DNA of 24,000 bases, taken from positions 1-24,000 of the forward strand of contig JAQTSA010000005.1 of NCBI GenBank assembly GCA_028711575.1, in the 5' to 3' direction. How positions within the stretch are numbered: position 1 is the first letter of the stretch; each line of letters starts with the position of its first letter. The position numbers were made by a program, and so were the translations under genes. This stretch comes from Candidatus Omnitrophota bacterium (GTDB taxonomy: Bacteria > Omnitrophota > Gorgyraeia > Duberdicusellales > 4484-171). Below are positions 1 to 24,000 of this stretch, one piece after another. The notes below the pieces were generated by a model, which made no database searches, was not told the DNA's origin, and saw nothing but the letters and a program-made list of their open reading frames with translations.

Positions 1-1442
1 AGCTTGACCAGATTGAAACAAAGCAAAAAAGATATCATGAAAAGCTTCAGGAAAAAGAACAGGCTTTTAAGGAGACTGAACGTTTACGGGAAGAGTTTCA
101 GATTTTAGAAGCAGATGCTGAGGCCGTTTTATCGGAAATTAACTATTTAGAAGCTAAGCAAAAAGAGCTGGAAACAAAACTTGCTTTTTTTGAAGAAACT
201 TTATCGGCCACTCAGGAAAGTCTTCGCTTGAATCAGGAAAGGGTCGCCAGTAATAGTCAGGAAATAACAATTATTGATATTGAAACGGCAAAGCGTCAGG
301 AGCAGCTGCAGTCTTTGGATAAAGAAAAAGAATCATTAATTTCAAAAATACAGATTCTTGAAGATGAACGTACTAACCTTTTGCGTAATCTGGAAGACAA
401 TTCTCAGGAAAACAAAGATAATGCCGGTAAAATAGAGTATTTTCAGGAAGAGATAGAAAAGGTTTCCGCGAAGATGGAAGAAGGAAAAGCCAAGGTCCAA
501 TCTTTCCTGGAAAACAAAACGGCGCTGGAGAAAGATCAAGGTGACTTAATGCTTGAGCGTCAAACAAAAAGCAAACAAATTAAGGAAGTCGAGAAAGAAA
601 GTGAAGAAATTAAGACTTCGATCTATAACCAAAAATTAGAAGTCCAGAGCTTAGAATATGAGAAGGGTAAAGTAAAAGATTATCTAAATCAGGTTTACAG
701 TATAACTTTTGAGCCGGTTGAAAAAGAAACGATTGATTGTTCTTTGGATGTTTTTTTTCAGAATCGTGACAGGCTGCAAAAGAAGAAAAAATCACTAGGC
801 GAGGTTAACTTGGTAGCTATTGAAGAGTTTGAAGAGTTGAAACAGCGCGACGATTTTCTAAATAAACAAAAAGAAGATTTGATAGCCTCCAAGGATAATT
901 TAAGAAAAGCGATTTTACGAATCAATCGAACTTCCCGGGAAATATTTATGGAAGTTTTTACTAAAATTGTTGAAGAATTTAAAAAGAACTTCCGTTTTCT
1001 TTTTAACGGCGGCCGGGCTCAGCTTGTGTTGGTTGACCCGGACAACGTTTTGGATTCTGGTGTTGAAATTGAAGTCCAGCCGCCCGGCAAAAAACTGCAA
1101 AATGTTTCTCTTCTTTCCGGGGGAGAAAAAGCGTTAACCGCAATTGCTCTTATTTTCGCGATATTTCAGGTCCGACCGTCACCGCTCTGTGTGTTAGATG
1201 AAATTGATGCCCCTTTAGATGAGGCTAATGTTGACCGATTTAATCATATGTTAAAAGAATTTTCTGCTTTTTCCCAATTTCTTCTTATTACTCACAATAA
1301 AAAGACGATGGGTAACGCCAATGTTCTTTATGGCGTCACGATGCAGGAAAAAGGCGTTTCGAAACTAGTTTCCGTAAAATTTAACGAAGAAGAGCAGAAA
1401 GCAAAACCGTCCGCGCTGACAAACCAGGAAGTCACAACCTAA
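1..1442 (+). CDS. smc: SMC chromosome segregation ATPase, C-terminal portion (5' end lies outside the window)
   Basis: The reading frame is open from position 3 (LDQIETKQKRYHEKLQ..., long coiled-coil-type sequence) to the stop at 1440-1442. The track ORF start at 228 is an internal TTG. The C-terminal head carries the ABC signature LSGGEKALTAIAL and Walker B/D-loop LCVLDEIDAPLDEANV, typical of SMC. Confidence 0.9.
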   Translation, partial: LDQIETKQKRYHEKLQEKEQAFKETERLREEFQILEADAEAVLSEINYLEAKQKELETKLAFFEETLSATQESLRLNQERVASNSQEITIIDIETAKRQEQLQSLDKEKESLISKIQILEDERTNLLRNLEDNSQENKDNAGKIEYFQEEIEKVSAKMEEGKAKVQSFLENKTALEKDQGDLMLERQTKSKQIKEVEKESEEIKTSIYNQKLEVQSLEYEKGKVKDYLNQVYSITFEPVEKETIDCSLDVFFQNRDRLQKKKKSLGEVNLVAIEEFEELKQRDDFLNKQKEDLIASKDNLRKAILRINRTSREIFMEVFTKIVEEFKKNFRFLFNGGRAQLVLVDPDNVLDSGVEIEVQPPGKKLQNVSLLSGGEKALTAIALIFAIFQVRPSPLCVLDEIDAPLDEANVDRFNHMLKEFSAFSQFLLITHNKKTMGNANVLYGVTMQEKGVSKLVSVKFNEEEQKAKPSALTNQEVTT

Positions 1443-1519
1443 AATTTTTCCTAATAGTTTCAGCTGGAAAGTAAACCCTAACCCAATTTTAAAATTAGAA
1501 GTCAGAATGTTTTATTTTT

Positions 1520-2686
1520 TTATTTGGCAAGTATAACCTGATTTTTACCGTTACGTTTTGCTTCGTATAAAGCGTCATCAGCTTTTTTTATCAGGTCTCT
1601 TTTTTCGTCATCGTTGTCAAGGTAGCAGGCTATTCCGATACTGACTGTAAACGGTGCATCAAGGATTAATTCTTCTTCAACTGATTTCCGAATGCGTTCA
1701 CCGAGGAGCTGGGCATCTTTTTCTCCCGACTGAGGAAGGATGATTGAGAACTCCTCACCGCCATAGCGGCATATTATATCATCCTTACGGCAGTTGACTT
1801 TTAAAATGTTGCATATTTTACGTAAAGCTTTGTCGCCTTCCAAGTGGCCGAACTTATCGTTGAATTTTTTGAAATCATCTAAATCGAGCATCATTACTGA
1901 CAGCGGCTGTTTTTTTAGTTTAGCCTGAGTTAGCAGATCATCAAGCCGATATTGAAAGTATCCGTAATTCCATAATCCGGTAAGAGAATCAGTGTGAGAC
2001 TTTAAAAGGGTGATTTCAAAAGCTTGAGAATTTTCTATTGCTCCTTGAGCCTGGTCAACAAACATGCTGAAAATACGGATATCATCTTCGGTTATCGGTT
2101 TTTTTGTTATATAGTTATCAGCAAGGATTATTCCGATTGGCTTGTCTTGGGCCCAAATTGATGAAATGACAAAATCTTTAAGCCTTAAATGGTGGATTAA
2201 AGGATCAGTCTCGGAAGTATCGGTTTTTGATTCTTTTATCAGCGAAGCAGTCGGTTTCGATAAGGAACTGTAAATTAATCCGCTTTTTTCATTTAAAGGA
2301 AAAGAGAGCGATTGAATGAATTCCATGAACCTTGGTTTCTTGTCCTGTTTCATTCGCTGATAGGCTTTAATTAAAGAGTATAAGTCAAGTTGTTGGTTTT
2401 TTATTGATTGCCAAACGTCAGTCGCTTCTTGACCGTCGATTGGTCCGATACCCATAAATCCGTTTATGTTTTTCCCTTCTTTATCTACGAGAAAAATTAT
2501 TGCTCGATTGAATGCTAATCCTTGTTGAGCGGTTAACCCGGTTAGAATGATGTAGACAATTTCTTCCAAATGCAGAGTCGTGCGCATAGCTTTAGTCAGC
2601 TCGTAAAACATGTAAAACTGAGAACGAACTTTTTCTAAATCGTTTTTAAGTTGAATTGTTTCTTTTTCGTTTATATCTTCTACCAT
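1520..2686 (-). CDS. Diguanylate cyclase with N-terminal GAF-like sensor domain (GGDEF family)
   Basis: 388-aa ORF. The C-terminal GGDEF domain has the active site RYGGEEFSIILP, and an RxxD I-site (RKDD) sits five residues upstream with the same spacing as PleD-type cyclases. The N-terminal ~170 aa look like a GAF-type small-molecule sensor. Confidence 0.85.
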   Translation of the reverse strand: MVEDINEKETIQLKNDLEKVRSQFYMFYELTKAMRTTLHLEEIVYIILTGLTAQQGLAFNRAIIFLVDKEGKNINGFMGIGPIDGQEATDVWQSIKNQQLDLYSLIKAYQRMKQDKKPRFMEFIQSLSFPLNEKSGLIYSSLSKPTASLIKESKTDTSETDPLIHHLRLKDFVISSIWAQDKPIGIILADNYITKKPITEDDIRIFSMFVDQAQGAIENSQAFEITLLKSHTDSLTGLWNYGYFQYRLDDLLTQAKLKKQPLSVMMLDLDDFKKFNDKFGHLEGDKALRKICNILKVNCRKDDIICRYGGEEFSIILPQSGEKDAQLLGERIRKSVEEELILDAPFTVSIGIACYLDNDDEKRDLIKKADDALYEAKRNGKNQVILAK

Positions 2687-2731
2687 AACAGACTAATTGA
2701 TAACATATCTTCCAGTAAAAGTCAAATAGGC

Positions 2732-2760
2732 TTGACGAAATAAAATAATTGAGATACTAT
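2732..2760 (+). promoter_or_regulatory. Sigma70-like promoter placed for a leaderless or near-leaderless transcript of the 2768 gene
   Basis: TTGACG (2732-2737), a 17-nt spacer, then TACTAT (2755-2760), with the ATG at 2768 only 7 nt downstream. An overlapping TATAAT lies at 2758-2763. There is no Shine-Dalgarno sequence before the ATG. Confidence 0.45.
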
Positions 2761-2767
2761 AATCTTA

Positions 2768-3847
2768 ATGAAAAAACTGCTACTTGTCACTCTTTTTTTT
2801 GGTTTGTTTGGATCCAACGTTTTCTCTTTTGACCGTTATCGTCAGGAGCGAATCGATAATGCCCTGACTAAGGTTGAGTTATCAAGGTTTGTTGAGAAGA
2901 TAGATGATGCTTGGCCGTTTCCCGAGAGCGATTTAACCGATAAAAAACCTTCTAAAACTAAAAAAGGAAAGTTAATTCACCCCTTTCAATATGAAGGCGG
3001 CCAGGACAAAAAAACCGTGTCCCGCCTAGTCAATGAGATAACTGAAGGCAGTTGGTCGATTTCCGGCGGCTGGAATTTTAATCAGATGAAGTATAGTGAG
3101 TATTCTGCCAGTGACAGTGACAATGTCATAGACGAAGATTACGGCACATTGAATTCCTATTATTTTGGTGCAAAATATAAAGGGAAAAATGATATTCACG
3201 AGTTTTTAGGGAAGCCGTTCGCAGAGTTATATTTTCGCCGTTATGAAGATAAGATACTTTACGACGGCGGAACTTCTTTTGGCCCATTTGCTCACAAAAC
3301 CAATGCTGAAGTTTATCGCTATGGTGTTAAATTAGGCGCAATCAAAGATTTTCCCACTATGCCAGGGAATTTTTTTGGTTATTTTGATGTTGGCCATCGT
3401 CATTGGAATCGAGGAGAAAATGAATTGTTTTACGATTCGCGTCATGGTATTTATGCGATTAAGTATGCTGAACAGTATATGTGGACTTATTTTGGTTTCG
3501 GCGGCGGCCTTAATTACGAACCGTTTAGAAATTTTTCGTCAGGCTTAGAGTTTGAGATGATGTTTTCCGGCGGATCTTTTACCAAGATGCATTCAGATTC
3601 TTGGGGGCCGCGTGGGTTTGTTAATGAAGCGACTTATGACCTAGGTGATGTTTGGGGGCTTGAGATACAGTTACCTTTGAAATATTATATTCTTGACGGA
3701 AAAATGTCTTTTGATTTGACGCCTTATTTTACTTATTGGGATGTTGAGCGTTCAAAACCTTTAGAAATGGGTGTTGATTTTTGGTATGAACCTGATAGTA
3801 TTACTCACGTTGAAGGTATCCTGATGGGTATCTCCTGCTTCTTTTAG
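2768..3847 (+). CDS. Hypothetical secreted protein, probable outer-membrane beta-barrel
   Basis: 359-aa ORF. The N-terminal signal peptide is MKKLLLVTLFFGLFGSNVFS. The sequence is rich in Gly and aromatic residues with alternating patterns, and it ends in a C-terminal Phe (..GISCFF), as in OMP beta-barrels. I recognise no specific family. Confidence 0.55.
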   Translation: MKKLLLVTLFFGLFGSNVFSFDRYRQERIDNALTKVELSRFVEKIDDAWPFPESDLTDKKPSKTKKGKLIHPFQYEGGQDKKTVSRLVNEITEGSWSISGGWNFNQMKYSEYSASDSDNVIDEDYGTLNSYYFGAKYKGKNDIHEFLGKPFAELYFRRYEDKILYDGGTSFGPFAHKTNAEVYRYGVKLGAIKDFPTMPGNFFGYFDVGHRHWNRGENELFYDSRHGIYAIKYAEQYMWTYFGFGGGLNYEPFRNFSSGLEFEMMFSGGSFTKMHSDSWGPRGFVNEATYDLGDVWGLEIQLPLKYYILDGKMSFDLTPYFTYWDVERSKPLEMGVDFWYEPDSITHVEGILMGISCFF

Positions 3848-3893
3848 TCTAATCATTCCTTTTTTTAAAAAATCGTAAGAAAAACATTCTGGC

Positions 3894-4940
3894 TTAAATG
3901 ATGAACATTGAATCTCCGAAACTGAAGAACCGAAACCGGTTTTCAATCGCGTAATCGTAGCTTTGTTTTATCAGGTCAATTCCGGCAAAAGTGCTGATTA
4001 AAATCAGGTTGGTTGAACAGGGAGTATGAAAATTAGTTATTACCGCGTCAATGACTTTAAAGCTGTATCCCGGGTAAATATAAAAGTCAGTTTCGCCGGA
4101 AAAAGGCGAAAGAAGTCTGTCATGGTTTTTGCTTTTATCGGCAACGCTTTCTAAGGTTCGGATCGAAGTCGTTCCTACAGCTATGACTCTTCGTTTACTT
4201 AATTTCGCGGCGTTAATCTTTTCAGCGGCTTCTGCGGAAAGGCTGACCCATTCGCTGTGCATCGAGTGTTTGCGAATGTCGGCGCTTTTTACCGGCCGAA
4301 AGGTGCCAAGTCCGCAATGGAGAGTGATAAAAACTATCTCGACCCCGATTTTTTTTAAATCGTTTAAAAGTTTGGGCGTAAAATGAAATCCCGCGGTAGG
4401 AGCGGCTACGGCTCCTTGATTTTCAGCGTAAACAGTTTGATACTGGGTTTCCGCGGTTAGCGGTTTTTTTATGTAAGGCGGCAGGGGAACTTGACCCAGC
4501 GATGAAATAAGCGGTTCAATGTTTTTTTGAGAAAAGGTTATTGACCATGATCCTTGCTGATTAGTTTTGTTTATAGTTGCGGTTATCGGACTATCCTCAA
4601 AGAATATTTTTTCATTTATTTTGATTCGTTTTCCCGGTTTAAGCAAAACCTGCCAAACTCCCGGCTGTATTTCTTTGAGAAGAAAGACCTCGACTTTTCC
4701 GCCGCTTAACCTTTTAGCTTTAAGTCTAGCCTTAATTACTTTAGTATCGTTTAAAACTAAAAGGTCTCCGGGCTTAAACAGGTTGGTTATTTCAGAAAAC
4801 CTTTTTTTAGAAAACGATGAAGTTTTTCTGTCTATGACAAGCAGTTTTGAATTGTCACGCTTAGTTGCCGGTTCTTGAGCGATCAATTCTTGAGGAAAGG
4901 TAAAGTCGTATTTTGATAGGTTAAATTCATCTTGAATCAT
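3894..4940 (-). CDS. queA: S-adenosylmethionine:tRNA ribosyltransferase-isomerase (queuosine biosynthesis)
   Basis: 348-aa ORF. The N-terminus (YDFTFPQELIAQEPATKRDNSKLLVIDR) and internal PLPPYIK and VAAPTAGFHFT motifs are characteristic of QueA. Confidence 0.92.
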   Translation of the reverse strand: MIQDEFNLSKYDFTFPQELIAQEPATKRDNSKLLVIDRKTSSFSKKRFSEITNLFKPGDLLVLNDTKVIKARLKAKRLSGGKVEVFLLKEIQPGVWQVLLKPGKRIKINEKIFFEDSPITATINKTNQQGSWSITFSQKNIEPLISSLGQVPLPPYIKKPLTAETQYQTVYAENQGAVAAPTAGFHFTPKLLNDLKKIGVEIVFITLHCGLGTFRPVKSADIRKHSMHSEWVSLSAEAAEKINAAKLSKRRVIAVGTTSIRTLESVADKSKNHDRLLSPFSGETDFYIYPGYSFKVIDAVITNFHTPCSTNLILISTFAGIDLIKQSYDYAIENRFRFFSFGDSMFII

Positions 4941-4949
4941 AATTTTCTT

Positions 4950-4976
4950 ATTCTACCAGATAACAAGAAAAATCAA
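4950..4976 (-). promoter_or_regulatory. Putative queA promoter with extended -10
   Basis: The minus strand reads TTGATT (4976-4971), a 15-nt spacer ending in TGg, then TAGAAT (4955-4950), with the ATG 9 nt downstream (4940). No SD is visible, which implies a very short leader. Confidence 0.35.
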
Positions 4977-5149
4977 GTTAATATTTTATCCTAAAATTTA
5001 ACTCAATAAAATCCTAAATTTTCTTTTCGAGAGTACCGCTTCCTTTTTAGGCTTTTTGTTTGTCCTTTTTTTAGGCTTTAAAGTCGGGATAAAGCTATAA
5101 AGCATTGATAATAAATGGTTTAGGTGTAGGAAAAAACTGGCTTAGACCA

Positions 5150-5178
5150 TTGACGAATGAGGTTATTTGGAATATAAT
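5150..5178 (+). promoter_or_regulatory. Near-consensus sigma70 promoter upstream of the EF-G2-like gene
   Basis: TTGACG (5150-5155), an exact 17-nt spacer, then TATAAT (5173-5178). The next + strand gene starts at 5406, implying a ~220-nt leader. Confidence 0.6.
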
Positions 5179-5405
5179 AAAAATTTCTAAAATGCCTCGT
5201 TTTAACCTCGGGAAACAATTCACCACTAAAACGGTGAAAGAAATAGATCGGGTTTCTTTAACCCCTTGACAAGGGGATTTGAGATGGAATTGGTAACGGG
5301 TCAAATAAAAAAAGAGTTGATTTTCTTTTGATCGAATCTGTTAGTTATTCGGTTGATTTTTTTTCTCTTTTTTTCTTTGGAATAAGGCATTTAAAGGAGG
5401 CGATA

Positions 5406-7409
5406 ATGAGAAGCGATCTTACTAGAAAACGAACCTTTCTTGTTTGTGGGCACGCTCATTCCGGAAAAACATCTTTAGTTGAGGCCTTGTTATTTAAAGC
5501 CGGAGCGGTCAGCCGGTTAGGAAAAGTCCAAGAAGGTAATACTGTTAGCGATTATGAAGAGGACGAACATCAAAGATGCAGTTCTATAAATCTGGCGGTT
5601 GTAAACGCTGAATATAAAGATAATTTTTTCCAATTTATTGATACCCCGGGATATTTGGATTTTATTGGTGATGTTATTGCCTCAGTCAGGGCGGTTGACT
5701 TTGGCGTTATTGTCGTAGATGCTACCAGTGGAATCGAGGTCGGTACTGAACGCGCTTTTGAAGCTTTGCGAAGAGAAAATGTTCCTTGTTTGTTTGTTAT
5801 CAATAAGCTTGATAAAGAAAATACTAGTTTCCAGAACACCTTTAATGACATTAAAAATAACTTGATTAAACAGGCTATTCCTTTTTCAGTTTATGATTCG
5901 GGAAAGATCAAAGATGCTCTTGAGGATAAGGAAAACATTTATTACTCGCAAATAATGGAAACTGTTGCCGAAACTAACGATCTTTTGTTAGAGAAGTATC
6001 TGGAAACGGGCCAAATCGCAGAAGCTGAGTTTGGCCCGGCATTAAAAAAAGCGATTGTTAATTCCCAAATTTTCCCGGTGTTCGGCTGTTCATCGGAAAC
6101 ACTTGTTGGGATAGATGTTTTACTTGATGAATTAACAAAAGTTATGCCTTCTACCAGCGATGCTTTAGGCCGAAAGGCAAAAAAAGGGGATAAAGAGGTC
6201 GTTTTAGGCAATACGGTTGACGGAGAGCTGGCGGCACAGGTTTTTAAAACCATAGTTGACCCTTTTATCGGTAAACTCAGCATTTTCAGAGTTTATTCCG
6301 GAAAAATTTCCTCAAACAGTGATGTTTATAATTCAACAAAAAAGATTAAAGAAAAAGTCGGACAGATTTATATTTTACAGGGCAAACAGCAGCTTGCCTG
6401 TGATGGTGTTTGTGCCGGAGCTATTGGCGCTGTTGCTAAATTAAAAGATACCGAAACCGGAGATGTTTTTTCTTCTCCTGGCGAAGATATTGAGTTTGCT
6501 CCTTTTGCTTTTCCTCCTCCGTCATATAGCGCTTCAGTTAAACCAAAGACAAGAAAAGACGAAGAAAAAATTTCAACGGCGTTGTCTAAGTTAATGTTAC
6601 AGGATCCAACCTGCAGTACGTCGCGCGACTCACAAACAAAAGAATTAATCGTTTCCGGTTTGGGCGAGTTGCATCTTAATGTGATTATTGAAAGAATGAA
6701 GAAAAAATATGGTGCTGATGTTGATTTGGGGACACCGAAAGTCCCTTATAGAGAAACTATTGCCAAGTCGATCAGTGTCCAGAGCAAATATAAAAAACAA
6801 TCCGGTGGACGAGGCCAATATGCTGATATATGGATTGAGGTTGAGCCGCTGGAGCGAGGTAAAAATTTTGAGTTCGTTAATAAAATTGTTGGCGGCGCGG
6901 TTCCTAAAAACTTTATTCCTTCGGTAGAAAAAGGAATTAAAAATGCGATGCTTTCCGGCGGTGTGCTTGCTGGATATCCTATTTCTGATATTCGAGTTAC
7001 AATTTTTGACGGTTCTTATCATCCGGTTGATTCCTCGGACATGGCTTTTCAGATCGCCGGGTCAATGGGCATAAAGAAAGCTTTAGAAGATGCCGGTAGC
7101 GTTATGCTTGAACCGATAATGGACGTTGAGATTGTCGTGCCAGAGGAGTTTATGGGCCAAATTACCGGTGATATCACCTCTCGTCGGGGCCGAGTTCAGG
7201 GTATGGAAGTCAAGGGGAAGAAAGAAGCAGTTAAAGCGTCGATTCCTTTGGGAGAGATGTTTAAATATGCCTCAGATTTGCGTTCGGTTACTGGAGGAAA
7301 GGGATCATATACGATGAGTTTTTCTCACTATGATGTTGTTCCTCAGCGAGTGGCCCAAGGCATCATTGATGAGGCCAATAAAGCAAAAGAAATGGCCGCC
7401 CATCATTAA
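5406..7409 (+). CDS. Elongation factor G paralog (EF-G2-type translational GTPase)
   Basis: I place the start at ATG 5406, which is preceded by AAGGAGG (5394-5400). The track ORF start at 5328 adds 26 implausible residues. The G1 motif is GHAHSGKTS rather than the canonical AHIDAGKTT, followed by DTPGYLDF (G3) and NKLD (G4). The N-terminus resembles, from memory, Thermus EF-G-2 (GHAGSGKTT...DAPGYGDF). Domains II-V are present through the C-terminus. Confidence 0.85.
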   Translation: MRSDLTRKRTFLVCGHAHSGKTSLVEALLFKAGAVSRLGKVQEGNTVSDYEEDEHQRCSSINLAVVNAEYKDNFFQFIDTPGYLDFIGDVIASVRAVDFGVIVVDATSGIEVGTERAFEALRRENVPCLFVINKLDKENTSFQNTFNDIKNNLIKQAIPFSVYDSGKIKDALEDKENIYYSQIMETVAETNDLLLEKYLETGQIAEAEFGPALKKAIVNSQIFPVFGCSSETLVGIDVLLDELTKVMPSTSDALGRKAKKGDKEVVLGNTVDGELAAQVFKTIVDPFIGKLSIFRVYSGKISSNSDVYNSTKKIKEKVGQIYILQGKQQLACDGVCAGAIGAVAKLKDTETGDVFSSPGEDIEFAPFAFPPPSYSASVKPKTRKDEEKISTALSKLMLQDPTCSTSRDSQTKELIVSGLGELHLNVIIERMKKKYGADVDLGTPKVPYRETIAKSISVQSKYKKQSGGRGQYADIWIEVEPLERGKNFEFVNKIVGGAVPKNFIPSVEKGIKNAMLSGGVLAGYPISDIRVTIFDGSYHPVDSSDMAFQIAGSMGIKKALEDAGSVMLEPIMDVEIVVPEEFMGQITGDITSRRGRVQGMEVKGKKEAVKASIPLGEMFKYASDLRSVTGGKGSYTMSFSHYDVVPQRVAQGIIDEANKAKEMAAHH

Positions 7410-7427
7410 ACAGGAAAGGTTAGCAAC

Positions 7428-8099
7428 ATGAAAATTTACAGTCGGATTGAGGAGTTCTTTGGCAAAAAACAGTTTCGCGATGAGAAATTAGTAAAATTAC
7501 AAGAGAGGTTTCAAGCCTTGAAAACTGTTTTTTATGGAGTTGAGTTTACAAATGAGCGGCGTGATTCTTGTGATTGTATCTTGGCAGGCAAAGATGAGTT
7601 GCTCGATTTTATTGTTGAAGATATCGAGCGGGGGGAAAACTTAATTTCTAAGGTGGAAGAAAAAGCGGCAATTGAAAAAGGGTTAGAGATATTGAATCGG
7701 GAAAAACTTCTTTTTGAAGAGTTAAGCGGCGAGGATTTAAAGGTTTTTCGTGATTATTCCTTTGTAACAGCTAAGCCGATTATTGTTTGGAGCCAGGAAG
7801 GTTTGGACCAAATTCTTCTTAAAATCTTTGAGAAAACTAAAACAGTTTTTTTCTATGCTGCCGGGAAAAAAGAAGTTCATGCCTGGATGGTTCCACTCGG
7901 CAGTGATGTTGTGACCGCGGCTTCAAAAATACATAGCGATTTGGCCCGCGGTTTTATCCGGGCCGAGGTCTATAACGCCTCAGATCTTGATAATTTTAAG
8001 AATTTATCTGAAGCTAAACAGCGGGGCCTTTTAAAGTTGGTGGATAAAAGTTATATCGTTAATGATGGGGATGTCTTGGACGTAAAGTTTAGTGTTTAA
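7428..8099 (+). CDS. YchF-like protein retaining only the helical and C-terminal TGS-like (DUF933) regions; no P-loop
   Basis: 223-aa ORF starting 18 nt after the EF-G2 stop. The C-terminus (FFYAAGKKEVHAWMVPLGSDVVTAASKIHSDLARGFIRAEV...VDKSYIVNDGDVLDVKFSV) aligns by eye to E. coli YchF ([39 protein letters not shown]...GKDYIVKDGDVMNFLFNV). No GxxxxGK[ST] is present anywhere in the ORF. Confidence 0.75.
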   Translation: MKIYSRIEEFFGKKQFRDEKLVKLQERFQALKTVFYGVEFTNERRDSCDCILAGKDELLDFIVEDIERGENLISKVEEKAAIEKGLEILNREKLLFEELSGEDLKVFRDYSFVTAKPIIVWSQEGLDQILLKIFEKTKTVFFYAAGKKEVHAWMVPLGSDVVTAASKIHSDLARGFIRAEVYNASDLDNFKNLSEAKQRGLLKLVDKSYIVNDGDVLDVKFSV

Positions 8100-8133
8100 T
8101 CAACGTAAATACAAAGAAAGTTGAGGTTTTTCA

Positions 8134-9651
8134 ATGTTGAAAGTGAGGAGAGCCCTTATCAGTGTCTGGGATAAAAAAGGTATTGGAGATTTCGCGAAAA
8201 GAATCTCTAAACTTAATATCGAGATTGTTTCTACCGGCAAAACCGCGAAGTTGTTCCGCCAAAATAATATTGCGGTTTCTGAGGTTTCATCTTTAACTGA
8301 ATTTCCTGAGATCCTTTCGGGAAGAGTTAAGACTCTTCACCCTAAAGTTTTTGGCGGTATTCTGGCTAACAAAAAGCATCCTTTACATATTGAAGAGATG
8401 CGCAGTCTTAATATTATTCCGATAGATATGGTTGTTGTTAATCTTTATCCTTTTGCCGCTAAATTAAAGGATAAACTAACGACAGATGAAATATTAGAGT
8501 ACATTGATATTGGAGGGCACAGCTTATTAAGAGCGGCGGCTAAAAATTATAAAAACGTTGTTTGTATCAGTTCACGCGAACAGTATAAGTCAGTGATTGA
8601 AGAACTTGAAAAAAATAAAGGGTTCATATCTCAAGAAACTTTGAGGGATTTAGCGGCAGCAGCTTTTTACTTAGCGAAAGAATATGATAATGACATCTAC
8701 GGTTACTTTAACCCTAGAAAAGTAGTCACTTGGGATTGGGAAAAGCTGGCTAATTTACGTTACGGTGAAAATCCTCATCAGAAAGCCGGCCTTTATCGTC
8801 TGTTACGTTCGCCGAGCGTAAAGTTTGAACAAATTCAGGGTAAAGAGCTGTCCTACAACAATTTTATGGATCTTGATACTGCTTTGTGTTGTGTTAAAGA
8901 GTTTTCAGACCCGGCAGCTGTTATTGTTAAACACAGCACGCCCTGTGGCGTTGGTACCGATAAAAAACTTGTTAACGCTTATAAAAAGGCTTATTCGGCT
9001 GATCCTTTGTCGAGTTTTGGCGGGATTGTAGGTTTTAACCGAAAAGTAGATAAGTTTACTGCCCAGGCGTTACTTAAAAGCGGGTTTAAAGAATGTGTTA
9101 TCGCTCCAGCCTATTCTAAAGAAGCTCTTAAATATTTTGCTGAAAAGAAAAACTTAAGAATCATTGAAATTGATTTTTCCAAAATTTCTCTTGGCTTTAA
9201 AGGTGTCCGGGCCGGGGTTTTTGGCTATTTAATTCAGGACAGCGATACTCAGGTTGTTGATAAGTCAAAGTTTAAAGTTGTTACTGAAAAAAAACCGACA
9301 CAATCTCAGATGAAAGATTTGGTTTTTGCCTGGAAAGTAGTTAAGCATGTTAAGTCTAATGCGATAGTTGCTGTAAAGAATGGCAATCTGCTGGGTATTG
9401 GTGGCGGTCAGCCTTCAAGAGTTGGCGCGGTGAAGATCGCCCTTGGTAAAAGCAGCGCTTTGATCAAAGGCGCGGTGTTAGCGTCTGATGCCTTTTTCCC
9501 AAAAGAGGATTCAATAAAACTCGCTTATCGGAAGGGGATAAGAGCGATTATTTGCCCCGGCGGATCTATAAAAGATCAGGAAGTTATTGATTGCTGTAAC
9601 AAATATGGTATCGCTATGATTTTTACTGGTATTCGTCACTTTCGTCATTAA
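8134..9651 (+). CDS. purH: Bifunctional AICAR transformylase / IMP cyclohydrolase
   Basis: 505-aa ORF. It has an MGS-like N-terminus (RALISVWDKKGIGDFAKRISKLNIEIVSTGKTAKLF, TLHPKVFGGIL), an AICARFT domain (LRYGENPHQKA, KHSTPCG) and the C-terminal HFRH. Confidence 0.93.
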   Translation: MLKVRRALISVWDKKGIGDFAKRISKLNIEIVSTGKTAKLFRQNNIAVSEVSSLTEFPEILSGRVKTLHPKVFGGILANKKHPLHIEEMRSLNIIPIDMVVVNLYPFAAKLKDKLTTDEILEYIDIGGHSLLRAAAKNYKNVVCISSREQYKSVIEELEKNKGFISQETLRDLAAAAFYLAKEYDNDIYGYFNPRKVVTWDWEKLANLRYGENPHQKAGLYRLLRSPSVKFEQIQGKELSYNNFMDLDTALCCVKEFSDPAAVIVKHSTPCGVGTDKKLVNAYKKAYSADPLSSFGGIVGFNRKVDKFTAQALLKSGFKECVIAPAYSKEALKYFAEKKNLRIIEIDFSKISLGFKGVRAGVFGYLIQDSDTQVVDKSKFKVVTEKKPTQSQMKDLVFAWKVVKHVKSNAIVAVKNGNLLGIGGGQPSRVGAVKIALGKSSALIKGAVLASDAFFPKEDSIKLAYRKGIRAIICPGGSIKDQEVIDCCNKYGIAMIFTGIRHFRH

Positions 9652-9693
9652 TTCTTGCCTGGTAAACAAGATAATCTAAACCCTGAGAAGACA

Positions 9694-11043
9694 ATGTCTT
9701 TAAAAAAAAGTTACACCAAAGCCTTGCGGTTTTTAGATGGTTTTATTAATTATGAAAAAAAATCCAAATTTTCTTATCTTGAATCTTTTAGCCTTTTACG
9801 GGTTAATCGTTTGTTTTCTTTTCTCAAAGTAAATCACCGCGGTTTAAAAATTATACATCTTGCCGGAACAAAAGGTAAAGGTTCAACTGCCAACTTTGTT
9901 GCTCGTATTTTAGCCGGGTCAGGATATAAGGTTGGCCTTTACACTTCGCCGCACATAACTGATTTACGAGAAAGAATTAGAATCATTAAGCCTCAACCTT
10001 CGGTATCTCGGCTAAAGCTAAGCGATAGGCTCATTTCTAAAAATGATTTTTCCCGGATTTTAGAAACTTTTGAAAATAAAATCAAAAAATTGAAACCGGC
10101 TGATTTGCGTCGAAAAGCAAGTTTCTTTGAAGTCTATACGGCTTTAGCGCTGAAGTATTTTTCTCTTAAAAAAGTTGACTTTCTTGTTTTAGAAACTGGA
10201 CTAGGCGGACGTTTGGACGCGACAAATGTTGTAAACCCTAAAATTGTAATTATTACTAATATTGATTATGACCATACAGATTTGCTTGGTAATACCCTTA
10301 GCCTGATTGCTAAAGAAAAAGCGGCAATAATAAAAGAAAAGACTAAAGTAATAATTTCCCAACAAGCTAAATCAGTTGATTTGGTTTTAAAACGGGAAGC
10401 TAAAAAGAAAAAATCCGAACTTTACCGATTGAACAAAGATTTTTTTGTCGATAACTTAAAGCTTGGGAAAAGGGGAATTAGTTTTGATTTTAAATCTAAA
10501 AATGTGTATATTCCAAAAATAAGTTTACCGGTTTTTGGCCGGTATCAGGCTGATAACGCGGCTTTGGCAATAAGCGCTGTTTCTTTTTTACCGGGAGTTT
10601 GTCTTGGCCCTGATAAATTGAAAAGTTCACTTAAAGATTTTATTCTTCCCGGACGATTTGAGATCGTTAAGTTGACTCCGCTTACTGTTCTGGATATTGC
10701 TCACAACCCTTATTCTTTTACAGTTTTAAACCGAACGATAAAAGAGGTTTTTCCTGATAAAAAGGTTATTATTGTTTTTGCCGCCGCCGGCGATAAAAAT
10801 ATCTCAAAAATGATTCGGTCGATTGAATATGATGAATTAATCCTTACTAAATTTAACCATCCCCGGGTATATGACCCTTATCAGTTCCGTAAGGATTTAG
10901 ATTTGAATTCAGAAATTATTGACGATCCGGCGGCTGCTTTAAAAAAAGCTTTCAGTCTTTATAAACCCAATAAAGTTATTGTTGTCTGCGGCTCTTCGTT
11001 TTTAGTTTCTTGTCTAAGGCGTTTTTTAAAGCGGGCTAAATAG
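9694..11043 (+). CDS. folC: Folylpolyglutamate synthase / dihydrofolate synthase
   Basis: Mur-ligase-type P-loop HLAGTKGKGST, followed by LETGLGGRLDATNV and DYDHTDLLG. The start is uncertain. ATG 9694 gives an N-terminal length like known FolC proteins. The track start, TTG 9655, is the alternative. Confidence 0.88.
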   Translation: MSLKKSYTKALRFLDGFINYEKKSKFSYLESFSLLRVNRLFSFLKVNHRGLKIIHLAGTKGKGSTANFVARILAGSGYKVGLYTSPHITDLRERIRIIKPQPSVSRLKLSDRLISKNDFSRILETFENKIKKLKPADLRRKASFFEVYTALALKYFSLKKVDFLVLETGLGGRLDATNVVNPKIVIITNIDYDHTDLLGNTLSLIAKEKAAIIKEKTKVIISQQAKSVDLVLKREAKKKKSELYRLNKDFFVDNLKLGKRGISFDFKSKNVYIPKISLPVFGRYQADNAALAISAVSFLPGVCLGPDKLKSSLKDFILPGRFEIVKLTPLTVLDIAHNPYSFTVLNRTIKEVFPDKKVIIVFAAAGDKNISKMIRSIEYDELILTKFNHPRVYDPYQFRKDLDLNSEIIDDPAAALKKAFSLYKPNKVIVVCGSSFLVSCLRRFLKRAK

Positions 11044-11097
11044 CGGTTTCATCGATAACCCTGGATTTTTCAGGAAAATATAATAGAATAGGACAAG

Positions 11098-12531
11098 ATG
11101 AACCAAAAATTCATAAAGCGATATAACAGTACTGACACGATTGCCGCTTTGGCGACTTTTCCTTCAAAAGCCGCTTTAGGTATAATAAAACTTTCCGGGC
11201 CGCGGGCTCTTGATATCGTTTCTAAAGTTTTTAAGCCTAAAAATAAGAAAAATTTAAAAAAAGTTAAGACTTACACTTTACATTATGGCTGGATAATCGA
11301 GAGTTGCTCGGACAAAAAAAAAGCGGAAAAATCAGATAATTTGCCGGTTCTTCTTGATGAGGTTTTGGTTTCGGTGATGCGCAAACCGCATTCTTATACC
11401 TGTGAAGATGTCGTTGAGATCTCTTCTCATGGCGGGGTATTTGTTGTTAATCGGATATTAAAAGAACTTTGTCTTGTCGGTGCCCGCTTGGCCTTGCCGG
11501 GTGAGTTTACTTACCGGGCTGTAATTAACGGCAGAATCGATTTGCTGAAGGCTGAAAGTATTCTTGATATTGTTGATGCTCATAGTCAGCAAGGTTTGCA
11601 AGTCGCTTTAGACCAATTAAACGGTAAGGCTTCTAAAAATATCAACGATTTAAAAGACCGCCTCCAGCTCGTTTTTGTTGAAACCGAGGCGGCTTTAAAT
11701 TTTTCTGAAGATTTGTCAACCGATACGGCAGTTTCTGAATTAATAAAGTCTTTAACTGTTATCAGGAGCGATATAACGGCTTTAATTAAGCGTAGCGCTG
11801 AAGCGCTGATTCTTAAGGAAGGCGTTAAGTGTGTTATTTGTGGACGAACCAATGCCGGAAAATCTACCCTTTTTAACCGGTTGTTAGGCCGGGAGCGGGT
11901 TATTGTCAGTGAGGTAGCGGCAACGACCCGGGATGTGGTCGAAGAAACTATTGTTGTCCGCGGCGTGCCGTTACGAATTTGTGATACCGCCGGCTTAATT
12001 ACACCGAAAGACTTGGTTACTAAAGAAGCGGTTTTAAGAACACAAAAAGCTTTTGGTGAGGCTGATTTGATAATTCTTTTACTGGACAATTCCCGAGCCT
12101 TGAGCCGAGATGATAAGTTTTTAATAAAAAAGATAAAAGATAAGAAAAAAATAATTGTAATAAATAAAACTGATTTAAAGCAAAAATTAAATTTAAAGGA
12201 TTTAAAAGGTTGTCGGGGAAGACGGGTTTTTATCAGTGCTTTAAAAGATAAGGGGATTGTCGCCTTAGAGAAAGCTGTCGCCGAAGAAGTTTCTTTTGCT
12301 GATATTGACCGGGAAAACAGTGTTTTCTTAAGCGCCTATCAACGGCAATCTTTCGCTTTAATCGAAGAAAAAATTTCTAAAGCCCTGCGGTTTCTTGGTG
12401 AGGGTTATACTTTAGATTTTATTAATCAGCTTTTGGCTGAAGCCTTAGATGAGTTCTCAAAGATTACTGGAGAAGTTTTGACCGAAGATGTTTTAGAAAC
12501 TGTTTTTAGTAATTTTTGTATTGGTAAATAA
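11098..12531 (+). CDS. mnmE: tRNA uridine-5-carboxymethylaminomethyl modification GTPase
   Basis: 477-aa ORF. It has a TrmE N-domain (DTIAALATFPSKAALGIIKLSGP), the G-domain motifs GRTNAGKSTLFN, DTAG and NKTD, and the diagnostic C-terminal CIGK. Confidence 0.93.
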   Translation: MNQKFIKRYNSTDTIAALATFPSKAALGIIKLSGPRALDIVSKVFKPKNKKNLKKVKTYTLHYGWIIESCSDKKKAEKSDNLPVLLDEVLVSVMRKPHSYTCEDVVEISSHGGVFVVNRILKELCLVGARLALPGEFTYRAVINGRIDLLKAESILDIVDAHSQQGLQVALDQLNGKASKNINDLKDRLQLVFVETEAALNFSEDLSTDTAVSELIKSLTVIRSDITALIKRSAEALILKEGVKCVICGRTNAGKSTLFNRLLGRERVIVSEVAATTRDVVEETIVVRGVPLRICDTAGLITPKDLVTKEAVLRTQKAFGEADLIILLLDNSRALSRDDKFLIKKIKDKKKIIVINKTDLKQKLNLKDLKGCRGRRVFISALKDKGIVALEKAVAEEVSFADIDRENSVFLSAYQRQSFALIEEKISKALRFLGEGYTLDFINQLLAEALDEFSKITGEVLTEDVLETVFSNFCIGK

Positions 12532-12533
12532 TC

Positions 12534-12573
12534 AGCGGTTAGAACGTTTAACCGCTTAAGTTTTATTGATTTT
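12534..12573 (+). terminator. Probable intrinsic terminator after mnmE
   Basis: An 8-bp stem, AGCGGTTA ... TAACCGCT, starts 3 nt after the mnmE stop. It is followed by the T-rich TAAGTTTTATTGATTTT. Confidence 0.5.
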
Positions 12574-12648
12574 ATCAGTTTATAGTTTCCGGTACGGTCA
12601 AGAGAAAAGAAGATATTTGTTTTAAAACAGATAAAAGCGGAGGATAGA

Positions 12649-13212
12649 ATGAATAAGAAGATCGATAAGAAAAAGATTGAACAAGGCATTCGAATGGTTC
12701 TTGAGGCTGTCGGTGCCGATTTAGATATTAAAGATATCGCGAAAACTCCTCAGCGAGTTGCCCAGATGTATGAGGAAATTTTGGCGGGACAGTTTAAAAA
12801 TCCGGAAGATGAAATAAATGTTATTTTGGAAGAAGAACATGATGAAATTATTTTACTAAGAAATATTTCATTTTATTCTCTATGTGAGCATCATCTTGTT
12901 CCATTTTTTGGTAAAGCGCATGTTGCCTATATTCCGGATAAACGGATAACTGGTTTAAGCAAAATTGCCCGGGTAGTAGAAGTTTTGTCACGCCGTCTTC
13001 AGGTTCAAGAGCGGCTTACTACCAAAATAGCTGATGTTTTAATGAAAAAACTCAAACCTAAAGGGGTTTTTGTCGTTATTGAAGCTGAACATCTTTGTAT
13101 GTCAATGCGCGGTGTAAAAAAACCGGGAACGACAAATGTCACGTCGGTTGTTCGAGGTGTTTTTCGAACCAATTCGAAGACTCGCCAAGAAGCATTGAGC
13201 CTTATCAAATAG
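12649..13212 (+). CDS. folE: GTP cyclohydrolase I
   Basis: 187-aa ORF preceded by the SD GGAGG. It contains TPQRVAQMYEEILAG, the catalytic SLCEHHLVPF, and QVQERLT. Confidence 0.93.
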   Translation: MNKKIDKKKIEQGIRMVLEAVGADLDIKDIAKTPQRVAQMYEEILAGQFKNPEDEINVILEEEHDEIILLRNISFYSLCEHHLVPFFGKAHVAYIPDKRITGLSKIARVVEVLSRRLQVQERLTTKIADVLMKKLKPKGVFVVIEAEHLCMSMRGVKKPGTTNVTSVVRGVFRTNSKTRQEALSLIK

Positions 13213-13244
13213 ACTTTTGGGTAAGAGAAGAAGCTCATGGCTCA

Positions 13245-13388
13245 TTCGCGCCTTCGGTGCTGTTTGCAGATGATCACAGAAGCCGCGCCTTCGGCTCGGC
13301 AGCAGATGATCACAGATTCGCGCCTTCGGCGCTGTTCGCAGATGATCACAGAAGTCGCGCCTTCGGCTCGGCAGCAGATGATCGCAGA
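13245..13388. repeat. Four head-to-tail 36-bp GC-rich hairpin units in two alternating variants (72-bp higher-order period)
   Basis: Units lie at 13245-13280 (ttcgcgccttcggtgctgtttgcagatgatcacaga), 13281-13316 (agccgcgccttcggctcggcagcagatgatcacaga), 13317-13352 and 13353-13388. Each has a GC-rich stem around a CCTTCGG apex plus a conserved GCAGATGATCACAGA linker containing the palindrome TGATCA. There are no spacers between units. Confidence 0.9.
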
Positions 13389-13446
13389 TATATGGTATTT
13401 AGGAAATAGCCTTTTTGAGAAGAGAAGAGTCAAACGATTGTCAGAA

Positions 13447-13478
13447 AGTGATTGAGTGATTGAGTAATTGAGTGATTC
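13447..13478. repeat. 4 x 8-bp tandem repeat AGTGATTG
   Basis: The sequence reads agtgattg agtgattg agtaattg agtgattc directly. Confidence 0.85.
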
Positions 13479-13484
13479 AGCGAA

Positions 13485-13524
13485 ATAGAAATTTATAGAA
13501 ATTGATAGAGATTTATAGAAATGT
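13485..13524. repeat. 4 x 10-bp phased tandem repeat ATAGAAATTT
   Basis: The units are atagaaattt atagaaattg atagagattt atagaaatgt. The reverse complement of this motif (AAATTTCTAT-like) recurs in 10-bp phase at 13630-13669 and 13875-13914. Confidence 0.85.
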
Positions 13525-13592
13525 GTTGTTTTTAAAAAAGGAGCTAAATATTGCACAATGGAAATCCTATTTATTCCTAATCCAACTGAGAG

Positions 13593-13676
13593 AGTTTGCG
13601 AGTTTCAAACATTGGTTTCTTCAAACAATAAATTTCAACTAATTTCTACAAATTTCAATTTATTTCTACGACAATT
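13593..13676. repeat. Copy 1 of an ~85-90-bp dispersed direct repeat (contains a 4 x 10-bp AATTTC(A/T)A array at 13630-13669)
   Basis: It starts with agtttgcgagtt, followed by caaacattggtttcttcaaacaataaatttcaactaatttctacaaatttcaatttatttctacgacaatt. By hand alignment it matches 13830-13921 at about 60 of 71 positions, plus an identical 12-mer and one 8-9-bp indel. Confidence 0.8.
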
Positions 13677-13768
13677 GTTTGACGGTCGCCTGGGCTGAGC
13701 CAGTTTGACAGGCGTACTCCGCGTGTTTGACGCCAACGCAGTGAACGTTTGACGCGAGCGTAGCGAGC
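13677..13768. repeat. Four GTTTGAC-led units (26, 22, 22 and 22 bp) in a GC-rich block
   Basis: GTTTGAC occurs at 13677, 13703, 13725 and 13747. Each is followed by 15-19 nt of GC-rich, non-conserved sequence, for example gcgagcgtagcgagc. Confidence 0.75.
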
Positions 13769-13778
13769 TTTCTTGTTC

Positions 13779-13813
13779 GGGTATAGGGTTCAGGGTCTCG
13801 GGTTTAGGGTGAA
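13779..13813. repeat. 5 x 7-bp tandem repeat GGGTNNN
   Basis: The sequence reads gggtata gggttca gggtctc gggttta gggtgaa directly. Confidence 0.85.
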
Positions 13814-13829
13814 GAGTTTCAGAGTTACT

Positions 13830-13921
13830 AGTTTGCGAGTTCTGAGTTGACAAACATTGTTTTATCCAAACAACTAATTTCAATCCATTTCTATAAATTT
13901 CAATTTATTTCTAAGAGAATT
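13830..13921. repeat. Copy 2 of the ~85-90-bp dispersed direct repeat (10-bp phased array at 13875-13914)
   Basis: It starts with agtttgcgagtt, then the insertion ctgagttga, then caaacattgttttatccaaacaactaatttcaatccatttctataaatttcaatttatttctaagagaattt. It is in the same orientation as copy 1, 237 bp downstream. Confidence 0.8.
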
Positions 13922-13948
13922 TGTGAGTCATGATAGTGATAAGATCTT

Positions 13949-15922
13949 TTAAATCACGGGGTCAATAAAGTCAAAGCTTGGTTCTATAACATTAACTTCT
14001 TCGTAAGTCTCAAGCGGTAAATCATAAAAGAACATTGACGGTTGAGTCACTATCAGTCCGTTTTTAAAAGTATATTTTGTCTCAGGATAGCTGATGTATA
14101 GGTGAACCTTTGCTCTGGTTGCCGCGACATAGAAAAGTCTTCTTTCTTCTTCCAGTTGGTCTTGGGAGTTGAGGGCTTTAGGGTGGGGAAACTCGTAATT
14201 GTTAAACCCGATTAAAAATACAGCTTCCCATTCTAAGCCTTTGGACTGATGTATTGTTGAAAGGACTAACACCTCTTCTCTTTCGCCCGGTGCGATTCTT
14301 GTTTCACCTTTAAATTCTTCGAAGGCATTAAATTCAAGGAGAAACTGTTTTATCCCGGAATAACTTCTTGCCATTTTAGAAAGTTCTTCTAAATCGAGAA
14401 TGCGTTCTTCGGGGTTATCAAAGGATAAATAGCAGTGCTCTTTGTAAAAGCTTAATATTTCATTCAAAGCTTCTTCAGCGGTTGTCATTTTCTTTATTGC
14501 CTCAAGAGACAGTCGGAAATTTCTAAATCCCTGTTTGGGTCGTTTTGGCAGAGAATTTTCGATTTCGCTGAAAGGCCTTTCATTAAATATCATTTGCCAT
14601 ATTTTATGAGCGAAGGTTCGTCCTAATCCTTTTTGAAGGCATAAAACTCGTTTGTAAGAGAGTTCGTCTTTAGGGTTAACGATTATTCTAAGATAGGCTA
14701 AGGCGTCCTTGATATGAGCCTGTTCAAAAAATCGTACGCCGCCGCGGACGATGTAAGGAATGCCCCGTTTCATAAGCTCGACTTCTAGCTCTAAGGATTG
14801 AAACCGCGAGCGAAAAAGAACCGCTATTTGATTTAGAGGAATATCGTCTTGGTAAAACTCAAGTATTTTTTGGCCGATAAATTGAGCTTGCTGGTAGACA
14901 TCCTTTGTTTTAACAATTCTCGGCTTTTCATTGTCTTCTTTTACTGCCCGCAGTGTTTTGGGAAATTGGTTTATGTTGTGTTTAATTATTTCGTTAGCCA
15001 AATCTAATATTTGAGGGCTTGATCGATAATTAAGTTCTAACTTAAATATTTTTGTTTCCGGAAAAACTTTGGGAAAATCAAGGATGTTATTAATTTGGGC
15101 CGATCGGAAAGAATATATAGATTGGGCATCATCGCCAACGGCTAATATGTTTTTATGTTTTGAGGCTAACAGGTTCAAAAGTTCGAATTGTAATTGATTG
15201 GTGTCTTGATATTCATCAACTAAAATGTATTTAAACTGGTCGGAATACTTATTCCGGACGAAATCGTTTTTCAATACTTTAAGCCAATTGTTAAGCAGAT
15301 CGGAAAAATCCATAATGTTGCTCTGAATTTTTTTATGATTGTATAAATTAAGAATTCTCTTTATTGGTTCAATGAATTCTTCTAATTTCGGGTAAGAGTT
15401 TAGGATGATCTCTTTAACTTCTTTTTGAGCGTTGACTGCTAAATTCCAGATTGTAGAAAGGATATCTTTTTTTGGGAAAAGGGTTCCTTTATCGGAGTAC
15501 CCGGCTTCGGACATACAATCGGCAATGTAGCCAAGCGAGTCTTCGCGATCAATTATTGTAAAGCTGGGCGTGTATCCCAGCAAATGGGCTTCTTTTCTAA
15601 GGATAACGTTTCCGATGTGATGAAATGTTCCCGCCCAGAGTTTGGATAAGTCTGATTTAAGGACAGTCTCAGCGCGATTGACCATTTCGATTGAAGCTTT
15701 GTTGGTAAAGGTTACAAGTAAAATGTTTTCCGGATTTATTCCTTGATCTAATAAATAGGCTAACCGGTATATTAATACCCGGGTTTTTCCTGATCCGGCT
15801 CCGGCTAAAACTAAACAGGCACCGTTGGTTGCGGTAGCTACTTTGAATTGCTGAGCGTTAAGATCTTTACTGTAATCAATCGTCGATTGAGATTTGAAAG
15901 GCTTTAATTGATAGTTTTCCAT
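13949..15922 (-). CDS. UvrD/PcrA/Rep-family ATP-dependent DNA helicase (superfamily 1)
   Basis: 657-aa ORF. It carries Walker A AGAGSGKTRVLIYRLAYLL, motif II VDEYQDTNQLQFELL, plus GDDAQSIYSFRSA, NYRS, TIHQSKGLEW and YVAATRAK. Confidence 0.9.
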   Translation of the reverse strand: MENYQLKPFKSQSTIDYSKDLNAQQFKVATATNGACLVLAGAGSGKTRVLIYRLAYLLDQGINPENILLVTFTNKASIEMVNRAETVLKSDLSKLWAGTFHHIGNVILRKEAHLLGYTPSFTIIDREDSLGYIADCMSEAGYSDKGTLFPKKDILSTIWNLAVNAQKEVKEIILNSYPKLEEFIEPIKRILNLYNHKKIQSNIMDFSDLLNNWLKVLKNDFVRNKYSDQFKYILVDEYQDTNQLQFELLNLLASKHKNILAVGDDAQSIYSFRSAQINNILDFPKVFPETKIFKLELNYRSSPQILDLANEIIKHNINQFPKTLRAVKEDNEKPRIVKTKDVYQQAQFIGQKILEFYQDDIPLNQIAVLFRSRFQSLELEVELMKRGIPYIVRGGVRFFEQAHIKDALAYLRIIVNPKDELSYKRVLCLQKGLGRTFAHKIWQMIFNERPFSEIENSLPKRPKQGFRNFRLSLEAIKKMTTAEEALNEILSFYKEHCYLSFDNPEERILDLEELSKMARSYSGIKQFLLEFNAFEEFKGETRIAPGEREEVLVLSTIHQSKGLEWEAVFLIGFNNYEFPHPKALNSQDQLEEERRLFYVAATRAKVHLYISYPETKYTFKNGLIVTQPSMFFYDLPLETYEEVNVIEPSFDFIDPVI

Positions 15923-16069
15923 AGACGTTTTAGGTGATGGAATAAAAAGAATAGATTTTTTACCTTGTTTAATCCGGAAAGTATATTACCAGAAAATATC
16001 GTAAACATAAACCAAAAAATAAAAACTCACTTTTTAAAGGCTTGTTTAATATAGAAAAGTCAGAAGAGA

Positions 16070-16078
16070 GGGGGGGGG
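16070..16078. repeat. G9 homopolymer tract in the divergent helicase/DUF89 intergenic region
   Basis: The sequence is gagag-ggggggggg-tgc. It lies about 22 nt upstream of a TATAAT at 16100-16105. Confidence 0.9.
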
Positions 16079-16171
16079 TGCTTTTAAGTTAAAGCCGGTT
16101 ATAATTGGTTTTTTAATCGTCGGTAATTTTTCGTTTAATTTTAAAAAAGTCAAAAAAACTAAAAAGAAAGT

Positions 16172-17038
16172 ATGCGTTCATCAAAAAAGTGTATAGATTG
16201 TTTTTATCGTCAGGTAGATATGACCGCCGGGCTTTTAAAATTAAGCAAAGCTAAACACCAGAAAGCTAAGAAGGTAATTGAGAGAAAAATTAATTCTTTT
16301 GATTTCAGTAATCCCCCGATTGTTTTCGGCCGGGCAATCTATCGGACTCTTTCGCACATTTCGGGAGTGAGAGACCCTTTTTTATCGCAAAAAAGGCGGA
16401 TAGAAAAACAATTGCTTAATTCTATGGCCGATATCAGAAGTCTTTTGAATAATTCTCCTGATCCATTTGAACAATCGGCTAAAGCCTGTTGCGCGGCTAA
16501 TATGATTGATTTCGGCGCTGGTAAAATACCCGATCTTAGAAAATTTGTGACTGATTTAAAAAAGATAAAACTTAAAGTCAATGATTTTAAGACTTTTAAG
16601 AATAAACTTAAGGCTGCTCGCCGGATTATGGTTTTAGGGGATAATTGCGGGGAAATTTTTTTCGACAGGCTTTTTATTGAACAAATATCGCTTTTTCGCC
16701 CGGAGCTTAAAATCGTCTATGTGAGTCGATCGGCCGTGATAATAAATGATGCGACCGTTCCTGACGCCAAACGGGCGGGAATTAGCGGATTCGCTCGGAT
16801 TATTTCTTCAGGCTGCGATTATCCCGGTCTTTTACTGACGAAGACATCAGAATTGTTTCAAAAAGAGTATAAAAAAGCTGATATTGTTTTGAGTAAAGGG
16901 CAAGGCAATTTTGAGTCCTATAACGATAACCATAAAGCTGTATTTTATTTGTTTAAAGTTAAGTGTTTGCCGGTTGCCGAACAATTAAGGCTGCCCTTTA
17001 ACAGTTTGCTCTTTATTTATAATAAAACTATGCTATAA
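16172..17038 (+). CDS. DUF89-family protein (damage-control phosphatase ARMT1-like)
   Basis: 288-aa ORF. It has an N-terminal CxxC (CIDCFYRQ), a GDNCGEIFFD metal-binding motif and KGQGNFES, matching the DN.GE..D and KG..N.E signatures I associate with DUF89. Confidence 0.7.
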   Translation: MRSSKKCIDCFYRQVDMTAGLLKLSKAKHQKAKKVIERKINSFDFSNPPIVFGRAIYRTLSHISGVRDPFLSQKRRIEKQLLNSMADIRSLLNNSPDPFEQSAKACCAANMIDFGAGKIPDLRKFVTDLKKIKLKVNDFKTFKNKLKAARRIMVLGDNCGEIFFDRLFIEQISLFRPELKIVYVSRSAVIINDATVPDAKRAGISGFARIISSGCDYPGLLLTKTSELFQKEYKKADIVLSKGQGNFESYNDNHKAVFYLFKVKCLPVAEQLRLPFNSLLFIYNKTML

Positions 17039-17144
17039 TTGACTAATCTAGCCATGGAAAGACTCATCAATTCAAACGATTTTATTTGCGAGAAAGAAGA
17101 ACCCCCCGATTCTTTTTCAAATAAGGCGGTTAAACTTAAATGTT

Positions 17145-18350
17145 ATGGTTAATATAATCTTATTCATAATATTTATTGGATTATCGGCCTTTTTTTCGGC
17201 CAGTGAGACCGCTATTTTTTCTTTAAGCAATCTTCGATTAAGGCGAATCAAAGACCGCTACGCCAAAGCTAAAATCCTTACCGCCCTTTTGCGGCGGCCA
17301 ACTCATTTGCTTACTACAATTGTTTTTGGGAATATGTTGGTTAATATCGGCCTTTCGGCGATGGCTACGGCCACGTTTGTAAAACTTTTTGGCGAAACCG
17401 GATTAGTCTTTTCAATTATTGTTAGCGGTCTTTTAATTCTCTTGTTAGGAGAAATTTTTCCTAAAACTATTGCAATTTATGCTGCTGAGAAAATTTCTCT
17501 TTTGTCTTGCCCTATTTTGAAATGGATCTCTGTATTGTTTTTCCCTTTTGTTTTTGTTATTGAAAAAGTAGTAGTTTTTTTCTCTAAACTTCTTCTTTTA
17601 ACTAAAAAGCAGCTTAAACACGGAGAAGAAGAGTTAAAGACTGCTCTTTTGCTTGGCCGGCGCGGCGGTCATATTACAGCCAAAGAAGAAGAGATGATAA
17701 GCTATGTTTTGGAATTTAAAGATACCTGGGTTGGCGATATTATAACTGCCCGAGTTAATATTGTTGGGATTAATATCGATTGGCCGCAAGAAACAGTTCT
17801 AAACATTTTGCGTGAAAAACGTCATTCTAAATTTCCTGTCTATCGGGACTCAATGGACAATATTGTCGGAATCCTTTATGCTAAAGATCTTTTTCTTAAT
17901 CAGGCTAGTGATTACCATTCCTTGATCCGTGAACCGATATTTGTTCCGGAAAGTAAAAGATTAGACGATTTGCTTACTCTTTTTAGGCAAAAAAATGAAC
18001 GGATTGCGGTCGTGGTTGATGAGTATGGCGGTACTCAAGGTCTTGTAACTTTAGAGGATATCGAAGAAGAAATATTTGGTGAGATTTATGACGAGTATGA
18101 ATCTAAGTTTGAAATGATTCAAGCTATAGATAAAAATACCTATCGAGTCTCAGGGAAAGCGGCGATTAAGAATATAAACATTGAATTAGGCTATGATTTA
18201 CCGGAAGAAGAGTCGACTTTAGCCGGGTTTTTGCTTACCTATCTTGAAAGAATTCCTCAGCAAAGAGAGCGGGTGGTTTATAAAAATATAGAGTTTATTA
18301 TTGAACGGGCAACTGCTCGGCGAATAGTAAGGGTTTTAATTAAACGATGA
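17145..18350 (+). CDS. CNNM/TlyC-family membrane protein (DUF21 + CBS pair + CorC_HlyC domain), putative divalent-cation efflux or hemolysin-like
   Basis: 401-aa ORF. It has an N-terminal DUF21 with FFSASETAIFSL, four hydrophobic segments, a CBS-pair region, VVDEYGGTQGLVTLEDIEEEIFGEI, and a C-terminal CorC-like domain. Confidence 0.85.
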   Translation: MVNIILFIIFIGLSAFFSASETAIFSLSNLRLRRIKDRYAKAKILTALLRRPTHLLTTIVFGNMLVNIGLSAMATATFVKLFGETGLVFSIIVSGLLILLLGEIFPKTIAIYAAEKISLLSCPILKWISVLFFPFVFVIEKVVVFFSKLLLLTKKQLKHGEEELKTALLLGRRGGHITAKEEEMISYVLEFKDTWVGDIITARVNIVGINIDWPQETVLNILREKRHSKFPVYRDSMDNIVGILYAKDLFLNQASDYHSLIREPIFVPESKRLDDLLTLFRQKNERIAVVVDEYGGTQGLVTLEDIEEEIFGEIYDEYESKFEMIQAIDKNTYRVSGKAAIKNINIELGYDLPEEESTLAGFLLTYLERIPQQRERVVYKNIEFIIERATARRIVRVLIKR

Positions 18351-19306
18351 ATTATTTTTATCTTATTGGATGTTTTTGTTTTTTGGCTATAAATATTTTT
18401 TTTACTGTTGCTGAAATCAGTTTTATTTCTTCCAGTACTTTGCGTCTTCGCCATCGTCGAGAAAAGGGTAATAAAGCTGCCGGCCGGGCTTGCCGCTTAC
18501 TGCAGAAACCGGAAAGGTTTTTGGCAACAGCCCTTATCGGAATGAATATCACGATAGTCCTTGCTACTTCTTTTATAACTTATTTTTTTATTGAAAGCGG
18601 AATTACTCAAAACTATTTCTGGATTACTGCTTTTTTTACTCCGATAGTCGTTATTTTTGCCGAGATGATACCCAAAAATGTTGGCCGTTATTTTAAGGAA
18701 GACTTTATTTGCTGGGCTTCAGGGCCAATGCTTTTTTTTGAAACCGTTTTTATGCCTTTCATCGTTCTCTTTGAGCGGGTTAGCCGTTGGCTGGTTCGGC
18801 GGATTATTGGAAAAGTAAAAGAGCGATCGCCTTTTGTAACCAAGCAAGAAATAAAATCGCTTATTAACGAAGTTGAGCGTGGCGGGGGAATTGATCGAGG
18901 CGAGAAAGAAGCGATTGAAGAGGTTTTTCAGTTTCGTGAAAGCCGGGTTAAAGATGTTTGTCTGCGTCTAAAGAGTATCGTTGGTATTGATTATACCGAT
19001 TCTTCTGAGGTAATTCTAAAGATTATTCAAGAAAAAGGTTTTACTCGGTACCCGGTTTTTAATAATAAGGAAATAGTCGGTTATTTAAATATATATGATC
19101 TATTTTATAACCCTAAACAGGATTGGCATAGTCTTGTCCGTCCAATAACTCGTGTTGGTGTTAATCAGAAACTTTATGAAGTCTTTGCGATACTTAATTC
19201 AAAAAAAGAAAGTATTGCTTTGGTTTTTAAAGGTAAACGGGTTTATGGTATGGTTACAGTTCAGGACAGTATTCGGGAAATAATTACTTCAATAATAAAA
19301 ATGTAA
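18347..19306 (+). CDS. Second DUF21-CBS membrane protein, lacking the CorC_HlyC C-terminal domain
   Basis: 319-aa ORF whose start overlaps the upstream stop (ATGA at 18347-18350). It has DUF21 (FFTVAEISFISS, EMIPKN) followed by a CBS pair. The protein ends right after the CBS region. Confidence 0.8.
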   Translation: MNYFYLIGCFCFLAINIFFTVAEISFISSSTLRLRHRREKGNKAAGRACRLLQKPERFLATALIGMNITIVLATSFITYFFIESGITQNYFWITAFFTPIVVIFAEMIPKNVGRYFKEDFICWASGPMLFFETVFMPFIVLFERVSRWLVRRIIGKVKERSPFVTKQEIKSLINEVERGGGIDRGEKEAIEEVFQFRESRVKDVCLRLKSIVGIDYTDSSEVILKIIQEKGFTRYPVFNNKEIVGYLNIYDLFYNPKQDWHSLVRPITRVGVNQKLYEVFAILNSKKESIALVFKGKRVYGMVTVQDSIREIITSIIKM

Positions 19307-19430
19307 AAGTTCAGGATAACCATTGATATCAAAGTCTGATGGTTTTGGCTGTTGAGAGTTTTGAAGTTATTATTTTGCTTAGCTTAGTTTTATTGTTAGA
19401 TGAAATTTTTATTAGCAAGGGGTTATTTTT

Positions 19431-20156
19431 ATGATGACAAGAGACGTTCACCTGGAGGCTAAAGGCTTTCTTGATTCGTTGAAATTTAAGCCGGGTGATT
19501 TTGGCTCGGTTGCTTTAGTCAGTGGACAGAAACATAGAGCTAAATTATGTTTAGAAAGGATTGAAAATCCAGTTAAAAATTTCAGTTTTTTGGGTTATAA
19601 TTTTTGGACCGGGACTTATAAAGGTAAAAAAGTCACGGTAGGCAACGGCGGCTATTATGCCCCTGATACGGCTTTTATTACTGAGATGCTTTGCGCCGGA
19701 GGTGTCGATAGGTTAATTCGTTTGGGTTCCTGTGGTGCTTTGCGGAAAGATATTTCTGTTGGTGATTATATTTTGGCAACTGATATCATCAGAGGCGATG
19801 GCGTATCTCGTTATTATGTCGATGATGATTATGTCTCTGAAGTCGATCGGTTCTTGTCATCGCGGATTGAAAAAGTTTTTTCTAAAGGATCACGAGTCCA
19901 TTGCGGCGGAGTTTGGACGACTGACGCTTTGTTTAAAGAAACAAAAGAGATTGTTAATTCTTATATCAATAAGGGCGCTATTTCTGTTGATATGGTTACT
20001 TCTGCCTTTGTTACGGTTAGCAACGTTTACAAGAAAAAAGCGTCAGCAATTCTTGCCGTTAGTGACAATCTAATTACCGGAGAAAAGGGCTTTTCAGATG
20101 CCCGTTTTTTTGCCGCTGAATCTAAAATGTGCGAACTTGGGTTTGAGCTGATTTAA
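19431..20156 (+). CDS. Nucleoside phosphorylase, PNP/UDP family 1 (uridine or purine nucleoside phosphorylase-like)
   Basis: 241-aa ORF preceded by a GGGG SD. It contains the RLGSCGAL motif and SVDMV/AVSDN segments typical of DeoD/Udp-type phosphorylases. Confidence 0.7.
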   Translation: MMTRDVHLEAKGFLDSLKFKPGDFGSVALVSGQKHRAKLCLERIENPVKNFSFLGYNFWTGTYKGKKVTVGNGGYYAPDTAFITEMLCAGGVDRLIRLGSCGALRKDISVGDYILATDIIRGDGVSRYYVDDDYVSEVDRFLSSRIEKVFSKGSRVHCGGVWTTDALFKETKEIVNSYINKGAISVDMVTSAFVTVSNVYKKKASAILAVSDNLITGEKGFSDARFFAAESKMCELGFELI

Positions 20157-20251
20157 GAACCATTGCGGCTTTTGATTTATTTTCTTTGGCTCAAAGAACC
20201 GATGCTGTTTAAAACAACAGAAACTTTATCGATGGGAAAAAGAGAAAAGTT

Positions 20252-21247
20252 ATGAAAGTAGCTGTTTTCGGATGTGAGGCTGTCGGAAGCTTGCTTTTAG
20301 GCTATTTGAGTGAGAAAAAAACTGATCTTTACGGGGTTGTATCCGATTCGCAAAAAGATGCTCTTAACCGACACGGTCTTTTAATCGGCGGCGTACGTAA
20401 ATCAAAAATTTGTAAGGTTGAAGTTGATAGCCGTCTGCATTACAGCGTCGACATTGCCTTTTTAACGGGCAGGGTTGACGCCCTTGATTCCGTTATCAAC
20501 AATAGTTTTGAATATCTAAAAGATTCATTGATTGTAATTACTCAAAATGGTGTTGCGGCGGAAAGAGTCCTTAGGCGCTATTTTTCGGAAAATGCTATAG
20601 CTAGTGCGATAATTTTGTTTGGGGCAAGTTTTGATATGCCTAATCTGGCAAATCATGATTATGAGGGTGAGATCGTAGTTGGTAATTTTTTTGGTGTTAA
20701 TCTTAAAAAACTGGAAATGCTCAGTAATCTTTTAAGAAATGCTTTTTCACTTCGGATTGAGAAAAAAATGAAAGCGGCAAAATATATGAAATTGTTTGCT
20801 GATTTAACTCTTTCTATTCCGGCGGTTCTCGGCCAATCGATTCAAGATTCGTTTTCTGATCCAGAAGTTTCCCGGATAGGTGTTTTCTTGAATAAAGAAG
20901 CTTATTTAGTTTTATCTCAGACTGGGATTGAGCTTGGGGATTTACCTAATTATTCTCGAGAACGAATGCTGTCTTTAGTTGAACAAAAAACCAGTGAAGC
21001 GGCGTTGGTTTTGTCTAATATAATGAAAAATTTGATACCAAACCCGCTTTATGGTTCTATTTTACAGAATATAAAACTCGGCCGAAAATCTGATATTGAT
21101 TTTATAAACGGAGAGATAGTACGCTTGGCGCAGGAACATCAACTTTTGGCGCCGCTGAATAAAAAAATAGTTGAGATGGTTCATTTGGTTGAAGCAAGCG
21201 GTAAATTTGTATCTAAACAGGAATTTTTTAAAGTTTTTTCAAATTAA
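20252..21247 (+). CDS. Ketopantoate reductase (PanE/ApbA) family protein with divergent cofactor and active-site motifs
   Basis: 331-aa ORF. It aligns by eye with E. coli PanE: VFGCEAVGSL vs VLGCGALGQL, QNG vs HNG, KLFADLTLSIP vs KLAVNCVINP, and SILQNI...SDIDFINGEIV vs SMLQDI...TEIDYITGFLL. Confidence 0.65.
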   Translation: MKVAVFGCEAVGSLLLGYLSEKKTDLYGVVSDSQKDALNRHGLLIGGVRKSKICKVEVDSRLHYSVDIAFLTGRVDALDSVINNSFEYLKDSLIVITQNGVAAERVLRRYFSENAIASAIILFGASFDMPNLANHDYEGEIVVGNFFGVNLKKLEMLSNLLRNAFSLRIEKKMKAAKYMKLFADLTLSIPAVLGQSIQDSFSDPEVSRIGVFLNKEAYLVLSQTGIELGDLPNYSRERMLSLVEQKTSEAALVLSNIMKNLIPNPLYGSILQNIKLGRKSDIDFINGEIVRLAQEHQLLAPLNKKIVEMVHLVEASGKFVSKQEFFKVFSN

Positions 21248-21268
21248 AAAATAATTTTAGGAGTTAGT

Positions 21269-22078
21269 TTGAGTATGAAAGTTTATTATGACGGCTGTAT
21301 CGTTGACCGGGAAGAAGTATCTGAAGTTTTTGAGCCCGGGTTTCTTTATGGCTGGGGCGTTTTTGAGGCGATGCGTGTTTATCAGGGTAAAATTCCTTTA
21401 ATTGAGAAAAGGATAAATCGCCTGATTCAATCGGCTCAGGTTATTGGTTTAAATCCTGAGGAAATAGATTATAAAAAAGCTGTGCTAAAAATGTTGTCAG
21501 CAAACAATTTAAATAACGCTTATGTTAGAATTACTTTGTACAAAAGGCGCAAACAAACTGGAACCCTAATTTATGTCGACTCCTTAGGTTATTATCCGGC
21601 GTCTCTTTGCGGTAAAGGGTTTAGCGCGTTGATTTCATCTTATAAAAGAGATCCCGAAAGTCTTAACTCTAAGATTAAATCTTTGAGCCGCTTAGAAAAT
21701 CAGCTTGCTTGGAATGAGGCCAAAAATAAGAATAAGGGCGAGGCACTTTTATTTAATCGGCACGGTTTTTTAGCCGGCGGATCGCGAAGTAACGGTTTTT
21801 TGGTTAAAGACTCCGCGGTGATTACCCCTTCGCTTGGTTGCGGGGCTTTTAATGGTATTACCCGGGCTGTGGTAATTGAATTGTGTAAAAATAAGGGAAT
21901 AAATTTTTTAGAAAAGAAAATAACAAAAAACGAAATTTTTTCAGCTGAAGAAGCCTTTATTACCAGCTCTTTGCTCGAAGTAATGCCCTTAATTGAATGC
22001 GATGGCATAAATATTTCCGACGGTTCCGAGGGCGGGATAACCAGGATGATAAGTTCAGCTTATATCCAGTACTTATAG
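21269..22078 (+). CDS. Class IV (fold type IV) aminotransferase, PabC-like aminodeoxychorismate lyase or branched-chain aminotransferase
   Basis: 269-aa ORF. The SD AGGAG lies at 21259-21263. The start is TTG 21269 or ATG 21275. It has an FLYGWGVFE N-terminal motif, and the catalytic-Lys region IKSLSRLENQLA resembles E. coli PabC IKHLNRLEQVL. Confidence 0.7.
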   Translation: MSMKVYYDGCIVDREEVSEVFEPGFLYGWGVFEAMRVYQGKIPLIEKRINRLIQSAQVIGLNPEEIDYKKAVLKMLSANNLNNAYVRITLYKRRKQTGTLIYVDSLGYYPASLCGKGFSALISSYKRDPESLNSKIKSLSRLENQLAWNEAKNKNKGEALLFNRHGFLAGGSRSNGFLVKDSAVITPSLGCGAFNGITRAVVIELCKNKGINFLEKKITKNEIFSAEEAFITSSLLEVMPLIECDGINISDGSEGGITRMISSAYIQYL

Positions 22079-22137
22079 TCCGGAAATCGCCGCTAGTGAT
22101 AAAAAATTTGAAGTTACCTTATAAGGAGGATTGAATA

Positions 22138-22713
22138 ATGAAGTTTATCAAAGAAAAAGAAGAAATTATTAAGTGGGGACAGCTTTTGAATCAGCGTCAG
22201 CTTTTAACTGCTAAAAACGGCAACCTTTCTTTTCGGGTGGAGGATCAGCAGCTTTTAATTACTGCTCATGATTCTTATCTTGGATTTTTGGAGAAAGACG
22301 AAATTCTTCTTTGTGATTTAGAAGGAAGGCTGTTAGAATCCGATAAGCAAATAACAACTGAGAGTAATCTGCACCTCGGTATTTATAAAAGGTATCCTGA
22401 TGTCAAAGTTGTTCTTCACGCTCATTCGCCGGCGACTACCGCTTTTTTTTCGTTATTTAATGCCTTAAAAAGTTTTTCTTTTGAGACCAAGTTTTATCTT
22501 AGCGGGTTGTCAATTATACCGCAATCGGCGCCTACTGTTATCGATGTTATTCCGGTTATTGAAGCTTTATCTGAGAGTAAGATAGTAGTTCTTAAAAATC
22601 ATGGAGTAGTTGCTGTAGGAGCAAGCTTTAAAGAGGCCTTTGGCTTATTAGAGCTATTAGAAGAACAGGCAAAAATTAATTTTATGGTTAAGGCCGATAA
22701 GCTTGGGGCTTAA
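22138..22713 (+). CDS. Class II aldolase/adducin N-terminal domain protein (FucA/MtnB-like)
   Basis: 191-aa ORF preceded by the SD AAGGAGG. It contains NGNLSFRV, the metal-binding LHAHSPATTAF, and KNHGVVAVGASFKEAF. Confidence 0.8.
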   Translation: MKFIKEKEEIIKWGQLLNQRQLLTAKNGNLSFRVEDQQLLITAHDSYLGFLEKDEILLCDLEGRLLESDKQITTESNLHLGIYKRYPDVKVVLHAHSPATTAFFSLFNALKSFSFETKFYLSGLSIIPQSAPTVIDVIPVIEALSESKIVVLKNHGVVAVGASFKEAFGLLELLEEQAKINFMVKADKLGA

Positions 22714-22839
22714 AACCCCTATGATTTTCAATCTTTTGGCGGCGGGAAATTATTTTTTCCGGGTTTTATCGTTTTTTGTCCCTTGATAAGAGAATAATCC
22801 GTTGTTTTTATTCAAAAAGTTAGTGTTTTTGAATATAGT

Positions 22840-22866
22840 TTGACTTTTCGTAATTTGTTTTATAAT
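22840..22866 (+). promoter_or_regulatory. Putative glgP promoter
   Basis: TTGACT (22840-22845), a short 15-nt spacer, then TATAAT (22861-22866), about 70 nt upstream of the glgP start. Confidence 0.35.
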
Positions 22867-22938
22867 AGTAGATACGGATAAGATACCGGAGTTTAGTTAT
22901 TTTTTAGATTTTTTGTTTTTATTAAAAGGGGTAATGTT

Positions 22939-24000
22939 ATGGCTGATGCTGACAAAAAAGAAAAAGATTCGATCAATCAAATTAACGGTCAGAAACCACA
23001 GCGAGCTTGGATTACAGTTCACAAAAAAATGACAAAAGAAGGGATCAAAACTTCTTTTAAAGGAAATTTGCAGTATCGCCTGGCTAAGGATAAATATACT
23101 GCTACGAAATTTGATAATTTTATGGCAGTTGCCGTAACGATTCGTGACCGCATCGTTGAACGTTGGATTAAGACCCAACAGCAATATCATAAGAAAAATG
23201 TTAAACGAGTGTATTATCTTTCTATGGAATTTTTAATCGGCCGTCTTTTAGGCAGTAATATCCTGAATTTGGGTTTATTCAACGAGATGACCAGCGCCTT
23301 AGAAGAAATGGGCTTTGATATTGAAGAATTACGAGATGAGGAGTTAGACGCTGGCCTTGGCAACGGCGGGCTCGGTCGTCTTGCTGCCTGTTTCTTGGAT
23401 TCAATGGCTACCTTGGGTATTCCGGCTCACGGTTATGGTATCAGATATGATTACGGTATCTTTAACCAAAAAATAGTTAATGGCTATCAGGTTGAACTTC
23501 CTGACGAGTGGCTCAGGCATGGTAACCCCTGGGAATTTGCCCGGCCGGAGTATACGGTTAAGATTCGTTTTGGCGGTAAAACCCGTCATTTTAAAGATAA
23601 ACGCGGTAAGTTTAGAGTTCGGTTGATAGATTCTGATGATGTTTTAGCCTTGCCTTTTGATATGCCGATTGTTGGCTATAAAAACGATGTAATTAATACC
23701 TTAAGACTATGGTCGGCCCGGAGTACTGAGGATTTTGATTTTAGTTATTTTAACGACGGAGATTACGAAAGCGCCGTTTATAACAAAATGTTCTCGGAAA
23801 ACATATCAAGAGTTTTGTATCCCAACGATACAGTCTCTCGCGGCCGGGAATTACGGTTGAAGCAGGAATATTTTTTTACAGCAGCTTCAATTGCCGATAT
23901 AATTCGGCGGTTCAAAGTTCATAATTCCGATTTTAAAAATTTTCCTGATAAAGTCGCTATTCAGCTTAATGATACTCACCCTTCTTTAGCTACAGTTGAA
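22939..24000 (+). CDS. glgP: Glycogen/maltodextrin phosphorylase, N-terminal 354 codons (3' end outside the window)
   Basis: It is absent from the ORF track because it has no stop in the window. ATG 22939 lies 7 nt after AAGGGG. The translation MADADKKEKD...RVYYLSMEFLIGRLLGSN...LGNGGLGRLAACFLDSMATLGIPAHGYGIRYDYGIF...LNDTHPSLA contains hallmark phosphorylase motifs. Confidence 0.92.
   Translation, partial: MADADKKEKDSINQINGQKPQRAWITVHKKMTKEGIKTSFKGNLQYRLAKDKYTATKFDNFMAVAVTIRDRIVERWIKTQQQYHKKNVKRVYYLSMEFLIGRLLGSNILNLGLFNEMTSALEEMGFDIEELRDEELDAGLGNGGLGRLAACFLDSMATLGIPAHGYGIRYDYGIFNQKIVNGYQVELPDEWLRHGNPWEFARPEYTVKIRFGGKTRHFKDKRGKFRVRLIDSDDVLALPFDMPIVGYKNDVINTLRLWSARSTEDFDFSYFNDGDYESAVYNKMFSENISRVLYPNDTVSRGRELRLKQEYFFTAASIADIIRRFKVHNSDFKNFPDKVAIQLNDTHPSLATVE

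Follow-up and report, generated by a model that had tools for sequence, protein, structure and literature searches.

A probable cluster of mosaic interspersed repeats between the convergent folE and helicase genes of a Candidatus Omnitrophota genome

RESULTS

The gap between folE and the helicase gene

The DNA analysed here (the window, 24,000 nucleotides) belongs to a Candidatus Omnitrophota MAG with locus tags PHV17_ (proteins MDD5069269–MDD5069272) and carries 19 genes. Two of these, folE and a UvrD/PcrA-type helicase gene, converge on an intergenic gap of 736 bp with a GC content of 0.41. The preliminary description of the locus had proposed this arrangement, and the Pfam domains of both genes confirm it. 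It had also held that the window contains no comparable intergenic region, which is correct, the others measuring 3–387 bp with a GC content of 0.19–0.36. The source genome is 38% GC, against which blocks within the gap are GC-rich. The features of the locus, in order, are:

12649–13212, + strand: folE (PF01227, E = 1e-73)
13202–13231, + strand: 30-bp direct repeat, first copy, taking in the last 11 nt of folE with its stop codon; 80% identical to 13399–13428
13237–13455, + strand: 72-aa ORF, a GenBank CDS found by exact look-up, hypothetical protein PHV17_00930 (MDD5069270.1)
13244–13389, + strand: module M1, 2 × 72 bp = 4 × 36 bp (TRF scores 264 and 181)
13399–13428, + strand: 30-bp direct repeat, second copy, partner of 13202–13231
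13429–13442, + strand: left 14-nt inverted repeat GTCAAACGATTGTC, 93% (13/14) complementary to 13670–13683
13447–13477, + strand: 8-bp tandem array AGTGATTG × 3.9 (TRF)
13485–13539, − strand: inverted M3 copy, a 10-bp phased array plus tail, 53–54 nt being 74–76% complementary to both M3 copies
13540–13588, no strand: non-repeated loop of the foldback, with GGAG and an unsupported 46-aa ORF
13589–13605, + strand: module M2, GAGTTTGCGAGTT (repeat search), tandem at locus L211 as GTTACGAGTTTGCGA × 3
13598–13676, + strand: module M3, copy 1, starting CAAACATTG, 85% identical to copy 2
13670–13683, + strand: right 14-nt inverted repeat GACAATTGTTTGAC, pairing with 13429–13442
13677–13768, + strand: module M4, four GTTTGAC-led units with GC-rich interiors
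13775–13813, + strand: module M5, five GGGTNNN heptads (TRF), GGGT recurring every 7 nt at 13779–13807
13813–13848, + strand: module M2, second copy, GAGTTTCAGAGTTAC, 15-bp period × 2.3 (TRF)
13844–13921, + strand: module M3, copy 2, with ATTTC at 13877, 13887, 13897 and 13907
13949–15922, − strand: UvrD/PcrA-type helicase gene (PF00580/PF13361)

TRF reports M1 as a 72-bp unit repeated 2.0 times (94% matches) or, equivalently, as a 36-bp unit repeated 3.4 times. Each unit joins GCAGATGATCACAGA to a GC-rich hairpin with a stem of 5–8 bp and a TTC loop, and the four hairpins share the stem GCGCC/GGCGC or an extended form of it. These hairpins are the only individually stable ones in the gap, at −6.6 to −11.9 kcal/mol each, at most 2% of shuffles folding as well. 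The core of the module is CAGATGATCAC. The array is bracketed by the 30-bp direct repeat pair (13202–13231 and 13399–13428), which is also present in the strain variant L004.

The M3 copies form a 71-nt ungapped repeat (13606–13676 and 13851–13921, 85% identity) that extends to ∼84 nt with an 8-bp indel. In copy 1, ATTTC lies at 13632, 13642, 13652 and 13662, an exact 10-bp step four times over. The array ATAGAAATTT × 3.8 reported by TRF at 13485–13522 corresponds, once reverse-complemented, to the arrays in both 84-bp copies and constitutes the array part of the inverted copy; the gap thus holds three copies of one ∼54-nt module, one of them inverted. The GTTTGAC motifs of M4 start at 13677, 13703, 13725 and 13747 (spacing 26, 22 and 22 bp), and the left inverted repeat at 13429–13442 contains one GTCAAAC unit in the orientation opposite to M4. 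The M4 interiors form weak hairpins in the window and strong ones in L211 and L004. M5 is a canonical G-quadruplex motif by regular expression, of which shuffled sequences are expected to give 0.035 per window.

As a whole, the layout comprises an inverted set on the folE side, followed on the helicase side by direct M2-M3-M4-M5 plus M2-M3, that is, one and a half sets. With the sets so oriented, the units 3′ of either gene run hairpin-(C/T)GTCAAAC when read along its sense strand. The 7–8-nt motif (C/T)GTCAAAC marks almost all module junctions and also flanks a strain-specific hairpin insert in L004.

The repeat families listed in the preliminary description were all recovered at about the same coordinates, far above chance and, within the window, confined to the gap. 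There were 4 matches to GCAGATGATCACAGA where 0.17 were expected, 4 to the pattern CGCGCCTTCGGCKC with at most two mismatches (0.14 expected) and 5 to an 18-mer from the 84-bp element (0.34 expected), all inside the gap. Independent assemblies cover 13213–13295 (contigs L001–L003), 13213–13300 and 13373–13443 (L004), and 13886–13948 (L005), the last confirming the end of M3 copy 2; the gap interior from 13444 to 13885 is present in the window assembly only.

The same gap in strains and relatives

Convergent folE/helicase synteny is kept in five relatives, where the two genes overlap by 10 bp, lie 1 bp or 179 bp apart, or have three genes inserted between them. None of the five carries the repeat modules of the window at this junction, and the block is therefore lineage-specific, an answer supplied by the synteny comparison that had been suggested at the outset. 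The 179-bp gap of one relative contains 7–8-bp A-rich periodic repeats.

Within the species of the window, the block is strain-variable. L004 has two M1 units against four in the window, diverges right after the 13429–13442 inverted repeat, has a different module following GTCAAACGATTGTCA, and carries a hairpin unit in place of 13444–13597. In four independent contigs, the assembly breaks off within the 36-bp array of M1.

Copies at other loci

Three loci are known outside the window; of the one that lies in the genome of the window, ∼110 nt are readable. Two of the loci, L211 and L212, were found by a metagenome scan with an M3 27-mer. L211, from a sister species and identical to a contig from a second sample (L217), carries M1-M2-M3-M4 in window order between two unrelated co-oriented genes. 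It matches the window at 91.4% over 70 nt (M3 copy 2) and at 93% over 30 nt (13725–13754), and its four units are collinear with M4. Compared with L211 and L212, M3 copy 1 is 94.6% identical over 37 nt.

The gene adjoining the L211 element has an orthologue with 83% amino acid identity, PHV17_09325, in the same MAG as PHV17_00930. The contig of that orthologue, L215, shares its sequencing run with the folE and helicase contigs of the window. Just 3′ of the gene it has GTTTGAC/GTTTAAC units together with a conserved hairpin and with CAGATGATCAC, the M1 core; the core CAGATGATCRC is found again in both L211 and L215. At L212, between two tRNA genes, there are nine ATTTCYAY units in array, a GC unit of the GYGARCG type and a tandem array of 8 bp (TTTGAGAT × 5) analogous to that of the window. 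The M5 heptads were not seen in L211 or L212.

The M1 pattern had no match in the JGI metagenomes or in IMG/VR. Scanning IMG/VR for GTTTGAC-N12-22-GTTTGAC-N12-22-GTTTGAC returned more than 119 unrelated contigs, the pattern being unspecific. Two viral contigs (L090 and L091) have only a 19–22-mer in common with the gap, and in L090 it is coding. Seven further contigs (L221–L227) contain coding tandem repeats. One of these, a 36-bp repeat from a phage, has CAGCAGATGATCAC in common with the gap, a match that arises because the search pattern was built that way.

The occurrence of modules at L211/L217, L212 and L215 weakens the original proposal of an undescribed element at a single locus. The possibility named third in the preliminary description, a REP/BIME-like cluster between convergent genes, is favoured instead by the modules at other loci, their absence from the gap of relatives and their strain-variable content.

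DISCUSSION

A probable cluster of mosaic interspersed repeats

We interpret the gap as a non-coding, lineage-specific cluster of mosaic interspersed repeat modules of a BOX/BIME/MITE-like kind, a reading that is probably correct (about two chances in three). The modules belong to a family with further members elsewhere on the chromosome of this Omnitrophota species and in a sister species. Rearrangement, duplication and replacement of the modules are fast, both between strains and between orthologous sites. The spot where they have accumulated is a permissive one, lying between two convergent genes whose counterparts in relatives abut or overlap. The foldback at 13429–13683 (255 bp, bounded by the 14-nt inverted repeat), which folds better than shuffled sequence (z = −2.76), also speaks for this reading.

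The modules may be small non-autonomous elements that spread or are exchanged either through MITE-like transposition or through recombination, with the GTCAAAC junction motif as its site, and the tandem parts may expand and contract by slippage or unequal exchange. Neither a target-site duplication, nor an empty-site/filled-site pair, nor a transposase/RAYT gene was seen, so the mobility of the modules is something that we infer. None of the 19 genes of the window, which together with short contigs makes up what was read of this genome, encodes a RAYT, a transposase or an integrase. Any cellular effect would be secondary. By analogy with REP and BOX elements, the M1 hairpins in the folE 3′ UTR could stop 3′ exonucleases or read-through, whilst a nucleoid or DNA-bending protein could bind to the M3 arrays. 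A 3′-UTR role is at odds with L212, where M3 occupies a divergent tRNA promoter region. The gap has no canonical terminator, and this counts against the mosaic-repeat interpretation.

To our knowledge, the non-coding DNA of the Omnitrophota, an uncultured phylum, is unstudied. No description of a modular interspersed repeat family in this phylum was found in the full-text literature, and the family reported here is apparently the first to be documented in it. Recognizing it removes an ordered GC-rich gap as a false lead, the evidence supporting neither a new RNA gene nor an origin nor a locus for defence. Such repeats break short-read assemblies, as shown by the four contigs that end in the 36-bp array, and mark strain-level variation; they can also serve as 3′-end stabilizers or protein-binding sites. 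The conserved 10-bp array and the GTCAAAC junction motif provide testable entry points to genome dynamics in this group.

Alternative explanations

The M3 arrays might themselves be what is selected, as iteron- or centromere-like sites to which a DNA-binding or nucleoid-associated protein would attach, with the other modules hitch-hiking. In its favour, the phased ATTTCYAY arrays form three blocks of four, one inverted, with ATTTC spaced exactly 10 bp in every block, and L212 has nine units in its divergent tRNA promoter region. A 37-nt core is 94–100% identical among four copies from three loci and at least two species, set against 73.5% identity at third codon positions of the neighbouring orthologue, and copy 2 is nearer to the copy of the sister species (91%) than to copy 1 of the same gap (85%). 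However, four copies cannot tell constraint from recent spread or gene conversion. In addition, the array is missing from the same gap in all five syntenic relatives, no par, rep or regulator gene is nearby, and its position relative to genes is inconsistent. We know of no protein that binds the array, and consider this explanation unlikely, if the most serious of those weighed against mosaic repeats. The conservation of the M3 core (91–95%, against 73.5% at third codon positions) fits functional constraint as well as it fits recent spread, a point against the mosaic-repeat interpretation.

A bolder version, which we regard as speculative and rather improbable, sees in the modules an undescribed Omnitrophota mosaic system with two functional parts. 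M3 would be a putative conserved platform for a DNA-binding protein (91–100% identity across species, synonymous sites ∼73%), and (C/T)GTCAAAC a putative core site at which a dedicated recombinase or transposase inserts or exchanges hairpin cassettes. If the genome holds a transposase or recombinase with ends carrying GTCAAACRATTG or CAGATGATCAC, this would identify the mobilizing enzyme and support the cassette idea.

The gap could also be a structured non-coding RNA locus, giving at least one small RNA from its GC-rich blocks (the M1 hairpins and M4-M5), for instance a protein-sequestering RNA with repeated single-stranded motifs between hairpins. Such blocks in a 38% GC genome are suggestive, and the strands are asymmetric (GAGTT 6 times versus AACTC 0, GGGT 6 versus ACCC 0, CTTCGG 4 versus CCGAAG 0). 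The + strand of the gap folds at −205 kcal/mol versus −161 kcal/mol for the − strand. Furthermore, both substitutions in the M1 stems yield G-U pairs, on the + strand only, although two such wobble-compatible changes would occur by chance with a probability of ∼0.25. Against an RNA stand the folding scores of the whole + strand (only z = −1.9), of M1 as a whole (z = −0.63) and of the GC-rich GTTTGAC core, M4-M5, which gains nothing over shuffled sequence (z = +0.63).

The Rfam covariance models gave no match in the window at the gathering score, nor any on the L211 and L212 elements. The best sub-threshold match in the gap had E = 2.8 in a search extended to E = 10. The preliminary description, which had named an Rfam search as a check, had matched the gap to none of the RNA classes that it considered. 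No excess of promoters or terminators was found in the gap. The block is missing from the orthologous gap of relatives, its copy number varies by strain, and orthologous loci differ in module order and M1 orientation. On these grounds, together with a GC-rich core unstructured beyond its composition, the multi-domain non-coding RNA first entertained for the gap is not supported, and we regard any RNA locus here as quite improbable.

Slippage in a tolerant intergenic region, with neither a family nor mobility, would make the block a purely local product. Tandem arrays of 8, 10, 15, 36 and 72 bp with copy-number variation are typical of slippage, and the 179-bp gap with A-rich periodic repeats in one relative is of the same kind. 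This is contradicted by L211, L212 and L215, since several modules are common, in the same order, to non-homologous loci in the same genome and the sister species; we therefore give it very little credence.

The preliminary description had seen no credible coding sequence in the gap. GenBank does annotate one, PHV17_00930, of 72 aa, but the ORF is an orphan and is probably a spurious, repeat-generated artefact. All ORFs of the gap were screened, and those within 13429–13683 have no support either. It forms a singleton cluster, and among 1.84 billion representatives matched only itself and, weakly, one repeat protein (E = 5e-4). Neither Pfam nor PADLOC gave a match for it, each of the four differences that separate its two 72-bp repeats alters the amino acid, and it would lose 24 aa in L004. 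A pseudo-protein assembled from the repeat-derived ORFs had no match in the protein collection, a search that likewise missed the query's own 72-aa segment, which the collection contains, so that its negative outcome carries no weight. The RNA antitoxin ToxI of the type III system ToxIN has a repeat period of 36 nt. M1 has the same period, and one might see in the array a ToxI-like antitoxin, or in the annotated ORF a real protein. For a ToxIN-like system, however, a ToxN/AbiQ-like ORF is absent 3′ of the array, where no + strand ORF exceeds 46 aa, and PADLOC again had no match; with the ORF an orphan, we find either alternative scarcely credible.

A replication origin or terminus, suggested by mnmE two genes upstream of the gap (11098–12531), AT-rich phased repeats (iterons) and one TTATCCAAA at 13864, can be dismissed, as GC skew is positive without a switch anywhere in the window, there is neither a dnaA or dnaN gene nor a DnaA-box cluster, and the gap in relatives is 1 bp or an overlap.

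Comparison with known systems

Two classes of repeat array can be set aside. For a CRISPR array, the largest repeat-plus-interior unit is only 22–36 bp in total, with a conserved part of 7–15 nt. For integron attC sites (RYYYAAC...GTTRRRY), GTTTGAC departs from GTTRRRY at one position, its four copies are direct with interiors of 15–19 nt, and the window has no integrase.

Plasmid iteron- or centromere-like arrays, such as parC of R1, consist of short direct repeats one helical turn apart in two orientations. The M3 blocks are similar in their short direct repeats, spacing and two orientations. Unlike parC, they are chromosomal, occur at several loci, adjoin no partition or replication gene and are absent at this site in relatives.

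The segment 13429–13683 resembles MITE or foldback elements (Correia/NEMIS, RUP) in its small size (255 bp), its 14-nt terminal inverted repeats (13/14), its long internal inverted arms (53 nt), its folding better than shuffled sequence and its lack of coding capacity. It differs from them in that only its modules occur elsewhere, the whole unit bounded by inverted repeats being absent from the recovered loci and scanned collections. Its flanks are unlike (AGA versus GGT), and the window contains no IS. We know of no cognate transposase for it.

REP and BIME elements (PMC3733652; PMC2817692) are likewise short GC-rich extragenic hairpins in mosaic clusters with linker motifs, and share the preference for gaps between convergent or unidirectional genes; REPs lie mostly between unidirectional and convergent ORFs (PMC3733652). 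Their proposed roles are mRNA 3′-end protection, termination, and IHF or gyrase binding. CGTC-tagged REPs have 8–9-bp stems starting with A-T pairs, loops of 4–5 nt and a CCA tail (PMC3733652). Many M4-type units similarly end in CGTC or TGTC within (C/T)GTCAAAC, but their stems are 4–9 bp with loops of 3–4 nt, neither A-T pairs at the start nor a CCA tail being present, and M1 lacks both GTAG and CGTC. The M1 hairpins share a stem, whereas the stems of M4-type units, compared among the window, L211, L215 and L004, are unrelated, and several units have no stem. Over all units, the stems vary in sequence and in length (4–9 bp), which would set them apart from the conserved palindrome of REPs, and no RAYT gene is among the 19 genes of the window. 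Head-to-tail order, as opposed to the alternating orientation of BIMEs, holds for all four units of M1 and all four of M4.

BOX elements are modular, 67–637 bp long, strain-variable in boxB copy number and clustered downstream of genes (PMC3049150). The Omnitrophota modules share no sequence similarity with them, come from a different phylum and comprise at least five module types in variable order, with no defined terminal boxA/boxC pair. A 14-nt inverted repeat is present, no target-site duplication was found, and three further loci are known. Like the boxA-boxB(n)-boxC elements of S. pneumoniae and S. suis (PMC3049150), they are composite, modular and intergenic with no gene of their own, reach several hundred bp, are predicted to form stem-loops if transcribed, are enriched 3′ of genes and cluster with other repeats. 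The tandem number of an internal module varies by strain in both (here M1, four units versus two), and the modules combine differently in L211, L212 and L215, as in a composite element with a variable internal module.

Repeat modules of the folE-helicase gap

The gap at 13213-13948, between the convergent folE and helicase genes, holds a non-coding cluster of repeat modules that is specific to its lineage and varies between strains; the family they belong to is present at several loci. Using Tandem Repeats Finder and a repeat finder, all the repeat families listed in the preliminary description were reproduced.

12649-13212, + strand: folE (PF01227, E=1e-73)
13244-13389: 72-bp unit, two copies (36 bp, 3.4 copies), 94% matches; hairpin array M1
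13447-13477: AGTGATTG array, 3.9 copies
13485-13522: ATAGAAATTT array, 3.8 copies
13606-13676 and 13851-13921: two copies of a 71-84-nt element, 85% identity; element M3
13677, 13703, 13725 and 13747: GTTTGAC-led units
13779-13807: GGGT heptads
13949-15922, - strand: UvrD/PcrA-type helicase, the right flank of the gap

In window-wide pattern searches, the repeat patterns gave 4-5 matches, compared with 0.14-0.34 in dinucleotide shuffles, and every match fell inside the gap. The claim that no other intergenic region of the window is comparable also held, the gap being 736 bp long with a GC content of 0.41 and the others 3-387 bp with 0.19-0.36. Further relationships had been missed: the ATAGAAATTT array repeats, in inverted orientation, the arrays within both 84-bp elements (53-54 nt, 74-76% complementary), the 36-bp array is bracketed by a 30-bp direct repeat that takes in the folE stop codon, and 13429-13683, bounded by a 14-nt inverted repeat (13/14 matching), forms a foldback (z=-2.76) whose ends are MITE-like. 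The gap interior is known from a single assembly.

Only two G-quadruplex motifs occur in the window, at 13779-13809 (the GGGT heptads) and 14164-14188 (antisense in the helicase CDS), both on the + strand and ~350 bp apart; shuffles give an expectation of 0.035 per window, and ~75 kb of relatives contain 0. A run of nine G (GAGAGGGGGGGGGTGC) at about 16090-16102, between the divergently oriented helicase and ARMT1-like genes, may be prone to slippage. At 22802-22938, in the convergent gap after an aldolase gene, lies a 26-nt direct repeat (TTGTTTTTATTCAAAAAGTTAGTGTT, 81%; copy starts 111 bp apart) that is unrelated to the module family of the folE-helicase gap.

Coding status

Exact look-ups place folE, the gap ORF, the helicase and the gene after it in one Omnitrophota MAG (locus tags PHV17_, 34.8-kb contig), as MDD5069269-MDD5069272. 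The view that the gap holds no credible CDS stands in that none of its ORFs has support, but it overlooked the GenBank annotation of a 72-aa ORF at 13237-13455 (+) as hypothetical protein PHV17_00930 (MDD5069270.1). This ORF is a singleton, matching only itself and one repeat protein (E=5e-4) among 1.84 billion representative proteins; Pfam and PADLOC gave no match. Its two 72-bp repeats differ in four places, each of which alters the amino acid, and 24 residues would be deleted in a strain variant, the ENA contig L004. It is an orphan, is treated as repeat-generated and is probably an annotation artefact. The remaining gap ORFs have no support.

RNA, origin and mobile-gene readings

GC-rich, self-complementary blocks had been taken as a sign of structured RNA or a protein-binding platform. 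The four M1 hairpins are indeed individually stable, but the rest of the gap's GC-rich DNA is no more structured than its composition predicts (core 13670-13830, z=+0.63); z was -0.63 for the M1 array, and -1.9 and -0.8 for the + and - strands of the whole gap. The frequency of promoter-like sites in the gap does not exceed that of shuffled sequence, and it contains no intrinsic terminator. Clear TTGACN-17-TATAAT promoters lie at 2730-2765, about 5130-5165 and 22838-22870; the source organism thus uses the sigma-70 consensus, so that the gap's GTTTGAC units resemble -35 boxes lacking a -10 partner.

Among the window's genes there is no transposase, integrase or RAYT, the last having been named as a possible neighbour of the units; the other genes are housekeeping. 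A known RNA family is rejected, as Rfam gave nothing for the gap, either at the gathering score or with E allowed up to 10, in agreement with the earlier failure to find a match. A replication origin or terminus is excluded, despite mnmE two genes upstream, because GC skew is positive over all 24 kb.

The junction in relatives and strains

The nearest helicases are all from Candidatus Omnitrophota, with identity of at most 67%. Five relatives' contigs (helicase 64-67% identical) have the order EF-G ... purH - Mur ligase - mnmE - folE, convergent with the helicase. The junctions in the syntenic contigs are as follows.

L218: 10-bp overlap
L086/L087: 1 bp
L088: 179 bp
L219/L220: 1.9 kb, three genes including an ECF sigma factor

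The insert at L219 5959-7774 (same positions in L220) comprises a 169 aa gene, the ECF sigma factor and a 240 aa gene. On this comparison, the helicase/folE junction is a hot spot for change. None of the gap modules is found at these relatives' loci, and the block is therefore an addition in the window's lineage at a change-tolerant junction. The 179-bp gap of L088 holds a 7-8-bp periodic A-rich repeat (AAAATCA / AAAATGC ...; 2820-2880) resembling a AGTCAAAA array beside tRNA-Ser in the metagenome contig L212; from such sequences, short-period arrays may be common in intergenic DNA of the window's group.

An identical FolE protein is encoded on four short contigs from other assemblies, 4/4 of which end in or just past the 36-bp array. 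L004 has two 36-bp units versus four in the window; past GTCAAACGATTGTCA it carries a different unit, a CGTTC-TTC-GAACG hairpin with TTGTCAAAC on either side, and then re-enters an M3-like start. From this divergence, window 13444-13597 is a strain-level indel or replacement. Four independent short-read assemblies (ends of L001-L004; window 13292-13300) break inside or just after the array, which is thus a practical cause of contig fragmentation for the source organism.

Modules at other loci

Scanning metagenomes for a 27-mer of the 84-bp element turned up two contigs, L211 (a second sample gave an identical contig, L217) and L212. The L211 element sits between two unrelated co-oriented genes and reads CAGATGATCGCAGAG-hairpin-GCAGATGATCAC, tandem GTTACGAGTTTGCGA, 84-bp element and four GTTTGAC-led units; by alignment, this is the order of window 13589-13768 with M1 in front (91% over 70 nt, 93% over 30 nt). 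The window's own MAG contains an orthologue of the adjoining 131-aa gene, PHV17_09325 (83% identical). Downstream of it, on contig L215 (from a run shared with the window's folE and helicase contigs), are a hairpin as in L211, GTTTAAC, a unit like window unit 2, GTTTGAC and, in the opposite orientation, the M1 core CAGATGATCAC. In L212, the divergent tRNA-Ser and tRNA-Arg genes are separated by nine ATTTCYAY units, a GYGARCG-type GC unit and an 8-bp tandem array. The window's genome thus has modules at two loci or more, and at least one sister species has them too; this recurrence counts against a single-locus undescribed element. Module content differs even between orthologous sites.

In a phage contig (L224 6400-6560; also L226, L227), found by pattern search, a coding sequence contains a 36-bp tandem repeat (12-aa repeat SADDHFDMIYDT) that has CAGCAGATGATCAC in common with the 36-bp unit of the gap; this was judged a coincidence of the search pattern.

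3' of folE, the helicase and the 131-aa gene, the units all run hairpin-(C/T)GTCAAAC in the same sense as the gene before them, which accounts for the opposite orientations of the left and right parts of the gap. L212 breaks this rule. (C/T)GTCAAAC or its complement lies at almost every module junction. The neighbouring orthologous genes of the window's species and the sister species share 85% DNA identity (73.5% at third codon positions); M3 is 91-95% identical between non-orthologous loci, and window copy 2 is nearer the L211 copy than copy 1 of the same gap. Across the four copies compared, this similarity would reflect constraint on M3, or else its recent spread or gene conversion.

Comparison with known systems

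As small non-autonomous elements, the modules of this non-coding cluster may move or be exchanged; the cluster's tandem parts may change by slippage. Any role would be secondary, such as 3'-end hairpins for folE or, for M3, a putative protein-binding bent array. The closest known kinds are pneumococcal BOX elements and REP/BIME clusters (PMC3733652). BOX elements are modular, with a strain-variable tandem module, and cluster downstream of genes (PMC3049150); the gap is likewise modular, with a tandem module varying by strain. The earlier suggestion of a REP/BIME-like cluster is borne out as to a mosaic repeat cluster, but a conserved REP palindrome is seen at most in the four M1 hairpins, which share a stem, and not across the GTTTGAC-led units; a GTAG/CGTC tag with the stem, loop and tail geometry published for it is absent, and the units do not alternate in orientation as in BIMEs. 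MITE features are present only in part. The block is accordingly filed under the general heading of mosaic interspersed intergenic repeats, rather than as a member of the REP, BIME, BOX or MITE families.

What the first reader, a model, noticed from the sequence alone, without database searches (positions are those of the whole stretch)
13245..13388. Four spacer-less 36-nt hairpin repeats: orphan type III antitoxin-like or REP-like array
There are four exact-length 36-bp units head to tail. They alternate between two variants, A at 13245 and 13317 and B at 13281 and 13353. Each has a GC-rich stem around a CCTTCGG apex: gcgcc-ttc-ggYgc in A, and gccgcgcc-ttc-ggctcggc with one mismatch in B. Each also has an invariant 15-nt linker, GCAGATGATCACAGA. 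The only stem difference between the two A copies is ggTgc versus ggCgc, which changes G.U to G-C and preserves pairing, as expected for an RNA hairpin. By hand count the units are 19/36 and 23/36 G+C, far above the flanking genes. The unit length and head-to-tail layout match the ToxI antitoxin RNA of the ToxIN type III toxin-antitoxin/abortive-infection system (5.5 tandem 36-nt repeats). However, no ToxN-like ORF follows the array. The alternative reading is a REP/BIME-like array of extragenic palindromes at the 3' ends of convergent genes, although here all units are in direct rather than alternating orientation.
Basis: partly seen in the sequence, partly recalled or inferred. Interest (0 to 1): 0.65.

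Follow-up and report, generated by a model that had tools for sequence, protein, structure and literature searches.

The report
Gene-less repeat arm of nuclease cassette
The four 36-base hairpin units are not an RNA antitoxin; they are one locally duplicated copy of a repeat scattered at about 47 sites in this Omnitrophota genome, most likely the leftover arm of a small selfish nuclease-gene cassette that has lost its gene.

Summary
In detail: 4 x 36 nt at 13245-13388, equal to a 72-nt unit (hairpin A, word, hairpin B, word) duplicated once. The ToxI reading fails. The 15-nt word GCAGATGATCACAGA occurs 82 times in 47 intergenic arrays on both strands of this roughly 2-Mb Omnitrophota MAG. No ToxN-family gene is present, and no gene family recurs next to the arrays. 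Arrays of the window's type start just after the stop codon of a co-oriented gene in 19 of 22 cases.

The word also occurs in other Omnitrophota genera and other phyla. There it brackets small GxxExxY (PD-(D/E)XK) genes: two direct words upstream, the second supplying the ATG, and inverted words after the stop. A same-family genome holds an intact and an internally deleted cassette. Here no GxxExxY gene exists, but the best-kept copies retain an in-frame C-terminal remnant (IKRLIY).

Sister strains have two units instead of four at this site, and swapped hairpin modules elsewhere. The hairpins keep pairing through compensatory changes.

Verdict: a MITE-like, gene-less derivative of a word-bracketed cassette. 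That design is undescribed in the searchable literature but was noted many times by this scan on other DNA.

The parts
12649..13212 (+). folE (GTP cyclohydrolase I), the host gene whose stop codon lies 7 nt before the repeat mosaic begins
   Evidence: ORF; PF01227 on the identical protein
13219..13244 (+). Leader modules shared with other copies: GGGTA-AGAGAAG followed by (A/G)GCTCAT x2 (13232-13245). The AGCTCAT word dialect also brackets a PF05635 gene elsewhere in this genome.
   Evidence: Same leader before hairpin A at C85, C6 and C79; AGCTCAT-type words flank C130:21260-21580
13245..13280 (+). Unit A1: hairpin A (GCGCC-TTC-GGTGC) plus word 1 (13266-13280)
13281..13316 (+). Unit B1: hairpin B1 (GCCGCGCC-TTC-GGCTCGGC, one central mismatch) plus word 2 (13302-13316)
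13317..13352 (+). Unit A2: second copy of hairpin A (GCGCC-TTC-GGCGC) plus word 3 (13338-13352). With unit B2 it is the duplicated 72-nt block that is absent from a sister strain.
13353..13388 (+). Unit B2: hairpin B1 variant (GTCGCGCC...GGCTCGGC) plus word 4, GCAGATGATCGCAGA (13374-13388). This is the CGCAGA form that carries the start ATG (13378-13380) in intact cassettes of relatives.
13389..13455 (+). Tail 1 (TATATGGTATTTAGGAAATAGCC...), conserved after 24 arrays. Read from the word's ATG it gives MIADIWYLGNSLFEKRRVKRLSESD*, a candidate remnant of a GxxExxY C-terminus. This copy is not significant on its own.
13447..13913 (.). Rest of the mosaic gap: AGTGATTG x4 (13447-13477), ATAGAAATTT x4 (13485-13522), its complement x4 (13630-13669 and 13876-13913), TTTGAC+N16 x4 (13678-13768) and GGGTNNN heptads (13775-13810). 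Each is itself dispersed in the genome.
13949..15922 (-). UvrD/PcrA-type helicase, convergent with folE; it is not a partner of the array
   Evidence: PF00580/PF13361

Best explanation
The array is non-coding, selfish repeat DNA. It is the upstream 'word arm' of a decayed, gene-less derivative of a GxxExxY (PD-(D/E)XK nuclease-fold) cassette, and it has been locally duplicated.

**Intact cassettes (shown in other Omnitrophota).** They sit just after the stop codon of a co-oriented host gene. They consist of word CAGATGATCACAGA, a spacer, word CAGATGATCGCAGA (whose ATG starts the nuclease ORF), the ORF of about 125 codons, and then the same words inverted.

**This lineage.**
- Inferred from a shared junction: an internally deleted copy spread to about 40 intergenic sites as a MITE-like element.
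- Shown: it carries short G+C-rich hairpins between the words.
- Shown: no GxxExxY gene is left in the assembly.

**The 15-nt words as homology joints.** Slippage or unequal exchange between them (inferred) adds, removes and swaps hairpin-plus-word units. That explains the 72-nt duplication here, the two-unit allele in a sister strain, and the swapped hairpin types at orthologous sites (all three shown).

**The hairpins.** They are kept by selection for pairing (compensatory changes shown), either in single-stranded DNA during copying or in RNA.

**Likely effect.** The element lies in the sense strand directly behind folE, so it is most likely transcribed as part of the folE 3' end. Any effect on the host, such as protecting the 3' end against exonucleases, would be incidental. 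This step is inferred and untested.

**Confidence by layer.** About 0.95 that it is a dispersed intergenic repeat and not a toxin-antitoxin RNA. About 0.6 that it descends from a GxxExxY cassette as described.
For: **Dispersed family.**
- 82 words in 47 arrays on both strands, 0 in the reversed control.
- All arrays are intergenic.
- 109 further matches to other modules of the gap.

**Placement.**
- 19 of 22 class-1 arrays have a co-oriented gene upstream, and 13 of these lie within 100 nt of its stop.
- Intact cassettes in L046, L059 and G015 start 0-20 nt after a co-oriented host gene.

**Same words and same order in intact cassettes.**
- L046 (JAZDPX010000029) and L059 (JAQUQN010000131) carry TIGR04256/PF13366 ORFs, E = 6e-32 and 4e-32. 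Each is preceded by CAGATGATCACAGA...CAGATGATCGCAGA and followed by TCTGTGATCATCTG.
- G015, in the same GTDB family, has an intact cassette at C8:97100-97620 and an internally deleted one at C8:92000-92250.
- G022 has gene-less [w w][w' w'] units.

**Bracket orientation here.** There are 6 facing array pairs and 0 back-to-back pairs within 700 nt.

**Remnant.**
- From the word's ATG, 13 of 24 class-1 copies read MI(A/T)D(I/M)(W/C)YLGNS....
- C172:13413 reads ...RIKRLIYDRI*. This matches the C-terminal IKRLIYT of intact proteins at the right position: BLASTP E = 0.01, and 16-47 of 2000 shuffles reach the score.
- A 28/33-nt match to the L046 gene's 3' end lies at C172:6740.

**Turnover.**
- ENA contig L162, with identical FolE, has 2 units at this site.
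- L188 has an extra unit compared with C152:3898.
- L178 has hairpin B1 replaced by B2 at the same site.
- L059 has its two-word arm duplicated with a 77-nt period.

**Hairpins.** 95% of cells are paired against 86% in shuffles (0/500) and 33-60% in slid controls, with two stem positions changed on both sides. The B1 hairpin is weaker.

**Co-occurrence.** 6 of 9 word-rich relatives have GxxExxY genes, against 6 of 32 word-poor ones.
Against: - No GxxExxY gene or fragment is detectable in this assembly, even at E <= 10, nor by tblastn in sister-strain contigs. The link to the cassette therefore rests on relatives.
- The genome is only 88% complete and breaks at repeats.
- The window's own tail peptide is not significantly similar to GxxExxY proteins (722-1557 of 2000 shuffles reach its score).
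- Tail 1 DNA shows no similarity to the gene's 5' end.
- Short peptides gave no profile hit.
- The window array has no inverted partner word, even at 5 mismatches.
- Most GxxExxY genes in relatives use other word dialects.
- Two word-rich genomes, this one and G009, have no such gene.
- How the cassette or its gene-less form moves is unknown.
Confidence: 0.6

Rival explanations
1. A host-serving 3'-UTR RNA element. The G+C-rich hairpins are transcribed behind folE and many other genes, where they stabilise the mRNA 3' end or help termination, as REP hairpins do in E. coli. The words are only linkers.
For: - Sense orientation directly behind stop codons in 19 of 22 class-1 arrays.
- Compensatory and wobble-compatible stem changes.
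- G.T outnumbers A.C in stems read in word orientation, 20 against 8.
- Arrays also follow tRNA genes on C26.
Against: - The same placement is shown by intact selfish cassettes in relatives, so it needs no host function.
- No U-tract terminator was found.
- The whole array folds no better than shuffles.
- Unit number and hairpin type vary between strains at the same site.
- About a third of the arrays lie antisense or upstream of genes.
- The G.T excess is dominated by one propagated variant.
Confidence: 0.15
2. A REP/BIME-type element copied by a REP-associated Y1 tyrosine transposase (RAYT). The hairpin plus a conserved flank would be the transposase's substrate.
For: - Dispersed intergenic hairpins with a conserved flank.
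- The genome has six Y1_Tnp matches. One is a 315-aa Y1_Tnp plus Bac_DnaA_C fusion. For that subclass no partner repeat is known (PMC6006769).
Against: - No Y1 gene has a word within 2.5 kb.
- Y1 genes are present in 31 of 41 relatives, with or without the repeat.
- The closest orthologues of the fusion protein sit in genomes with and without the word, and the most word-rich genome has none.
- Units are direct, not alternating.
- The hairpin sequence varies while the non-palindromic word is conserved, the opposite of REPs.
Confidence: 0.07
3. An array of binding sites for a DNA-binding protein, such as a nucleoid, regulatory or partition factor. It would recognise the CRCAGAT half-sites spaced one helical turn apart, independent of any mobile element.
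For: - The word is conserved exactly across genera and phyla while its surroundings change.
- It consists of two CRCAGAT half-sites 10 nt apart.
- It occurs in clusters.
Against: - The distribution among relatives is patchy: about 9 of 41 genomes are enriched. A conserved host factor would not give that.
- Each genome's GxxExxY genes use a different word dialect.
- Positions are not conserved between strains.

This rival overlaps the best explanation if the binder is the cassette's own nuclease.
Confidence: 0.1
4. A ToxI-like type III antitoxin RNA array whose toxin gene has been lost or lies elsewhere.
For: A 36-nt unit in a head-to-tail layout with hairpin potential.
Against: - No PF13958 (ToxN/AbiQ) match in the genome at E <= 1.
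- 47 arrays, mostly of 1-2 units, with 33- or 36-nt spacing.
- No recurrent neighbouring gene.
- Downstream ORFs are repeat-generated and carry no domain.
- No Rfam match even at E <= 1.
- CptN and TenpN families were not searched specifically.
Confidence: 0.01
5. A protein-coding 12-residue repeat: the 33- and 36-nt periods are multiples of three and all frames are open.
For: Open frames of 72-104 codons cross the array on both strands.
Against: - The array lies after the folE stop codon.
- Copies occur on both strands in intergenic DNA.
- The tails differ by frame-breaking indels.
- No Pfam match.
- One 34-nt spacing exists.
Confidence: 0.01

Closest known systems
GxxExxY (TIGR04256 / PF13366 PDDEXK_3) genes bracketed by inverted 'word' arms. 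I found no description in the searchable literature, but this scan has noted the design on other DNA.
   Same: - Identical word dialect and word order (ACAGA-word, then GCAGA-word with ATG).
- Same position behind a co-oriented host stop codon.
- Facing array pairs elsewhere in this genome.
- A C-terminal remnant in the best-kept copies.
   Different: - No nuclease gene here.
- The window copy has only the upstream arm.
- G+C-rich hairpins lie between the words. They were seen only in this species-level lineage.
- The arm is tandemly amplified.
MITEs / REPINs (non-autonomous derivatives of mobile elements; REP doublets with RAYT)
   Same: - Short and gene-less, at tens of intergenic copies.
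- Hairpin-forming.
- Descended from a gene-bearing parent seen in relatives.
- The shared internal-deletion junction argues that an already deleted copy spread.
   Different: - No transposase of a known family is tied to it.
- No target-site duplication was examined.
- The conserved part is a tandem direct word, not a palindrome.
- RAYT association was tested and not found.
Modular intergenic mosaics: Neisseria NIMEs (variable units flanked by 20-bp dRS3), E. coli BIMEs and pneumococcal BOX elements (A-Bn-C). Comparison from my own knowledge.
   Same: - A short conserved repeat alternates with exchangeable modules.
- The number of internal units varies between loci and strains.
- They sit at gene 3' ends.
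   Different: - Unrelated sequences.
- The units here are direct.
- The word has a demonstrable tie to a small ORF family in relatives.
ToxI antitoxin RNA of ToxIN (type III toxin-antitoxin)
   Same: A 36-nt unit in head-to-tail repeats.
   Different: - No toxin gene adjacent or in the genome.
- Many loci rather than one.
- Two alternating unit types and variable spacing.
- No sequence or Rfam similarity.
ORF-bearing intervening sequences of 23S rRNA (PF05635 '23S_rRNA_IVP' four-helix-bundle proteins)
   Same: A small ORF enclosed by inverted repeats and inserted in transcribed DNA. In this genome the two PF05635 genes are bracketed by AGCTCAT-type words, the same 7-mer that precedes the window array.
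   Different: - Not in rRNA here.
- A different protein family.
- The window element has no ORF.

Membership tests
Type III toxin-antitoxin (ToxIN-like) | Repeat array lies immediately upstream of, and co-oriented with, a ToxN/AbiQ/CptN/TenpN endoribonuclease gene | tested here: not met
   The only downstream ORFs of at least 40 aa are repeat-generated and have no domain. The next real gene is a convergent helicase 561 nt away.
Type III toxin-antitoxin (ToxIN-like) | A cognate toxin gene exists in the genome | tested here: not met
   PF13958 ToxN_toxin: 0 matches at E <= 1 in an 88%-complete assembly. CptN and TenpN were not searched by name. No gene family recurs beside the 47 arrays.
Type III toxin-antitoxin (ToxIN-like) | One dedicated locus, with identical units cut into monomers by the toxin | tested here: not met
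   47 arrays of 1-4 units, three hairpin types, and 33- or 36-nt spacing. RNA processing is not testable.
REP/BIME with RAYT | A Y1 (RAYT) gene flanked by its own REPs, present where the repeat is present | tested here: not met
   Six Y1_Tnp matches, none with a word within 2.5 kb. Y1 genes and orthologues of the Y1-DnaA_C protein do not track word-bearing genomes.
REP/BIME with RAYT | The conserved unit is an imperfect palindrome; BIME units alternate in orientation | tested here: not met
   The conserved part is a non-palindromic 15-mer. The hairpins between the words vary. All units in an array are direct.
REP/BIME with RAYT | Dispersed, extragenic, tens to hundreds of copies | tested here: met
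   82 words in 47 arrays, all intergenic.
MITE-like non-autonomous element | A related gene-bearing (autonomous) element exists | tested here: inconclusive
   Intact cassettes with the same words exist in L046, L059 and G015. None exists in this genome.
MITE-like non-autonomous element | Terminal inverted repeats | tested here: inconclusive
   Six facing array pairs elsewhere in the genome. The window copy has no inverted partner.
MITE-like non-autonomous element | Target-site duplication; empty versus filled sites | not tested
   No empty allele of this site was found. Sister-strain contigs are filled or break in the repeat.
GxxExxY word-bracketed cassette | Direct words upstream, with the second word supplying the start codon | tested here: met
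   The last word, GCAGATGATCGCAGA (13374-13388), equals the ATG-bearing word of L046, L059 and G015.
GxxExxY word-bracketed cassette | A GxxExxY (TIGR04256) ORF between the arms | tested here: not met
   None in the window or the genome. Only a candidate C-terminal remnant, significant in C172:13413 and C89 but not in the window copy.
GxxExxY word-bracketed cassette | Inverted words after the ORF | tested here: not met
   There is no reverse word in the window gap at up to 5 mismatches. Inverted partners are present at six other loci.
GxxExxY word-bracketed cassette | Sits just behind the stop codon of a co-oriented host gene | tested here: met
   The mosaic begins 7 nt after the folE stop. 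19 of 22 class-1 arrays are placed the same way, as are the intact cassettes.

The most novel reading that the evidence does not exclude
The hairpin-plus-word unit may be a still-active, self-standing repeat system. In this lineage it would have outlived its GxxExxY nuclease gene and kept changing (unit gain and loss, hairpin swapping, spread of an already deleted copy). It would be driven either in trans by another small cassette protein, such as the PF05635 genes with their own word brackets, or by host replication and recombination acting on the words. If so, the 15-nt word is the true mobility or recognition signal of a widespread, undescribed class of cassettes. This genome would then offer a natural gene-less test case.
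Probability: 0.25. Interest if true: 0.7.

Novelty: new variant of a known kind. Interest (0 to 1): 0.45.

Why it matters
**False lead removed.** A 36-nt head-to-tail repeat is not enough to call a type III antitoxin.

**Decay series for the GxxExxY family.** The finding adds a well-documented stage to a little-known phenomenon. GxxExxY genes form a large, uncharacterised family of small PD-(D/E)XK nuclease genes. Across several phyla they are bracketed by short tandem words, and I found no paper that describes this. The data here give a decay series within one bacterial family:
1. an intact cassette;
2. an internally deleted gene;
3. a gene-less word hairpin;
4. this genome's amplified, hairpin-bearing orphan arm.

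**A testable DNA or RNA target.** Strain-level evidence shows that the words act as joints for gaining, losing and swapping units. That gives the family a concrete candidate DNA or RNA target to test.

**A practical point.** These elements break short-read assemblies of Omnitrophota. They also generate spurious ORFs that could be annotated as genes.

Tried and rejected
- **Rfam.** No family matched, at gathering thresholds over the whole window or at E <= 1 over the gap.
- **Whole-array folding.** No better than shuffles on either strand. The sigma-70 and terminator scan found nothing above background.
- **RAYT idea.** The Y1_Tnp plus Bac_DnaA_C protein looked attractive because the word resembles a DnaA box with one base missing. 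I rejected it for three reasons: there is no physical linkage, its orthologues do not track the word, and Y1 genes are near-ubiquitous in the clade.
- **Tail 1 as the 5' end of a GxxExxY gene.** No DNA similarity.
- **Profile search with the 22-25-aa remnant peptides.** Too short, no hits.
- **Hammerhead or C/D-box (k-turn) likeness of CAGAUGAUC...CUGA.** Considered from memory and dropped: the core motifs do not fit and Rfam is silent.
- **Fur-box or DnaA-box likeness of the word.** Not pursued; no test was available.
- **Literature search for the word itself.** Only chance primer hits.
- **Viral contigs.** No word pairs.
- **First metagenome scan, for the folE junction.** No match.
- **Helicase-side look-up.** One contig that ends 64 nt past the stop.
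- **The look-up of sequencing runs.** Closed, so no read-level or RNA evidence.

Full report
**1. The observation**

The window holds four head-to-tail 36-nt units at 13245-13388. Tandem Repeats Finder sees them best as a 72-nt unit repeated twice at 94% identity. Each 72-nt unit is hairpin A (GCGCC-TTC-GGYGC), the word GCAGATGATCACAGA, hairpin B (GCCGCGCC-TTC-GGCTCGGC) and the word again.

The two 72-nt copies differ at four positions. Two of these lie in stems and keep pairing through wobble. One is the A>G change in the last word. The array is 60% G+C in a 38% G+C window.

It lies in a 736-bp ORF-free gap between convergent folE (12649-13212, +) and a UvrD-type helicase (13949-15922, -).

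**2. The array is not a one-off**

- The 15-mer, allowing up to 2 mismatches, occurs 82 times in the window's own assembly (1.99 Mb, 198 contigs, 88% complete). It splits 39 forward and 43 reverse, with none in the reversed-pattern control.
- The copies form 47 arrays: 18 of one word, 25 of two, 2 of three and 2 of four. Spacing is 33 or 36 nt. The window's array is one of the two largest.
- The other modules of the gap are dispersed too, with 109 matches.
- With a simple ORF map, all arrays are intergenic. The three apparent overlaps are ORFs created by the repeats themselves.

**3. Grammar of the family**

Hairpin modules alternate with the word. There are three hairpin types:
- A: TTCGCGCCTTCGGCGCTGTTC
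- B1: AGCCGCGCCTTCGGCTYGGCA
- B2/B3/B4: GTCCCGCTACCGCGGGAA, CTTCGGCTAACGCCGAAA, ATTCCGCTATCGCGGAAA

Arrays end in one of two conserved tails. Class 1, the window's class, has TATATGGTATTTAGGAAATAGCC.... Class 2 has TTATACTTTTTCTTTGGTATAA... after a word ending in CACTGA.

The hairpins keep pairing through compensatory changes. For the 18-nt type, 95% of cells pair, against 86% in column shuffles (0 of 500 reach it) and 33-60% in slid controls, and two stem positions change on both sides. B1 is weaker, at 85% paired with a central mismatch. G.T outnumbers A.C in word orientation by 20 to 8, but one propagated variant dominates that count.

As a whole, the four-unit array folds no better than shuffles on either strand. 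No canonical terminator or promoter signal stands out. No Rfam family matches even at E <= 1. The repeat-spanning ORFs have no Pfam domain.

**4. The ToxI reading fails**

- No ToxN/AbiQ-family match exists in the genome.
- No toxin-sized ORF follows the array.
- Clustering the 94 ORFs that flank arrays gives only repeat-generated pseudo-ORFs, a PEP-CTERM paralogue cluster on one contig, and ordinary housekeeping families.

**5. The REP/RAYT reading also fails on its defining link**

- The genome has six Y1_Tnp matches. None has a word within 2.5 kb.
- One is a Y1_Tnp plus Bac_DnaA_C fusion. This is subclass 2.1 of Quentin et al. 2018, for which no partner repeat is known (PMC6006769).
- Y1 genes occur in 31 of 41 relatives regardless of the repeat.
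- The closest orthologues of the fusion protein lie in genomes with and without the word, and the most word-rich genome has none.

**6. Placement**

In 19 of 22 class-1 arrays the upstream neighbour is a co-oriented gene, and 13 of those lie within 100 nt of its stop codon. The window's mosaic begins 7 nt after the folE stop. Class-2 arrays are mixed in orientation. Where two arrays lie within 700 nt of each other, six pairs face each other and none are back to back. That is bracket geometry.

**7. The word outside this genome**

- Among 40 relatives, all Candidatus Omnitrophota going by the titles, the generalised word RCAGATNNNNRCAGA is strongly enriched in about nine genomes. These lie in different genera and two families. 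In the rest it is at background.
- In those genomes the words lie 22-27 nt apart, as two direct copies followed by two or three inverted ones, without G+C hairpins.
- A scan of one genome per species found word pairs mostly in Omnitrophota, about 50 of the 80 loci listed. Clear arrays also occur in Planctomycetia, Verrucomicrobiales, Endomicrobiales, Thermodesulfovibrionia and Bacteroidota.
- None were found in viral contigs.

**8. The link to GxxExxY genes**

Clustering all ORFs in those loci showed a recurring ORF of about 130 aa beside the arrays. It belongs to GxxExxY, TIGR04256 / PF13366, a PD-(D/E)XK fold.

In two Omnitrophota MAGs (L046, L059) the gene is bracketed by exactly the window's words. 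Upstream lie CAGATGATCACAGA, a spacer, and CAGATGATCGCAGA. The ATG in the second word is the only available start, 8 codons before the profile begins. The inverted words follow the stop codon. The cassette starts 13-20 nt after a co-oriented host gene's stop. In L059 the two-word arm is tandemly duplicated with a 77-nt period.

G015, in the same GTDB family as the window's genome, has both an intact cassette of this kind and a copy with the middle of the gene deleted. G022 shows the gene-less [w w][w' w'] form.

In nine further relatives every GxxExxY gene examined has tandem 7-10-nt words upstream and their complement downstream, in genome-specific dialects. At the strict word pattern, however, most do not match the window's dialect.

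Six of nine word-rich relatives have GxxExxY genes, against six of 32 word-poor ones.

**9. What remains in this genome**

No GxxExxY gene or fragment is detectable here or in sister-strain contigs.

Read from the ATG in the last word, 13 of 24 class-1 copies give MI(A/T)D(I/M)(W/C)YLGNS.... The best-kept copy, C172:13413, gives MITDICYLGNSLDRERIKRLIYDRI* and is followed about 100 nt later by an inverted array. Its IKRLIY matches the C-terminal IKRLIYT of the intact proteins at the correct position: BLASTP E = 0.01, and 16-47 of 2000 shuffles reach the score. A 28/33-nt match to the L046 gene's 3' end lies at C172:6740.

The window's own peptide, MIADIWYLGNSLFEKRRVKRLSESD*, aligns to the same place but is not significant alone. 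Its tie is DNA homology of tail 1 to those copies.

The same junction (word ATG, a few codons, then the C-terminal remnant) recurs at many loci. I therefore infer that an already deleted copy spread.

**10. Turnover**

- A contig from another sample with an identical FolE protein has only two units at this site (A1, word, B1, last word) and a different module after the tail. Three other assemblies break inside the repeat.
- Metagenome contigs of the same or a sister species show an extra A unit at the orthologue of C152:3898. In another sample the same site has hairpin B1 replaced by B2.
- The G+C-hairpin grammar turned up only in this lineage.

**11. Conclusion**

What is shown:
- a dispersed, modular, intergenic repeat;
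- placement behind stop codons;
- hairpin covariation;
- strain-level variation in unit number and hairpin module;
- identity of the words with those bracketing GxxExxY genes in relatives;
- absence of ToxN and of any RAYT linkage.

What is inferred:
- descent from a GxxExxY cassette by internal deletion;
- spread as a non-autonomous element;
- expansion by slippage or exchange between words;
- transcription as a folE 3' passenger.

What remains unknown:
- how such cassettes move;
- what the nuclease or the words do;
- whether the hairpins matter in DNA or in RNA.

The scan's earlier notes describe the same gene-plus-word design on other DNA. I reached it independently, and those notes agree. 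The held literature has no description of it.

Noticed in passing
window 13447-13913: The rest of the folE-helicase gap is a chain of other short tandem 'words': AGTGATTG x4, ATAGAAATTT x4 and its complement twice, TTTGAC+N16 x4, and GGGTNNN heptads. Each is itself dispersed in the genome. TTTGAC/GTCAAAC units also alternate with small G+C hairpins, the same grammar as the 15-mer arrays.
   Followed up: partly
G000 C130:21260-21580 and C124:224-550 (L176, L177): The genome's two PF05635 (23S_rRNA_IVP, four-helix-bundle) genes are each bracketed by inverted short words (AGCTCAT/ACGAGCT; TTCGTAGCTCGT/ACGAGCTACGAA). AGCTCAT is the 7-mer that sits in tandem just before the window's array.
   Followed up: partly
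G000 C162:14722-15666 (L017/L153): A 315-aa Y1_Tnp plus Bac_DnaA_C fusion protein (TIRYT-like subclass 2.1). Paralogues and orthologues of about 320 aa are common across this Omnitrophota clade. No partner repeat was found near it.
   Followed up: partly
G000 C177:3900-12300: A tandem cluster of PEP-CTERM-tailed secreted paralogues. Nearly every intergenic spacer carries word arrays, nine arrays in 8 kb.
   Followed up: no
G000 C136:7500-9300: A 386-aa P-loop ATPase-like ORF (7882-9042) is flanked on both sides by near-identical class-2 arrays in direct orientation. Its domain identity was not checked.
   Followed up: no
L190 (G015 C8:92000-92250): An internally deleted GxxExxY cassette: the first ~30 nt of the gene are joined to its last ~100 nt, still between its words. 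It lies 5 kb from an intact paralogue (L189).
   Followed up: yes
L042 (Ferruginibacter MAG), L079 (Prevotella MAG), L040 (Verrucomicrobiales MAG), L091 (Bacteroides hominis chromosome): Tandem or inverted arrays of CAGAT(T/G)ATC(A/G)CAGA in distant phyla. Examples are 39-nt repeats x6 or more in Ferruginibacter, a 28-nt perfect inverted repeat in B. hominis, and three words 6 nt apart in Verrucomicrobiales.
   Followed up: no
G000 C26:10270 and 11752: Word-hairpin units lie directly downstream of tRNA genes, so the 'behind a transcribed gene' rule is not limited to protein genes.
   Followed up: no
L159-L161, L163 (Logan contigs): Short-read assemblies of the same species end inside or just before the repeat mosaic on both sides of this gap. 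These elements are a likely cause of the assembly's 198 contigs.
   Followed up: partly
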